Source of the DNA: Candidatus Cloacimonadales bacterium
GTDB lineage: Bacteria; Cloacimonadota; Cloacimonadia; Cloacimonadales; JAFGVF01
Assembly: GCA_963677495.2 (NCBI GenBank)
Contig: CAXXOU010000003.1
Coordinates: 1 to 64,000, forward strand
Reading direction: 5' to 3'
DNA: 64,000 nt
Shown here: positions 1-64,000 of the stretch, in pieces
Layout of the letters: the number at the start of each line of letters is the position of its first letter
Position numbering within the stretch: the stretch's first letter is position 1
Made by a program: the position numbers and the translations under genes
The notes under the pieces: model-generated
Database searches by the model: none
What the model was told of the DNA's origin: nothing
The model's input: only the letters and a program-made list of their open reading frames with translations

Positions 1-1
1 A

Positions 2-1162
2 ACTTTAGACCTGCAGAGAAGTAGCTATACTATTGATTTACCAAGTGGTATGCATTATATTGTTGCTCAGAAAAAAGGATATGTCAGCTATTCAAACGAC
101 TCATTATTAGTTGATTCTGACAATTTAAAGCTTGATATAACTCTAACTCCACGACACGGATTGTTGTTAATTAATACAAAGCCTGCTGATGCCCTAATTA
201 AAGTCGATAACAACCTGATAAGCAATAATCATGAAGCTGTAGAAATGCAGGCAGGAACTTATAATGTTAAAGTATTTGCTACAGGATATGTTGAAGAGTT
301 GTTTGATGTCGAGATTCTCCCTGATAAAACAACAGAGAAGTTTGTTGAACTTGAAAAGAAGAAGCCAAAATTTACAGTACAAACTGATCCTGCAGATTGT
401 ACACTTAGCTTTAAAAATAGACAAGGGGAAACTGTACTGACAGAACAATCCAGTTCAGTAATTGAATCATTGAATCCGGGGAATTACATATTAACTGTAT
501 CTAATAAAGGCTACGAATCACACGAAACAGATATTAAAGTGATGTATAGCATATCAAAACCTTTTGAAGTAACGCTTTCTCCGCTTGAAACAGTTTTAGC
601 GATTAAATGGCCTAAGAATGATTACTTACCTGTTAAGGCGAAGATCTATCGAGATGATTACCTACAAGTTGAGTGTAATAGTAGAAAAGATCTAACCTTG
701 TCAGGTCCGGGAATATATGACATGGAGTTCTATGTAAAGAATGGTTCAAGGCCATTGTACAATTGGTGGAATTATAAAGAATCGGCCTATTTAGAACCAG
801 GAGTTACTGAAATTGATATAAAGTCGAAATGGCTTAAAACTAATAGAGTTTTCAAGCACAGAATAGGTAAAAATGGTAATTTGAATTATATTGTGAGTTT
901 TAATGCCGGATATTCATCCATTGCTCCATATCTAACTTTGACTGCGATTGAAGGAGTTTGCGGTAAAACGTTTTGGTTTCCATTCCTACATGTCAGGAAG
1001 TTTAGGGCAAATCTCACTCTTCTATCAAAACAGAAACTCTCTCATGTATCACTTAAATCTTGCAAGTGTAGGTTTTGGTTTATGCTATCTACCCCAATCA
1101 ATATCATGTTTGACCACACTAGAGTTGAAAGTACAAGCTGCGATACTGGGTTCACACTTTGA
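2..1162 (+). CDS. PEGA-domain protein, N-terminal part (5' end lies outside the window; probably frameshifted near 940-980)
   Basis: Frame is open from base 2. Repeated PEGA-like units (INTKPADALIKVDN...AGTYNVKVFATGY; VQTDPADC...PGNYILTVSNKGY). Sequence after ~960 looks out of frame. Confidence 0.7.
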   Translation, partial: TLDLQRSSYTIDLPSGMHYIVAQKKGYVSYSNDSLLVDSDNLKLDITLTPRHGLLLINTKPADALIKVDNNLISNNHEAVEMQAGTYNVKVFATGYVEELFDVEILPDKTTEKFVELEKKKPKFTVQTDPADCTLSFKNRQGETVLTEQSSSVIESLNPGNYILTVSNKGYESHETDIKVMYSISKPFEVTLSPLETVLAIKWPKNDYLPVKAKIYRDDYLQVECNSRKDLTLSGPGIYDMEFYVKNGSRPLYNWWNYKESAYLEPGVTEIDIKSKWLKTNRVFKHRIGKNGNLNYIVSFNAGYSSIAPYLTLTAIEGVCGKTFWFPFLHVRKFRANLTLLSKQKLSHVSLKSCKCRFWFMLSTPINIMFDHTRVESTSCDTGFTL

Positions 1163-1481
1163 TAACTCATTTGAATGGAGCTTTAAAGATGGTGATTATG
1201 TATTGTTAAAAGAAGAGGAAGAAAGTCTTAGTAAGAAATCATACTCAACTGATGTTATAACATACACACCAATCGAGCTACAAATGCGATTTGATGTGCC
1301 ATTTAATAAAAGAGGAGTTTACTTTGAAACATCAGTCACACCAGCTTATATAACTGATAATTATAAATGGTTCAAGGAAAATGACTTTTACTCTGATGGA
1401 GACATATTTACAGAGGAAAGCGAAGTCGATAAAAGCAATATCATCGTTTTCTGGAAAGCCGGAATAGGATATAGGTTTTAA
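948..1481 (+). CDS. C-terminal outer-membrane beta-barrel-like part of the frameshifted PEGA gene
   Basis: Overlaps the previous ORF by 215 bp in the +1 frame. Has amphipathic strands and ends FWKAGIGYRF (BAM beta-signal-like terminal Phe). Stop is 2 bp before the next ATG. Confidence 0.55.
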   Translation: MKEFAVKRFGFHSYMSGSLGQISLFYQNRNSLMYHLNLASVGFGLCYLPQSISCLTTLELKVQAAILGSHFDNSFEWSFKDGDYVLLKEEEESLSKKSYSTDVITYTPIELQMRFDVPFNKRGVYFETSVTPAYITDNYKWFKENDFYSDGDIFTEESEVDKSNIIVFWKAGIGYRF

Positions 1482-1483
1482 GT

Positions 1484-3487
1484 ATGAGAACATCAAACTT
1501 CACTCTAGATATTGAGAGACTGAATATCCAAATCAATGATTTGGATGAGCTCTATGCACAGCTCGTTAAATCAGATGACTTGTTTGACTTAATAACTAGT
1601 GATAGAAAACTACATAATATCTTCTTCAAGTGGCTAGAAGGTGCATTCAATGAAAGAAAAGTGCTTATACTCAAAAGCCTTGCAGCATATTATTCTTCAT
1701 TTGGTAGTACATACTTAAAGCAAGTATTCATTCACTACATTTTCTCGGATGCTCCAATAACTTATGGGGATGTGTCAATTGAGTTATCGTTTGATACTAA
1801 TGATTCTTTACAAAAGCTCCAAAGTGAAGTGCAATTATTCTTTGAGCAGTTAGACAAATCCCATTGGGAAGAGTCATTAACAAAAGTAAGATTCCTATTG
1901 TTCCAATTCTCATTCAAGCTCAGATGTTTCTTGGAGCAAGACATTGGAACTACTAAGGCAACATGTATATTCTCAACTATTCAGCAAATCAATCGCTACT
2001 TAAATGATAGTAGTGAACAGGAAAGTGGAGGCTTAGAATTCTCACCGGTACAACATGTGAGAAATAGTGATTGGCAATATAATATGCTTCAATTGCTACA
2101 CAGTGTTTTAGTTAACAGAAAGATCCGAATGCCTGATAATACTGTTCTTGAAACAATTGAAGAAGTTGCAATATTTCTTGTTACTCACCCGAAAGAGTTT
2201 TCTAATGAACTTGTTTATTTTGAGATTAAGACATACTTAGAGATTAAGCTGAAAACCAATATCCATCGTTCATTTACGCTTACAGATTTTCTATTTATTG
2301 CTTTAGAAGATAAGATTGACTATGTGGTTTCACTGAAAGAGATGGGTGTATATTCATTTAATCAGATGGATAATAAAGAGATTGTTGGCTCAAGAATATA
2401 CAACTTTGTAGATGAATTACAAGAGAAAGATGCCTATATATCAATTACAGTAAAGAAATCATTAACGCGATTTTTCAGAGAACAAAACCTTACTGAGAAA
2501 CTGGAAGATTACTACAGAGATATCTCTCTTATTACCAAACATAATACGATGAATGAATTCTTCGAAGCAGATAATCTTTTGCACAGCATTGCAATGGAGT
2601 TAAATATAGCGACTGAGAGCATAAATAATAGTTCTATAGTTTCTTTATCAGATCAGATAAGAGAGAAACACGAAAAGATCTCCAGAAAGCTTAACACTGC
2701 AAACAAGCGATACAAGCGTAAGGCAATTTTTCATAATAGTATATATGTAGTTTGGATCGGATTGGTTCTCAATTGTCTTGTCTCATTGTTATCATTACTT
2801 CTAGTTTCAGAGCATCAACCCAATGACTTGTCTATGATATTTAACAACATTTTGTTTTATCCAGTATTCTTAAAACAAGTGTTATTCTCTTTTCTGCTAT
2901 TCATACTGTATGCTATAATTGTGTTTTCAAAAGATGACATTATTGTGAAACCAACTAAACTGATTATAGGGTTCTTCCTTCCTTTTAACCTTATAGTAAT
3001 ACCTACCCTATCTTATTCAGCATATTACTTACTTTCAAGCTTCACTTCCATTTCTTTTTTTCTTATTCAAAAAAGCGTGCTGGTTATGTACTATTTAACA
3101 CCACTAATTATTATTACTTCTCTTAGTTATAGAGCCCGGTTATTTATGAAAATCAAAGCTAAGCTTGTTAAAGCGGTAGTTATTGGCATTGTGCTTTCTC
3201 CTTTCTTTATTAGTCTTAATCCGCATCTATTGAATAAATTTAGGAGTATTTGCAATCCATATGCAGTTGAGCATTTAAACTACATTTCCATATCAGACAA
3301 AGGTGTTAAGCTTTATGAAAAGGCAGATACTTCCTCAAAGCTTGTTAAGAAGAATTTCAAACCCGGTAAAGCAATAGAGTACAGCTTATACAATGATGAA
3401 TGGGGCATTATTTTTGATAAAGACAAAGAACGGTTTTTCCAGCTAAAAGAGACAGTGAAAACTCCAATGTGGAGGTTAAAACAATGA
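1484..3487 (+). CDS. Hypothetical membrane protein: soluble N-terminus, about 5 TM helices, C-terminal SH3b-like domain
   Basis: 667-aa ORF with hydrophobic segments at ~aa 418-580. C-terminal ISDKGVKLYEKADTSSKLV...WG resembles bacterial SH3. Confidence 0.65.
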   Translation: MRTSNFTLDIERLNIQINDLDELYAQLVKSDDLFDLITSDRKLHNIFFKWLEGAFNERKVLILKSLAAYYSSFGSTYLKQVFIHYIFSDAPITYGDVSIELSFDTNDSLQKLQSEVQLFFEQLDKSHWEESLTKVRFLLFQFSFKLRCFLEQDIGTTKATCIFSTIQQINRYLNDSSEQESGGLEFSPVQHVRNSDWQYNMLQLLHSVLVNRKIRMPDNTVLETIEEVAIFLVTHPKEFSNELVYFEIKTYLEIKLKTNIHRSFTLTDFLFIALEDKIDYVVSLKEMGVYSFNQMDNKEIVGSRIYNFVDELQEKDAYISITVKKSLTRFFREQNLTEKLEDYYRDISLITKHNTMNEFFEADNLLHSIAMELNIATESINNSSIVSLSDQIREKHEKISRKLNTANKRYKRKAIFHNSIYVVWIGLVLNCLVSLLSLLLVSEHQPNDLSMIFNNILFYPVFLKQVLFSFLLFILYAIIVFSKDDIIVKPTKLIIGFFLPFNLIVIPTLSYSAYYLLSSFTSISFFLIQKSVLVMYYLTPLIIITSLSYRARLFMKIKAKLVKAVVIGIVLSPFFISLNPHLLNKFRSICNPYAVEHLNYISISDKGVKLYEKADTSSKLVKKNFKPGKAIEYSLYNDEWGIIFDKDKERFFQLKETVKTPMWRLKQ

Positions 3488-5946
3488 CAGACCAATACAC
3501 AAAATCGTTTCAAGTTGTAATCATGACAGACCTTGTCGGTTCGACAAAGCTCTATGAGACTTATGGAGACACTCATGCTAAGAAGATTGTTGATGAGCAC
3601 GATAGAATACTAGAACCAATAATCGAGAAGTATGATGGAATCACTGTTAAGAAACTTGGAGATGCAATCCTAGCCAGATTCCCTTCAGTAGATAAAAGTT
3701 TGCAAGCATCAATTGAAATCCAAAAACTCTTAAAGGAAACCAATGAAAGGAAAGAAGAAAAGGATAAAATTGTCATCAAAATCGGGATGCATTGGGGTGA
3801 AGTAATTCTACAATCAGGTGATGTATTTGGAGATGTTGTAAACACATCTAAGCGTCTAGAATCGTTAGCTGCAGGATATTTGATCATTGTTTCAGAAGAA
3901 CTGAGAAACAACTGCTCACTTGAACTTAGTTTTGTTCCTATGGGCTCATTCTCTGTTAAAGGTAAAAAGGAACCTGTAAAGACCTATGGAGTTATTTGGG
4001 ATACGTCAGATATCTTGATAACAAAATACGAGACTCGAAAGAAGCAGTTGCAAAAAGAGGAATTCAAACTTAACCAGAAGAAAGAGTTTCATTCCATATC
4101 TCTTGGACACGCCAACAACGCCCCCCTAGAAATAATTACCAACCCACCTGATGTAAAAGTAACACTCAATAAGCAAGTATTGAGTCAAACAACTCCAATT
4201 ACATGTAACTATAAAACAGGAATTACTGAGATTATACTAGAATGTCCCGGCTACAAAACGATAGTCGATAAGATTCTCATTGAAGACAGTATGAAAAACT
4301 CTTTCCAGTTTGAACTTGTAGCACAATTTGCCAGGATTGACCTTACAAATTGTGAGAGCAATATGGACATATACATCAATGATCAATTCCAAGCTCAAAA
4401 GACTCCTTGCATTATTGAAAACTTAACAGCCGGAGAATATACACTTCAGCTTAAAAATAAAAATTTCATTTCTAAGAAGTATAGATTCACTCTCTTCTGG
4501 AACGAAACTAGAAAAGAAGAGTTCAAGGTGTTTAAACCTGTACAAGTCTGCTTGGTTTCGCAATTCAATGAAGTAGATTTCAATATTAGAGAGGTTTCTG
4601 AAGATGATATTGTTAGAGAAAATCTAGAGATTTCTCCTAATAGGCAGTTCATCAAAGGTGTTTCTAAAACAGTTTCTCTAACTCCCGGACAATATCAACT
4701 TACCCCAATTGACTCTGAGTTACCTGATATGATTGTCGATATACCCTATGAAGAGCAATATACTATTGAATACGATCATCAAGTGTGCACGAGGAAACTA
4801 ACAATAGATTATTCGAATAACTATTACAATACCAGTATATCCTTTCTCAAGCAAAAGAATATACTTAAGTTTGATAAATGTCACAAGATACATTGTAATG
4901 TCCCGCCTTGTATAGTATCATTAAAAATCGAATCTATCGGCAAGAGAATCAATAAGTTGATTAATCTGACTGAAGCAGATAAAGATATTGTATATAATGA
5001 TTTATTCAAAGTTAAACCTTCTAAGCATTGGATTAAGTCTACAATTTTAGTATCATTCCTACTTGTCTTAGTCCTGGTACTTTCATTCATCAGCAGTAAT
5101 ATTTTATGGAAAAAGCTGGAAAGAACTAATGATATTAAAAGCATTCAGAGGTTTATGCTAAGCCCCATATCATTGCAGAATCATAAAAATGCAAAACAAC
5201 GACTTGCTGAGTTAGAAATTGAATACTACAATAGAGTAAAGCAATCAGATGACATAATGATATTGCAGTCATACATCTCCTTCTACCCTGAAGGTAAACA
5301 TGTAAATGAATGTATCAAGTTGGTGTTTGAAAAACATGTAAAACAAATGCTAAACGGATGTAAAGTTAGTGGCGTTTGTGAAAATATAGTTAACACAAAA
5401 GATTATCAATCTCTACTAGTCAGTAAGGAACAACAGCTGTATAGAAGGTTCAAGAAGAACCCATCAATTATTAATGCCGAGAAGTATATTACCCTGTTCC
5501 CCGATTCGAATCAGTGCATCGAGATCTTAAAGCTAATACAAAAACCACTTCTGAGAGTTAAGATGAATGAAGAGAATAGATGTTTGTTTGTGGCTTTGTT
5601 TAATCAAAGAAATGGGCTTAAACTTTCTGAAAACGACCTTAAGAAGCTTCAGAAAAAAGAGGAGATGTTTCGCAAGGACTCTCACAACGTGGGCACATTA
5701 CTGTCATCATTAAAATCCGGTATGAATGACTCTCTGGGAAGAAGCTATATCCGAAATGCAAATCCTGATTTAAGAATTCTGTTTCATGAGGAAAACTTGT
5801 CACTATTAGTACAAGGGGGATTAATTTCATTAAAATGGTACTCTTTAAAATACAGATTAGTATTCATTGTAATGAGCTCTATTTTAGCTCTTAGTATTAC
5901 AATTGTATTCCTAGTATCACTTTTTAAGAAGATTTTATCTATCTAG
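3484..5946 (+). CDS. Class III adenylate/guanylate cyclase with PEGA domains and two TM helices
   Basis: Motifs TDLVGST, KKLGDAILA, IGMHWG and DVFGDVVNTSKRLES, then PEGA units (ITNPPDVKV...). ATG 3484 overlaps the upstream TGA (ATGA); RBS GGAGG at 3471. Confidence 0.85.
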   Translation: MTDQYTKSFQVVIMTDLVGSTKLYETYGDTHAKKIVDEHDRILEPIIEKYDGITVKKLGDAILARFPSVDKSLQASIEIQKLLKETNERKEEKDKIVIKIGMHWGEVILQSGDVFGDVVNTSKRLESLAAGYLIIVSEELRNNCSLELSFVPMGSFSVKGKKEPVKTYGVIWDTSDILITKYETRKKQLQKEEFKLNQKKEFHSISLGHANNAPLEIITNPPDVKVTLNKQVLSQTTPITCNYKTGITEIILECPGYKTIVDKILIEDSMKNSFQFELVAQFARIDLTNCESNMDIYINDQFQAQKTPCIIENLTAGEYTLQLKNKNFISKKYRFTLFWNETRKEEFKVFKPVQVCLVSQFNEVDFNIREVSEDDIVRENLEISPNRQFIKGVSKTVSLTPGQYQLTPIDSELPDMIVDIPYEEQYTIEYDHQVCTRKLTIDYSNNYYNTSISFLKQKNILKFDKCHKIHCNVPPCIVSLKIESIGKRINKLINLTEADKDIVYNDLFKVKPSKHWIKSTILVSFLLVLVLVLSFISSNILWKKLERTNDIKSIQRFMLSPISLQNHKNAKQRLAELEIEYYNRVKQSDDIMILQSYISFYPEGKHVNECIKLVFEKHVKQMLNGCKVSGVCENIVNTKDYQSLLVSKEQQLYRRFKKNPSIINAEKYITLFPDSNQCIEILKLIQKPLLRVKMNEENRCLFVALFNQRNGLKLSENDLKKLQKKEEMFRKDSHNVGTLLSSLKSGMNDSLGRSYIRNANPDLRILFHEENLSLLVQGGLISLKWYSLKYRLVFIVMSSILALSITIVFLVSLFKKILSI

Positions 5947-6001
5947 TTGTTTTCGAGTTTGCTACACAGTGCATTTTGCAATCATTTACATCATCGGAAT
6001 C

Positions 6002-6082
6002 ATAGCGACCAAGGGGAGTTGGACTCATAGTGATGTACCTTTGCCATTTTTCGCTATTCGCCCATCTCCCTTTGGTCGCTAT
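6002..6082. repeat. Long imperfect GC-rich palindrome (REP-like)
   Basis: ATAGCGACCAAGGGGAG (6002-6018) pairs with CTCCCTTTGGTCGCTAT (6066-6082), with further inner pairing. Confidence 0.7.
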
Positions 6083-6363
6083 TGCGACAGCTTCTGAATG
6101 CATCTTGATAGATAGTATTGTTTAAGAACGTAGATACTATTTTGACTATCGGTTTAAGGGATCTCTAAACTGCATGGAAAAATATTCAAGGAAATTTAAT
6201 AGAGCTTATAAGTATAGCTTGGATATATTGGAACATTAAAAAATCGTAATTATTCAATAAATATATTGACTATTTATAGATCATCTTAGAAAATCACCTT
6301 ATACTGCGATAGAGTGCTTTGATTTTTCTTAGTGAATCTGATTGGAATATTTTCCAAAGGGGA

Positions 6364-6732
6364 TCAGATTAGCATTTCGAAAGCGTTTTCGATATGTTTA
6401 ACAGAGAATTCATTTGACTCTGAATTGTAGTTACATAGAATAATATCAAGATGGATTTCGAAATCTTCATAATGAGGATATCTTTGGATGAAGTCCATTA
6501 CAGCGAGAGATATTTTTCGTTGTTTAGAATAGGAGATAGCTGTTTGTATTTGTTGAAAAGGGGTATTAGTGCGAGTCTTAACTTCGACGACCACTAAGAC
6601 ATCATCTTTTTTGGCAATTAAATCCAACTCTCCATAACGTGAATGAAAATTTTTGAAAAGGATTTGGTATCCCTTGTGGGATAGGTATTTAAGAGAAATG
6701 ATTTCTCCACGGGTGCCTAAGTTGTTTTTCAT
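6364..6732 (-). CDS. yraN: YraN family (UPF0102) putative nuclease
   Basis: LGTRGE...GYQILFKNFHSRYGELDLIA...VVEVKTR signature. Confidence 0.9.
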   Translation of the reverse strand: MKNNLGTRGEIISLKYLSHKGYQILFKNFHSRYGELDLIAKKDDVLVVVEVKTRTNTPFQQIQTAISYSKQRKISLAVMDFIQRYPHYEDFEIHLDIILCNYNSESNEFSVKHIENAFEMLI

Positions 6733-6850
6733 ATAAACCTCAGTACAATAGAAATAGCTTGACTAATTAATTGTCAATCATATTTTATTACTGATAAAGT
6801 CTGATATATATATTAAATAATGGAATAATAATCCCTAGGAGGGGGAATTG

Positions 6851-7828
6851 ATGAAGAAAATTTACCTTATCGTATCTGTAATGTTTTTCATCTGTTCACT
6901 TGTAGCTGCTCCTTTTACATCTTTAGGATCAGCAATTAGAACACCAAACGGCTATGTAGTGCCACATACTCAGTTTACTGGAACTTTCGCAGCGTATACA
7001 CGTGACGATGGAGAAGGCAAACTCGAAAGCAAAATAGTTGGTGCAGTTTCAGGTGGTCTATGGGACAGAGTTGAAGTAGGCGTTGTTTACACAGATGATT
7101 GTGATGGACTTACTTTTGCTAATGCAAAGGTTAAAGTATTTGAAGAAACACCAAAATTCCCAGCGATCTCAATCGGTGTGGATAATATTGGTTCTTCTAT
7201 CAATGAAGATGCTGATGAAATAATTGATGGATCTAGTGATGTTCAAGAGCATAGTTATTACTCACGCTATTTTGAGAAAAATGCGTTTTATGCTGTTGCC
7301 ACAAAATCAACTGTTATCCGTGGATTACCAGTGTTTAGTTACATTGAAACTGTTGCTTCCGTAGGTTTTGGTTCTGAGCAAAAGTACCAAGGTGTTGGAG
7401 AATTATCCGAAGACTTTAGTGGACTATTTGCATCAGTACTTTTCCGCCCAAACAAGTGGTTTGGTGTAATCGGTGAAGTTGATGGTTCAATGGTTAATGC
7501 CGGATTAGACATTAACTATAATGATTTCGCTTTAAGAATGGCTCTAACCGAATTGGATGAGTACTTTAAAGGTGATGAATCATATGACAAACTGAACTTT
7601 ACTTTTGCTCTTTCATATACGTTCAATGATTACGTTAATGAGAGCAAACAACCAAGAGTAGCAAGATCTAACAAAGAAGCTATCCGCGGAACCAGAGTTA
7701 TACAGAATCAGGATCAATTAGGAGAGACTGATGACCTTCTTCAAGAATTAAGAGCTATCAGAGAAAGAAGACAGAAAGCTCAGCAAGAACTTGAAGATAT
7801 CAGAAGAATTCTCGAAGAGTCTGAATAA
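6851..7828 (+). CDS. Secreted YjbH-like outer-membrane beta-barrel protein with a C-terminal coiled coil; first gene of the Agl-Glt-like operon
   Basis: Signal peptide; IRTPNGYVVP, VEVG, PAISIGVDNI beta-rich core; C-terminal LLQELRAIRERRQKAQQELEDI coil; RBS GGAGG upstream. Confidence 0.7.
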   Translation: MKKIYLIVSVMFFICSLVAAPFTSLGSAIRTPNGYVVPHTQFTGTFAAYTRDDGEGKLESKIVGAVSGGLWDRVEVGVVYTDDCDGLTFANAKVKVFEETPKFPAISIGVDNIGSSINEDADEIIDGSSDVQEHSYYSRYFEKNAFYAVATKSTVIRGLPVFSYIETVASVGFGSEQKYQGVGELSEDFSGLFASVLFRPNKWFGVIGEVDGSMVNAGLDINYNDFALRMALTELDEYFKGDESYDKLNFTFALSYTFNDYVNESKQPRVARSNKEAIRGTRVIQNQDQLGETDDLLQELRAIRERRQKAQQELEDIRRILEESE

Positions 7829-7862
7829 ACACAAACACGCTCAACTTTTGAAGTAGGAAGTA

Positions 7863-9905
7863 ATGAGAAAGATATATTATCTTTTCTTATTAATTTCATT
7901 GTACCTGAGTGTTTCAGCGTATGCTGAGATTAGTGAGAACCAGTTTCAGAGATTAGGTCAGTCTGAACAGATTGAAATCCTTAAACAAGAACTGGAAACT
8001 GAAATAGATTTTGAAGAGCAGGTTGCACGATTGAGTGTAATCGCAAATCGCAAAGTGCAAGTAAAGAGTTTAAACAAAAAGGGTCTTTACGAGCAGATTA
8101 AAGAGCTCTTCAAAGAAGATGAGAAGAGTATAAAGAGCAACCTGGTAGAAAAAGATTTAGCTCATACTATCTTGTATCTTGAAGACCTCAAATTGGCTTA
8201 TAAGAATACAAATGTTGTTAAAGACCAGTTCCTTTATTATGACGCTCTGATTGATTTCCAGAAAAGAGATTACACTAAAGCTCAACTAAAACTTGAAGAT
8301 TTAGTTAGTAAATACACCTCTTCTAACAAATATAAGGCTGCATTGTTTACTTTGCAGAACATTTATATGAAAAGCAGCCAGAATGATAAATTCCTGGTTG
8401 CTTATGAAGATTATGTTTGGGATAAATCAGCATCACAAGAGTATTGGTATGGACAAGCTTTATACAATCAAAATAGGTATTTAGATGCACTAGTAGTTTT
8501 TGAAACATTAACCGGAGACGATAAATTTGGTTTTAGAGCACAGTTCATGTTGGCTCTGATTTCAACATTTACAGAGTCGTTAGAAACCGGTTTAGAGTCA
8601 TTCCTACTGCTAATGCAAGCTCATCCAATTAATACTCCATATTATGAGTATTTACCCCTTAATATTGCACGTATTCAAGCTCAATTAGGAAATATCGAAA
8701 GTGCGACAAGATTCTATAGCCAGTATAATAATATGGTTAGCGAATCGGGGAGCATGACAACAGATGTTAAGTTCGAGATTGCTGTTATGAGTATGAACGC
8801 AGGTGATATAGAGATGGCTAAAGCTCTTCTCGAAGATATACAGGCTAACCCATATGCAAATGAATATTATACTGCTTGTGTTTATTTATTAGCTACTATG
8901 GACTATGACAAGACCTCTTTGGCAGAACAACAAGCAGTTGTGAGTTCTGCAGTAGATTTTGCTAACCTATATTTGGATATCCTTACAAAGAAACATAAGA
9001 AAGTCCAAGAGCTTCAAAACTTAAGAATTAAGCTTTTTAGTGCTGATAGCAAAAAAGAGAAACTTGACTTAGTAACCAAAATACAAAGCGCAGAAGATAA
9101 GATATCTTTGGCCTCAGAAAGCTTGTTAAAATATGCATCGGGAGCAGACGAGGAAAAGCTTCGTAAGTTGTGGGGAATGGAAAATAACTACATTGATACT
9201 ATTAACGGTTCTGTTGAAGAAGTTTTGAGACTCCATCTACTAAGTGAACAGCCTAATGATGCTAGAGTAGCAATGGTTGATGATATATTGATCGATACTG
9301 ATTTGCTGTACATCTTTTCTTTAGCCAAAAAATTCTTGCTGGATATGGAGAACGTTTCCAGCAATGATCTTAATACTGCACTTTCTGTAGCAAAAGAAAT
9401 ATATGATTCTAAGAAGATGATACAAGTCTGGGATAATGTAAAAGAGTTACTAGAGACACAAGACAACCTAGCTAAAATTGAGAAGATTGAAGAACATGTT
9501 TTCAATCTTAAAAAATCAACTGCTAATCTTGAGAACGAGATGGAATTGAGATTTGGAGATTACTGGGAAGATGAAGAATTAGCCGAAGCATTACAATCAA
9601 ATTTAGAGGATATGCTTGAAGAAAGGCAACATTATCTGGAGATGAGAAAGTTTATCTCTGAGAGTTTCAATGAACGTTTAGCTGCAGCACTATTGAGAAG
9701 AGCTGAGAAAGATATAGCCGCTCAAGATAAAGTTATAGATGAACATACAACTACTGTAGCTGATATTAGAGGTGATATTCTTAAAGTTAAAACTGAGTTT
9801 GATTATACAATAATTGATCTTCTATACATTGATGTAATCAAAGAAGATAAAGCTTTTATCCGTGCTAGGGATAGAGATGTTTTCCCAACTACAGGAGGCA
9901 AGTAG
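7863..9905 (+). CDS. Secreted tetratricopeptide-repeat / coiled-coil protein (GltC-like position)
   Basis: Signal peptide; TPR-like helices (YWYGQALYNQNRYLDALVVFE); long C-terminal coiled coil. Confidence 0.75.
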   Translation: MRKIYYLFLLISLYLSVSAYAEISENQFQRLGQSEQIEILKQELETEIDFEEQVARLSVIANRKVQVKSLNKKGLYEQIKELFKEDEKSIKSNLVEKDLAHTILYLEDLKLAYKNTNVVKDQFLYYDALIDFQKRDYTKAQLKLEDLVSKYTSSNKYKAALFTLQNIYMKSSQNDKFLVAYEDYVWDKSASQEYWYGQALYNQNRYLDALVVFETLTGDDKFGFRAQFMLALISTFTESLETGLESFLLLMQAHPINTPYYEYLPLNIARIQAQLGNIESATRFYSQYNNMVSESGSMTTDVKFEIAVMSMNAGDIEMAKALLEDIQANPYANEYYTACVYLLATMDYDKTSLAEQQAVVSSAVDFANLYLDILTKKHKKVQELQNLRIKLFSADSKKEKLDLVTKIQSAEDKISLASESLLKYASGADEEKLRKLWGMENNYIDTINGSVEEVLRLHLLSEQPNDARVAMVDDILIDTDLLYIFSLAKKFLLDMENVSSNDLNTALSVAKEIYDSKKMIQVWDNVKELLETQDNLAKIEKIEEHVFNLKKSTANLENEMELRFGDYWEDEELAEALQSNLEDMLEERQHYLEMRKFISESFNERLAAALLRRAEKDIAAQDKVIDEHTTTVADIRGDILKVKTEFDYTIIDLLYIDVIKEDKAFIRARDRDVFPTTGGK

Positions 9906-9907
9906 AC

Positions 9908-12900
9908 ATGAAAAGATGTAGTGTTGTATTAGTTTTAGTTTTACTTGCAATAAGTGGACTTTGGGGACAAAAGAGTTTAAAAGAGCAGTTTGAGGAAGTT
10001 CAAAGTTATAAAGAAGATATTTATAATCGAACTAGGCAGTTCATCCTTGATAATCCTGACAGTCCTAATTTACCGAAACTATATTATAATCTTGCTGAAA
10101 TTAGCACCGGCTTATACCGAGAAACCCCCTCGATTACCTTAAATTGGTATAAGAAGGTTTTAGAAGCAGATCCTGACTTCTACGATAAAGAGGTTATACT
10201 ATATAATATAGCTTACTACAGTTATAAGATTGCTAAAGATAGAATTGATGACAGCAGACCGATTTATGAAGAAAAAAATCCAACTTTTGTAACGTGGCCT
10301 GATTCTCTTAAGTATTCTAATGAAGTCTTCGCAGAAGCTAAAGATTTCTACTCAAAAATCATGAAAGAGTATAGCTATACTGATTATTATGATGAAAGTA
10401 TATTTAAACTTGCTCTTGTGTTCTCTGATATTGCCACAAATGCTGATGTTCCTGTTGATTATTACAAGAAGACTGCAGCTTTCTTATCGATATTGATAAA
10501 CCGTGATGATGAGTATAGTGAAATGCGTATTGATGCACTTTTCCAAAGAGCTTGGGCATATTATCAAATGTCTAATTGGGATAATGCGATTGCAGACTTT
10601 GCTTCAATCTTAAGTAATGATGAAGATTACACTAACCTTTATTATCGTGATTTTGCTGTAGAGAATGTAGCCTACTCTTTAGTAGGAATCGATAGTACTG
10701 ACTATCTTGATTATGCTGAATCAGCTGACATTTTTGTAAATGAGTATGCATCTCTCTTCTCTCCTGAAGTTAATCAAAGAATTTTTGATGAAGTCATAGC
10801 TTTAAAACTTGATTTGAATGCTCCTATGCAAGCCGCTGATTACTATTTGGCAAGAATATCTAATGACCCATTAGACATTAACAACCCAACGTATATTGAT
10901 TCTGTATTAAATTTGTATTCTACGTATGCAAGTTACATTCGAGAAGGCAAAGAATATAGAGATGTAGTAAAGGAAAAATCACAGTATTCAATTGATACTT
11001 ATGGTTTTGATAGTGATTGGTATAATGAGAATAGAGACAATCCTGATTTTATGGATTACTTCAACTCAATAAGAGATAAATTTGAACGTCTTGAAACCTT
11101 TTACAGTAATGATTTAATAAAATCAGCTTCTGTAGAGAATTATAGAAAATATATTGATTTGATTAATGCTTATGCAGAAGTTCCAGAATTCACAGATAAT
11201 GTAGGTGTTGCCTGGCTCACTGATAAAAGTGACAAAATGATCAACTTTGGATTCAATCTTGCAGAGAATACCGGTCAGACTGAATATTATCTTTTTACAC
11301 AAAACTTAATTCTAACACAAGAGTCTGCTTCCGCTGACACAACAGTTGATTATAATAAGGAATACATGCTCTTTTCCGCAACAGATTATGCATATAATAA
11401 GCTAAGTCCTGTTGTTACTGATTCAACATATTTTGATCAGATTAACAACATTGAAATCAATAAACCGTTACTGGATAGTATGTATGTTGCCGGAGCTAGT
11501 AGGTTTTATGATGTTATTACAAGTGAAGAATTCTATACAGAAGATCAAGATGAAACAATTAAAAGTATCTTATGGAACAGAAGCATTATCAATGGTGAAC
11601 TGGAGAAGGATGATTTAGTAATCACCGACTTGAATAAGCTACTTGATTATCAGAACGATAAAACTAAAACAAGAGATATTTATGTTATACTAGCCCAGTT
11701 GCATGAAAAGAAATCAGAGTTTGATAAATCTGAGATTTATTACTCTGAAGCTACAAAATTCGCTAATGATGAAGAAGATGCGAAAGAGCTTGAACAAAGC
11801 TATCTTGCTCAGATTGATAAAAGTGTAAATCAGTTAGCAGATACTTCTGATTTTATTTCAGCTGCTGAAGAGCAGATCCGCTTGGCTTCTAAATTTGACG
11901 TTACAACTGATAAAGATCGAGTATATGACCTTAAAGATAAGGCACGTGACCTTTATTTTAAAGGTGGTGATTACCAAAAATCAATAGATATACTTCTTGA
12001 AAATGCTGAGCTCAAAACTGAGCTTACCGATATTCATGCTTTATATTACAATGCTTGGGCAATTGCTGACACTGTTTTAGCTGACTCTGCTCAAGTTGTA
12101 TCTATACAGAATAGATTCGTGGATAAATTCCCTGCATCAAATGAGTCATTTACGATTATTCTCGGTCAACTTAAAGACAAAGAGAACACTAGTACTTTAC
12201 AGTACGATGCTGCATTAGGTTACTTAGATTTGCACGAAGTAGCCAAAGCGAACAAAATAGATATTGGTGAAAACAAAACTGAAGATATCTATAAAATGGC
12301 TTTAAACATCTACCTTAAAGATGAGACAGCAAATCAAGATACTCTGATAACTCTGATGAGTAACTTTGAAAAAATCTATCCAGATGACCCTAGTTCGATG
12401 GATTATTTGAAATTCATAGCTAAAATTTATTTAGATTCTGATGAAGATAAATATGAGGAGATAGCTCATTACATATACAAGAAAGATCCAACAGTAGATC
12501 TTTATAGTGCTATAGCCTATGATAAGATTGATAAAGTCTCAAAACAGGTTGATAAAGCCTTTAAAGCAGAGAACTGGGATGAGATGACTGCAAAGATTGC
12601 AGAAACTCGAGATTTAGAAGATTATTATGTTAAGAAGGGTGTCAATCTAGAAGCAGTTATGCCAAGTATTAATGAATGGTTTGATTATTATGCTGAAGAA
12701 TACAAAGCTTGGCAAGAATACCAACAGTATCTTAAAGATAGAAAAGAGTTCTTAGCAAGTTATGATAAACGTCTTAAGAGTATCAGAAACTCATGGGTGA
12801 ATGGCAAAGATAGAGATATCTTTAAAGTCAATCATAATACCAAATTTAAAACACACATTTTGGACAAAGGCAGTAGTACTATAACAAAAAATACCAACCG

Positions 12901-14398
12901 AATCCAGAATGTTTTAAAATTAGCCTCAAAGAAAGAAGAAGAGTTAGTTAAACTACTTCAAGAAGCTACAGAGTGGGATATTGATATAGAGAGAAAGGTA
13001 AAGCTTTTTTATACCTCTGGTGAAATTTGGGATCATGCTGCTAAAGTTGTTGAGCGTAGGATGAACTTCTATTATAAAAATTCTAACGAGATGTATAATT
13101 ACAGACAAGCTTCAGGAGCTGATGTTATCAACAATATGATCGATCTGCAGTTCAGACCAATGACTGATGGATTCGTTAACCTTTATAAAGAGGAAGCTCG
13201 AAAGAGATATTTAAGTCTTTATAATGTATTTGTTGATGGTACAGGGTATACAGATGAAAATATAGAAAAAATGTTACCCAAAATAGCAGATTTGACACCT
13301 AAGTTAGATGTTATTGATAATATCCCTGACATCTCATGGTATTCTGAGAATAACTTATTAGCTTCCCAAGACTCACTGATAATTCCTGTTAAGGGCTATC
13401 AGGAAGTAAGTCCTATTGTAACAGAACGTAACCTTTCATTTAGTGGTTATCAACTTAATGCATACAATAGTATTTTCGCTAGCTGTAAGATTAATGCAGA
13501 GATATTACCATCAAAGGCATATGTTCAATTTGCCTATCCTGATACTGCGAATGCGAAATTCTGGGTAAATAACAACATGATAAAACAGATGCCTGTTTAT
13601 GTTGATTCAGTTACAGTTAACGAACAGAAAATACCACATTACCTTTACAAAGTTGATTATAGCTTATTGAAGGAGGGTGAAAACAGTTTTGAAGTAAGAG
13701 CTGAGAATGTTTCTGACACAACTGCTGTACTTTTAGTAAACATGCAAATGGCCTATGATAGTGAAACTCTGATTTATCATAGAACAACTGCTGAAGATAT
13801 GTTTATTTCTGATAATCAATGGAGAATGTCTGATATATATTCCCCAACAGATTCTCTTAGTACTGATTGGATAGCTGTTGAGTCATTTGAACAGATATAT
13901 ACACCTGATAAAGTCTATGACATGGAATCCACAACAGCAAGTTGGATATATTGCACAAATCCAACTATAAGTGACTCTCTTGCAACAAATGTGCCTGAGG
14001 CTGTTGAAACAGTTGTTGACAGTATTCAGGTAGCAGTAGGAGATAGCACTGCAATCAGCGATAGCCTAGCTACTCCGGTTGAGCAGGAAATTTCAGTTCC
14101 AACCTATGTGAAATACTTTAAAAAGGATTTCATAGGGTACGATGAAGTAATAAAAGCGAATATAAATTTTGCTGCTGTAGAGAAAGCTACAATCTGGTTG
14201 AATGGAGTTATGATTTCGGAAGAGATTGAAGCATTTATTGATGATGAGAATAATGCAATATTCTCGAATCCTGTTGAGATTGATCCGGCAAACTTCAATA
14301 ACGATCTTAATTCATTAGTAGTCAAAGTTGAAAGTAGTAAAGAGAAATCAGCGTTATTACTAGAGTTAAACCTTGTTTATAAAAAGGGAGGAGAATAG
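9908..14398 (+). CDS. Large secreted TPR protein (GltD-like position) with C-terminal beta-sandwich domains
   Basis: 1496 aa with a signal peptide and many TPRs (ALFQRAWAYYQMSNWDNAIADF). C-terminal FWVNN...LKEGENSFEVRAEN and ATIWLNG...NSLVVKV beta-sandwiches. Confidence 0.8.
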   Translation: MKRCSVVLVLVLLAISGLWGQKSLKEQFEEVQSYKEDIYNRTRQFILDNPDSPNLPKLYYNLAEISTGLYRETPSITLNWYKKVLEADPDFYDKEVILYNIAYYSYKIAKDRIDDSRPIYEEKNPTFVTWPDSLKYSNEVFAEAKDFYSKIMKEYSYTDYYDESIFKLALVFSDIATNADVPVDYYKKTAAFLSILINRDDEYSEMRIDALFQRAWAYYQMSNWDNAIADFASILSNDEDYTNLYYRDFAVENVAYSLVGIDSTDYLDYAESADIFVNEYASLFSPEVNQRIFDEVIALKLDLNAPMQAADYYLARISNDPLDINNPTYIDSVLNLYSTYASYIREGKEYRDVVKEKSQYSIDTYGFDSDWYNENRDNPDFMDYFNSIRDKFERLETFYSNDLIKSASVENYRKYIDLINAYAEVPEFTDNVGVAWLTDKSDKMINFGFNLAENTGQTEYYLFTQNLILTQESASADTTVDYNKEYMLFSATDYAYNKLSPVVTDSTYFDQINNIEINKPLLDSMYVAGASRFYDVITSEEFYTEDQDETIKSILWNRSIINGELEKDDLVITDLNKLLDYQNDKTKTRDIYVILAQLHEKKSEFDKSEIYYSEATKFANDEEDAKELEQSYLAQIDKSVNQLADTSDFISAAEEQIRLASKFDVTTDKDRVYDLKDKARDLYFKGGDYQKSIDILLENAELKTELTDIHALYYNAWAIADTVLADSAQVVSIQNRFVDKFPASNESFTIILGQLKDKENTSTLQYDAALGYLDLHEVAKANKIDIGENKTEDIYKMALNIYLKDETANQDTLITLMSNFEKIYPDDPSSMDYLKFIAKIYLDSDEDKYEEIAHYIYKKDPTVDLYSAIAYDKIDKVSKQVDKAFKAENWDEMTAKIAETRDLEDYYVKKGVNLEAVMPSINEWFDYYAEEYKAWQEYQQYLKDRKEFLASYDKRLKSIRNSWVNGKDRDIFKVNHNTKFKTHILDKGSSTITKNTNRIQNVLKLASKKEEELVKLLQEATEWDIDIERKVKLFYTSGEIWDHAAKVVERRMNFYYKNSNEMYNYRQASGADVINNMIDLQFRPMTDGFVNLYKEEARKRYLSLYNVFVDGTGYTDENIEKMLPKIADLTPKLDVIDNIPDISWYSENNLLASQDSLIIPVKGYQEVSPIVTERNLSFSGYQLNAYNSIFASCKINAEILPSKAYVQFAYPDTANAKFWVNNNMIKQMPVYVDSVTVNEQKIPHYLYKVDYSLLKEGENSFEVRAENVSDTTAVLLVNMQMAYDSETLIYHRTTAEDMFISDNQWRMSDIYSPTDSLSTDWIAVESFEQIYTPDKVYDMESTTASWIYCTNPTISDSLATNVPEAVETVVDSIQVAVGDSTAISDSLATPVEQEISVPTYVKYFKKDFIGYDEVIKANINFAAVEKATIWLNGVMISEEIEAFIDDENNAIFSNPVEIDPANFNNDLNSLVVKVESSKEKSALLLELNLVYKKGGE

Positions 14399-14616
14399 TG
14401 AAAAAAAGAGTTCTTTCTGTTATATTACTAGCTTGTGCGTTTTCATTAATGACATCAGCTCAGACTACCTTTACAGAAACAGAAGTTTTTGAAGCTGAAG
14501 TTCGAAAAGCCCCCAAAATTGAATCAAATCTTCTTCGCAAGGAGACTGAATACAAAAATAAGTATCATAAATTTCTTCTAATGAAACTTAAAGAATCAAA
14601 TAGAAATTTATATTAG
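14398..14616 (+). CDS. Small secreted protein, GltF-like
   Basis: GTG start overlaps the upstream TAG; RBS GGAGG; signal peptide; 72 aa; FTETEVFEAEVRKAP motif; lies directly before the motor genes. Confidence 0.7.
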   Translation: MKKRVLSVILLACAFSLMTSAQTTFTETEVFEAEVRKAPKIESNLLRKETEYKNKYHKFLLMKLKESNRNLY

Positions 14617-14631
14617 AAAAAAGGAGTAAGC

Positions 14632-15366
14632 ATGAAGAGTAAGAAATTAGTTTTAGTTGCATTACTGGTATTAATGGGAGTATCATTATTTGCACAAGCT
14701 GCCGGTGGATTAGATTTTGCCTCAGTATGGAAAGAATCAGCATTCTGGGCATATATTATCCTCGGCTATCTTATAATTGCTATAGTTTATGGATTCGTAA
14801 AATTCAAAAAACTTTTCCTCGATGAGAAAATTGATACCCGTAATTTCTATCTGAAATTACAAGGGTATGTTAAATCAGAAAACTACAATGAAGCTATCAA
14901 GATTTCAGAAGCGTTCAAGAAAACAACACTTGGATTTATCTTCTGGAGTGGTTTAAAAGTGTTCGTTGACCAACAGAAAAGTGGAGTTCAAGGTAAAGAA
15001 CTGAAACGTTCAGTTCAAAGAGCTTTTGACGAAGCATCACTTCAGAAGATTCCTAAAATCGAATCTGGTCTTTTCTGGTTTGAAATCTTAGCTAACATTT
15101 CAACTCTTACCGGTCTTCTTGGTACTATTTACGGTCTTATCTTGGCGTTTAGTGCTCTAGAAGGTAAAGTTGGTTCAGAGCAGCAAGAAGCACTTACTGG
15201 TGGTATTAAAGCTGCGATGGGTACAACAGGTATGGGTCTTATTGTGGCTATTCCAACTACAATTATCCAGGGTGCCCTTAGAAACAGAGCTGAAAAAATC
15301 ATGAATGACATTGATGAATACAGTGTTAAAATGATTAATAAGATTAACGCAAACATTAAGGAATAA
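14632..15366 (+). CDS. MotA/TolQ/ExbB proton-channel protein (AglR-like)
   Basis: LANISTLTGLLGTIYGLILAF...GIKAAMGTTGMGLIVAIP channel motifs. Confidence 0.92.
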   Translation: MKSKKLVLVALLVLMGVSLFAQAAGGLDFASVWKESAFWAYIILGYLIIAIVYGFVKFKKLFLDEKIDTRNFYLKLQGYVKSENYNEAIKISEAFKKTTLGFIFWSGLKVFVDQQKSGVQGKELKRSVQRAFDEASLQKIPKIESGLFWFEILANISTLTGLLGTIYGLILAFSALEGKVGSEQQEALTGGIKAAMGTTGMGLIVAIPTTIIQGALRNRAEKIMNDIDEYSVKMINKINANIKE

Positions 15367-15368
15367 TA

Positions 15369-15893
15369 ATGGCATATAGACCGTCTCAAAGTAGAAGCAA
15401 CAAAGCTTCTCACTCTACTGATCCGCCAAACCTTGTGCCGATCATGAATCTCTTTTTGACAATCATCCCCATGTTACTTCTCATGGTTGTGTCCGTGCAA
15501 GTAACACTTCTAGCCCTGAATTTCTCAGGTGCTGATGCAGGAGGTTCAGGAGACGGTGGAGGCGGTGACGAAGAAAAGATTTATGCGGTTGATTTAATCA
15601 TTTATAATGATGAGGTCGACGGTAAATTTACCCGCGGAATCGAAATTAAAGAAGAGCTTAATAGTAAAAATAAGTTCATCGATGAATTCGATTATGTAGA
15701 ATTAGATGAATACCTTAATGGAGTTAAGAAAAGGAATCCAGAGCAAGAGACTATCAAGATTACTCCTTATGATAATGTCAAATATGAGCATTTGCTGAGA
15801 GTTATTGATATTTGCAAAATGCCTACTGAAGAAGGCAAAACAAGATTCCCGGACGTTGCATATCAACGTCGTAAACTCGTTCAAATGCAATAG
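15369..15893 (+). CDS. ExbD/TolR family protein (AglQ-like)
   Basis: PNLVPIMNLFLTIIPMLL TM segment; periplasmic ITPYDNVKYEHLLRVIDIC. Confidence 0.85.
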   Translation: MAYRPSQSRSNKASHSTDPPNLVPIMNLFLTIIPMLLLMVVSVQVTLLALNFSGADAGGSGDGGGGDEEKIYAVDLIIYNDEVDGKFTRGIEIKEELNSKNKFIDEFDYVELDEYLNGVKKRNPEQETIKITPYDNVKYEHLLRVIDICKMPTEEGKTRFPDVAYQRRKLVQMQ

Positions 15894-15904
15894 CAGAGGT
15901 GCAT

Positions 15905-16468
15905 ATGTTAAGATTAAGAAACTTTGAACTTGAAGAAGATTTTGAAGATGAAGGTTATGCACGTGCTAAAACCCCAAAAGGTAAAGTCAAACAGCTGAAT
16001 ATTACTTCTCTGGTTGATATCCTTACTATTCTACTTGTTTTCCTGATTAAAAATGTGAATATGACTGCTCAGGTTCTTAGCCAACCTAAGGGTCTGGAAT
16101 TTCCTACTACTCTTACTCAAGAGAAGTATGATGAAAGCTCTAATAGAACACTTCTAGTTAAAGTTTATCCGGATAATATTTATGTTGGTACTGATAACAC
16201 TCCTGTTGGTTCAATTGATCAGATAGTTAATGATCAAGCAACAAGAGAAAATCTCAAAATATACCTTGAAGCAGAAGCGGAGACGATTGTGAAAACTAAT
16301 CCTGATTTGTCTCCTCTGTTAATTATTCAAGCAGACTATTCTATTCCATGTCAAATTATAACTGAACTTGTCTATATCGCAGCTAAAGCGAAGTTTTCTA
16401 ATATTTACTTTGCTTCCCAGCACGATGATAACAAAGACAGTGTTCTTGGCATGCCTTCGAAAATTTAG
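15905..16468 (+). CDS. ExbD/TolR family protein (AglS-like)
   Basis: LNITSLVDILTILLVFLIKN TM with the conserved Asp; LIIQADYSIP...AKFSNIYFA. Confidence 0.88.
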   Translation: MLRLRNFELEEDFEDEGYARAKTPKGKVKQLNITSLVDILTILLVFLIKNVNMTAQVLSQPKGLEFPTTLTQEKYDESSNRTLLVKVYPDNIYVGTDNTPVGSIDQIVNDQATRENLKIYLEAEAETIVKTNPDLSPLLIIQADYSIPCQIITELVYIAAKAKFSNIYFASQHDDNKDSVLGMPSKI

Positions 16469-16479
16469 AGGAGAAGATT

Positions 16480-17967
16480 ATGAGTGAAAAAGTATTAAGA
16501 ATGCGCCTCTATTTTCGCGGGAAACAGATTAATTACGCTGCATCCATTGGTAATAAAGAATCATTGATAGCAAACAAAATGTACCTCGGTAACAATAGTG
16601 GTATGTTTTGGCAGATCATAGATCCTAAATTCCCTGATAAACACCTTTTTGTTGTTAAACAAAATAATACCTTCAATATCATGCTGACTAAAAATATGAA
16701 GCTTGATATTAAAAAAGGAGATGACCAGGAATTATCATTGGATGAATTAAAGAAGAAAAACCTTCTTAACGGTAATAAACTTGTACTTTCTCCGGAAACA
16801 AGTGGAACAATTCATCTTAACGATGATTATGAAGTATCTTATAGTTTTGGTAATCCATATGTTCCTACATATACAAAACAGCAAGAAACTATTATTAAAC
16901 AGTATCATCGTTTTGAAGAGTTAACATCAGAAGCACGTTTTACTAGAAATTTCATTATTATTGCAATGATCATTTCTTTTATAGGAATGGCAATATTCAG
17001 TAGAACATATCAACCCCCGATTGTTGAAAATACTCTTGAAAACAGACTTGCAGCTATCAGAGAATCTCAAGCTGCAACTAAATCTCAAATTGGTACTAGT
17101 TTTTCGGATCTTGAGCAAGGAACCGCACAAACTGCCGAAGCTGAAGAAGTACCTGAAGAAGTTGTCGATGAAGGTCCAAAAATTGCAGACATGTCTGCAG
17201 GAGAGAAGAGTGCTGCGGCTGCTGCAATGGCACAATCTTTGCTTGGATTTGATGTTTCAGAGACTCAAGATTTAGTTGAAGTGCAAGGACCTGCATTTGC
17301 TGTAACATCAGAAACAATCGTTGCTGCTGCTGCCGGTGGCGGTGGTGGTGGTAAAGGTAAAGGAAAGGGAAAAGGAAAACCTAAAGGTGGACCTGGTTCC
17401 GGTCCTGGAGTTGGTGGCGGAGCAGGTGGACTAGATAATTCTGCTCAAGTACTTGCATCAGTTGGTGGAGCTTCTCTTATGACTCAATCAGAGCTTAAGG
17501 GTGCTGCATCTGCTATCACTGATCTTTCTCAACTTGCAGGTGGTGGTGCTGCCATTACAGCAGGTAACGTAAAAGTTCTAAGTGGTAAAACAGCTGTTGC
17601 TATGATTGCTAATTTCAAAGCAAGAAATATCAAAGTAGTCACTGAAGAAGGTCCTAAAGAAGATCTTACTCCACAAGCTAAAGGTAACTATGCAAAGATT
17701 GAACGTTTTGTGCAGATGCGTAAAAAACAAATCATTGCATTATATTCCAAAGAAAGACAGATTCAGAACATTTACGGTATTCTCAATGTCACAATTGAGG
17801 TTGATGTGAATGGTAAAATTGTCGAAGCTGGTGTTGAAGGAACAGCAGAGAGCGTATTTACTCCTGATTTCCTTAATAAAGCTAGAGACATTGTACTTGG
17901 TTGGAAGTTCCCTATGAAACTTAAAGAATCTCTTGGTTACGGATTTAAGCTTATGCTTCGTAGCTAA
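16480..17967 (+). CDS. GltG/AgmX/PglI-like TonB-type energy transducer
   Basis: Cytoplasmic beta-rich (FHA-like) N-domain, one TM, acidic then Gly/Lys-rich linker, C-terminal IERFVQMRKKQIIALY...GILNVTIEVDVNGKIVEA...WKFP (TonB_C/AgmX-C-like). Confidence 0.78.
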   Translation: MSEKVLRMRLYFRGKQINYAASIGNKESLIANKMYLGNNSGMFWQIIDPKFPDKHLFVVKQNNTFNIMLTKNMKLDIKKGDDQELSLDELKKKNLLNGNKLVLSPETSGTIHLNDDYEVSYSFGNPYVPTYTKQQETIIKQYHRFEELTSEARFTRNFIIIAMIISFIGMAIFSRTYQPPIVENTLENRLAAIRESQAATKSQIGTSFSDLEQGTAQTAEAEEVPEEVVDEGPKIADMSAGEKSAAAAAMAQSLLGFDVSETQDLVEVQGPAFAVTSETIVAAAAGGGGGGKGKGKGKGKPKGGPGSGPGVGGGAGGLDNSAQVLASVGGASLMTQSELKGAASAITDLSQLAGGGAAITAGNVKVLSGKTAVAMIANFKARNIKVVTEEGPKEDLTPQAKGNYAKIERFVQMRKKQIIALYSKERQIQNIYGILNVTIEVDVNGKIVEAGVEGTAESVFTPDFLNKARDIVLGWKFPMKLKESLGYGFKLMLRS

Positions 17968-17979
17968 GAAACTAATATT

Positions 17980-18015
17980 AAAAACAGCTTTGCAATTGCA
18001 AAGCTGTTTTTTTTT
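17980..18015 (+). terminator. Rho-independent terminator
   Basis: AAAAACAGCTTTGC-AATT-GCAAAGCTGTTTTT followed by a T-run. Confidence 0.85.
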
Positions 18016-18047
18016 GACTTTTAATTACGTATCCCATTAATTGATTT

Positions 18048-20411
18048 ATGTTTTATTTTGAAGTTTTCTTAAACATTGATATTGATACAACGTTCTATTA
18101 CTACACCTTTTCTGAGATAGAAGTAGGTACTAGAATCATTGTACCTTTTGGTAATACAATAAAAGCAGGTTTTGCCGGTGAGATTGTTGGTGAAAGTGAA
18201 CTTGATGACTCTATTAATTATAGAGCAATTCTTGAGATTATCGACGAGAAACCTTTAATAAACAAACACCTATATTCTCTAGCTAAATGGGTAAGCAAGT
18301 ATTATTGCTGTAGTATGGGAAAAGCTCTTTTTGCTATCCTCCCCCCTGCTTTCAATCTTGAGATTATGCAAAATATCATTGTGCTTAAAGACTTCACAAT
18401 AATTGACAATCTAACTCAAACTCTCTCAGAGCTAGACTTAAACAGTAAACACAATTTGAATACTGTAAGGCGTGAAGCCAAAATCGGTAACTTCTTTGCT
18501 AGGATTCTTGAGTTAGAAGCTCAAGGACTCATTAGAATTGAGCGTTCTTTCCCACAGAAGGTAAAAGAAAAGACGTGTGATTATGCAGTTCTTAAAAATA
18601 CTGATTTGAAACTAACAACACGACAATTAGAAGTTGTAAGTTTTCTTCAAAAACATAAAGGTAAGTTCCCGAACACTTCATTAACAAAACTTTTCTCCAC
18701 ATATGTCGTCAATGCTCTTGTGAGTAAAGGAGCAATTGAAAAGATAAGGCTACCTTTAGATAATAGTTTCTCAAGTGTGATACTTCCAAATGCTAAATCA
18801 AATATTACGCTATCCCTTGAGCAAGAATCTGCTATTACTGCTGTTGTATCAGATTTAAATACCTTCTCCCCTTTCCTGCTTCATGGAATAACCGGAAGTG
18901 GTAAAACTGAAGTTTACATTAGAGTGCTTTCAAAAGTGATTGAATTAGGCAAAACAGGCATTGTCTTGATCCCAGAAATCTCTCTTACCCCTCAAACAAC
19001 TCAAAGATTCAAAGCTGTTTTTGGTGACAATGTTTCGATTCTACACAGTGGCCTCACTAACAGAGAACGTTATGATGAATGGCAAAAGATAAACAATGGA
19101 CAGTCAAAAATTGTTGTAGGTGTCCGTAGTGCTATATTCGCACCTTTTAGTGACCCCGGCTTAATCATAGTTGATGAAGAGCATGACCAAAGTTATAAGC
19201 AGGATATTGCTCCAAGGTATAATGCTAGAGATATAGCAATTGTGCGAGCAAAAGAGCATAACTGCCCTGTTATTTTAGGCTCTGCGACTCCTAGCTTAGA
19301 ATCCTTCAATAACGTCCACAATGGACGATATAAGCTTTTAGAACTAACTAAACGTCCGACATCTCATGCTGAGCCTAAAATTACCTTGGTAGATATGAGA
19401 AAAGAACCAAAAGAAACGATTCTGTCCCAGTATTTGATAAACAAAATCTCCGATAAGCTTGATTCTAAAGAACAAGTTATGGTCCTACACAATAGAAGAG
19501 CTTTTTCTGCATATGTACAGTGTACCTCTTGTGGAGAGATTGTCAAATGCAACAACTGCGATATCAGTATGCATTACCACAAAGATTTAAACAAGCTTGT
19601 TTGTCACTATTGTGGTAATGAAACTCCACCTGCCAGGAAGTGTAATAACTGTGGCTCTTTCGAGTTCAGACTGGGTACTCCCGGTACTCAGCAAATAGAA
19701 GAGTTGCTAAAAAACAAGTTCCCTGAAGCTAATATTCTTAGATTGGATTCAGACACTTCCAGAAAACGTAATGCACATGAAGAAATTTTTGAGGCAATGA
19801 ACTCAGGTGGAATTGATATCCTACTCGGAACTCAGATGATTGCCAAGGGTCTCGATTTCCCTAATGTCACTTTAGGTGTAGTAGTCTCTGCAGACCTTTC
19901 ACTTAGCTTTCCTGATTTCAGAGCAGCTGAGAAAACATTCCAGCTATTAGTGCAAATCTCAGGACGTCCCGGAAGAGCAGACAAGTCAGGAGAAGTTATC
20001 ATTCAAACTTATCTTCCTGAACATTATGCTATCAGTTATGCTGCTGTTAGAGATCAATCCCGCTTCGTAAAAGATGAACTTAATCTTAGAGAAGCATTGA
20101 AGTATGCTCCATTCTACAAAATGGCTAGGTTCGTTTATCAATGTAAGAATTTGAATACACTTACAAAAGAGATGACAAAGCTTCAGTCAATCTTTCGCAA
20201 AATCTCTGATTCCCTCGACAATCAAGTAATTATTCATGGGCCTATTGAAGCACCTTTAGCAAAAGTAAACAGAAACTTCCGATTCCATGCTATTCTCAGA
20301 GCTCCCAATGTCGCATTGCTCCACAAGGCAGTACAACTTCTCAAACATAATGGTCCTAAACCAACCACAATACATACAGCACTCGATATTGACCCAATAA
20401 ACCTTCTTTGA
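18048..20411 (+). CDS. priA: Primosomal protein N' (replication restart helicase)
   Basis: GITGSGKT, DEEH, SATPS, four CxxC pairs, GTQMIAKGLDFP, QISGRPGRA. Confidence 0.96.
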   Translation: MFYFEVFLNIDIDTTFYYYTFSEIEVGTRIIVPFGNTIKAGFAGEIVGESELDDSINYRAILEIIDEKPLINKHLYSLAKWVSKYYCCSMGKALFAILPPAFNLEIMQNIIVLKDFTIIDNLTQTLSELDLNSKHNLNTVRREAKIGNFFARILELEAQGLIRIERSFPQKVKEKTCDYAVLKNTDLKLTTRQLEVVSFLQKHKGKFPNTSLTKLFSTYVVNALVSKGAIEKIRLPLDNSFSSVILPNAKSNITLSLEQESAITAVVSDLNTFSPFLLHGITGSGKTEVYIRVLSKVIELGKTGIVLIPEISLTPQTTQRFKAVFGDNVSILHSGLTNRERYDEWQKINNGQSKIVVGVRSAIFAPFSDPGLIIVDEEHDQSYKQDIAPRYNARDIAIVRAKEHNCPVILGSATPSLESFNNVHNGRYKLLELTKRPTSHAEPKITLVDMRKEPKETILSQYLINKISDKLDSKEQVMVLHNRRAFSAYVQCTSCGEIVKCNNCDISMHYHKDLNKLVCHYCGNETPPARKCNNCGSFEFRLGTPGTQQIEELLKNKFPEANILRLDSDTSRKRNAHEEIFEAMNSGGIDILLGTQMIAKGLDFPNVTLGVVVSADLSLSFPDFRAAEKTFQLLVQISGRPGRADKSGEVIIQTYLPEHYAISYAAVRDQSRFVKDELNLREALKYAPFYKMARFVYQCKNLNTLTKEMTKLQSIFRKISDSLDNQVIIHGPIEAPLAKVNRNFRFHAILRAPNVALLHKAVQLLKHNGPKPTTIHTALDIDPINLL

Positions 20412-20476
20412 TTTATCCCCTAATTAGTGCTTGACTAAAATATTTATGTTGTTACAAGTCATTTGAGGTATTGTAA

Positions 20477-21967
20477 ATGACAGATAAATACATTGGTGCT
20501 ATTGATCAGGGGACCACAAGTTCAAGATTTATTATTTTCGATTATCAAGGTAAGATAATTAGTAGTGCTCAATTAGAGCATAAACAGATATATCCAAAAC
20601 CCGGCTGGGTTGAACATGACCCTATGGAGATTCTTACCAATACAAAAAAGGCAATAGCTCAAGCATTGAAATCTGCATCAATATCGATAGATATGCTCAT
20701 CTCAATTGGAATTACAAATCAAAGAGAAACTGTTATCATCTGGGATAAGGAAACAGGAAAACCTCTATACAACGCAATTGTATGGCAAGATATAAGAACC
20801 TCTTCCCTCTGTAAAAAGCTTGAGCAGGAACATGGTAATGATTTCTTTCGTAAGAAAACAGGTTTACCCATCGCTACTTATTTCTCTGCATCAAAGATAA
20901 AATGGATGATTGACAATGTACAAGAAGTTAGTGATGCCATAAAAGACAATAAAGCTTGCATTGGCACGATAGACAGCTGGTTATTATGGAATCTAACAGA
21001 CCATATTCATGCAACAGACATTACCAATGCAGGAAGAACTCAGCTTTTTAACATAATTGATTGGGATTGGGATAGCGATTTACTTGAGCTATTCTCTATT
21101 CCCAAAACAGCTCTCCCCAATGTTAAATCATCTATAAACACTGAAGGTTTTGGATATTTAGTCTGGGAAGGCGAAACGACCAATGTTAGTATTAATGCCA
21201 TATTAGGGGACCAACAAGCAGCTCTTTTCGGTCAAAACTGCTTTAGTAAGGGTGAAGCTAAAAGCACATATGGAACCGGTGCTTTCCTGCTAATGAATAT
21301 TGGTTCTGAATTCTATCTATCAGATAATGGATTACTAACAACCCCTGCTTATTCAATAGGAAACGATAAACCTGTTTATGCTCTTGAAGGCTCAATCGCC
21401 TTAGCCGGTTCATTAGTTCAGTGGTTTAGGGATAACATTGGTTTAATCAAACAATCACCTGAGATTGAGCAACTAGCATCTTCTGTTCCCGATAATGGTG
21501 GAGTTTATTGTGTCCCGGCTTTCAGTGGATTATTCGCACCATATTGGAACTCTTCTGCTCAAGGTTTGTTTACAGGTCTCACTCATCATAGTAATTCTGG
21601 GCATTTCGCAAGAGCTATATTAGAAGCAACAGCATATCAAACCAATGATGTATTTAGAGCAATGGAAGCTGATACCGGCATATCTCTAAAGCAATTGATG
21701 GTAGATGGCGGTATGACAGAAAACAATCTATTAATGCAGTTTATAGCTGACATTATTGAATGTGAGGTGACTCGACCAATGATAAAGGAAACCACTTGCC
21801 TTGGCGCTGCATTTGGTTCAGGAATTGCATCTAAGTATTGGAATTTAGAGGACGTTAAGAAGATACAAACTGAAGACAAAACATGGCATCCAACTTTAGA
21901 AGAGCAAGAAAGAAAAAAACTTCTCGAAGGTTGGACTAAAGCAATTAAGAAATCAATAACAACATAG
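20477..21967 (+). CDS. glpK: Glycerol kinase
   Basis: AIDQGTTSSR, GITNQRET, GDQQAALFGQ, KSTYGTG, YALEGS. Confidence 0.96.
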   Translation: MTDKYIGAIDQGTTSSRFIIFDYQGKIISSAQLEHKQIYPKPGWVEHDPMEILTNTKKAIAQALKSASISIDMLISIGITNQRETVIIWDKETGKPLYNAIVWQDIRTSSLCKKLEQEHGNDFFRKKTGLPIATYFSASKIKWMIDNVQEVSDAIKDNKACIGTIDSWLLWNLTDHIHATDITNAGRTQLFNIIDWDWDSDLLELFSIPKTALPNVKSSINTEGFGYLVWEGETTNVSINAILGDQQAALFGQNCFSKGEAKSTYGTGAFLLMNIGSEFYLSDNGLLTTPAYSIGNDKPVYALEGSIALAGSLVQWFRDNIGLIKQSPEIEQLASSVPDNGGVYCVPAFSGLFAPYWNSSAQGLFTGLTHHSNSGHFARAILEATAYQTNDVFRAMEADTGISLKQLMVDGGMTENNLLMQFIADIIECEVTRPMIKETTCLGAAFGSGIASKYWNLEDVKKIQTEDKTWHPTLEEQERKKLLEGWTKAIKKSITT

Positions 21968-21975
21968 GAGGAACT

Positions 21976-22728
21976 ATGAGTTTATTAAAACATCACCACG
22001 AATTTAGTCACGAAGGCACAGAGGACATTGGAGTCGTTATAGTACATGGATTCACATCAACCACTTCCAGCATGTTATATGTAGCTGAACAGTTTGCTGA
22101 GAAGGGGTATCATGTTGAGATGCCCCCTCTGAGCGGTCACGGCACAGAGTGGAAAGACCTTGAGAACACACCTTATACTGAATGGGTAAGAGATGTGGAA
22201 AAGGGCATTGATGACTGCATGAAACGTACAAAGAATGTCTTCATTCTTGGTTTATCAATGGGTGGCACGATCGCAATGAGAATGCTGGAGGTATATCCTA
22301 TTCTCAAAGGTGCTGCTCTCATCAACCATGCAATGGTATTCAAGGATCCTAAAATGAAATGGATACCATTATTGAAGAGTATTAAAAGGACTACAAAAGC
22401 GATTGCATCTGATATCAAAGATCCTAATCAGAAAGAGATAGCTTATGAAAGAACCCCGCTTGAAGGGGTACACCAGATGCTTAAGCTTATAGCTGCTGTC
22501 AGAATTGACTTGGCGAAAATTACACAACCGGTTATCATATTCAAGTCAAAAGATGACCATGTTGTACCGACAGTCAGTGCTGAATGGACATATGAGAACA
22601 TCCGCTCCAAAACTAAGAAGCTGTTATGGCTTGATAATTCCTATCATGTTGCTACTATGGACTACGATAAGGATATCATTATTGAGAGTGCTGATGAGTT
22701 CTTTAAAATGATTTTAGAAAATGAATAG
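21976..22728 (+). CDS. Alpha/beta-hydrolase carboxylesterase (Est30 / monoacylglycerol lipase-like)
   Basis: HGFT oxyanion motif; GLSMGG, DHVV and SYHV catalytic triad. Confidence 0.9.
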   Translation: MSLLKHHHEFSHEGTEDIGVVIVHGFTSTTSSMLYVAEQFAEKGYHVEMPPLSGHGTEWKDLENTPYTEWVRDVEKGIDDCMKRTKNVFILGLSMGGTIAMRMLEVYPILKGAALINHAMVFKDPKMKWIPLLKSIKRTTKAIASDIKDPNQKEIAYERTPLEGVHQMLKLIAAVRIDLAKITQPVIIFKSKDDHVVPTVSAEWTYENIRSKTKKLLWLDNSYHVATMDYDKDIIIESADEFFKMILENE

Positions 22729-22739
22729 ATGGAGGAATA

Positions 22740-24194
22740 ATGAACATCAAATTGGTTTCCGCAATTCCGGAAAGTACAAAAGTATTCTTAAAATTAGGCT
22801 ATGAACAAGAGGGCTATCCTGAATGGGTAACTCCTGCTCAAAAACAGGAACTTGAAAATGCTGACTTCAACTTTAAGAAAGGTCAAAGTTACACTTACAT
22901 TGATAGAAATGAAACAGGTAGACTCGATATTATCTTCATCGGACTCGGTGAAGAAACCAAGTTCACACCTGAGATTCTTAGAAAAGCGATTGCAACCAGT
23001 ATCAAAGCTGTTGCCAAGTTTAAACCTATCACTGAATGCGTAATTTCGCAATACCCTGAGTTTGAAGATAAACAACTCTTCGGTCGAGTTATCGGAGAAG
23101 CTGTTGAGATGGCTGTTTATAAATTCGATAAATTCCTTGAAAAGAAAAAAGAAAGCTCTTTAGAGATTGTATATCTTCTCAGTGCTACTAACTCAGACTT
23201 AGAGACAGGACTTAAAGAGGGGCAGGTATTAGGTACATCAACCAATTTTGCTCGTGATCTAGTAAATGACCCTGCCAATGTGGTTACACCAACCGAGCTT
23301 GCTAAAAGAGCTTTTGATTATGGTACAGAAGCAGGATTACAGGTCGAAGTTCATAATAAAGAGTATATCTTAGCCAATAAGATGGAAGCATACTGGTCGG
23401 TTGCTAAAGGTGCTACTGAAGAGCCTAAGCTCATCATCATGCGCTATAAAGGTAATCCGGATTCCGATCAGACTTTCGGTTTAATCGGTAAAGGTCTCAC
23501 CTATGATAGTGGCGGATACTGCATCAAAACTGCAGGTGGCATGGTTACAATGAAAGCCGATATGGGTGGTTCAGCAGCTGTTATCGGTGCTATGCTTGCA
23601 ATCGGTCAGATCAAACCAAAGATCAATGTTACTGCTATTGTTGCTGCTTGCGAAAATATGATTTCAGGCGATGCTTACAGAACCGGAGATATAATTGGTT
23701 CTATGGCCGGGAAAACTATTGAAGTTATTAACACCGATGCTGAAGGGAGACTCACTCTTATCGATGCTGTTCATTATGCGATCGAGAAGGAAAACGTTTA
23801 CGGTCTTCTTGATATCGCGACTCTCACCGGTGCCCAGGTTGTTTGTCTCGGTACTACTGCTTCTGCCGTAGTTACTAATGATGAAGGACTTCTTGAAGCT
23901 TTAGAGTCTGCTTCCGATATTACTGGTGAGAAGATCTGGCCTCTCCCCAACTTCGAAGAGTATAAAGACCTGCTTAAATCTGAGATTGCCGACCTTAAAA
24001 ACGTTGGTGGACGTGAAGCAGGAACAATCACTGCCGGCATGTTCATCGAAGAGTTTGTTCAAGGCAAACCTTGGTTACACGTTGATATGGCAGGACTCGC
24101 ATTAAGCATGAAAGCTAAAGGTTACACACCTTCAGGTGCTACCGGCTGGGGAGTAAGATTACTCACAGCTCTTGTTGAAAACCTGGCTGATTAA
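22740..24194 (+). CDS. pepA: Leucyl aminopeptidase (M17)
   Basis: GKGLTYDSGG, MKADMGG, NTDAEGRL, ATLTGA. Confidence 0.95.
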   Translation: MNIKLVSAIPESTKVFLKLGYEQEGYPEWVTPAQKQELENADFNFKKGQSYTYIDRNETGRLDIIFIGLGEETKFTPEILRKAIATSIKAVAKFKPITECVISQYPEFEDKQLFGRVIGEAVEMAVYKFDKFLEKKKESSLEIVYLLSATNSDLETGLKEGQVLGTSTNFARDLVNDPANVVTPTELAKRAFDYGTEAGLQVEVHNKEYILANKMEAYWSVAKGATEEPKLIIMRYKGNPDSDQTFGLIGKGLTYDSGGYCIKTAGGMVTMKADMGGSAAVIGAMLAIGQIKPKINVTAIVAACENMISGDAYRTGDIIGSMAGKTIEVINTDAEGRLTLIDAVHYAIEKENVYGLLDIATLTGAQVVCLGTTASAVVTNDEGLLEALESASDITGEKIWPLPNFEEYKDLLKSEIADLKNVGGREAGTITAGMFIEEFVQGKPWLHVDMAGLALSMKAKGYTPSGATGWGVRLLTALVENLAD

Positions 24195-24220
24195 TTTAAA
24201 CAGATAATTTCAATATAGAC

Positions 24221-24254
24221 AAACCCCAAGCTTCGATTGGAGCTTGGGGTTTTT
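24221..24254. terminator. Bidirectional terminator between convergent genes
   Basis: AAACCCCAAGCTTC-GATT-GGAGCTTGGGGTTTTT. Confidence 0.8.
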
Positions 24255-24323
24255 AGTATTATTTATTTGAATCTCTTGCAAGTAACTGTTTTTCTAACTT
24301 GCTCAAGTCATTTACTTTTGATG

Positions 24324-24776
24324 TTATAAAATTCCATTCATTAGCTCTTCATAGCGCGGAACAATGGGTATAATCCCTGCTTCCACTGCCTGACGAACTG
24401 TGGTTATTGGTAGTCCACTATCGATTGCATATTGTGGAGTAATAGTTACTAAATTTACTGATGGTACTTCTCTTTTCAAAGAGTAAAGCATTTTAATTAG
24501 AAGTGAGTTTGAATTGACCCGAGTACCATGTCCCAGAACCATAATGTTGAATCGGTCTGAGTAGTTTTGCAAATCGGTGAGATAACCTTGGCTGATAGAA
24601 TGATAGAACTTTCCAATATTGGATGAGCGATCTGCCATACTATAATGATTTTCTCCCATTGTTGGTTTAACATAAGCTCGAGCTAAAGGTGCTCCTGTAA
24701 TCTTATCGACATAATAGACCATCTTTGCTAACTTGCCTACAAATCCATCTACCGGTCGCATGTACTTAACTTTCAT
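24324..24776 (-). CDS. Hypothetical protein (150 aa), N-terminus reminiscent of DUF6266-like GFxGK proteins
   Basis: RBS GGAGG before ATG 24776; MKVKYMRPVDGFVGKLAKMVYY...ARAYVKP...TVRQAVEAGIIP. Confidence 0.75.
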   Translation of the reverse strand: MKVKYMRPVDGFVGKLAKMVYYVDKITGAPLARAYVKPTMGENHYSMADRSSNIGKFYHSISQGYLTDLQNYSDRFNIMVLGHGTRVNSNSLLIKMLYSLKREVPSVNLVTITPQYAIDSGLPITTVRQAVEAGIIPIVPRYEELMNGIL

Positions 24777-25014
24777 TTTCTTTTCCTCCATTGAGTTTAA
24801 GTTTTTTATTTGAAAGAAATACAACGATATGAGGTACTATTAACCTCCCTAATTATTGACCATCTGCTCCTCCCTCTAGTAAAGGGTTAAAAACGTGTTT
24901 TGCCTAAGCAAAATCAATGTGTATAATCGACATTAATTTAACACTAATTCCATCTGTGCCAATCTTATCCCTTCCAGTCCCGTGGTCAACAAAAATGTTG
25001 CTATAGTCATCAAG

Positions 25015-25035
25015 TTATCCACATGATGTGGATAA
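25015..25035. promoter_or_regulatory. Inverted pair of perfect DnaA boxes
   Basis: TTATCCACA-tga-TGTGGATAA. Additional boxes: TGTGTATAA at 24918-24926 and a 1-mismatch TGTGGATTA at 25074-25082. Confidence 0.65.
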
Positions 25036-25047
25036 ATCGAGCCCTTC

Positions 25048-25102
25048 CACGAGAGGGTCACGAGAGGGTCACCTGTGGATTACCTTTGAAACACCTTTCT
25101 TA
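25048..25102. repeat. 11-bp-period degenerate tandem array
   Basis: cacgagagggt/cacgagagggt/cacctgtggat/tacctttgaaa/cacctttctta. Confidence 0.75.
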
Positions 25103-25166
25103 GTCCGGGAACCGGAAGGAATGAAGCAAGGCAAATTTGGTGGAGGAGGAGGAGGTGGAGAAGTAG

Positions 25167-25264
25167 GAAGAAGTGAGTTGCAACGGAGTGTGACTCGCTA
25201 ATTCCGGTAGAGGTGTAACCAGACAAATTTTTCCCGCCCCATACTTCGTTGCGGTGCAAGTCCG
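25167..25264. repeat. Palindromic intergenic repeat, family B, copy 1
   Basis: First 38 bp match 27411-27448 at 34/38. Internal IR GCAACGGAGTGTG/CATACTTCGTTGC; ends GCAAGTCCG. Confidence 0.75.
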
Positions 25265-25270
25265 AAGCTT

Positions 25271-25391
25271 GTAGCAGTCACCTTTGCGAGTTTGCGAGCT
25301 CGGGGAAATGCGAAAAAGTTTCAAGTACTCTCTCTAGGTGCACCATTTGCAAGGTCTATGACCATTCCAAAGGTACAGGTGACCGCTTCAC
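25271..25391. repeat. GTAG-type REP-like repeat, family A, copy 1 (degenerate centre)
   Basis: GTAGCAGTCACCTTTGCGAGTTTGCGAGCTCGGGGAAATG...ACAGGTGACCGCTTCA, matching 32036-32130. Confidence 0.75.
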
Positions 25392-25552
25392 AAACTCAAT
25401 CAGGGACAAGCATAGAAAGCCAATCTTTAAGAGATAAAAGTTTCCTGCATAGATATAAAATCAACATTCTGAAAAAATTACTTGAACAAAAAGAGTTCTT
25501 TTTTGTTATTGCATTTGGTAAGATGAAATGATAATAAGCTGGAGGAATATAT

Positions 25553-27355
25553 ATGCTTGAGAAATTTCGTGAGAAACAGAAAGCAGTAATTTATGTAATT
25601 GTTTTCGTATTTATTGTTGGTATGGCTGTTGGTGGTGTAACCGGTTTGTTCAATGGTCGTCCTAACTACGTGGGCAAAATCAATGGTGTGAAGATTGAAC
25701 GCAAAGAATTTATCGATAACTATCGTGCTGAAGTACAGTCATGGGCTGCACAGGAAGCAAACAAAGAGAAAGAACTTGATGAGAATATTGAGAAGCAGTT
25801 AATGAATCAGACTTGGGAAAGATTCATGGCTCGTATTCTTCTTAGCAAACAGCTCAAGAAACATCATATCAAAATCGATGATGACATACTTATCGATAGA
25901 CTTAAAAATGATCCTCCTGCAGATGTTAAAGCATTACCACAAGCTCAAACAGATGGTGAGTATGATTATAACAAATTAGCATCTATGCTTGCTGATAATC
26001 CTAATTTTGCTGCCAGTATTGAAGCATATATGAGCGAAACACTTCCTTACACTCTTCTTGAAGAGAAGATTAAGAATGAAGTTATCGTTACTGAAGACAC
26101 TGTTAGAGTTGAATATATCGAAGATAACACTAGAGTTTCAGGAAAGGTTATCGATTTTAACTCACTTGATATTAAAGATATTACAATCTCTGATGAAGAA
26201 CTTAAATCATATTATGATGATAATAAAGAAGATTTCAAACGCGACCCATATTCAAAAGCTAAATATGTAAGAGTTGATGTATCTGCTCCAACAGATGCTG
26301 ATTACGATGCAGTTAAAGTTAAAGCTGATGAAATTTACAAAGAAGTAAAGGGCGGAGCTGATTTCGCAGAGATGGCTAAAAAACATTCACAAGATGATTC
26401 AAACAAAGCCAAAGGCGGAGACTTAGGTTTCTTCGGCCGTCGTAGAATGGTCAAAGAGTTTGAAGAAGTTGCATTTGCGCTTAAGAAAAATGAGATCTCT
26501 GAACCTGTTAAAACTAAATTCGGTTGGCATATCATCCAGAAACTTGATAGTCGTAAAGATGATAAAGGTAAAGATGAAGTTCAAGCTCGACATATCCTTC
26601 TTAAAGTTGAAGCCGGTCCTGAATCAAAACAGAGTCAGATTGATGCTATAAACAAGCTTGCTGAAGTTGCTACACTTGAAAACTTCGACAAAGAAGCTGA
26701 AGACAGAGGTTTCGAAGCAAGAGAAACATCTGAAATCAGAGAAAGCTCAACTTATGTTCCCGGAATTGGTAACAACGAAGAAGTTATTGATTTCATCAAG
26801 GGTCAGAAGATTGGTAAAGTTACTGACGTATATGCTGACAACAATGAGAAGTTCTACTATGTATATGTAGTTTCTGAACGTAAGGGACAGCATTACCAGG
26901 AGCTTGAAAAAGCTAAAGGTGGAATCGAGAATAAGCTCAAACGCCAGAAGAAACTTGAACTTGCTTATGAAGAAGCACAGAAATTCATGAAAGCTAACCA
27001 ACCGGATCAGTACCTTGTAAAAGCTAAAGAGATGGAACTTAAGCTTGTTGACGCTGAAGATATTAATGCAAAGGCATCTATCACAGGTCTTGGTATGGTA
27101 AAAGAGCTTAACGAAGCTATGCTTGCGACTGCTGAAGGTCAATGGACTCAGGTTATCAAGAATGACCGTGGTGTTTACCTTGCTAAGGTTAACAAACAGT
27201 CTAAACCTGATATGGAAAAATTCGAGACAGAGAAAGATGAACTTCTTAAGACAACACTCGAAAGAAAACAGAATAAGCATTATGGTGACTGGTGGAAGAG
27301 CCTTCGCGATGAAGCTAAAATAGTTGATAATAGAGAAGCTTTCGGTTTTAATTAA
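25553..27355 (+). CDS. Parvulin-type PPIase/chaperone, PpiD/SurA family
   Basis: N-terminal TM, SurA_N-like domain, FAEMAKKHSQD...GGDLGFF...FGWHII rotamase domain. Confidence 0.9.
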   Translation: MLEKFREKQKAVIYVIVFVFIVGMAVGGVTGLFNGRPNYVGKINGVKIERKEFIDNYRAEVQSWAAQEANKEKELDENIEKQLMNQTWERFMARILLSKQLKKHHIKIDDDILIDRLKNDPPADVKALPQAQTDGEYDYNKLASMLADNPNFAASIEAYMSETLPYTLLEEKIKNEVIVTEDTVRVEYIEDNTRVSGKVIDFNSLDIKDITISDEELKSYYDDNKEDFKRDPYSKAKYVRVDVSAPTDADYDAVKVKADEIYKEVKGGADFAEMAKKHSQDDSNKAKGGDLGFFGRRRMVKEFEEVAFALKKNEISEPVKTKFGWHIIQKLDSRKDDKGKDEVQARHILLKVEAGPESKQSQIDAINKLAEVATLENFDKEAEDRGFEARETSEIRESSTYVPGIGNNEEVIDFIKGQKIGKVTDVYADNNEKFYYVYVVSERKGQHYQELEKAKGGIENKLKRQKKLELAYEEAQKFMKANQPDQYLVKAKEMELKLVDAEDINAKASITGLGMVKELNEAMLATAEGQWTQVIKNDRGVYLAKVNKQSKPDMEKFETEKDELLKTTLERKQNKHYGDWWKSLRDEAKIVDNREAFGFN

Positions 27356-27378
27356 TCGATTGAGTCTTTGATAGATTT

Positions 27379-27405
27379 AGGTCACTCGAAAGAGTGACCT
27401 TTTTT
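27379..27405 (+). terminator. Rho-independent terminator
   Basis: AGGTCACTC-GAAA-GAGTGACCT followed by T5. Confidence 0.9.
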
Positions 27406-27410
27406 GTTGA

Positions 27411-27498
27411 GAAGAAGTGAATCGCAACGAAGTGTGAGTCGCTAATTCTCTCCCCCGTTCTCGCTTCACACTCGCAAACTCGCTGCGAAGCAAGTCCG
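27411..27498. repeat. Palindromic intergenic repeat, family B, copy 2
   Basis: GAAGAAGTGAATCGCAACGAAGTGTGAGTCGCTAATTC...GCAAGTCCG. Confidence 0.75.
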
Positions 27499-27606
27499 GT
27501 ACAATTATTATTTGACAAAGGAATGCTCCCATATATTTGGAATGTAACTGAGGAGAATATCCTCTACATCCCGATTATAAGAACAAATATAGATAAGGGA
27601 GAAAAG

Positions 27607-28812
27607 ATGCCTGACAAAAAACGCATTTTAGTTATCAACTGCGGGAGCTCTTCCCTCAAGTATGAAGTTTACCGTATGCCTGACAGAGTTAGTTTAGGTA
27701 AAGGTTTAGTTGAGCGTATTGGTTTGGATGAAGGTAAAATCACCCAGAAAACAGAGAAAGGAACTTATGAGAAGGTTCAGCACATCAAAGATCATGCAGT
27801 AGCTATGGAGTTAGTTACAGCAGCACTGGTTGAAGAGGAACTTGGTATGCTGGAGTCAATTGACCAAATCTTTGGTGTTGGACACAGAGTTGTGCATGGT
27901 GGAGAGGACTATTCCGCATCAGTTGTTATTGATGATAAAGTAATCAAAGCTATCGAGGATAACTCTAAGCTTGCTCCTCTTCATAATCCTGCAAACCTTA
28001 CAGGTATTCGAGAAGCGATGAAGATGCTTCCAAATGCAAAGCAAGTTGCTGTTTTTGACACAGCTTTCCATCAGACTATGCCACCATCAGCATATCTTTA
28101 CGGGCTCCCAAGAGAACTTTATGATAAATATAAAATCAGACGTTACGGTTTCCATGGCACAAGTCATCGTTTTGTAGCAGGTGAGGCGTTGAAAATGCTT
28201 AAGCGCGTTCCTGAAAATACAAACATGATTACATGCCACCTCGGAAACGGCGCATCTATTACTGCAATCCAACGTGGGGAGTCTGTTGATACTTCTATGG
28301 GCTTCACTCCTCTTGAAGGGCTGCTTATGGGCACCAGAAGTGGTGATTTAGACCCAAGCATCATCCCTTACCTTCATGATTGTGGCTATAGTGTTGAAGA
28401 GATAAATACAATGCTCAATAAAAAGAGTGGATTACTCGGGCTCAGCACAATCTCAAGTGACTTAAGAGACGTTGAAGAAGCTGCTGAGAAAGGTGATGAG
28501 AATGCACAACAAGCTTTAGAAGCGTTTGCTTACAGAGTAAGAAAATATATTGGAGCCTATTCTGCTAATCTCGTGAGAGTTGATGCTATTGTATTTACAG
28601 GTGGAATTGGTGAACATGCAATTAAAATGAGACGTCGCATTTGCCGTAACCTTCAAAATATCGGTATCCACATGAGTAAAGAGCTCAACCGTCACGTAGG
28701 TCACGGTTCAGGTGTTATTTCAGAACCTTACTCACCTACTCAGATACTTGTTATTCCTACTAATGAGGAATTACAGATAGCCTGTGATAGCTATGATTTA
28801 ATTTTTGGTTAG
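27607..28812 (+). CDS. ackA: Acetate kinase
   Basis: ILVINCGSSSLK, GHRVVHGG, APLHN, FDTAFH, YGFHGTSH, TNEE. Start moved to MPDKK. Confidence 0.96.
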   Translation: MPDKKRILVINCGSSSLKYEVYRMPDRVSLGKGLVERIGLDEGKITQKTEKGTYEKVQHIKDHAVAMELVTAALVEEELGMLESIDQIFGVGHRVVHGGEDYSASVVIDDKVIKAIEDNSKLAPLHNPANLTGIREAMKMLPNAKQVAVFDTAFHQTMPPSAYLYGLPRELYDKYKIRRYGFHGTSHRFVAGEALKMLKRVPENTNMITCHLGNGASITAIQRGESVDTSMGFTPLEGLLMGTRSGDLDPSIIPYLHDCGYSVEEINTMLNKKSGLLGLSTISSDLRDVEEAAEKGDENAQQALEAFAYRVRKYIGAYSANLVRVDAIVFTGGIGEHAIKMRRRICRNLQNIGIHMSKELNRHVGHGSGVISEPYSPTQILVIPTNEELQIACDSYDLIFG

Positions 28813-28831
28813 ACTCAAGAAAGAGTGAATT

Positions 28832-28865
28832 GAAAGGGTGCTTCGATTGAAGTACCCTTTCTTTT
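28832..28865 (+). terminator. Rho-independent terminator
   Basis: GAAAGGGTGCTTC-GATT-GAAGTACCCTTTC followed by TTTT. Confidence 0.8.
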
Positions 28866-28942
28866 ATAAATTAATTTCTTGACGAATAAAAAAATGGGAT
28901 ATAAACAATAGTTATATACTCATTGGTACGAAGGAGGATACT

Positions 28943-31240
28943 ATGAAACGCATTACATTATTAATTTTAGTCCTGAGTCTTTGCCTTGTTACCCTGTCCG
29001 CACATGGTGGTCACAAACACGGAGTTCTAATTGTAGAAGTTATATCCGGTAACAAAACAGTAGCAGATGCAAAGATTGAGCTTTATCAAAATGACAAGTA
29101 TGCAGAAATTAGTGGTAAAACCGACAAAAAGGGAACCTGTGTTATCAGAGATGTCCCTGTTGGTGATTTCGAAGTAAGAGTTTCTAAGAAGGGATATGAA
29201 CCATTGAAACTGGAAACAGAAATTAAACCTTATGTCAATTCTAAACTTAAGGCTGAACTGATACCTAAGGGAAAACAGGAGACAGGTACACTCGCTGTAA
29301 AAGTAAAAAATGAGAAGGGTGAACTACTATCTTATGTAAATGTTGTTCTTTACAAAGATGGGAAAAACACTCAGATTGCTGGAAGGACAAAGAAGAATGG
29401 TACTTGTACAATCACCAATATCCCACCGGATGTGTATGAAGTTCGAGTAAGTAAAATGTCTTATTTAAGAGCGACCATTGATAAACTTGAGATACACGCA
29501 GGTAAAAATAATGTTCAAAGTGTGATATTGAGACAGAAGAGTGTTGGAATGGAGGGCGTAACTGTTAAAGGCGAGAAACCCAAAGTAGTGACTCATATTC
29601 TTCATTCATACCCAGGTTATGATAATGATATTGAAGAGATTGATACCATTGAATCGACAGCTTTAGCACCTCAATCCGGTACTCGCGTACGCGGAGGTCG
29701 TAAAGGGGAAGTAGTATATTCTGTTGATGGTATGTCTGTCGGGCAACCCCAACAGAGGAGAATGCCTAAAAGAGATAATCGTTATCACAACTATGATCCT
29801 ATCCCTAATGCAGTTGAGTTTGAAGAGATAACTTCAAACGAGTTCAAAACACCGGAAGAGGAACCATATTCAACTTTTTCAATTGATGTGGATACAGGTT
29901 CTTACACCGCTGTTCGTAGAATGCTGAATGATGGTTATCTTCCAAGAAAGGATATGATTCGTATAGAAGAGATGATAAACTACTTTGACTATGATTATGT
30001 TCAACCGGGAAAAAGAGATCCATTTAGCATTAACACAGAAGTGGGAGTCTGTCCTTGGGAAAAAGAGCATTACCTTGTGCATATTGGTTTGCAAGGCAAA
30101 GAACTTAATAAAGATGAGACTCCTCCAAGTAACCTCGTATTCTTAGTTGATGTTTCCGGTTCAATGGGATCACACAATAAACTACCTCTTGTTCAGAAAT
30201 CTTTGAAAATGCTTACCAAACAGTTACGACCGGAAGATACTGTTTCTATCGTTACTTATGCCGGTGCTGAGAGATTGGCTTTAGAAGCTACTAAGGGTGA
30301 TAATAAGCAAAAGATAATAGAAGCAATTGATAACCTCAGATCAGGTGGTGGAACTGCCGGAGAACGTGGAATCAGATTAGCTTACAGAATAGCTAAAGAA
30401 AACCTTCTTAAAAAAGGAAACAATAGAATAATTCTTTGCTCAGATGGAGATTTCAATGTTGGTGTTTCTAGTACTGATGAACTTGTGAAGATGGTTAAGA
30501 AGGAGAATAAAAACAATATCTTCCTGACTATCCTCGGATTTGGAATGGATAACCTTAAAGATAATAGACTTGAATCAATCGCAAACAAGTGCAATGGTAA
30601 TTATGGCTATATCGATAGTATTATTGAAGCTAAGAAAACTTTTGTAACTGAGCTAGTCGGTTCTCTATATACAATAGCTAAAGATGTTAAGATTCAAGTT
30701 GAATTCAATCCGGTTCATGTAGAAGCTTACAGACTTATTGGCTATGTTAATCGCAAGCTTGCAGCAGAGGACTTCAATGACGATAAGAAAGATGCTGGAG
30801 AACTGGGAGCAGGGCATACAGTAACAGCACTTTATGAAGTTGTACCTGCCGGGTCAAACTCAAACTTCCGTAAAGTTGACCCAACTCGATACCAACGCAA
30901 ACCTAAGCCAGAACCACCTAAAGTTTACGATTCTCACATTGATGAGCTATTGTTTGTGAAGCTTAGATACAAAGAGCCTAAGGGCACTAAAAGCAAGCTT
31001 ATCGAAAGAGCTGTACCTGATGTAGTTAAAACTTTGAAGAGAACAAGTGAGAACTTCCGTTTTTCAGCAGCTGTTACTGCTTATGGATTCATGCTTCAAG
31101 ATAGTGAGTTCAAAGGGAATACAGACTGGCAACTTGTTAAGAAGCTTGCAAAGAATTCCCTCGGAGAAGACAAGTACGGTTACCGTGCAGAATTCATGCA
31201 ATTAGTTGAAAAAGCTGAGTTGTTGCAGGAGAATCAGTAG
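28943..31240 (+). CDS. YfbK-like von Willebrand factor A protein with two N-terminal carboxypeptidase-regulatory-like domains
   Basis: Signal peptide; STFSIDVDTGSY; RIEEMINYF; MIDAS motif DVSGS; SDGDFNVG; DUF3520-like end RAEFMQLV. Confidence 0.9.
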   Translation: MKRITLLILVLSLCLVTLSAHGGHKHGVLIVEVISGNKTVADAKIELYQNDKYAEISGKTDKKGTCVIRDVPVGDFEVRVSKKGYEPLKLETEIKPYVNSKLKAELIPKGKQETGTLAVKVKNEKGELLSYVNVVLYKDGKNTQIAGRTKKNGTCTITNIPPDVYEVRVSKMSYLRATIDKLEIHAGKNNVQSVILRQKSVGMEGVTVKGEKPKVVTHILHSYPGYDNDIEEIDTIESTALAPQSGTRVRGGRKGEVVYSVDGMSVGQPQQRRMPKRDNRYHNYDPIPNAVEFEEITSNEFKTPEEEPYSTFSIDVDTGSYTAVRRMLNDGYLPRKDMIRIEEMINYFDYDYVQPGKRDPFSINTEVGVCPWEKEHYLVHIGLQGKELNKDETPPSNLVFLVDVSGSMGSHNKLPLVQKSLKMLTKQLRPEDTVSIVTYAGAERLALEATKGDNKQKIIEAIDNLRSGGGTAGERGIRLAYRIAKENLLKKGNNRIILCSDGDFNVGVSSTDELVKMVKKENKNNIFLTILGFGMDNLKDNRLESIANKCNGNYGYIDSIIEAKKTFVTELVGSLYTIAKDVKIQVEFNPVHVEAYRLIGYVNRKLAAEDFNDDKKDAGELGAGHTVTALYEVVPAGSNSNFRKVDPTRYQRKPKPEPPKVYDSHIDELLFVKLRYKEPKGTKSKLIERAVPDVVKTLKRTSENFRFSAAVTAYGFMLQDSEFKGNTDWQLVKKLAKNSLGEDKYGYRAEFMQLVEKAELLQENQ

Positions 31241-31253
31241 TCTACATTATTAT

Positions 31254-31290
31254 AAAAGCATCTGCATTTCTTAAGTGCTGATGCTTTTTT
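31254..31290 (+). terminator. Rho-independent terminator
   Basis: AAAAGCATC-TGCA...TGC-TGATGCTTTTTT. Confidence 0.65.
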
Positions 31291-31348
31291 ACTATACGTA
31301 AAATGACTTATTAATTATCTTACACCTATTATGTTACAAAGGAATCAG

Positions 31349-31549
31349 ATGCAAGGTACAATAAGAAACAATATAAAACCGGGATTACATGTTAGAATAG
31401 TCCTTAAACAGGATCAAAGAACCGGTAAACTCACTGAGGGAGTAGTAAAAAGAATTCTCACTAATTCGCAGAGACATCCACATGGGATCAAAGTCATGCT
31501 AACCGATGGTCAAGTAGGACGAGTAAAGGAGATTTTAAATGAAGAATAA
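31349..31549 (+). CDS. YwbE family protein (DUF2196)
   Basis: IKPGLHVRIVLKQDQRTGKLTEGVV...HPHGIKVML.DGQVGRV. Confidence 0.9.
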   Translation: MQGTIRNNIKPGLHVRIVLKQDQRTGKLTEGVVKRILTNSQRHPHGIKVMLTDGQVGRVKEILNEE

Positions 31550-31994
31550 CGATATATTGAGAAGATTAAGATATACATTTGACTTGAATGATGATGCTTT
31601 GATGAGAATTTTCCAACATGCCAATGTTGTTGCCACTCGTGAAGAGATTTGCGATTGGCTTAAGAAAGATGATGACCCTAATTACAAAGAGATTAGTGAC
31701 ACTAAGATGGTTGCTTTCCTCGATGGTTTTATTGTATCTAAACGTGGGCCGAGTGATAAGAAGATTGTCTCTGAGTATCTTATCAACAACAACATAGTTC
31801 TCAGAAAGCTAAAGATTGCTCTCAAGTTACAAGCAGAAGATATGCTTGAAATGCTCAAATTAGCTGATTTCTCTATTAGTAAACATGAGCTTAGTGCTTT
31901 CTTCCGACGTATTGATCATAAGCATTTTAGGCTTTGTAATGATCAAATCCTCAGACGCTTCTTGAAAGGATTGCAGATTAAGTATAAGAAATAA
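31539..31994 (+). CDS. YehS / DUF1456 family protein
   Basis: MKNNDILRRLRY...NNIVLRKLKIAL...SKHELSAFFR...DQILRRFLKGL. Confidence 0.9.
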   Translation: MKNNDILRRLRYTFDLNDDALMRIFQHANVVATREEICDWLKKDDDPNYKEISDTKMVAFLDGFIVSKRGPSDKKIVSEYLINNNIVLRKLKIALKLQAEDMLEMLKLADFSISKHELSAFFRRIDHKHFRLCNDQILRRFLKGLQIKYKK

Positions 31995-32035
31995 TCATTT
32001 ACAAAGCGAATTGCAATGACTTACAGCTAATTCCT

Positions 32036-32130
32036 GTCACCAGTGCGAGTTTACGAGCTTGGGGAAATGGAATTATACTTCGAAGTCGCATTTCCCCAAG
32101 CTCCTTTCAGTCGCACAGGTGACTGCTTCA
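32036..32130. repeat. REP-like palindrome, family A, copy 2
   Basis: Perfect 15-bp IR GAGCTTGGGGAAATG (32055-32069) / CATTTCCCCAAGCTC (32089-32103), plus an outer 12/13 IR. Confidence 0.8.
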
Positions 32131-32324
32131 TAACTGCACACACAAAAGATAAGTCAATACTAGAAATGTTAATCAACTAAAGCCATCAGAACGACCCATT
32201 CGACTCCGTTCATTTCGTTTCACTTCATTCACTTCGCTCAGGGTGACATACACAGTGCCTTTTTCAATCACTTAGCTATATCTATTGCCCTTTTTACTCT
32301 CTTTAACTCCCCTATCCATCAACG

Positions 32325-32414
32325 CACTGCGTTTGCACTGTGCACGCACTGTGAAGGCACTGTCAACCCACTGTTTCACTGAGTGCACAGTGCGTGCACA
32401 GTGGGAAAGCAGTG
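32325..32414. repeat. 11-bp-phased CACTG array with an inverted CAGTG half
   Basis: CACTG at 32325, 32336, 32347, 32358 and 32369; CAGTG at 32388, 32399 and 32410. Confidence 0.85.
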
Positions 32415-32554
32415 GGATGACTGCGTTTTGACTTATGGATTGCAGCAACTGCGTAGATGCAAGAATTATGCACCAGATAAATCCTAAGAAGAGCTGGTTG
32501 AAACAAACAGGGACAAACAGATTGCATAAAAAATCAGCAAGCAACAAAAAAGAC

Positions 32555-32598
32555 TTGACGTGAACATATGTTCATTTAAATATGTGAACATATGTTCA
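32555..32598 (+). promoter_or_regulatory. Promoter (-35 TTGACG) overlapped by two perfect palindromic operators TGAACATATGTTCA
   Basis: Palindromes at 32561-32574 and 32585-32598, immediately before the RBS of the DUF134 gene. Confidence 0.8.
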
Positions 32599-32612
32599 TA
32601 AGAGGAGAGTGA

Positions 32613-33116
32613 ATGGATAGAACGAGAAAATGCAGAATGGTGAAGAACCCACCTAAACACAACCTTTTCAAACCTACTGGCGTAGCGATTAATGATTTGG
32701 AAGTGATTAACCTGACAATTGATGAGTTTGAAGCAATCAGATTGGCAGATTTAGAGGGTTTAGACCAGCAGGAAGCATCAGAAAGAATGGGGATTTCCCG
32801 TCCAACATTCACCCGTTTGATTCAAAAAGCCCGGCTTAAAGTAGCTACATTTTTAGTCGAGAGTAGGGGCTTGAATATTGAAGGTGGGAATATTCATTTT
32901 AAGAAAGATATAGTAGAGTGCCTTGATTGTGGCACGAGAATAGAAATTGAGTTCGAAAATAAAGATGTCAAATGTCCAAATTGCGGAAGTACTAACTTTG
33001 CCAGCATAGCTGCGAAGTATGGTCATGGCAGATGTTGCAGGAATCGTAACCGTGGAGGGCAAATGCACGGTCATGGTCGTCATTGTGGGCAAGGACAAAA
33101 CAAGCAACCTAAGTAA
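32613..33116 (+). CDS. DUF134 (UPF0251) HTH DNA-binding protein with C-terminal Zn ribbon
   Basis: FKP...LTIDEFEAIRLADLEGLDQQEASERMGISRPTF; CLDCG...CPNCGS. Confidence 0.92.
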   Translation: MDRTRKCRMVKNPPKHNLFKPTGVAINDLEVINLTIDEFEAIRLADLEGLDQQEASERMGISRPTFTRLIQKARLKVATFLVESRGLNIEGGNIHFKKDIVECLDCGTRIEIEFENKDVKCPNCGSTNFASIAAKYGHGRCCRNRNRGGQMHGHGRHCGQGQNKQPK

Positions 33117-33132
33117 CCTAATGGAGGAAACA

Positions 33133-33396
33133 ATGCCAAGAGGAGACAAAACAGGTCCTAACGGACAAGGTCCAATGACCGGAAGGCAAATGGGAAACTG
33201 TAATCCTAATGCCGGAACCGGACGTAGAACCTTTGGTTTTGGAAGACGCTGTGGTGGTGGAAGAGGTTATAGAAATGGATATGGTTATGCACCTATCTCA
33301 GAAGCTTCAGAAAAGAAAGCACTTGAAGCAGAAGTATCTATGCTTAAAGACCAATTAGCAGCAATGGAAAGCAAACTTAGTGAATTAACAAAGTAG
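33133..33396 (+). CDS. DUF5320 family protein
   Basis: MPRGDKTGPNGQGPMTGR.MG.C, Gly/Arg-rich middle, C-terminal coiled coil; RBS GGAGG. Confidence 0.88.
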   Translation: MPRGDKTGPNGQGPMTGRQMGNCNPNAGTGRRTFGFGRRCGGGRGYRNGYGYAPISEASEKKALEAEVSMLKDQLAAMESKLSELTK

Positions 33397-33455
33397 TTAA
33401 CTAAATGAAAATGGGCAGGATCAACCCTGCCCAGACGAATTCGAAGGAAGTACCG

Positions 33456-33704
33456 ATGAATAGAAGAGAGTATAAACATCGAAACAAACGGATGAAAACA
33501 TCCGGGAATACACTGTCTGCCTTGTTAAGAGGGATTTCTCATACTGTAGCTTCCTTTATTGCTGTCGGAGTCGCAAATGACTTGCGAAAGGAGAATAGCA
33601 AAATCAGAAACACAATAAAGAAACTTTTAGAAAATAAAAACAAGACCAAAGTCGTAAAACCGAAATACAAGGTTTATGACATGAATGGTAAGGAGAAAAA
33701 ATGA
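33456..33704 (+). CDS. Small basic hypothetical protein
   Basis: RBS AAGGA; stop overlaps the next start (ATGA); lies inside the operon. Confidence 0.55.
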   Translation: MNRREYKHRNKRMKTSGNTLSALLRGISHTVASFIAVGVANDLRKENSKIRNTIKKLLENKNKTKVVKPKYKVYDMNGKEKK

Positions 33705-34069
33705 ATAAGAAGATAGCAATTCCAACAACAGGCGGAAAACTCAGTGCACATTTCGGTCATTGCGAGAAATTCGCAATATTTGTAGTAGAAGACAGCAAAA
33801 TCGTTTCAAATGAAATGATTACTCCTCCCCCACATGAACCCGGTTCTCACCCTAAATTCCTCAGAGAATTAGGTTGTGATGTAATCATTGGTGGTGGTAT
33901 GGGCACAAGAGCACAGAACCTTTTTGCTCAAAACAATATTGAAGTTTTTATAGGTGTTCCTGATGTAGCTTTAGAAGAGCTTGTAAACACATACATTGCT
34001 AACGAGCTAAAATCAGGTGATAACCTTTGTGGTCATGAAGATGGTCATGATCATGAGTGCCAACACTAA
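33701..34069 (+). CDS. NifB/NifX family Fe-Mo cluster-binding protein with a His/Cys tail
   Basis: KIAIPT...SAHFGHCEKF...GGMG.RA; tail LCGHEDGHDHECQH. Confidence 0.9.
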   Translation: MNKKIAIPTTGGKLSAHFGHCEKFAIFVVEDSKIVSNEMITPPPHEPGSHPKFLRELGCDVIIGGGMGTRAQNLFAQNNIEVFIGVPDVALEELVNTYIANELKSGDNLCGHEDGHDHECQH

Positions 34070-34089
34070 ATCATTATAGAAGGCTTGAA

Positions 34090-34947
34090 ATGAAAATAGC
34101 TATTGCCAGCGGAAAAGGTGGAACTGGTAAAACCACTGTTTCAACTAATCTGGCACATTATCTAAGTAAAACACAACCTGTAGTCTTAGTTGACCTTGAT
34201 GTTGAAGAACCAAATTCTGCACTCTTCATCAAAGGGAATGAGACTAAGCATACAGATATGTTTAAGTTTATTCCGGAATGGGAATCTAGTAAATGTACGC
34301 TCTGTGGGGAATGTCAAGGGCATTGTAATTTTAATGCAATAATGAAGTTGGGAGAGACCATTATGGTCTTTCCTGAACTTTGTCATAGTTGTTATGCTTG
34401 TAGCGAGTTATGCCCTACAGCTTCATTACCAATGAAACCAACAAAGATGGGACAGATGAATTCAACAATCATTGATAACCTTTCTTTTATAGAAGGCAAA
34501 CTGGATATTGGACAAGAGCAAGCAGTTCCTCTAATTGCACAGGTGATGGGAACAGTTGAAGAGGTCTATGACAATGAAATTATCAGGCTTTTCGATTCTC
34601 CTCCGGGTACATCCTGTCCAGTTATTGAAGTAACAAAAGAAAGCGACTTTGTGTTACTTGTGACGGAACCAACACCTTTTGGATTTCATGACTTGAAATT
34701 AGCTGTTGAGACAATGGAAGAGATTGGTAAGAAATATGCAGTTATCATTAATCGTCATGGCATAGGATCAAACGAAGTCGAAGACTATTGTGAAGTGAAC
34801 AATATAGATATTGTAGCAAAGATACCAAATGACAGAGATATTGCTGTGCTTTATTCAGAAGGGAATTTGATTTATCCTAAACACAAAGGATTCTTGCAAG
34901 CTCTAATGGACATTGAAAAATATATCAATAGGCTGGAGGTAAACTAA
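34090..34947 (+). CDS. MinD/CobQ-superfamily P-loop ATPase with inserted 4Fe-4S ferredoxin domain
   Basis: SGKGGTGKTT, DLDVEEPN, CTLCGEC...CHSCYAC, DSPPGTSCP, TEPTPFG. Confidence 0.9.
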   Translation: MKIAIASGKGGTGKTTVSTNLAHYLSKTQPVVLVDLDVEEPNSALFIKGNETKHTDMFKFIPEWESSKCTLCGECQGHCNFNAIMKLGETIMVFPELCHSCYACSELCPTASLPMKPTKMGQMNSTIIDNLSFIEGKLDIGQEQAVPLIAQVMGTVEEVYDNEIIRLFDSPPGTSCPVIEVTKESDFVLLVTEPTPFGFHDLKLAVETMEEIGKKYAVIINRHGIGSNEVEDYCEVNNIDIVAKIPNDRDIAVLYSEGNLIYPKHKGFLQALMDIEKYINRLEVN

Positions 34948-35825
34948 TGAAAGAATTGGTGATAATCTCCGGTAAAGGTGGAACAGGTAAAACTTCTATT
35001 ACTGCCTCTTTTGCTGTATTAGCCGGTAAACAAGCTGTAATTGCAGACTGCGATGTAGATGCCGCTGATATGCATCTCTTGCTTGAGCCTAATTGGCAGG
35101 AATCAGATGACTTCTATAGTGGTGTTGCTGCTGAAATAGATGCAGAGAAATGTATCAACTGTGGAAAGTGTAAAGCAATATGTCGTTTCAATGCAATCAC
35201 CGAGCAAGAAACTGCCCATGAAGTAATAAACCTTAACTGTGAGGGATGTGGCTATTGTGCAACTATATGCCCGACAAACGCGATAAAAATGATAGAACAG
35301 AATGTAGGTAAATGGTATAGTTCAAAAATTAAGACAGGCACAGAAATGATACATGCCAGATTACGTAGTGGTGCAGATAACTCGGGAAAGCTCGTAGCTA
35401 AGGTGAAGAAAGAAGCAAAAGCTAAAGCTGAAGAGCTGAAAGTACCTTATGTAATAGTTGATGGATCACCCGGAATCGGATGCCCGGTCGTCTCATCATT
35501 ATCAGGAGCGGATTATGTGCTCTTTATTACAGAGCCAACAGTATCTGGTGTACATGATTTGGAACGGGTACATGCTCTTGTTAAGAAGTTTGGAATTAGA
35601 TCAGGTTGCATGATAAACAAAGCTGACTTAAATGGTGAGATTAGTGGGGACATAATCACATTCTTAAATCGTAACTTAATTGATCATCTTGGAAACATCC
35701 CTTATGATGAAAGCTTCACAAAAGCTATGACTGAGGGGAAAACTATAGTAGAGTTGAAAGACTCAATGCTTGCAGAAATGCTTAGTGCAAGCTGGAAAAC
35801 ATTAAAAGAGAAATTGGAGAAATAA
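34947..35825 (+). CDS. Second MinD/CobQ-superfamily P-loop ATPase with 4Fe-4S domain
   Basis: SGKGGTGKTS, DCDVDAAD, CINCGKC...CEGCGYC, DGSPGIGCP. Confidence 0.9.
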   Translation: MKELVIISGKGGTGKTSITASFAVLAGKQAVIADCDVDAADMHLLLEPNWQESDDFYSGVAAEIDAEKCINCGKCKAICRFNAITEQETAHEVINLNCEGCGYCATICPTNAIKMIEQNVGKWYSSKIKTGTEMIHARLRSGADNSGKLVAKVKKEAKAKAEELKVPYVIVDGSPGIGCPVVSSLSGADYVLFITEPTVSGVHDLERVHALVKKFGIRSGCMINKADLNGEISGDIITFLNRNLIDHLGNIPYDESFTKAMTEGKTIVELKDSMLAEMLSASWKTLKEKLEK

Positions 35826-36163
35826 TGAAGATAGCTTTTACTGCTAAGGGAGAAAGCTGGGATTCAGCAATAGACCCTAGATTTGGTAGAACTGAATATA
35901 TCGTAGTTTTTGATGAAGAAACGAAAGAACTCACAACAGTAGATAATCGTAGCATTGCTCAAGTAGAGCATGGTGCAGGTCCTAAAACTGCTCAGTTAAT
36001 ATTCGATGTAAACCCTGATATACTTATAACAGGAAACGGTCCTGGTGGAAACGCAGCTAGTGTGCTTGCTAAAGCCAATCTTAAGGTTTATGTAGGTGCT
36101 GGAGAGATGAATCTTAAAGATGCTTATCAAGCTTATAAAGATGGTAATCTTAAAGAGGGATAG
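35825..36163 (+). CDS. NifB/NifX family protein
   Basis: MKIAF...DPRFGR...HGAG...ITGN.PG. Confidence 0.88.
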   Translation: MKIAFTAKGESWDSAIDPRFGRTEYIVVFDEETKELTTVDNRSIAQVEHGAGPKTAQLIFDVNPDILITGNGPGGNAASVLAKANLKVYVGAGEMNLKDAYQAYKDGNLKEG

Positions 36164-36168
36164 AATAG

Positions 36169-37362
36169 ATGGGAAACAGGATTGATGTTGAGAAAACTGA
36201 TGAAGCTACAAGTAAAAGTTCCTTCCATTATGGGACAGTACTGACTGTATCTTTCGCTCATTTGTCCCATGACTTGTACTCATCTTTCTTAGCACCAATC
36301 CTCCCCCTCCTAATTTCTAAGTTCGGCATTCCATTGTCCGGAGCCAGTCTATTAGATGTGGTAAGGAAGCTACCATCTATATTCAACCCTCTAATTGGCT
36401 TATTGGCAGATAAAGTTAGCGTTAAATGGTTCATCATTATAGCTCCAACTTTAACTGCTCTAACCATGAGTTTGTTAGGAGTAGCCCCGGGTTATCCGAT
36501 AATCCTGCTATTGTTGTTAGTAGCCGGTATTAGTAATTCCATGTTTCATGTTCCTTCCCCAGTTATCATTAAAGAGGTTGCCGGAAGGGAGATAGGAAAA
36601 GGGATGAGCTATTACATGCTTGGTGGTGAACTGGCAAGGAGCTTAGGTCCGTTATTGATAACAACGGCAGTATCGATTTGGGGATTAGAGGGCTCATGGC
36701 GTGTAATGCCTATCGGGTTTGTTGCTTCCATCATACTATATTTTAGACTTAGAAACATCAAGGCCTCTCATATAGGGAAAAAACAGGAAAAGGCATCAGG
36801 AACAATGAAGAAGTTCTACAAATTCTTCTTTCTTATAGGCGGATTGGCTTTCTTTAGAGGTTTAATGCACATATCCTTAACCTTGTTCCTCCCAACATAT
36901 CTAACTCAAAATGGAGCTTCTCTATGGCTATCCGGAGTAGCAATCTCCATTCTCCAGTTAGCGGGAGCAGTTGGAACATTCTTTGCAGGCTCATTATCTG
37001 ATAAATATGGGAGAGAGAGAATATTACTTATAACATCAATTCTCAATCCTATCCTGATGTTTATCTTCATAATAAGTAATACTGTAGCTAAACTACCTGT
37101 CCTAATACTGATAGGATTCTCATTGTTTGCTACCGGTCCTATATTGTTAGCAATGGTTCAGTCAACGAAGAATGATCGCCCTTCCCTAATGAATGGAGTC
37201 TACATGGCCTTGAACTTCGGAATTAGCTCATTAGTTTCAATTCTGATAGGTGTTTCAGGTGACATGATAGGACTAGATAGAACATATGCGATTACTATCT
37301 TTGCAGCATTCTTAACTATCCCCTTCATATTTGGGCTAAAGAGCCACATTAAAAAGATTTAG
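36169..37362 (+). CDS. MFS transporter (Fsr-like)
   Basis: About 12 TM helices; AHLSHDLY...LPLL, GLLADK, FHVP, GSLSDKYGR. Confidence 0.9.
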   Translation: MGNRIDVEKTDEATSKSSFHYGTVLTVSFAHLSHDLYSSFLAPILPLLISKFGIPLSGASLLDVVRKLPSIFNPLIGLLADKVSVKWFIIIAPTLTALTMSLLGVAPGYPIILLLLLVAGISNSMFHVPSPVIIKEVAGREIGKGMSYYMLGGELARSLGPLLITTAVSIWGLEGSWRVMPIGFVASIILYFRLRNIKASHIGKKQEKASGTMKKFYKFFFLIGGLAFFRGLMHISLTLFLPTYLTQNGASLWLSGVAISILQLAGAVGTFFAGSLSDKYGRERILLITSILNPILMFIFIISNTVAKLPVLILIGFSLFATGPILLAMVQSTKNDRPSLMNGVYMALNFGISSLVSILIGVSGDMIGLDRTYAITIFAAFLTIPFIFGLKSHIKKI

Positions 37363-37455
37363 CTTTTCCTAGTTGACAGATTGCAAAAGATATTATAATA
37401 ATGATAACTGATTGAGATTAAGTCAAAATCAGTAACTACAGCTTATTGGGGTAAT

Positions 37456-39924
37456 ATGAGTCGTATATATGAAACAAAGACAGTAAGATTTACTGTTATC
37501 ACTTCTAGATTAATAAGGATTGAGTGGTCTGAAACAGGGGAATTTGAGAATTATAGTAGCCAAGTAATGCTTGACCGTACACAGGATGATTGCAACTGCC
37601 ATTATTTACATAATGAAAAAATCTTAACTTTAACAACAAAATATCTTCATCTTGAATATAACGCAATCGGTGAAAAGATCTCCAAAAAAAATCTTAAGAT
37701 ATCTTACAATTTAGATGATAAGGAGTTTGTTTGGAAACCGGGCAAAGCTGATGCACACAATCTAAAAGGCACAACTAGAACTTTGGATGATACAAATGGA
37801 GAAGAGCTTGAACTAGAGCCCGGCCTTATTTCTAGAGATGGGTGGGTATTGTATGATGATAGTGATTCATTAGTTTTTAATGATGACGGTTGGCTTCAGA
37901 AAAGAAAAAATCCAGATAATATTGACTGGTATTTCTTCGGACATGGCCATGATTATAAGGCTGCACTTCGAGATTTTACTAGGGTAGCAGGAAAAATACC
38001 TATACCACCAAAGTTTGCTTTTGGTTACTGGTGGTCCCGTTATTGGAACTACACTGATTCTGAGTTAAGGAAACTCGTAAATGATTTCAAAAGATTCGAT
38101 ATTCCTGTTGATGTACTTATTATTGACATGGATTGGCACAAGACTTATGGGCTTAGCAAGCATACTAAGGACTATGCCCCCGATGGATCATTAGTAGGTT
38201 GGACAGGTTACACTTGGGACAACAACCTCTTCCCTACTCGCCAAAAGCTTCTATCTGATCTTCATTTACAAGGACTTAAAGTAGCCTTGAACTTACATCC
38301 TGCTTCCGGTATTGCACCTATGGAAGCATGTTACAAAGCTTTCATAGATGAATATGATTGTTCAGATGAAACGGGATATATCCCATTTAGAATGGCTGAT
38401 AAACGTTGGAAAGACACATATTTCAAAACAGTTATAAAACCTTTGGAAAAAGATGGTATTGATTTCTGGTGGCTTGACTGGCAACAGTATCAAACTAGCA
38501 ATGTACTTGAGGGTTTAAACAACACTTGGTGGCTTAATCATATATTCTTCACAGAGATGGAGATAACAGGAAAGAGACCTATCCTCTTTCACCGTTGGGG
38601 TGGTCTTGGGAACCATAGATATCAAGTAGGCTTTTCAGGGGATACCCGGGCAAGTTGGGAATCACTCAGATATCAACCGTACTTCACTGCTACCGCTGCA
38701 AATGTCGGTTACGGTTACTGGAGTCATGACTTAGGTGGGCACTTCCCAAATGGTGAAAGTACAGATCCGGAACTATATTTGCGTTGGGTACAGTTTGGTG
38801 TTCTTAGTCCTATTGTTAGAACACACTCAACCAAAGCTGCCAACATTGAGAGAAGATTCTGGATGTTCCCAGAACACTATGATAATTTCAAAGCAGCAAT
38901 ACATCTTAGATATGAGCTAATTCCATATATTTATTTGTGTGCAAGAGTTGCTCATGAAACAGGGCTCTCAATCTGTCGCCCCATGTACTATGAATATCCT
39001 AATTTGGATGAGGCTTATAAGTACAAGAGTCAATACTTCTTTGGGCAAAGCATCATAGCTGCACCAATAACTGACCCAATAGATAAAGATACACAACTAA
39101 TCGAAAAGGAAGTTTGGTTACCGGAAGGTTACTGGTACGAATGGACTACAGGACGTTACCTTAGAGGAGAAAGAGTTATCAAGCATTCCTATTCAATTGA
39201 TGAAGTTCCCATGTTTGTAAAAGCTGGAGCAATAATCCCTGCAAGAAATATGATAGCTAACTCCACAAATACAGAAAGCGATATAAAGTTCAAAGTTTTC
39301 CCTGGTGAAGAAGGTGAATGTCTCTTTTACGATGATGATGGGAAAACAACTGACTATCTATTAGGTCGTTATGCCAAAGTTGCTCTCAAAGGGAAACGAA
39401 GTAATAACAAATATACTTTAGAGATAAATCATGCTGTTGGTGATTACCATCCCAAAAACTTACATCGTAATGTTACTATTGAATACGTCAATACTCTTCC
39501 ACCAATCCACATCTCGATTAGTACAAGACAAAAAGTTGAAATTGACTATATTGCAGAAGAACTGACCACAAGAGTTTCGTTCGTGAAGGATTGTAATGTA
39601 TCGTTGTATGTTGATGCGGAGTTCCCGAATTTAGACCCAGAACTCCTTAATGGACATAAACGCCTTTTCAATAGATTCAACAAAGCATGTGAAAAGCTCA
39701 AGTATGAAGTAGCAAAAGATGATTGGAGCGGTACAATACCAGACTCTGTACACCTTTTCCAGCAAACTCTTCAAAGAGTATCATACAACAAAGAGCGTGC
39801 TGCAATCGAACTTAGTAAACTTAATGAAAAACTGGAAGAAGTATATAAAGACTTGGAAAATCATCCCTCCATAAGCACTGACTTCCTATCATGGTTTAAA
39901 AACTTTACAATCTTGCAGGATTAA
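37456..39924 (+). CDS. Glycoside hydrolase family 31
   Basis: GYWWSRYW, IIDMDWH, WWLDWQQ, GFSGD, WSHDLGG, RWVQFG. Confidence 0.93.
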   Translation: MSRIYETKTVRFTVITSRLIRIEWSETGEFENYSSQVMLDRTQDDCNCHYLHNEKILTLTTKYLHLEYNAIGEKISKKNLKISYNLDDKEFVWKPGKADAHNLKGTTRTLDDTNGEELELEPGLISRDGWVLYDDSDSLVFNDDGWLQKRKNPDNIDWYFFGHGHDYKAALRDFTRVAGKIPIPPKFAFGYWWSRYWNYTDSELRKLVNDFKRFDIPVDVLIIDMDWHKTYGLSKHTKDYAPDGSLVGWTGYTWDNNLFPTRQKLLSDLHLQGLKVALNLHPASGIAPMEACYKAFIDEYDCSDETGYIPFRMADKRWKDTYFKTVIKPLEKDGIDFWWLDWQQYQTSNVLEGLNNTWWLNHIFFTEMEITGKRPILFHRWGGLGNHRYQVGFSGDTRASWESLRYQPYFTATAANVGYGYWSHDLGGHFPNGESTDPELYLRWVQFGVLSPIVRTHSTKAANIERRFWMFPEHYDNFKAAIHLRYELIPYIYLCARVAHETGLSICRPMYYEYPNLDEAYKYKSQYFFGQSIIAAPITDPIDKDTQLIEKEVWLPEGYWYEWTTGRYLRGERVIKHSYSIDEVPMFVKAGAIIPARNMIANSTNTESDIKFKVFPGEEGECLFYDDDGKTTDYLLGRYAKVALKGKRSNNKYTLEINHAVGDYHPKNLHRNVTIEYVNTLPPIHISISTRQKVEIDYIAEELTTRVSFVKDCNVSLYVDAEFPNLDPELLNGHKRLFNRFNKACEKLKYEVAKDDWSGTIPDSVHLFQQTLQRVSYNKERAAIELSKLNEKLEEVYKDLENHPSISTDFLSWFKNFTILQD

Positions 39925-39984
39925 AAAACTATTGACTTAAGGTACCTACTATTTACAGTTCAGTAGATACCTTAAGGAGTAATT

Positions 39985-40461
39985 ATGATTAAGAGATTGA
40001 TATATACATCTATTTTATGCTTGTTAGTTGTATCACTAATAGCTGACATTTTTCCATCCGGATTCGGTGGCAATCCAAATCCCTTTGCCAATTTCAATAA
40101 CAACAACAGTTCTTTGTTGAATGTTGAGAACCTGGATATGGGGCATACTGTATCTTTTATGGCTGGTGGAAGTAGTAACTCGCAAGGGTTCTATCAATCT
40201 ATGTATACTAATCACATGTTCTATACGATTAATGATAAGTGGAAATTTAATCTTGACCTGAACTTTGTGAATTATGGTACTGCTACCATAAAAGATGACT
40301 TTGATATTGAAGGCAATAACGATAACCGCTCAAACGTCGTTCCCTCTTTCAATATGCAATATAAACCTAATGAAGATACCACTATTGAGTTTCATTTTCA
40401 GTATGGTGGTTACCGGAACAATGGCTTCTGGAATAGATATGATGAGAGGTATAATAATTGA
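39985..40461 (+). CDS. Secreted hypothetical beta-rich protein
   Basis: RBS AAGGAG; signal peptide; amphipathic strands; stop overlaps the next start. Confidence 0.7.
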   Translation: MIKRLIYTSILCLLVVSLIADIFPSGFGGNPNPFANFNNNNSSLLNVENLDMGHTVSFMAGGSSNSQGFYQSMYTNHMFYTINDKWKFNLDLNFVNYGTATIKDDFDIEGNNDNRSNVVPSFNMQYKPNEDTTIEFHFQYGGYRNNGFWNRYDERYNN

Positions 40462-41234
40462 ACCCGTATGATTTACCATTAATTGTTGGTTTAATAGTTT
40501 TTGGAGCTGCTTTTGGCAGCTTTTTTAATGTTTTAGTTTATCGTTTACCAAGGAAAGAATCGATCGTCTTTCCCGGTTCACATTGTCCGGCTTGCCAAAG
40601 AAAGATTCCTATTTGGCTTAATATACCAATCTTAAGTTGGATAATACTAGGTGGAAAATGCAAGTATTGTAAAACAAAAATTCATTGGCACTATCTGATA
40701 CTAGAGATTCTAACTCCGCTTGTTTTCTTAGGGGTTTACTTTGCATTTGGGTCAAGTAATCTGTTCTTAATCTTCAAATACTGCCTATTTTTTGGTTTAG
40801 GATTAGTAATATTCTTCATCGACCTCTTTGAAAGAATCATTCCGGATGTAATAAGCTTGCCACTAATTGCTTTAGGTTTACTCTTTTCTTTCATACCCGG
40901 TAATGATATTACATGGAAGATGTCTCTTCTTGGAGGAGCAATTACATTTGGATTCTTCTACCTTATAGGCTTATGGTATTACTTCACCCGTAAGAAAGAA
41001 GGCATGGGTGGCGGTGATGTTAAATACATCGCAGCAATTGGTACATTCTTTGGTCCAATGAACAGCTTGTTCGTGATAATTGTATCTTGTGCAATAGCAT
41101 TGGTAGTGATGCTACCACTGCTTAGGTTCAAAAAGGAATACTTCCCGTTTGGACCATTCCTCGTCATTGGAGCTTATATCGTGATGCTCTTTCATGACAC
41201 CTTTTTCTCTGCAATTAATTATATTACATATTAG
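40458..41234 (+). CDS. pilD: Prepilin peptidase (A24)
   Basis: GSFFNVLVYRLP, SHCPAC...GKCKYC, FIDL, GMGGGDVK, FPFGPFL. Confidence 0.92.
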   Translation: MNPYDLPLIVGLIVFGAAFGSFFNVLVYRLPRKESIVFPGSHCPACQRKIPIWLNIPILSWIILGGKCKYCKTKIHWHYLILEILTPLVFLGVYFAFGSSNLFLIFKYCLFFGLGLVIFFIDLFERIIPDVISLPLIALGLLFSFIPGNDITWKMSLLGGAITFGFFYLIGLWYYFTRKKEGMGGGDVKYIAAIGTFFGPMNSLFVIIVSCAIALVVMLPLLRFKKEYFPFGPFLVIGAYIVMLFHDTFFSAINYITY

Positions 41235-41243
41235 GAATTTATA

Positions 41244-42266
41244 ATGGCAAATTACACTTTCGGGAGTGATAACCACTCCCCTGTTCACCCACGTATCTTT
41301 GAATATCTTCAAGAAATTAACCACGGTGACGACAAGGCTTATGGCTATGATAAACTTACTGCTAAAGCTGAAGAACTCTTTAGAAAAGAGTTTGGAGCAA
41401 AAACAGAAGTCTTTTTCGTGTTTAACGGCACTGGTGCAAACATACTTTCAATTAGATCGTTCTTACAACCATTCCAAGCTGTTATCTGTGCTGATACTGC
41501 CCACATCAATTGTGATGAATGTGGTGCTCCGGAATTCATTAGTGGAGTTAAACTATTAACTCTACCTAATCAGAATGGTAAACTCACCCCAGAACTGATC
41601 GCTTCACGTTTGCATGATAGAGGTGATGAGCATCATAATGATCCTGCTCTCGTTTCAATCACTCAATCCACCGAGCTGGGAACTGTGTATTCTGTTGAAG
41701 AGCTTAATACACTTACAAAGTTCTGTCACAAACATAATCTTCTTGTTCATATGGATGGAGCACGTATTGCCAATGCAGCAACGACTCTCAACTGCACATT
41801 TAAAGAGATCACAACAGATGTTGGAATTGATGTACTAAGCTTTGGTGGAACGAAGAATGGTCTTATGATGGCAGAAGCTGTTGTTTTTCTCAACCAGTCA
41901 TCACCGAAATGGATTAAGCACCTTAGGAAGCAGAATATGCAGTTAATGTCTAAAATGAGATATCTTTCTGCTCAGTTCATACCTTACTTTGAAGAGAAGT
42001 TATGGCACTCAAATGCTCTAAAAGCAAATCATTCTGCAAAGATCTTGAGAACTAAACTTCAAGGAATCGGTATCAAGATTACACGTCCAACAGATGTGAA
42101 TGCTGTTTTTTGCAAGATACCTAAAGCAATGAAAAAACTCGTCTTACCTCATTACTTCTTCTACACATGGGATGAGAATACTGATGAAGTTAGATTAATG
42201 TGTTCCTTCACAACAAAAGAGAGCGACATAGATAAGCTTATAGAGCTTCTAAAGCAATTCAAATAA
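41244..42266 (+). CDS. ltaE: Low-specificity L-threonine aldolase
   Basis: FGSDN, FNGTGAN, HINCDECGA, HMDGARIANA, SFGGTKNG. Confidence 0.9.
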   Translation: MANYTFGSDNHSPVHPRIFEYLQEINHGDDKAYGYDKLTAKAEELFRKEFGAKTEVFFVFNGTGANILSIRSFLQPFQAVICADTAHINCDECGAPEFISGVKLLTLPNQNGKLTPELIASRLHDRGDEHHNDPALVSITQSTELGTVYSVEELNTLTKFCHKHNLLVHMDGARIANAATTLNCTFKEITTDVGIDVLSFGGTKNGLMMAEAVVFLNQSSPKWIKHLRKQNMQLMSKMRYLSAQFIPYFEEKLWHSNALKANHSAKILRTKLQGIGIKITRPTDVNAVFCKIPKAMKKLVLPHYFFYTWDENTDEVRLMCSFTTKESDIDKLIELLKQFK

Positions 42267-42285
42267 GAATTTACCTTATATAAGA

Positions 42286-42321
42286 AAGTTGAGGGGTTAC
42301 CGGGAGGTAACCCCTCAACTT
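42286..42321. terminator. Perfect 16-bp hairpin; terminator, possibly the 3' end of a minus-strand sRNA
   Basis: AAGTTGAGGGGTTACC-GGGA-GGTAACCCCTCAACTT; the U-rich tail is on the minus strand. Confidence 0.65.
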
Positions 42322-42442
42322 GTGAGGGCATTTATGTAGGGTATGTAGGGATCACTAAAAACACATAAATATAATAACTGGAAAAATAGCCTAGGCAAAA
42401 AAAATAGTTTGACTTATTCATAAATCCTCACATTGTTTAGTC

Positions 42443-42721
42443 ATGAAAAAAGATAATACCATTAAAGAAAGTACTATACTTGTAATAGTCATGATTCTAA
42501 TCATTGCCTTATTCACGATTGTCGGTTACTGGGATTCGATTGGAGAGCGTCAAGCAAAAGATAAAGCTGAATATTACAAAAAAGCTGATGCAATGCAGAA
42601 GAAAATGGAACGACAAAAGAAAGAGAGCTTTGATAGAATTGGTACATCTGGGGGAGTTAATGACTTTGTTAATCCAAAAACCAAGCTATCTGATCTAGAG
42701 AAAGAAAGAGGTAATAAGTAA
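42443..42721 (+). CDS. Small single-TM hypothetical protein
   Basis: N-terminal hydrophobic helix followed by a charged coil. Confidence 0.65.
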   Translation: MKKDNTIKESTILVIVMILIIALFTIVGYWDSIGERQAKDKAEYYKKADAMQKKMERQKKESFDRIGTSGGVNDFVNPKTKLSDLEKERGNK

Positions 42722-42726
42722 TCTCA

Positions 42727-43146
42727 ATGTCCAGAAGAAGAAGGTTTGCAAGAAATAAACTACTTGTTCGTTTGATATTAATACTCCTCTTCCTCCTGTT
42801 GATATTCCATGTACTTGTTCTGTTTCAGGTAATACCATATAGCATTATATGGGGTGGGAATATTGACAATTTTCAAGCCCTAGTTCAGATGGAAACTATC
42901 TCCATTATAGCTACAGTTTTAATTTTTTTAATTACTTCCTTTGGGCTATCTTTTACCATTATCAAGGGAAGCAGTAGATATTCACTTCAATATCGGTATT
43001 CACTTTTGATAATTGCTCTTTTCTTTGTTTTCAATCTCATTACGAACATCATATCTAGGAATACTATCGAAAAGCTTATCTTCATACCAGTGACTTCAAT
43101 TTTCATCCTGCTATATCTTTCACTATTTAGGAACTTAAGTCGCTAA
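42727..43146 (+). CDS. 4-TM hypothetical membrane protein
   Basis: FHVLVL...PYSIIWGG motif; four hydrophobic helices. Confidence 0.7.
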   Translation: MSRRRRFARNKLLVRLILILLFLLLIFHVLVLFQVIPYSIIWGGNIDNFQALVQMETISIIATVLIFLITSFGLSFTIIKGSSRYSLQYRYSLLIIALFFVFNLITNIISRNTIEKLIFIPVTSIFILLYLSLFRNLSR

Positions 43147-43190
43147 TGCTGTTCATTTTCATAATATTATTAGCATCAAATTAATAAAAG

Positions 43191-43217
43191 AAGGCTGACG
43201 AGAATCTCATCAGCCTT
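43191..43217. terminator. Bidirectional terminator
   Basis: AAGGCTGACGAG-AAT-CTCATCAGCCTT between convergent genes. Confidence 0.65.
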
Positions 43218-43234
43218 AATGTCTATTATTGTAT

Positions 43235-43606
43235 CTAACTTTTAGTTCTAACAAAGAATTGGATTATCTGAGGTTGAAAAAACCATATATATAATCCTAG
43301 CAGAATGATTTGTAAAGTAAACAAAAGCCAAAAAACTCTCCTGAACGATTTCTTACTTGTTTTATGATGAAAGAGCCACTGTCCAACAATTGCGAAAGGT
43401 GTTCCACCGCAGAACATAAGCGTATGAAGAACAATCTCAGGTATTCTAGAATAGCCTTTGATAGCCATAAACTTATCTATACCATATGCACCGAAAGTTA
43501 CTAAATTAGCAGATAGTAACCATGAGAATACAGGACCTAAGTAAAGCCAGAAATAGAGTCCTGTTGCAACAGCTGCAATTATGATGAGAGTAGTTATTAT
43601 TCGCAT
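43235..43606 (-). CDS. DUF1294 membrane protein
   Basis: TFGAYGIDK..A....RIPE..L....GG......FHHKTSK. Confidence 0.9.
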   Translation of the reverse strand: MRIITTLIIIAAVATGLYFWLYLGPVFSWLLSANLVTFGAYGIDKFMAIKGYSRIPEIVLHTLMFCGGTPFAIVGQWLFHHKTSKKSFRRVFWLLFTLQIILLGLYIWFFQPQIIQFFVRTKS

Positions 43607-43607
43607 C

Positions 43608-44822
43608 TTACTTACTTTCTACCTCATATCTGAAAGTAACTTCCACACGTCTGTTTTGCTCTCTGCCTTCTTTAGTCTCATTATCAGCTATTGGCTTTAA
43701 CTCGCCAAATCCCAGAATTTCTTCAGTAAACTCTTTTTTACATTTCTGTTTGAGATATTGCACTACCGATTCTGCTCTTCGATAAGAAAGGTCATAGTTA
43801 TAATCTTCAGATCCAACACTATCCGTGTGTCCTGTAATCTTTACAGAAGAAGCAAGAACATTCTTTTCTAGCTTCTTGCAAAGAGCTTTTAAGATCTTAA
43901 TGTTCTCTTCACCAGTATTAAGTAAAGCAGAATCAAACTCGAAATTGAGTTGATATGTTTCAGAGAACGTCTCAATAGTTGGAGGTGGTGGTGGAGGTGG
44001 TGGGATAGTATAAGGTAGTTCTAAGTTCACTATTCTCGGGTATTCGAAGTATTTATCACTAGATTCTAAGGTGAACTTCGAAGGCTTAGATGTATGTTCC
44101 AAATATTTCGCAGAAATACCAGATACATTGTCTCCCATCTCATACTTAAACCAGAAATAACCTAAAGAGTCTGAAAGTGCTTTTTCGTTATCATTAGCAG
44201 AGACAACAGCATTACCAACAGGTTTACCTGTCATTGGATTCCAAATACGACCACTAATAATTTGAGTCCATGGATAAAATCGGTTTAAAATATCTATTTT
44301 ATTGTATTTAGGTACAATTGAAACAATTTCCCACAATGGTCCGGGATTCTTTCCAAATCGCTTGATTTGAGGACTCACGTTGATCAACGAACTAGTAACC
44401 TCTGTAGATTCAGGGGTAGGGTTGCAAATCATATAAGAGACAAGTGTCTTTCTTTTAAAAATCTTCACAATCACCGGTGGCATTTGCACCCCAATATCTG
44501 ACATGTGACTGTTCATTGAGAATGGGTTACGCAGATAGATACGGCATTGATCAACTATTCTTCCAGGTAATGATATTTGATATTTCTGCTTATCAAAGTC
44601 CATTGTACTTGAAGTTTTCTCAATCTTAACACCTGCAAGTCCTTGACTGCCCTGAATCGAGAATTCATCAACAACAATGCTATTATTGCCATCTTCGTCA
44701 ATCACATTAACATAAGGGTTTAATTCAATCTCCATTGAGCTAATCTCAAACTCAATGCGAAAATCAACAGCACTTAATGAAAGTGCGACTAATACTGCGA
44801 TAATTAGTAAATACTTCTTCAT
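43608..44822 (-). CDS. OmpA-family peptidoglycan-binding protein
   Basis: Signal peptide, poly-Pro linker, FEFDS...ITGHTDSVGSEDYNYDLSYRRAESV...NRRVE. Confidence 0.88.
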   Translation of the reverse strand: MKKYLLIIAVLVALSLSAVDFRIEFEISSMEIELNPYVNVIDEDGNNSIVVDEFSIQGSQGLAGVKIEKTSSTMDFDKQKYQISLPGRIVDQCRIYLRNPFSMNSHMSDIGVQMPPVIVKIFKRKTLVSYMICNPTPESTEVTSSLINVSPQIKRFGKNPGPLWEIVSIVPKYNKIDILNRFYPWTQIISGRIWNPMTGKPVGNAVVSANDNEKALSDSLGYFWFKYEMGDNVSGISAKYLEHTSKPSKFTLESSDKYFEYPRIVNLELPYTIPPPPPPPPTIETFSETYQLNFEFDSALLNTGEENIKILKALCKKLEKNVLASSVKITGHTDSVGSEDYNYDLSYRRAESVVQYLKQKCKKEFTEEILGFGELKPIADNETKEGREQNRRVEVTFRYEVESK

Positions 44823-44837
44823 TATTTCTCCATTATT

Positions 44838-44865
44838 AAAAAAGGGCAAAGACTAGCTTTGCCCG
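44838..44865 (-). terminator. Rho-independent terminator after the mltC-like gene
   Basis: Minus strand GGGCAAAG-CTAGT-CTTTGCCC followed by TTTTTT. Confidence 0.7.
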
Positions 44866-44874
44866 AACTCAAAT

Positions 44875-46020
44875 TTATTCAAGCATCTTATAGTACGAAT
44901 CCATACGAGTACGTACTTTCTTTAGATAGTGTCTTGTTTCTTCCCAAGGAACATCTTTCCTGAGCTTCTTATACAGCTTTTCACTATCCATTTCGTTAAG
45001 ATCTTTCATCATCTTATCCCAACGTTTTTGACCAATCTTGTTCATACGACCGGTCATTGCTTTGTAGATAGTACCCCAACCACCATTGAAGCTACATGTC
45101 ACGGCATAATAAAGATTTCTTTTATTCTTAACTTTGGGCCATTTCTTTTCAGCAATCCAGTGAAGATAACCAATACCCATTTCGGCATTGAAGTCTGCGT
45201 CAAAGAGCTGTTTTGATGTTGGAGGTTTCTTCTTGTTGTGGATATATTTATTCATTGTTACACCGGCATATTTTGGTACAATCTGCATTAGACCATAAGC
45301 ATTACCATGACGGTTATAAGCTTTAGGATTAAATGATGATTCAGTCTCAATAATAGCAAGTGCTAAAGGAACATCAACCTTGAATTTCTCGCACATCTTG
45401 AAGACCGTTGGTAAATAATGACTAGCTCTTTTCTTTACCTGATTAGGTATAAGATCTAAATTGATCTTATATACTGTTCGCATCTTACCATCTTTACCTT
45501 TTACTTCTTCAGTCTTTGCATTCTCTACAACAGCTTCAGCAACTTTATCAAGGTTCTTTTCATCAATAACAGCTTCTTTGTCACCAGGTACTTCAACCTG
45601 ATCTTTAAGAATTGCATTACCGGTATCATCTTTCTCTTTAAGAATTGACTTTAACTGTTCTTTAACAATTGCTTTAGCTTTCTCTTTGCTTTTTTCCTCT
45701 TTAGGATCAACAACAGCTTCTACTTGTACTTTTCCCTTTTCAAAATCAACTTCACTACGTCCTTCGAAACCTTTAGTATAACTTACCCAGGTTTTAGGGG
45801 TTGATTCTTTGTAGTTTTTCCACATGTTCTCAATATCTTTCTTGTATTGAATGAAGAGGGAATCCTGTTGGGAATGGAAGTTCGCCATCTCCTTAGCTTC
45901 TTTCTCATAGAAGTTTTGGAAACCTTGTTTATCTTGTTTAGCAAAATCTTCGAATGAATCCTGGGCAAACAAACTCATTGCTAAAATGAGCAAAAGCCCT
46001 ACAAAAACTATCTTTCTCAT
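44875..46020 (-). CDS. MltC-like lytic murein transglycosylase (DUF3393 + SLT domain)
   Basis: AIIETESSFNPKA, AYGLMQIVP, SFNGG, ETRHYLKKV; RBS before ATG 46020. Confidence 0.88.
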   Translation of the reverse strand: MRKIVFVGLLLILAMSLFAQDSFEDFAKQDKQGFQNFYEKEAKEMANFHSQQDSLFIQYKKDIENMWKNYKESTPKTWVSYTKGFEGRSEVDFEKGKVQVEAVVDPKEEKSKEKAKAIVKEQLKSILKEKDDTGNAILKDQVEVPGDKEAVIDEKNLDKVAEAVVENAKTEEVKGKDGKMRTVYKINLDLIPNQVKKRASHYLPTVFKMCEKFKVDVPLALAIIETESSFNPKAYNRHGNAYGLMQIVPKYAGVTMNKYIHNKKKPPTSKQLFDADFNAEMGIGYLHWIAEKKWPKVKNKRNLYYAVTCSFNGGWGTIYKAMTGRMNKIGQKRWDKMMKDLNEMDSEKLYKKLRKDVPWEETRHYLKKVRTRMDSYYKMLE

Positions 46021-46209
46021 ATCTCCTCCAAATTTATTTCTAAAGTCTAATTGCAATAAAATGTATAATAGAATGATTGTTGTCAATATTTTTTCTTGTT
46101 TAAGATAATCATCAATCCGGTTGTTATAAGATTATGAAGACTCGTTTATAGGTACTTTGGAGAAATTAGTTTTGTTGATTCAGAAGTATAAAGTTATATT
46201 AATCCACAA

Positions 46210-48069
46210 TTACTCTTCTCTTCTAGCCAGTCTTTCTTCAAGTATCTGTATCTTTTCTCGCAATTCTTTCATCCTGAACTCTCTGCCAATAAACAAGTTA
46301 TTAAATCGTTTAAGCTCCTCATTCTTAACTTCCAGTTCGTTTGTACGCTGCTTAACAATATCCTCGAGTTTCATACTGTGCTCTTCAAGCTGCTTCTCAA
46401 TTTTCTTCATATCTGTTAGGTCAACAGCTTGAACTATCGCATTTATAACCTTTTTATTACTGTTCAGCACAGGTGTTATAACTGTTTTAACTGTTACATG
46501 CTTGCCATTTAGTGGTGCAATATGAGATACTTGCTTGAAATCGTAATCGATAATGAACTCTACGGTTTCACCATCATTGAATACCTTCTCAATTAAAGGC
46601 ATATGGCCTGATTCTTTGATTATATTGTCTTTGAAAAGATTATATTTGCCGACAACCTCTTCTCCATTAGTGCCAAAAAGCGACTTACTGGCAGGATTTA
46701 ACGAAACTAGTGTACCATTAGAATCTGAAATCCACATGCTGACGCTAGCTGATTCAATAATTGTGTTCAAGAATGTAGTTTTTTCTTTAAGGTCCCGCTC
46801 AATCTCTTTTTGATGAGTAATGTCTCTAACTATATGCACTATCCCATTTAACTGGTTATCATTGCTTAAAACAGGAGTAACAATAACCTCAAGCCATTTA
46901 CCATTAGTGTTGATTACCATAACCTCTTTATGAAAAGATTTAAACAAGCGTTTTGATGGGCAGTCAGGTAGTCTATAATCAGTTTTGTGAAAAATTTCAT
47001 TACATTTCTTATTCAGGATGTCCTCTGCCTGACAATTGAGCATGCTTAGGGTAGCTTTATTGTATTGAATAATCCTTGAGTCAGTGTTTAATAAGCATAT
47101 AGAGTCCGTGATTGAGTCAAAAGTTGAGTGCCATTTATTAATAACATCATGAAGCTCTTTTTCACGTATAATCACCTGATTATACTGATAATTCAATTCT
47201 TTAGTCTTTAACTGTATCTGTTTCTTTAAGAGGAAATATATGAGTAAGGATATAACTGCAAGAGTGAAGATTGAGATGCTTAAAAATTTAATCCACCTTG
47301 TTAACCTCTTTGATCTTCTATGTGCTCCCAGATGATGCCTTTTTGATGTATGATAGATTGAGTTTTCATTAGTCTTCATCTTAGACAACCAGGAGTCTAT
47401 TTTACCAATTAAAAACTCTCCTTTTGGACTTCTCTTGACAGCAGCATAGGAAAGCTTATATGGCTTTAGTTGTATTGGAGCAGCAATGAGCCCATACTCA
47501 TCAGCGTGACTATTACCATAATCTTTATTGGTTATTACAGCATCAACTTCATTATTTTCGATAGCAACAAAAGATTGTTTATATGTATCAAATTCCTTTA
47601 CATTTATCTTAATGTCTAGCCTTTTAGTTATGTCAACAAGCCCATTATCTCCAACAAGATTTAGACTCCCACGCATTCCGGCAATTGTAAGCCCCTCTAA
47701 GTCATACAGCGAGTTAAGGGGTTTATCTTTCTTTGTATAGACTTGAAACCAACTTAGAATTACATGTTCTGAAAAAGTGAAAGTTTTGACACGCTCAGTA
47801 GTAATACCGACATCTAAAAAAAGGTCTATTTCCCCCTTTTTAAGGTTCTCCATATGCTCATCAAAAGAGTCAAATACATATTCAACATCCCAGCCTTCCT
47901 GCAACGAAATAAAATCAGTAATCTCTGCCCATACTCCCTTCGGAGTGCCATCTTTACCCATGAAAATCTTGGGTGGATTATCGTAGATTCCTATTCTGAC
48001 AACCTCTTCGCAAAATATTAACCCTGAAAGCACAAGTAATAAAGAAATGGTAAGTATTCTAAGCTTCAT
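46210..48069 (-). CDS. Periplasmic SBP (family 3) + TM + 2 PAS sensor with no output domain
   Basis: RIGIYDNPP, TTERVK.F.FS, TM, two PAS/PAC domains; ends in coiled coil FNNLFIGREFRMKEL. Confidence 0.85.
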   Translation of the reverse strand: MKLRILTISLLLVLSGLIFCEEVVRIGIYDNPPKIFMGKDGTPKGVWAEITDFISLQEGWDVEYVFDSFDEHMENLKKGEIDLFLDVGITTERVKTFTFSEHVILSWFQVYTKKDKPLNSLYDLEGLTIAGMRGSLNLVGDNGLVDITKRLDIKINVKEFDTYKQSFVAIENNEVDAVITNKDYGNSHADEYGLIAAPIQLKPYKLSYAAVKRSPKGEFLIGKIDSWLSKMKTNENSIYHTSKRHHLGAHRRSKRLTRWIKFLSISIFTLAVISLLIYFLLKKQIQLKTKELNYQYNQVIIREKELHDVINKWHSTFDSITDSICLLNTDSRIIQYNKATLSMLNCQAEDILNKKCNEIFHKTDYRLPDCPSKRLFKSFHKEVMVINTNGKWLEVIVTPVLSNDNQLNGIVHIVRDITHQKEIERDLKEKTTFLNTIIESASVSMWISDSNGTLVSLNPASKSLFGTNGEEVVGKYNLFKDNIIKESGHMPLIEKVFNDGETVEFIIDYDFKQVSHIAPLNGKHVTVKTVITPVLNSNKKVINAIVQAVDLTDMKKIEKQLEEHSMKLEDIVKQRTNELEVKNEELKRFNNLFIGREFRMKELREKIQILEERLARREE

Positions 48070-48455
48070 ATTATACTCACTTTGTTATGAAAAGTTAACA
48101 AATTACAGACACTTAACTATAAATATAAGGTTGAGTTATACTTGTCAATATTTTTATTATTAGCTGTTTTCTCAAGACTTTTCCCTCTATGCTCTATCAT
48201 AATTCTTGAGAGTCTCTTGGGCAATCCTAGGGCAAAACTTCATAATCACAAGTTGTAATACTCAAGAGAGTGATAAGCTTTTCATCAGCAAATCCAGTAG
48301 ATTTAATAACAATTATGAGAGGGCAATAAGGCGGAAATTAGGAAGCTAAATATCATTCTAGAAAAGTTAGAATAAACGAGATTGATTAGAAAATCATTGC
48401 CAAATAACAGAGACATTCAATTATTTGAATAAATTCAAATCTCGAAGGAGGCAAT

Positions 48456-49784
48456 ATGAATCCTCAGATGAAAACCTCTGTTAAGAGCATCATTCAGGAA
48501 TACCCAAACTTGAAGTTATCCATCGATTATGAAGAGTGGCAAACCGATTTTCTCAGGTTTTATAATAGCCAGGTAAACTATAATATATCAAAGCAATCTG
48601 TTTCTGTCGGTATCTCCGTATATGATGGTAAAAAATCATATTCATTCGGTATTACGGAACCAACTGAGTCTAAAATTAGAACCGGTATTGATAATGCCAT
48701 CCTCAAAGTAAAGGATTTACCGGAAGACCCTGATTTTGTTGATCTTGAGGACAATACAGAGATCGTAGAACCCAAAAATATTCCAAATAACATTGAGCTT
48801 CTCTCTCTAGAAAAGAAGATTGCAATCCTCGAAAAGATTGCAAAGATGGCTGAATCACATGGTTTTGGAATCTATGGCACATTCATCTGTAATGCTGTAT
48901 ACTATAATACACAGAACAGTAATGGTGTTGATAAAGAGGACTTCGGTTCTCCAATCATGCTTGAACTTAAAGCTGTGAAACATGATACGCAGGTTACAGT
49001 TTTAGAAACATTCGGTAGTGAGAACATGGAGCATTTCGATATTGATGGCTTCATTTCAAGACTTGAGCAGAAGATTATCTCTGCTAAACTTCCGGTAGAA
49101 GATGTAGAACCCGGATATTATGAAGTTGTACTTGCTCCCAGATGTATTGGTGAATTCTTATTCTACTTCCAAGGTTCAATGTCAGCTAACTCCTATGACA
49201 CTAAATCAAGCTTCTTCTTAGGTCAGGAAGATGAACAGTTGTTCCCAACAACTATCAATGTTTCAGACCAACCTAACCACCCTTACTTGATACATAAGAG
49301 TTATTATAGCGGTTATCCTGCAAATGATTTAGAGTTAATCAAAGAAGGTAAGTTTGCTAACTGGATGTGTTCAAACTATTATCATCATAAAACCGGATTA
49401 CCTAAGAATGGTAACCAGGGCAGATGTCTGGTGATGGAAACCGGTGATAAGACTGTTGATGAGATGATAAAAGGCGTTAAGAAAGGCATCTATATCTCAA
49501 GTCTGCACTATATGAACTTCATAAACTCACGAGAGACTTCACTTACTGGTCTCACTCGTGACGGTACATTCCTTATCGAAGATGGTAAGATTACAAAGGT
49601 ATTGAATAATCTTCGTTTTACAGAGAAGATTTCTAACGTCTTGAAATATACTACAGAGATTGAGAACCAATCCTACACAGTTCCATGGTCAAACAACTAT
49701 GGTACATTTGGGATAAACTCCAGTCGCACACCTCATGTGAAGGTGTCTAAGTTCCAGATCTCATCATCAACACACACAATATAG
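48456..49784 (+). CDS. TldE/PmbA family protein
   Basis: PGYYEVVLAP, TGLTRDGTFLIEDGKI..V.NLRF; no HExxxH motif. Confidence 0.88.
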   Translation: MNPQMKTSVKSIIQEYPNLKLSIDYEEWQTDFLRFYNSQVNYNISKQSVSVGISVYDGKKSYSFGITEPTESKIRTGIDNAILKVKDLPEDPDFVDLEDNTEIVEPKNIPNNIELLSLEKKIAILEKIAKMAESHGFGIYGTFICNAVYYNTQNSNGVDKEDFGSPIMLELKAVKHDTQVTVLETFGSENMEHFDIDGFISRLEQKIISAKLPVEDVEPGYYEVVLAPRCIGEFLFYFQGSMSANSYDTKSSFFLGQEDEQLFPTTINVSDQPNHPYLIHKSYYSGYPANDLELIKEGKFANWMCSNYYHHKTGLPKNGNQGRCLVMETGDKTVDEMIKGVKKGIYISSLHYMNFINSRETSLTGLTRDGTFLIEDGKITKVLNNLRFTEKISNVLKYTTEIENQSYTVPWSNNYGTFGINSSRTPHVKVSKFQISSSTHTI

Positions 49785-49793
49785 GGAGGTAAC

Positions 49794-51233
49794 ATGAAGA
49801 AATTAGTATATGATATTATCCGAAAACTGGACCTTCCTGAAGTGACTTTTGCTGATGTTCGCTTTACATCTACAGACAATAAAGGTATCTTCTTCCAACG
49901 TGGTAAACTCAAAGGTTACAGTGCTAATCTAGATGCTACTGCTCTTGGTATAAGAGTGCTTGTTGATGGTTGCTGGGGTTTTGCTGGTACAGACATTATT
50001 GATCCTACTAAAATCGATAACCTTATCAAGATTGCCATCAATAATGCTAAGCACGGCAGTAAGTTCAGGAAGTTCCCAGTTAAGTTTGAGAAGATAGCTC
50101 CTACAGTTGGCAGCTATTATTTTACACCTGAAATCGACCCATTCATGATGAGTGATGAGGAGTTTACCGGTTACTTTGAAAAGCTTTCTAAGATGCTTGT
50201 TGGCAATGAGAAGATTGTAAACTCATACGTGATGGGTAGTTTCTATCGTCAGTATAAAATCTATGCTAACACAGAAGGTACTTTCACGGATACTCTTGTT
50301 TACGATACAAATCCAATGATGATGGTCTTTGCCAGTGATGGTAAAAGTATGCAGACAAGAACCTATCCCGGTCATATGAATGGTCGTAGAGGTGGCTTTG
50401 AAGTTGTGAAAGGATATGAGTTTGAAAAGAATACTGAAAAGATAATCAAAGAAGCAATAGATCTTCTTGATGCTCCACGTATCGAAGAGGAAAAAGCTGA
50501 TATCATTATCGGTGGTGGACACTTAGCTCTTCAATTACATGAATCAGTTGGACATGCAACAGAAGCTGATAGAATCTTCGGTATGGAAATTTCTTATGCT
50601 GGTAAAACCTTTATTAAACCGGAGATGCTTGGCAACTTCAAGTATGGCTCTGATATCGTTAATATCTACTCTGATAGTACAGACCCAAGAGGCATGGGCT
50701 ACCATCTCGTGGATGATGAAGGTGTACCGGGTCGTACTGTTGATATTATCAAAGATGGTATCTTGTTAGATCAGCAGACTTCAAGAGAGATTGCTCCACA
50801 ACTTGGTGTGCAAGCCAGCTCTAACATGCTTTCATCTTATGCAGATGATTTTCCACTTATCAGAATGACAAACTTCTGTCTCGCCCCTGGACATGGTTCT
50901 CTTGATCAACTCATAAAAGAGACTGAAAAGGGTTACTTCATAGATTATACAAAGACTTGGTCTATTGATGATAATCGTAATAATTTCCAGTTTACTACTG
51001 AAATAGGTTATAAGATTGTCGATGGTGAGATTGTAGGAATCGTTAAAGAACCTACATACTTCGGTATTACTCCTGAATTCTGGGCTGCATGTGATAGAAT
51101 CTGCGGACCTGAAGAGTGGTTACATTTCGGCACATTCAATTGTGGTAAAGGTGAACCGGGACAGTCAATGCATCTGTCTCATGGTGTTGCACCTGCTCGA
51201 TTCAAAGATATTGTTGTTAACGTGAAAGCATAA
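49794..51233 (+). CDS. tldD: TldD metalloprotease
   Basis: HESVGHATEADR, DDEG, RMTN, CGKGEPGQ. Confidence 0.92.
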   Translation: MKKLVYDIIRKLDLPEVTFADVRFTSTDNKGIFFQRGKLKGYSANLDATALGIRVLVDGCWGFAGTDIIDPTKIDNLIKIAINNAKHGSKFRKFPVKFEKIAPTVGSYYFTPEIDPFMMSDEEFTGYFEKLSKMLVGNEKIVNSYVMGSFYRQYKIYANTEGTFTDTLVYDTNPMMMVFASDGKSMQTRTYPGHMNGRRGGFEVVKGYEFEKNTEKIIKEAIDLLDAPRIEEEKADIIIGGGHLALQLHESVGHATEADRIFGMEISYAGKTFIKPEMLGNFKYGSDIVNIYSDSTDPRGMGYHLVDDEGVPGRTVDIIKDGILLDQQTSREIAPQLGVQASSNMLSSYADDFPLIRMTNFCLAPGHGSLDQLIKETEKGYFIDYTKTWSIDDNRNNFQFTTEIGYKIVDGEIVGIVKEPTYFGITPEFWAACDRICGPEEWLHFGTFNCGKGEPGQSMHLSHGVAPARFKDIVVNVKA

Positions 51234-51253
51234 CAAACTAATAAATCTATTAT

Positions 51254-51279
51254 GGGGTATAGCTTGCTATGCCCCTTTT
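51254..51279 (+). terminator. Rho-independent terminator
   Basis: GGGGTATAG-CTTG-CTATGCCCC followed by TTTT. Confidence 0.8.
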
Positions 51280-51641
51280 GTTATCGCTCAAGGTGACATA
51301 TCCTTTTTATTGAGTTAGTCACGACCAACGGGAAAACGGAATTCCTAAAAAGACCTAATCCTCGTACCAAGCTCGAGCCAATACACTGAAAGGAGTTCGG
51401 CTCCAAGCGAAAGATGGCAATATAACGTTTTTAAATATGATTACAGTAAACCTGCTGAAGTTCACTTGGCGTCGAAGTCGCAAGCTAAAGCATCAGACAA
51501 ACTCCATAAAACAGAATCCCTCCAAATCTGCCAATCTACCCTTCTATCACAATTAACAGGTCACTATTACCAATTTTAAACAGCATTGTATGTGCACTAT
51601 AATTGCCCCCGACCAAGAAAATGCTTCACCTGCAACCTTAG

Positions 51642-51723
51642 TTATGCACACGATGTGGATAACTAAGGCCTTCGCCAAGGAGGGTCCTTGGTGGGTCCTA
51701 AGTGGCTCCAATGTGGTTCCATG
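51642..51723. repeat. Second copy of the inverted DnaA-box pair plus 11-bp-phased array
   Basis: TTATGCACA-cga-TGTGGATAA (51642-51662), then ccaaggagggt/ccttggtgggt/cctaagtggct/ccaatgtggtt/ccatg from 51675. Confidence 0.75.
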
Positions 51724-51743
51724 TTTTTAATTGGGGGCTAATC

Positions 51744-51815
51744 ATGTTCATCAACGCAATGTTCATCAACGCATGGTGTCGACTGGATGTGTCGACTGGA
51801 TGTCGATGGATGTTA
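51744..51815. repeat. Adjacent short tandem duplications
   Basis: ATGTTCATCAACGCA x2 (51744-51773) and GTGTCGACTGGAT x2 (51776-51801), plus partial copies. Confidence 0.8.
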
Positions 51816-51888
51816 ACTCAAACTCAGTAATCTTAAACAAACTATTGAGGAAATAGGTAATATGATATTACTCAGTTAAAGCCAAGAT

Positions 51889-51915
51889 AAAAGCCCCTCC
51901 GAAAGGAAGGGCTTT
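51889..51915. terminator. Terminator of the large surface-protein gene
   Basis: AAAGCCCCTCC-GAAA-GGAAGGGCTTT. Confidence 0.7.
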
Positions 51916-51957
51916 AAGCTTGAACGACTTACAAAATCGTTATGTTTTGAATTATTA

Positions 51958-54900
51958 TTATCGAGTCGATTTCATGAATAGGGTAGACCCAGAGCTTTGT
52001 ACTGCTCTTCCACCAACTACAGCCACAACTCTGTAGAACTTATGTGCAACACTTCCTCCACCGGCATGAGTGAAATCACTTGTTGGTGTTGTTCCAATCA
52101 AAGTTGAAACACTTACTGTGAAGTATGGATTGTTATCAGCATATACTTTGTAAGATGTTACAGTGATAGGATTACCGTTAACATCAAGTACTACATCATC
52201 CCAATCAAGCAAAATGTCACCATTACTTTCTGTGACAGATGTGATAACAGGAGCAACAGGTGCAGCACCTCCGGCCATAAGAGCGGATATTTCAGGATAC
52301 AATGCAGTTGTATTACCTGCTAAATCAACAGCTCGAACTGTGAAGAAATACTGAGTTCCAGGAGTCAAACCTGTTAGTATAGTCTGCTGGAATGTCACAC
52401 CTATCTGACCCATATTAGGATCATCATCAACACTCCAGAGAGCATCATTCTCTGAGACACCTGTAGATGTAGAATAATACAACTCATAATGACTGAAGTA
52501 ATCATCAGCTGTGATTAACCAACCTAGGGTTATCTCTGTGTCAGCAGGGACTCCAACAACTGCGAATACAGTAATATCAGTAGGAGGAGTTGTATCGTAG
52601 ATAAAGTCAAATGACCAATCATCACTGATACCAATCTCATCCATAGTTCCTGAATAACCGTAGCCCATACTGTTCATGACTCTTATCTCATATTGATAAG
52701 TGCCACTATCAGTTGGGTAAACAGGTATTGAGATTTCAACACTGTCAGATCTTGTTGTTCTTACGTTACTTCTTGCAAGAGAAAGCTCTGGTTCAATATA
52801 GTTTACCCATGGTTCATTGTAGCTACCGTTTCTGTCGTAATCTACTCTGATTTGTACTGAGTTTAGGTTTATTGCTTCCTCATCAGTAATCTTACATGTT
52901 ACAACAGCTTCTTGCAGATTATTGTACTGAATCTCAGCAGGTGTAAGGTTCGTGATTTCAGGAGTAGGTGGTATAAATACAAAGTAATCAGCAACAGGGG
53001 TTGCATATACATCATAATCAACATGCATTCTGAAATACCATGTTGTTTCAGGATAAAGAGCAGTGATATTTATCTGAGTTGTTGTATCATTTAAGAATGA
53101 AGATTCTGTTGTTCCATCGATGATGATTGAACCGGTATATTGGTCATTATCAGCATATTCAAGCACAAATTGGTCGAATCTATCACCAGTAAACTCATCC
53201 CAACTAAGAATAAGCTCAGTAGGACTAATCAGCTCGGAAGTTATACCTGCAACTGCCGGCATAAAGATATGCTCAATAGCCCAGTCATCAATAATGCCTT
53301 CGTCACCATTTGTTCCTGAATAACTGTAACCGTGACCATAACTGTCCATAGCTCTGAACTCGAATTTGAAGATTCCACTACTTGGTAGTGTAAGGGCAAC
53401 ATCAATAGATTGTGTATCTCTTGAGTCTAATGCTGAACGGATAGGAAGTGTATAGTCTTCCCAAGACTCATCGTATACATCATTCAGGTTATAATCAACT
53501 CTATACTGGATTGAGTTCATATCGATATCTTCTAAATCATCCATAGTCACAGAGATTGTAGCTTGATGATTATCATTCACGACAGGGTCGGTAGTAGTGT
53601 TATTTGTAAACACCGGACCGGTTGAGAGGTACTGAGTTACATAGTCAGTAAACTCACCTTGATAGCTTTCGAAGACGATTCTTGCCCTGAAGTACCACAT
53701 TGCATTTGATGCAGGTACATTAACTTCTACTGATGTAGTGGTTTGCACACCTAAATCAGCATAATCAGCGGAGGTTAAGCTAACAGCATTAGTGAAGTAC
53801 TCATTGTCAGCCATTTCAACCTCAAATGTTGAGAACTGTTCGCTTGCATATTCATCCCAACCAAGTAGAACTGAGTTTGTACTTGCTGGAGCAACTGTAA
53901 GGTTTTGCAAAGAAGGTAGTGTGATATCATCGACAATACCATTAATGGAGAAGTTATCAATTATCCAATGATTATCACTTAATTCAGATGCTGAATATAG
54001 GAATCGGAATTGGACGTTGCCTTGATAATTTAGAGCATCAAGTGCAAATGATTCGAAACCTGTAGCAGTTACTAAATAAGATGATACATCTGTCCAGGTT
54101 CCACCATCAATAGAGTATTGGAAATTTGCTGTAGTGGTTCCAGAAGTTGTTAGGAAATCATGTTCGAAACCAATTTCTATATCTCTAACACTGCTTAAAT
54201 CATAAAGAGGAGTTAACAATCTTTCATTACAAGATGCGAACAATGAGTTAGATACATTTACAGTATAATTAGTTTCAGCAACTAAAGTTGCAGTCCATGG
54301 ATTAGTAGTAGTTCCCAAATGTTCAGTTGTCCAACCTGTTGGTAAAGCACCAGACTGATCAAAGTCTTCACTAATAAGGTAATCATCAAGAACTTCCACA
54401 TAGAAGGAATCAACGCCAACCGCATTACCACTATCCTGACCATAGAAATAGAGCATTTCGCCACCATCAAAATCAACAACAGGTGTGATCTGAGCTGTGT
54501 TATCAGGATTAAGTGTAATGTTGAAGTTTGGTGTAGTACCAAAACTAAGAGATAAAGATGTATCCTCGACATCTGTGAATACAGTATCAAGGTCGATTAG
54601 GTTGATAGATTCATCTGATGTAATTACTTCAGAAGCTATTGGATTAACAACTGTTGGAACATCATTTACCGATAATACTCTTACAGTGAGTTCTGAAATC
54701 CATGTACCATCAGCATCGTAGATATCAAGAACTTCTGTTCCATACCAGTTCTCAGTTGCTGAGAATGTGATGTCCTCATTTGCAAGTAACACACTAACTT
54801 CTGTATTGCCTGTCCAGGATGCTACAGCTTGCTCTTTGAAGCTATTTACAACAGTTAATGTTGTATCTTCGTTAAACTGGACTGCCGGTTCCATCTGTAT

Positions 54901-57900
54901 GCGAATATTTGGAACAAATGAAGTTCGGTTACCATTTGGAGGATTTGAAGGGGATGGGTTACTGCTATCACTATAGTAGAAGATTGATCTGTAACCTGCA
55001 GTAGCTGATGCAAGGAACCTATCACTACTGCTATTATAACCACCACCATTTTCATCAATAGCAATCACTAAGTTATCAACATTGTTATAATTGAATGGAG
55101 AATCTAACTCGAACTCTATCCAACCCGGGTTAGCCGGTGTTGTTGAGTATGGAGATATATCGACTTGAGTCAACTGTGAAAGCGGAATCCAGTCATTATT
55201 GGATGAGAACTCAGTTAGTGATGTATGCCCCATATAGATAGTCCAGTTCATGCTGTTAGAAAGACTTGAGCCACCGTTATAATAGTAGTAAATCTTATCA
55301 ATCTGGAAATTCTCTTTGTCAAGTTCAGATTGAAGATATATTGACTGAGTATAGTTATATCCGTAATAGCAGTTTATTGGCAAATAGGTACCGATATTAT
55401 CATCTTCTCCAATATTTACAAAGCCTGCATCACGAGTATCAAACTCCCAAATTGGACAGCTTGTTGCATCACCAAAACTGTTATATGGAACAACCTGCCA
55501 ATAATATGTAGTATCATAATCAAGTTCTTGACTAATAGTATACGATTCTACATAACCTAAAGCCAAGCCATTGATATGATTTGTAGGAGGATTATCAGTT
55601 CCAACATATAGTTTGGAACCTGTTGGGAACAGTCCGTTATAACTCCATTGGAGATTAGGATTCCGAATAACATGTCCTTCCTGGTTGTCAGGAGCAATAT
55701 ATGTAGCTGCTTCAGGTGGTAAATCTGAAGTTGAGAATGACCAGACAGGAATATTCTGTCCATCACCTGTATTATAATATGGTGTAACTGACCAATAATA
55801 TGTAACTCCACCTTGATAACCATTGTAGCTATACTCTAGTACGTTTCCTAAGTCCAAATCCTGATAGATATTTGTTGGAGGGTTATCAGTACCTAAACTA
55901 AGTCTATATCCATTAGCATTGTTTGTACTACTCCACTCCAGTAACTGAGTTAACGACCTCATAGTTTCCCCATCCAATGGTGCTACTAAAGTAGTTGGAA
56001 CCAATGGTAAATCTTGCAGATGGAATCTTGTATTTGGAATATATGAAACTCTGTTACCACTTGGTGGAGAAGCAGGAGATGGATTTAGAGTGTCACTATA
56101 GTAGTGTATACTCCTATTACTTCCAACAGAAGAACAATAGAAATCTTCACTACTTGAACTATAACCTCCAGAGTTCTCTTCTACTGCTACAACTAAGTTA
56201 TCCACATTATTGTATAAGAAAGGAGTGGTTAAAGTAATCTCTACCCAGTTATCTGAACCTATAACAGGATCACCACTAAAAACTTGGATTAAAGAACTAA
56301 CATCAATCCAATCAGATGAAGATGCATACTCTGTTTGCTGTGTATGCCCGATATATACGACCCAAGCATGATTGTTAGATAAGGTACCATTACCATTATG
56401 TTGATAATATATTTTATCTATTATCTTGTCATTCACATCTAATTCTGATTGATTGTAGATTGTTTGTGAGTATGAATATGCATAATATGGCTCAATTGGT
56501 AGATTTCTATTAACTGAATTTCCTGTTCCAATACCTATCCAATCATCACCAAGATTAGACTGAAAACTAAAATCACTTGTAGAGTAACCTGTTGTAAATC
56601 TATTCTTACAAACTACTCTCCAATAGTAATACGTTTCCTCTGTTAATGTTGGTGGAGACCACTGTCCACTTACCCCCGCAGGTTCATTAAACAGTACTTG
56701 GTTTACTGGTGGGAAGACTGTATCAAAGTAAAAGTCATATGTATCAGTGTTGACACCGAAATCCCAAGAAATAGTAGGATTCAGGTCAACATAGATTGCC
56801 TGGTATTCCGGAGATACATTGCTGATTGCAGATGGCAACATACCTGATGTTGTGAAACTATATGTGGATTGTGTTTCAACTTGAGCATTACTATTTTTCG
56901 ATACAACAGTCCAATAATAATCTGTGTATATTGTTAAGTCACCTGGATCATATGAACCAGAGACTCCAGCTACTGCGTCTGAAACAACTAAAGTGGTTGG
57001 AGGATTAACTGTATCAAAATAGAGATCATATGTTTCTGTATTTATACCGAAATCCCAGCTTAAATCAACTTCACAATCAATATCATTTCCCGTATTTAAC
57101 GGTGATTCATTACTTATTACTCCAGGTGTCATATCTATAGTTGTAAAAGAAAACTCATTTGTAGTTTCTGTTGATGTGTTCGAATTTCTAAGTACAACTT
57201 TCCAATAATACGTAGTATTATCAGTTAGAATACCAGGATCATATGTAGCACTTACTCCCGCTACAGCATTATCAGTAACCATACTTACCGGAGGATTGAC
57301 AGTATCAAAATACAAATCATAATTCTCAGTATTGATGCCAAAATCAAAATTCAAAGTAGTATCAAGTGGAAGATTACTACTAGCATCAATAGGTGTGTAA
57401 GAGACAAGTGATTCAGGAGTATAATCTATAGTCGTGAAAGAATAGTTATCTTCTGAATCTCCACCACCTGCATCATAGCTAAATATTTGTAAAAAATATG
57501 TAGTCCCATCCATAAGTGTTCCCGGAGTGAAACTTCCCTGACCTGAAACAGATCCACCAACTACATGCTCAACAGTTGGAGGATTATCTGTACCGAATAA
57601 AAGATCATATGTAACAGTATCAGGTGCGAAATCCCAAGTAATAGTTGGACTCAGCTCTACATCTACTGCACCGTCTGTTGGTAACATATTTGTTACATTA
57701 CCGGGTCCTGAAATACTTCCTGATTGGTCAGCTGATACATTGATGACATAAACACCATTGTTTGAGCTATAACCTTCAACACAAATATAATATATGCTCC
57801 CCTGATTTAATGGAATATTATATATTCTTGAATCGTTACCGGTTCCACCATCATCATCTGCCCAAAGTTGTGTCATTGTTGAATCATAGACTCTAAGGTA

Positions 57901-58146
57901 AGTGTCAAAAGATGAACCACTAAGGTCAATATCTACATTGGTTAAGTCCATGCTTGGAGCAATTGAATAAAAGACATCTTTTGCTGTATTTCCAACAGTG
58001 TTAGTTACTGAAAAATGGTTTGTGTTACCAGTATCATAAAATGGTAAACTCTCAATCTCAACTGCTGTGCTATAGGTGTTCCCCCCTGTAGCAAAAACTA
58101 ATTGTGTTATTAAAAATAGGATAAAAACTATTCCCAATCTCTTCAT
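51958..58146 (-). CDS. Large secreted multidomain surface protein (PPC-like, FN3-like repeats, adhesin-like and cadherin/Ig-like domains)
   Basis: 2062 aa, very acidic, with a signal peptide; DTYLRVYD...ADDDGG; repeated YDLYFDTVNPP...YYW units; duplicated LPI..YY.Y.Y.Q.IY.QSELD domain; GLTPGTQYFFTVRAVD. Confidence 0.85.
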   Translation of the reverse strand: MKRLGIVFILFLITQLVFATGGNTYSTAVEIESLPFYDTGNTNHFSVTNTVGNTAKDVFYSIAPSMDLTNVDIDLSGSSFDTYLRVYDSTMTQLWADDDGGTGNDSRIYNIPLNQGSIYYICVEGYSSNNGVYVINVSADQSGSISGPGNVTNMLPTDGAVDVELSPTITWDFAPDTVTYDLLFGTDNPPTVEHVVGGSVSGQGSFTPGTLMDGTTYFLQIFSYDAGGGDSEDNYSFTTIDYTPESLVSYTPIDASSNLPLDTTLNFDFGINTENYDLYFDTVNPPVSMVTDNAVAGVSATYDPGILTDNTTYYWKVVLRNSNTSTETTNEFSFTTIDMTPGVISNESPLNTGNDIDCEVDLSWDFGINTETYDLYFDTVNPPTTLVVSDAVAGVSGSYDPGDLTIYTDYYWTVVSKNSNAQVETQSTYSFTTSGMLPSAISNVSPEYQAIYVDLNPTISWDFGVNTDTYDFYFDTVFPPVNQVLFNEPAGVSGQWSPPTLTEETYYYWRVVCKNRFTTGYSTSDFSFQSNLGDDWIGIGTGNSVNRNLPIEPYYAYSYSQTIYNQSELDVNDKIIDKIYYQHNGNGTLSNNHAWVVYIGHTQQTEYASSSDWIDVSSLIQVFSGDPVIGSDNWVEITLTTPFLYNNVDNLVVAVEENSGGYSSSSEDFYCSSVGSNRSIHYYSDTLNPSPASPPSGNRVSYIPNTRFHLQDLPLVPTTLVAPLDGETMRSLTQLLEWSSTNNANGYRLSLGTDNPPTNIYQDLDLGNVLEYSYNGYQGGVTYYWSVTPYYNTGDGQNIPVWSFSTSDLPPEAATYIAPDNQEGHVIRNPNLQWSYNGLFPTGSKLYVGTDNPPTNHINGLALGYVESYTISQELDYDTTYYWQVVPYNSFGDATSCPIWEFDTRDAGFVNIGEDDNIGTYLPINCYYGYNYTQSIYLQSELDKENFQIDKIYYYYNGGSSLSNSMNWTIYMGHTSLTEFSSNNDWIPLSQLTQVDISPYSTTPANPGWIEFELDSPFNYNNVDNLVIAIDENGGGYNSSSDRFLASATAGYRSIFYYSDSSNPSPSNPPNGNRTSFVPNIRIQMEPAVQFNEDTTLTVVNSFKEQAVASWTGNTEVSVLLANEDITFSATENWYGTEVLDIYDADGTWISELTVRVLSVNDVPTVVNPIASEVITSDESINLIDLDTVFTDVEDTSLSLSFGTTPNFNITLNPDNTAQITPVVDFDGGEMLYFYGQDSGNAVGVDSFYVEVLDDYLISEDFDQSGALPTGWTTEHLGTTTNPWTATLVAETNYTVNVSNSLFASCNERLLTPLYDLSSVRDIEIGFEHDFLTTSGTTTANFQYSIDGGTWTDVSSYLVTATGFESFALDALNYQGNVQFRFLYSASELSDNHWIIDNFSINGIVDDITLPSLQNLTVAPASTNSVLLGWDEYASEQFSTFEVEMADNEYFTNAVSLTSADYADLGVQTTTSVEVNVPASNAMWYFRARIVFESYQGEFTDYVTQYLSTGPVFTNNTTTDPVVNDNHQATISVTMDDLEDIDMNSIQYRVDYNLNDVYDESWEDYTLPIRSALDSRDTQSIDVALTLPSSGIFKFEFRAMDSYGHGYSYSGTNGDEGIIDDWAIEHIFMPAVAGITSELISPTELILSWDEFTGDRFDQFVLEYADNDQYTGSIIIDGTTESSFLNDTTTQINITALYPETTWYFRMHVDYDVYATPVADYFVFIPPTPEITNLTPAEIQYNNLQEAVVTCKITDEEAINLNSVQIRVDYDRNGSYNEPWVNYIEPELSLARSNVRTTRSDSVEISIPVYPTDSGTYQYEIRVMNSMGYGYSGTMDEIGISDDWSFDFIYDTTPPTDITVFAVVGVPADTEITLGWLITADDYFSHYELYYSTSTGVSENDALWSVDDDPNMGQIGVTFQQTILTGLTPGTQYFFTVRAVDLAGNTTALYPEISALMAGGAAPVAPVITSVTESNGDILLDWDDVVLDVNGNPITVTSYKVYADNNPYFTVSVSTLIGTTPTSDFTHAGGGSVAHKFYRVVAVVGGRAVQSSGSTLFMKSTR

Positions 58147-58301
58147 ATAAACCTCCTCTCTAACATGTTAAGTTATCAAAAATTAACATTTTGCAAATAT
58201 TTGATTTCGAAAATTGGGTGTCAAGATTTAATAAGAAAGTAATGAGATAAACTCTGTTTTAGAAGAACTTATGCTTATTTTGAAGAAATGCTACTTAATG
58301 A

Positions 58302-58330
58302 TTGACAATTAACTTCTTAATGCACAAAAT
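58302..58330 (+). promoter_or_regulatory. Sigma70-like promoter
   Basis: TTGACA-N17-CAAAAT upstream of the kinase gene. Confidence 0.45.
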
Positions 58331-58391
58331 GAAATCATAAACAAGGAAAGTATAAGCAAACGATTAACCTCACATGCAATCAGCGGGAAAC

Positions 58392-60608
58392 ATGAAAAAA
58401 CTGAACTTAACATTTTTCTACCTATCATTATTGGTTGGTTTATTCCTTTGGTTACTAGATGCAATCTTAGATTGTTTTTTCTACGAAGGGAATTTCATTC
58501 AAACACTTATTTTGGGTATACCGAGACAAGAACTCTTTATTCGTATATCTGTTCTATTTGTGCTAGGTGTGTTTGGCTTAATAGTCTCACATTATTATAC
58601 CAAATCAAAGCTGTTGAGCCAAATGAATAAACGGAATCAAGAAAGGCTTTCTCGAATGCTAAACCTTTCTCCTATGGGAGTGATCACACTAAACTTTAAT
58701 GGTAATTTTGAGTTCTTTAATAAAGCATTTATTAATACAACCGGTTATCAATTAAGTGATTTAGAAACAATAAATGACTGGTTTGAATTATTATATCCCG
58801 ACACTCAAAGGAGAAAAGCTGTAAGAAAACTTTGGGAAAATGATATTAATCAGGTGAGGTTAGGAAAGAAAGAGATAATAACCTCTGTACAACCGATTAA
58901 CTGTAAAGATGGTTCAGTTGTTTATGCTTCAATATCAGCGTCAATAGTTGAAGAGCAGATAGTATTGTCTTTTCTTGATATAACTGAGATTAAGGAAGCA
59001 GCTCTGAAAGTTGAGCAGCAACAGAAACAATTAAGACAGATAATTAACTTAGTCCCACATTTCATATATGTTGTGGATGCGGATGGGATATATAAACTAG
59101 TTAATAAGGCTGTAGCTGACTTTGTTGGGCTTACTGTTGAAGAACTTGAAGGCAGTAAGAGCTGCGAAGAGCCTGTATCAGATGAAGATGTAAAAAGGTT
59201 TAGAAGTACGAATGAGGAAATATTGTCAGGAAATTGTAGCAAGCTAGAATACTTTGAGACTCTGACTCATAAGGATAACAAATTATTCAATTTCAAAACA
59301 TTGAAGGTACCATTCGACGTAGAAGATGAATCCAAGAAATATGTGCTTGGAGTATCAGTAAACATTACAGATTTGAAAGAAGCCAAGAAAAGTGAAAAGG
59401 ATTTACATAATGTTCTAGAAAACATAGTCCACAATAGCTCAAATATGTTCTACCAGCATGATACAAACTTCAATCTAACTTATGTTAGTCCACAGATTAA
59501 AAATCTTTTGGGCTATGAAGTAGAATATGCGTTAAATAATGGAACGAAGTGTACAACAGATAATCCCATAAATGAAGAGGCGATTATCCATACAAAGAAA
59601 GCAATTGAAACAGGTATAGCACAACCATACTTTGAAATGGAGCTGATACATAAAGATGGTAATATTGTTTGGGTAGAAGTCAGAGAGACACCCTTAATAA
59701 AAGATGGGAAAGTTATTGCTATTGTAGGAGCATTAATTGACATCACTGCTAAAAAAAGACATGAGCTTCAACAGAAGACTTACCAAGAAGACTTGCAAAA
59801 ACAGATTATTGAACGAACAAAAACTCTTGAGGAAAAAACAAACTCCCTAAAAGAATCACAGGTCGCATTAACTTATCTCCTTGAAGATGTCAATGAAGCT
59901 CAGTCCGAGTTAGTAAAGGCTAATGAGGAATTAGTTGCAATGAATGAAGAATTAGAATCTTTCTCATACACTATTTCACACGATTTAAGATCACCCTTAA
60001 GAGCTATAAACGGATTCACAAAGATTCTTAGTGAAGAATATTGCAATAGCTTTGATGAAGAGGGAAAACGCTTGATGAGTATAGTTTGCAATAATGTTAC
60101 AATGATGAGTGATTTAATAAACGACCTTCTCAACTATTCTAAACTAGGTAGAAAGATGATACAGAATAGGGTTATAGATATGAATCAAGTAGTAGAAGTA
60201 GAGCTCGATTTAGCTACAAAGATTAGTGAGAATGATAAACTAAAACTTATCAAGCATAAGCTTCCTCAAGCCAAGGGGGATATTGTCTTAATTAAACAAG
60301 TATGGCAAAACCTTATATCTAATGCAATAAAGTACAGTAGTAAGGTTGAGTTCCCAATAATAGAAATAGGTTCTTTTATAAAAGATGAGCATGTGGTATA
60401 TTTTATTAAAGATAATGGTGTTGGTTTCGATATGAAGTATCATCACAAAATCTTTGGTGTTTTCGAACGTTTGCATTCTCTTCTAGAGTTTGAAGGTACA
60501 GGAGTTGGATTAGCAATTGCATATAGGATTATTCAAAAACATAATGGTAAAATCTGGGCAGAATCAGAACTAAACAAAGCAACTACATTCTATTTTTATA
60601 TAAATTAA
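58392..60608 (+). CDS. PAS-domain sensor histidine kinase
   Basis: 2 TM, 3 PAS, H-box FSYTISHDLRSPLR, N-box QNLISNAIKY, DNGVGF, GTGVGLAI. Confidence 0.94.
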   Translation: MKKLNLTFFYLSLLVGLFLWLLDAILDCFFYEGNFIQTLILGIPRQELFIRISVLFVLGVFGLIVSHYYTKSKLLSQMNKRNQERLSRMLNLSPMGVITLNFNGNFEFFNKAFINTTGYQLSDLETINDWFELLYPDTQRRKAVRKLWENDINQVRLGKKEIITSVQPINCKDGSVVYASISASIVEEQIVLSFLDITEIKEAALKVEQQQKQLRQIINLVPHFIYVVDADGIYKLVNKAVADFVGLTVEELEGSKSCEEPVSDEDVKRFRSTNEEILSGNCSKLEYFETLTHKDNKLFNFKTLKVPFDVEDESKKYVLGVSVNITDLKEAKKSEKDLHNVLENIVHNSSNMFYQHDTNFNLTYVSPQIKNLLGYEVEYALNNGTKCTTDNPINEEAIIHTKKAIETGIAQPYFEMELIHKDGNIVWVEVRETPLIKDGKVIAIVGALIDITAKKRHELQQKTYQEDLQKQIIERTKTLEEKTNSLKESQVALTYLLEDVNEAQSELVKANEELVAMNEELESFSYTISHDLRSPLRAINGFTKILSEEYCNSFDEEGKRLMSIVCNNVTMMSDLINDLLNYSKLGRKMIQNRVIDMNQVVEVELDLATKISENDKLKLIKHKLPQAKGDIVLIKQVWQNLISNAIKYSSKVEFPIIEIGSFIKDEHVVYFIKDNGVGFDMKYHHKIFGVFERLHSLLEFEGTGVGLAIAYRIIQKHNGKIWAESELNKATTFYFYIN

Positions 60609-60609
60609 T

Positions 60610-62157
60610 ATGAGGTACAGTATGATTGATAACTATCAAACCAAATATGATGCTCTATTCAATCAAAACTTGGTTGGTATGATATACACTAATATACAAG
60701 GGGACTTTAAAGAAGTTAATGATAAATTTGCTCACATGTTAGGTTACACTAAAGATGAGCTAATCAATAGGAACTTTAAAGAAATCACTCACCCGGAAGA
60801 TTTAAATCTAAGTGATGAGAGTATTATGCAACTTGAGAAAGGACTTATTGATACTTTTACAATCGATAAACGCTATTTACACAAAAATGGCTCTCCAATT
60901 TGGGTAAGACTTCATGTTAAAGAAATAAAATCTAAGGATAAAGATGATAGAACTATTTTAGCTATAGTTTTAGATATATCTGAACAGGTTAAATGTAAGA
61001 ATAGATTGGAGAAGAATATCCAAGCATTAACAACTCCCTTGGAAAATCTCGAGAGCATAGAGTTTCAGACCCTATTCGATGTTAATGATATACAGCAGAT
61101 TCAAGATATTTTTTCTGATTCTACAGGGGTTGCTTCTATTATAACATATCCTTGTGGACAACCCATAACTAAGCCAAGTAATTTTAGAAGAGTTTGTTCT
61201 GATATCATAAGATCAACTGAAGAGGGGTTTAAAAGATGCAAGCATTCTGATTCATATATTGGTAAAATGAACCAGGATAAAGCGAACGTAATTGAATGCT
61301 TATCATGCGGATTATGGGATGCCGGTGTGAATATTTCTGTAGGTGGAAAACACTTAGCTAATTGGCTCATCGGCCAAGTTAGAGATAAAGATGTTGATAA
61401 AGAAAGACTTATTGAATATAGTAAGGTTATTGGAGTTAATGAAGATGAGCTTATAAAAGCTTATTTAGAAGTGCCAATAATGGAACTACAGCAGTTTGAA
61501 AAAATAGCAAAAGCCCTATTTATAGTTTCTCAACAACTTTCCAAGATAGCGTATCAAAACCTACAACAAGCTCGTCTTATTGCCAAACTTCAGCGTATAG
61601 AAGAAGATCTCAAGAAAAATGAGGATAATCTCTCTAAAGTACAAGAAATTAGCAGATTAGGAGTTTGGGAGATTGACACTGAAACAAATGTCATTACTTG
61701 GTCGGAGCAAAACTATAAAAACTTTGGTGTCAAATATGGGGAGCCAGTTGACTATGATAGATTTCTTAGTACAATACATCCGGAAGATGTTGAATATGTT
61801 AGTAACAAATGGAATAAGGCTCTTCAAGGTGAAGATTATGACATAGAACATAGAATTATTATTGATAATCATGTGGAATGGGTCAGAGAGAAGGCTGAAG
61901 TTTTCTTTGATGAGATAGGAAAACCATTAAAGGCAATTGGCTTCACACAAAACATAAGTGAGAGAAAATTAATAGAGTTAGAATTAAAGAAATATAAAGA
62001 CTCCTTAGAAGAGATTGTTCATGCCAGAACTCATGAATTAGAGGAAAAGAACAAGGAGTTAGAGCGTTACAACAACCTGTTTGTTGGTAGAGAGTTTAGG
62101 ATAAAAGAGTTGAAAGATAAACTCAAAGAGCTTGAATCTAAATTAAACAAGAACTAG
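60610..62157 (+). CDS. Cytoplasmic PAS-PocR-PAS sensor with no output domain
   Basis: PAS (ITHPEDL), PocR (GVASII...C..SD...CLSCGLWDAGV.I..GG.HLANWLIGQV), PAS_3; ends YNNLFVGREFRIKEL. Confidence 0.87.
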   Translation: MRYSMIDNYQTKYDALFNQNLVGMIYTNIQGDFKEVNDKFAHMLGYTKDELINRNFKEITHPEDLNLSDESIMQLEKGLIDTFTIDKRYLHKNGSPIWVRLHVKEIKSKDKDDRTILAIVLDISEQVKCKNRLEKNIQALTTPLENLESIEFQTLFDVNDIQQIQDIFSDSTGVASIITYPCGQPITKPSNFRRVCSDIIRSTEEGFKRCKHSDSYIGKMNQDKANVIECLSCGLWDAGVNISVGGKHLANWLIGQVRDKDVDKERLIEYSKVIGVNEDELIKAYLEVPIMELQQFEKIAKALFIVSQQLSKIAYQNLQQARLIAKLQRIEEDLKKNEDNLSKVQEISRLGVWEIDTETNVITWSEQNYKNFGVKYGEPVDYDRFLSTIHPEDVEYVSNKWNKALQGEDYDIEHRIIIDNHVEWVREKAEVFFDEIGKPLKAIGFTQNISERKLIELELKKYKDSLEEIVHARTHELEEKNKELERYNNLFVGREFRIKELKDKLKELESKLNKN

Positions 62158-62246
62158 TTTCAGAAGTCTCGAATAGAGAAAACTGAAAAAGTAATTGACT
62201 ATAAACCAAGTTTAACTGAAAAGTCAGTTACAATGAATAAATATTT

Positions 62247-62406
62247 GCAGGGAGAACATCAGATGTTCAAACGTTATTATTGAAAATGACAAATTAAGCT
62301 ACAGCCAGTTTGGTTGTATTCAAAACAATTAACAGCATAACCCTGCGTTAGTTAGTCATTTCTTATGATGTTTCGCAGGTGTGCGAAATATAAGAGAGGT
62401 GACTAA
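62247..62406 (+). promoter_or_regulatory. Structured 5' leader (riboswitch-like) with an RBS-sequestering hairpin
   Basis: P1 GCAGGG/CCCTGC closes three hairpins. TTAGTCATTTCTTAT pairs with ATAAGAGAGGTGACTAA, covering the RBS and reaching the start codon. Confidence 0.55.
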
Positions 62407-63674
62407 TGTCTTCTAATTATTATCCCCTATGGTCTAAACTGGGTTTAGATCTTGAAACACATGATGCTTTACTCGCAGCCTTAGGTAGTGGGTATGAGAG
62501 TGTATTCCTTAATCAAAAGAACCGTCCTGCAGGGATGGAGTACTTTGATTTTGTTATGTCTGAAGTTCATGGACTAAGGATTAAAGAGATTGATGATGCT
62601 AGAGAACAAGGTAAGCTTGTTGTTGGATCATTCTGTGTATTTGTTCCTGAAGAACTAATACTAGCTGTAGATGGCGTGTCTGTAGGTCTATGCGCAGGTG
62701 CAGAGTTTGGCTTTGATTTAGCTGAACAACATATTCCACGTAACACATGTGCTTTAATCAAATCTGCATTTGGTTTCAAACTTACTAAAGTTTGTCCCTA
62801 CATGGAAACCTCTGACATCATTGTTGGAGAAAACACATGTGATGGTAAGAAGAAAGCTTATGAAGAATTTGCAAAACTTGAGCCTAAACTATATGTTATG
62901 GATTTACCACAAACAAAGTCTGATTCCGGTAAAGCTCTTCTCAAAGCTGAGTATATCAAGTTTATCCAGCTATTAGAAGAGAAATCAGGTAAAAAAATAA
63001 CTCTTGAATCTCTTACAAAAGCTATTGAGACTGTAAATAATAAACGTAAAGCTTTAGCTAGACTAAACAACTTAAGAAAGCTGTCCCCATCTCCTATCTC
63101 AGGACTTGATGCACTGCTAATCAATCAGGTCTTTTTCTATGATGATCCTCTAAGATTTACAGATTCAGTAAACAAGATCTGCGATACTCTAGAAGAGAAA
63201 GTAACAGATTCCCAATCAGATAAGCCTAGACTTATTGTTTCCGGGTGCCCAATGGCTGTACCAAACTGGAAACTTCCATCTATCATTGAAACTAGTGGTG
63301 CTGTAATTGTAGGAGAAGAATCGTGTGTCGGAGAGCGTGGGGCAAGAAACATTACAGAATCAAAAGCAGATACTCTTGAGCAGCTGGTTGATAATATTGT
63401 TGATAGATATTTCAAGAACGATTGTGCCATCTTTACTCCAAACGTTGAAAGAACAGAGCATATAAAAGAGATGGTTAAAAAATATAATGCTGATGGTGTT
63501 GTACATTACTCATTACAGTTCTGCCAGCCTTATGATATAGAGAGCAGAAGTGTTGAAGAGGAACTTGAAAAGAATGATATCCCAACTCTCAATATTGTAA
63601 CTGACTATAGCCAGGAAGATGTTGGCCAGTTGAAAACACGTATTGAAGCATTTATTGAAAGAATTAAGGATTGA
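62406..63674 (+). CDS. Double-cubane-cluster protein (DCCP-type anaerobic reductase, 2-hydroxyacyl-CoA dehydratase D family)
   Basis: LGLDLETHD...NRP..M.YFD.V..EVHG.RI N-terminus; eight Cys in FCV, GLC, NTC, VCP, TCDGKKK, ESC, DCA and FCQ; C-terminal GQLKTRIEAF. Confidence 0.88.
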   Translation: MSSNYYPLWSKLGLDLETHDALLAALGSGYESVFLNQKNRPAGMEYFDFVMSEVHGLRIKEIDDAREQGKLVVGSFCVFVPEELILAVDGVSVGLCAGAEFGFDLAEQHIPRNTCALIKSAFGFKLTKVCPYMETSDIIVGENTCDGKKKAYEEFAKLEPKLYVMDLPQTKSDSGKALLKAEYIKFIQLLEEKSGKKITLESLTKAIETVNNKRKALARLNNLRKLSPSPISGLDALLINQVFFYDDPLRFTDSVNKICDTLEEKVTDSQSDKPRLIVSGCPMAVPNWKLPSIIETSGAVIVGEESCVGERGARNITESKADTLEQLVDNIVDRYFKNDCAIFTPNVERTEHIKEMVKKYNADGVVHYSLQFCQPYDIESRSVEEELEKNDIPTLNIVTDYSQEDVGQLKTRIEAFIERIKD

Positions 63675-63685
63675 TAGGCTAATTG

Positions 63686-63712
63686 GTCTGTCGACTATAT
63701 GTCGGCAGACCT
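63686..63712 (+). other. Intercistronic hairpin
   Basis: GGTCTGTCGAC-TATAT-GTCGGCAGACC. Confidence 0.55.
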
Positions 63713-63729
63713 AACTTTTAGGAGTAAAT

Positions 63730-64000
63730 ATGTTATTTGGTGGTTTGGATATAGGATCAAGAACAATCAAACTTGTGCTAGTAGAGAATAACGAAATTGT
63801 TTCTCAAGAAGTAATGAAAAACACATTCGATAAGAAGTTCATTAAAGAGGGACTGGTCGGTTCATATGATATTGACCACTTGACCATAACCGGTTATGGT
63901 CGCCATCTTTTTGATAATGAAGAGAACTGTAGTATTATCACAGAGATAAAAGCATTTTCACTTGGTATTCATCATCTCTTTCCTGAATGTAGAACAATAC
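63730..64000 (+). CDS. ASKHA-type 4Fe-4S ATPase activator (HgdC/BadF / DCCP-reductase-like), runs off the window end
   Basis: RBS GGAG; MLFGGLDIGSRTIKLVL...TGYGR...TEIKAF..G..HLFPECRTI (translated by hand). Confidence 0.88.
   Translation, partial: MLFGGLDIGSRTIKLVLVENNEIVSQEVMKNTFDKKFIKEGLVGSYDIDHLTITGYGRHLFDNEENCSIITEIKAFSLGIHHLFPECRTI

Follow-up and report, generated by a model that had tools for sequence, protein, structure and literature searches.

At the end of the window, by which we mean the whole 64,000-nt stretch of contig CAXXOU010000003.1 (Candidatus Cloacimonadales bacterium) that was analyzed, a gene encoding a double-cubane cluster protein (DCCP) is followed by the gene for an activase ATPase, with which the operon ends; the genes beyond are encoded on the other strand. 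A 2020 review (PMC7317905) still listed the physiological role of DCCPs as unknown. Directly 5' of the DCCP gene lies a structured leader whose features are collected in Table 1. Leaders of the same type, here called type C, also directly precede a DCCP gene in three other genomes (G003, G096, and G062) and in the metagenome locus L114, and together with the leader of the window genome (G000) these make up the set of five used for all type-C comparisons below; the leader at a further metagenome locus, L126, is identical in sequence to that of G062. In G096, genes for a cysteine desulfurase and a TusA-DsrE protein have been added 3' of the activase gene. Several other candidate leaders were set aside: weak matches to models R1 and R2 at loci L096-L113 had no DCCP gene nearby and were treated as noise, 18 of 20 matches from a metagenome pattern scan were unrelated coding sequence, and blastn matches of 23-42 nt in nine more genomes of the order were attributed to chance.

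Table 1. Features of the DCCP leader and operon (positions in the window)
Feature	Position	Strand	Details
TTGACT, -35-like box	62195..62200	+	TTGAC lies 52-63 nt 5' of P1 in 5/5 leaders; not called by consensus promoter scan
P1, 5' strand, GCAGGG	62247..62252	+	MFE fold, pair counts; overlaps the leader ORF SD GGGAG (62250-62254)
Hairpin GAACAT-CAG-ATGTTC	62254..62268 (arms 62254-59/62263-68)	+	Leader ORF ATG (62263-62265) lies within the 3' arm
Leader ORF, MFKRYY-U-K-U-QIKLQPVWLYSKQLTA-stop	62263..62340	+	25 codons, translated with TGA as U; UGA at 62281-62283 and 62287-62289; TAA at 62338-62340
Hairpin GTTATT/AATGAC	62273-78/62285-90	+	MFE fold
SECIS-like hairpin, TACAGCCA-GTT-TGGTTGTA	62300..62318 (62300-07/62311-18)	+	Begins 10 nt after the second UGA
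P1, 3' strand, CCCTGC	62341..62346	+	MFE fold, pair counts; just past the leader ORF stop
SD-sequestering hairpin	62351..62407	+	Outer helix 62351-64/62394-62407 (14 bp), inner hairpin 62368-77/62382-91 (10 bp)
DCCP gene	62406..63674	+	422 aa; PF06050, E 2.9e-117; NF040772 double_cubane, 460.6 bits (cut-off 350)
Activase ATPase gene, start	63730..64000	+	248 aa in the genome; PF01869, E 1.7e-52

No convincing -10 element was found downstream of the TTGACT box, and the sites returned by a promoter scan were no commoner than in shuffled sequence. A terminator scan of the window gave 0 terminators, so any control exerted through the leader would be translational only.

The leader was originally predicted to be a new translational riboswitch, with P1 enclosing three hairpins and a long hairpin burying the DCCP ribosome-binding site. 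The helices named in that prediction are all present, and the minimum free energy (MFE) fold of 62240-62420 (+) reproduces them. This fold, at -55.3 kcal/mol, is far more stable than those of 200 shuffles (-32.9 +/- 3.6 kcal/mol; z -6.16; 0 shuffles as low), and it is strand-specific, as the minus strand reaches a z of only -2.48. The leader also matches no recognized riboswitch class, as had been proposed: the covariance models of Rfam 15 gave 0 matches at gathering score across the whole window and 0 matches even at E<=10 over 62100-62480, and 16 related leaders from other phyla, described below, hit no family at E<=1.

The individual helices vary in how they are conserved across the five leaders. 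P1 is 100% paired, with 5/6 pairs invariant and no covariation, and the letters of its 3' strand are kept even though they fall in a different frame, or past the stop codon, from one leader to the next, so that selection here acts on the RNA rather than on a peptide. The hairpin at 62254-68 is paired in 96.6% of cells, with one-sided changes only. The GTTATT/AATGAC hairpin is part of the MFE fold of the window but fares poorly in the comparison, with 0 compensatory changes, 5/30 cells broken, and pairing no better than that of shuffles or of a slid register. Covariation among homologs, which had been suggested as a check on the structure, is instead observed as compensatory pairs in the hairpin at 62300-18 (3/8) and in the outer helix of the SD-sequestering hairpin (2/11).

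The proposal that the long hairpin buries the ribosome-binding site is supported, its outer helix covering the SD GAGAGG (62394-99) together with the first two bases of the DCCP start codon; 7/10 pairs of the inner hairpin are invariant. In the window leader the SD has a 0.026 probability of being unpaired and costs 9.1 kcal/mol to open, and forcing it open costs 9.1-12.8 kcal/mol in 5/5 leaders while leaving the fold of the upstream domain unchanged. Comparison and folding thus support this part of the prediction: the leader is structured and conserved, acts in cis, and hides the ribosome-binding site of DCCP. The switch that was proposed to release the site, a pairing of AAATGAC with the anti-SD GTCATTT, does not survive the same comparison: it is lost in L114, where the anti-SD reads GTCACGTT, it is weakened in G096 and L114 (AAATGAG), and it is absent from every fold in which the SD is forced open. 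Folding of the five leaders also returned no mutually exclusive structure linking the hairpin that covers the SD with the domain upstream of it.

The most conserved sequence of the apparent junction closed by P1 turns out to consist of the parts of a short open reading frame, namely an SD, an ATG, six codons, and UGA-AAA-UGA. The ORF has its own SD, GGGAG, 8 nt before the ATG, and the series SD, ATG, six codons, and UGA-AAA/AGA-UGA is kept in 5/5 type-C leaders, always ahead of DCCP. In all five the frame stays open past both UGAs, for 18-24 codons after the first and 16-22 after the second, in AT-rich DNA. The stop codon falls 1-2 nt before the anti-SD AGUCA in G003, G096, G062, and L114. In the window genome it lies 10 nt before the SD-hiding helix and 13 nt before AGUCA, so that a terminating ribosome would barely reach the helix and unmasking would be less direct than in the four relatives. 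The leader peptide matched no NCBIfam or Pfam family at E<=10, and the tail peptides of the type-C leaders are poorly conserved. A motif scan of 85 DCCP upstream regions found no variants with Cys in place of Sec, which would be expected if the UGA itself were the sensor but removes the check usually applied to selenoproteins. Some relatives carry Cys/Sec-rich cores such as CUKU and CFCURU (e.g. MFRCFCURU).

The covarying hairpin at 62300-18 occupies the place of a bacterial SECIS. The selD gene of the window genome offers a comparison, as it contains an in-frame TGA with its own hairpin 11 nt later, a spacing comparable with that in the leader; the two loops have a G in first or second place. 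The G-U step found in most other loops is missing from those of the corresponding leader hairpins in G096 (AGGAG) and L114 (UGGA). This gene is also the sole SECIS control available, since GrdA, sought for the same purpose, had no match in G000 or in the control genomes, and an Fdh-alpha search of G000 recovered only a 26-bit fragment. The machinery for selenocysteine is in place, with tRNA-Sec, SelB, and SelA scoring above cut-offs in G000, G003, G096, G062, and G040, and G000 having the UGA-containing selD, likewise above the family cut-off, in addition. As SelA was found in 10/10 tested genomes of the order, whether the leader is present or absent, the phyletic pattern cannot separate carriers from non-carriers.

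Related leaders occur in other phyla. A model built solely from 22 of these (R3) matched the type-C leaders of the window (62281-62405; 24 bits, E 8.5e-4), G003 (33 bits), and G096 (32 bits). The three matches are in register, and the UGA of the model aligns to 62287-89 of the window; across the whole 3.4-Mb G000 genome, this site was the only match at E<=0.5. The leaders of G062 and L114 gave no match to R3 at E<=1. RNAalifold predicts for the other-phyla leaders the same platform of anti-SD, inner hairpin, and SD, with compensatory changes in 9/23 pairs, and it predicts no P1-like closing helix in this wider family, in which inspection by eye also gave no consistent antiterminator pairing. 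The distance from the ORF stop to the first anti-SD base has a median of 12 nt and is at most 15 nt in 27/31 leaders.

These leaders also bear on whether the sequence beyond the UGA is translated. The UGAs might simply be stops, with only the six-residue MFKRYY being made and the SECIS-like hairpin binding SelB or another factor to regulate expression without selenocysteine insertion, on the pattern of the 5' region of E. coli selAB discussed below. Such an arrangement would suit the conserved SD, ATG, six codons, and UGA, the covariation of the hairpin at 62300-18, and the poorly conserved type-C tails, and two in-frame UGAs in close succession might act as a back-up for termination. The reading frame itself makes this unlikely. 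Past the UGA, frame 0 runs on without a stop for at least 15 codons in 28/28 leaders, compared with 19/28 and 14/28 for the other two frames, an openness that matches what is seen in the five type-C leaders. The distance from UGA to stop is exactly 20 codons in 31/31 fresh matches, and although the stop is thus fixed at +21 codons, its identity varies (TAA 27, TGA 8, TAG 3). Among single-base codon differences after the UGA, the synonymous fraction peaks in the frame of the ORF (0.45 vs 0.36 and 0.22), an excess that is modest, comes from related pairs, and is confounded by constraints on RNA structure. Finally, the last residue of the ORF is proline in 21/32 leaders, an enrichment that makes sense only if the tail is translated. 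At one locus, L047, a one-base insertion in a run of G breaks the frame, so that either the assembly is wrong here or the locus speaks against coding.

We consider it somewhat better than an even bet (probability roughly 0.55) that the leader ORF decodes its UGAs as selenocysteine and thereby unmasks translation of DCCP, a reading drawn from sequence comparison and predicted structure. From the same material we infer insertion of selenocysteine at the leader UGAs, the direction of control (selenium turning DCCP on), and the unmasking step. In this scheme, the transcript would start upstream of P1, and a ribosome would load at GGGAG/ATG (62250/62263) while P1 and the hairpin holding the start codon are still open, translating six codons up to UGA-AAA-UGA. 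With SelB and Sec-tRNA(Sec) on the hairpin at 62300-18, both UGAs would be read as selenocysteine, and the ribosome would then reach the stop at 62338, cover the 3' strand of P1, and touch the foot of the SD-sequestering hairpin, the opening of which would allow another ribosome to start on DCCP. When selenocysteine is scarce, termination at the UGA some 60 nt upstream would leave this very stable hairpin shut and DCCP off. The scheme would ask a single hairpin to act on both UGAs, which lie 6 nt apart, and this counts against it. What is sensed is more likely to be the capacity for selenocysteine decoding, with the ribosome as its reader, than a metabolite recognized by the RNA. We would put at even odds the broader reading that the tandem-UGA ORF, together with the SECIS it carries, serves as a dedicated sensor of selenium and admits DCCP expression only at high decoding capacity, as a device found in several phyla and defining a selenium regulon.

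The same ORF and SECIS evidence would also fit a genuine small selenoprotein, with a U-K-U core, that works alongside DCCP, for instance in metal or chalcogen handling, and is translationally coupled to it with no sensing involved. The Cys/Sec-rich cores of relatives and the cysteine desulfurase and TusA-DsrE genes that follow the activase in G096 point in this direction, as does the co-occurrence of DCCPs with a selenoprotein system reported by Haft and Gwadz (preprint 10.1101/2022.07.06.499078), a link that is statistical only. Yet the peptide is poorly conserved between clades except in the part that encodes the hairpin, it has no Cys-containing homologues among the 85 upstream regions and no Pfam or NCBIfam match, and the platform hiding the SD of the next gene is conserved alongside the ORF. 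Paralogous copies of the element within single genomes, moreover, precede rhodanese, FdhA-like, and HdrA-like/MvhD genes, with unrelated genes behind the four copies in one genome, so the element behaves as a control cassette, and a selenoprotein partner of DCCP seems to us a doubtful explanation. The riboswitch of the original prediction, with a metabolite-binding aptamer made up of P1, the junction, and the hairpins, is the least probable of all. In its favor are the strong strand-specific fold, the three-way junction closed by a P1 whose 3' strand is kept regardless of reading frame, the lack of an Rfam match, and a possible pairing, noted by eye, of CCCUGCG with CGCAGG of the inner hairpin (both invariant, so that covariation cannot test it). 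These are outweighed by a junction whose conservation the elements of the ORF (its SD, start codon, sense codons, and UGAs) and the SECIS account for, a covarying hairpin at the SECIS position, an unconserved GTTATT/AATGAC hairpin and switch pairing, the absence from our folds of any alternative that frees the SD (opening it costs 9-13 kcal/mol) or links it to the upstream domain, and a wider homologous family whose consensus fold has no P1-like helix.

A selenocysteine-reading leader ORF would have parallels among known systems. In E. coli trpL and hisL attenuation, in secM-secA, and in the unmasking of an SD by ermCL-ermC, leader peptides control downstream genes. As in those systems, a short ORF equipped with an SD precedes the gene under control, and we propose that here, too, tandem regulatory codons signal how much of one charged tRNA is on hand and that the position of the ribosome decides the state of a downstream structure in which the SD is hidden by default. 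Unlike in those systems, the regulatory codons would be UGAs read through a SECIS and SelB, the proposed signal is selenocysteine or selenium, there is no terminator, and successful decoding, rather than stalling, would switch the gene on. The 5' region of the E. coli selAB mRNA contains a SECIS-like element that is reported to act through SelB binding without UGA decoding. The DCCP leader resembles it in having a SECIS-type hairpin within a leader and, as proposed, expression tied to the selenocysteine system, but differs in that in-frame UGAs, suitably spaced from the hairpin, are conserved along with the open frame that follows them. Compared with SECIS elements of the E. coli fdhF type and that of selD in G000, the leader shares the in-frame UGA, the hairpin 10-11 nt on, and the presence of the selenocysteine machinery, whereas its host ORF is only 25 codons long, belongs to no recognizable protein family, contains two UGAs, and sits within a 5' leader; its hairpin also differs in sequence from that of selD. 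In Treponema primitia, as Matson et al. outline (2013, PMC3892789), selenium controls transcription of fdhF(Sec) by translation coupling; in that account the ribosome reads selenium supply at a UGA/SECIS and affects downstream expression, as we propose here. There, however, the UGA is part of the gene for the enzyme itself, and it is transcript elongation that is affected. The DCCP gene itself, by contrast, has no UGA, and a separate mini-ORF would act as the dedicated sensor.

Among leader-peptide sensors, examples are known that respond to standard amino acids and to some small molecules. Our searches of the literature on selenocysteine leaders and attenuators and on double-cubane proteins turned up no account of a leader of this type, nor any report of a leader-peptide sensor in which UGA recoding is used to gauge the supply of selenocysteine. 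If our reading is correct, it would add a new kind of signal to leader-peptide sensing, and a selenium-gated leader before DCCP offers a direct hypothesis as to whether, and why, selenium switches this enzyme on. It would also imply a selenium regulon that includes rhodanese, formate-dehydrogenase-like, and heterodisulfide-reductase-like genes, and would place the orphan double-cubane reductases in selenium-dependent chemistry. Gene callers miss mini-ORFs and hairpins of this kind, and Rfam, Pfam, and NCBIfam do not contain them, yet the wider form of the leader is present in 50/96 genomes of one order.

The leader upstream of the gene for the double-cubane cluster protein (DCCP) folds as originally predicted: P1, three hairpins and a hairpin over the ribosome-binding site (SD) read in the sequence as described, and RNA folding of 62240-62420 yields the same architecture in its minimum-energy and centroid structures alike. 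Burial of the DCCP SD was likewise borne out, with GAGAGG (62394-99) and the AT of the start codon both paired in the outer helix. The fold reaches -55.3 kcal/mol, against -32.9 +/- 3.6 in 200 dinucleotide shuffles, none of which was as low (z -6.16); the opposite strand has a z of only -2.48, a contrast consistent with G-U pairs and an RNA made from the + strand. The leader had shown no recognisable SAM-I, TPP, FMN, B12, lysine, Moco or T-box consensus, and Rfam searches of the whole window at the gathering score and of 62100-62480 at E<=10 gave 0 matches. A small hairpin (62214-62229, AACTGA-AAAG-TCAGTT) lies between a conserved TTGAC box and P1, with counterparts of differing sequence at the same position in the related leaders G003, G096, G062 and L114; possible readings are a 5'-terminal stem-loop and a chance feature of AT-rich DNA.

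Helices of the DCCP leader in the window
Feature	Position	Strand	Basis
P1	62247-52/62341-46	+	MFE + centroid fold
Start-codon hairpin	62254-59/62263-68	+	MFE + centroid fold
Third hairpin	62273-78/62285-90	+	MFE + centroid fold
Post-UGA hairpin	62300-07/62311-18	+	MFE + centroid fold
SD hairpin (62351-62407)	outer 62351-64/62394-62407; inner 62368-77/62382-91	+	MFE + centroid fold

The downstream gene (62406-63674) encodes a DCCP (PF06050, E 2.9e-117; NF040772, 460.6 bits, cut-off 350) and is followed by an activase ATPase gene, where the operon ends. The leader is single-copy in its own genome (G000), and relatives were sought by blastn and with R1 and its successor R2, covariance models of the upstream domain. 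Full-length leaders were found in G000, G003, G096 and G062 both by R1 in an order sample of 151 genomes or stretches and by blastn across 203 from the order (G003 being of the same genus, G096 and G062 of another family); R2 found G096 and G062 among 62 genomes or stretches of one family and no further copies in a phylum sample of 151. A metagenome pattern scan of 20 stretches gave two real leaders, the new variant L114 and L126, which reads identically to G062. A DCCP gene lies directly 3' of the leader in all copies and the genes farther upstream differ in each genome, indicating that the conserved unit is leader, DCCP and activase. Two sensor genes directly 5' of the window's leader (58374-62157), encoding a PAS histidine kinase (744 aa) and a PAS-PocR-PAS protein (515 aa; PocR E 2.9e-50), are probably outside this unit because the upstream neighbours differ in four relatives. 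In G096 (L147, 1250-3277, minus strand), genes for a class-V aminotransferase of the cysteine desulfurase/selenocysteine lyase type and a TusA-DsrE fusion come after the DCCP-activase pair; these are sulfur or selenium relay genes.

The best-conserved stretch of the leader consists of GGGAG, 7-8 nt, ATG, six codons and TGA-AAA/AGA-TGA. With TGA read as selenocysteine (U), 62263-62340 translates as MFKRYY-U-K-U-QIKLQPVWLYSKQLTA-stop, and the frame is open across both UGAs in all five leaders, stopping 16-22 codons past the second; a covarying hairpin begins 10 nt past that UGA. The ORFs end in ...HAASLR (G003, G096), ...YAIPCGS (G062) and ...SAVPCA (L114). Divergent leaders 5' of DCCP in two genomes of the same order read MVYYLPNR-U-R-U-... 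(G040) and MYHRS-U-FIDARPVRS... (G011).

The leader structure is real and conserved. On an alignment of the five distinct leader sequences (A6), compensatory changes occur in 3 of 8 pairs of the post-UGA hairpin and 2 of 11 pairs of the SD-sequestering outer helix; the start-codon hairpin shows one-sided changes only, and 7 of 10 pairs in the inner SD hairpin are invariant. P1 is paired in all five leaders, yet five of its six pairs are invariant. Its 3' strand CCCTGC, which follows the stop in G000, is kept though the frame differs between leaders, which argues that P1 is an RNA-level feature; the helix pairs the SD of the leader ORF with the ORF's end. Two elements of the original prediction did not hold up: the third hairpin, with 0 compensatory changes and 5 of 30 cells broken, does no better than shuffles or a slid register, and the AAATGAC:GTCATTT pairing suggested as a switch does not survive in L114 and is weakened in both G096 and L114.

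Upstream of DCCP genes in other phyla, about 21 of 78 listed loci share a common leader, in which a short ORF with a UGA (for example MRKRAQLFVPLD-U-EAYREPGWLPASTVFAVSPP-stop) is followed by a GC-rich hairpin 10-11 nt past the UGA, a conserved tail, an anti-SD (the strand pairing with the DCCP SD), a terminator-like hairpin and the SD; Rfam holds no family for it. All 28 leaders compared keep the post-UGA frame free of stops for 15 codons or more, against 19 and 14 of the 28 for the other two frames. Run against 96 genomes of one order, R3, a covariance model built only from 22 of these other-phyla leaders, matched 86 sites spread over 50 of them. In all 31 matches analysed for codon count, the model UGA is TGA and lies exactly 20 codons before the stop, which itself varies (TAA 27, TGA 8, TAG 3; 38 distinct sequences). 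Single-base codon differences past the UGA are synonymous at a fraction of 0.45 in the UGA frame versus 0.36 and 0.22 in the others, and before it at 0.36 versus 0.20 and 0.26, an excess given no probability because the compared pairs are related; close pairs differ 22:14:34 at codon positions 1, 2 and 3. This open frame, fixed length, variable stop and synonymous bias provide evidence, at the level of sequence, that the frame is translated past the UGA. The C-terminal residue is proline, a slow-termination context, in 21 of 32 ORFs. RNAalifold on 18 leaders returns the post-UGA hairpin and an anti-SD:SD helix around the inner hairpin, with 9 of 23 pairs compensatory, and predicts no P1-like helix. 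At L047 (~1375), a one-base insertion in the hairpin's G run shifts the frame relative to all relatives; either the copy is broken or the assembly has a homopolymer error there. R3 also scores strongly at L038 (1116-1251; 51 bits), where the match and the DCCP gene downstream of it are not adjacent but 250 nt apart.

Although built from leaders outside the window's clade, R3 matches G003 (33 bits, E 4.9e-6), G096 (32 bits, E 8.6e-6) and window positions 62281-62405 (24 bits, E 8.5e-4), placing the model UGA on the second UGA, its hairpin on the post-UGA hairpin and its tail on ...CGCUGCUUCCCUGCG.UAA. Over the whole 3.4-Mb G000 genome the window site is the sole match at E<=0.5. Two results speak against kinship: at E<=1 R3 left G062 and L114 unmatched, and G096 escaped it in the genome-wide run. 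From the alignments we infer that the window's leader belongs to the other-phyla family.

Several host genomes carry selenocysteine machinery: tRNA-Sec, SelB and SelA all exceed their curated cut-offs in G000, G003, G096, G062 and G040. Five more genomes of the order have SelA, whether or not they carry the leader, so the phyletic pattern is uninformative. The G000 selD gene, an in-genome control, has one in-frame TGA and, 11 nt on, the hairpin GGGACC-GGG-GGUCC, matching the 10-nt spacing of the leader and resembling the wider-family hairpins. A tRNA-Sec gene (54 bits, above the gathering score) lies 53 nt 3' of DCCP in a Leptospira-labelled assembly (L035, 2819-2907), and a weaker match follows DCCP at L015 (3594-3670; 28.6 bits, below the gathering score).

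The best-supported explanation, with a probability of roughly 0.55, is that selenocysteine decoding of the leader ORF gates DCCP translation. Ribosomes decoding the UGAs as selenocysteine would probably run to the end of the ORF and unmask the DCCP SD, those terminating at a UGA would leave it closed, and P1 and the start-codon hairpin would likely restrict leader translation to a co-transcriptional window. In G003, G096, G062 and L114 the ORF stop sits 1-2 nt ahead of AGUCA, the anti-SD; family-wide, the median distance from the stop to the first base of the anti-SD is 12 nt, and it does not exceed 15 nt in 27 of 31. The G000 stop (62338) falls 10 nt short of the helix, making ribosome contact marginal in the window; the next in-frame stop is a TAG at 62353.

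Alternatively, the ORF may encode a working small selenoprotein, a reading we favour less than a control device because leader copies precede other genes, the peptides diverge strongly between clades save for the hairpin-encoding part, no Cys-for-Sec variants of the ORF were seen and the peptide matches no protein family. One Spirochaetota assembly carries four copies, one before DCCP and the others before a rhodanese-domain gene, a small ORF with an FdhA-like gene, and a small ORF with HdrA-like and MvhD genes; another genome has a second copy before an HdrA-like gene. At L166 (G227, 2479-7036), a stretch of 4.6 kb holds three paralogous Sec leaders ahead of these same kinds of gene (rhodanese; small ORF, then FdhA-like; small ORF, then HdrA-like and MvhD); the ORFs that follow them all start MLNN..., which suggests duplication of leader and gene head together. 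After several of the analysed R3 matches comes no more than a truncated DCCP-like N-terminus (judged by eye), as if leader and gene head had been copied before other genes. At L173, L181, L183, L193, L195 and L197, this N-terminus reaches a stop after 24-36 codons, and these loci look like decayed or re-used cassettes. A new metabolite riboswitch, as originally proposed, is unlikely, since forced opening of the DCCP SD costs 9.1-12.8 kcal/mol across the five leaders and leaves the upstream fold unaltered. At equilibrium the SD is unpaired with a probability of 0.002-0.026 (0.20 in L114), and this picture resembles opening by a translating ribosome, not a thermodynamic riboswitch.

DCCP function was still called unknown in the available text of a 2020 review (PMC7317905). 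According to the main text of Haft and Gwadz (10.1101/2022.07.06.499078), DCCPs co-occur statistically with a selenoprotein system while having no known connection to selenium; the terms 'leader', 'small selenoprotein' and 'selenopeptide' are absent from that main text. Selenium control of fdhF(Sec) acts through a UGA inside the gene itself, and the available text of that study describes no leader (Matson et al. 2013, PMC3892789). The literature searched held no published description of a selenocysteine-codon leader ORF, and gating of DCCP by one is, to our searches, undescribed.

Other elements also occur near DCCP genes. Eight Smithella/Syntrophus-type loci (L012, L020, L026, L029, L030, L032, L037, L057) carry a different conserved element 5' of DCCP, TTCCTTTTATTCATTGGCG, which reads ...IPFIHWR... 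in one frame, lacks a UGA or hairpin and possibly represents another type of DCCP leader peptide. A Moco/tungsten riboswitch (RF01055, 56 bits) is encoded at L025 (1065-1208, minus), some 150 nt 5' of a DCCP leader and on the other strand from it, and presumably serves a divergent gene.
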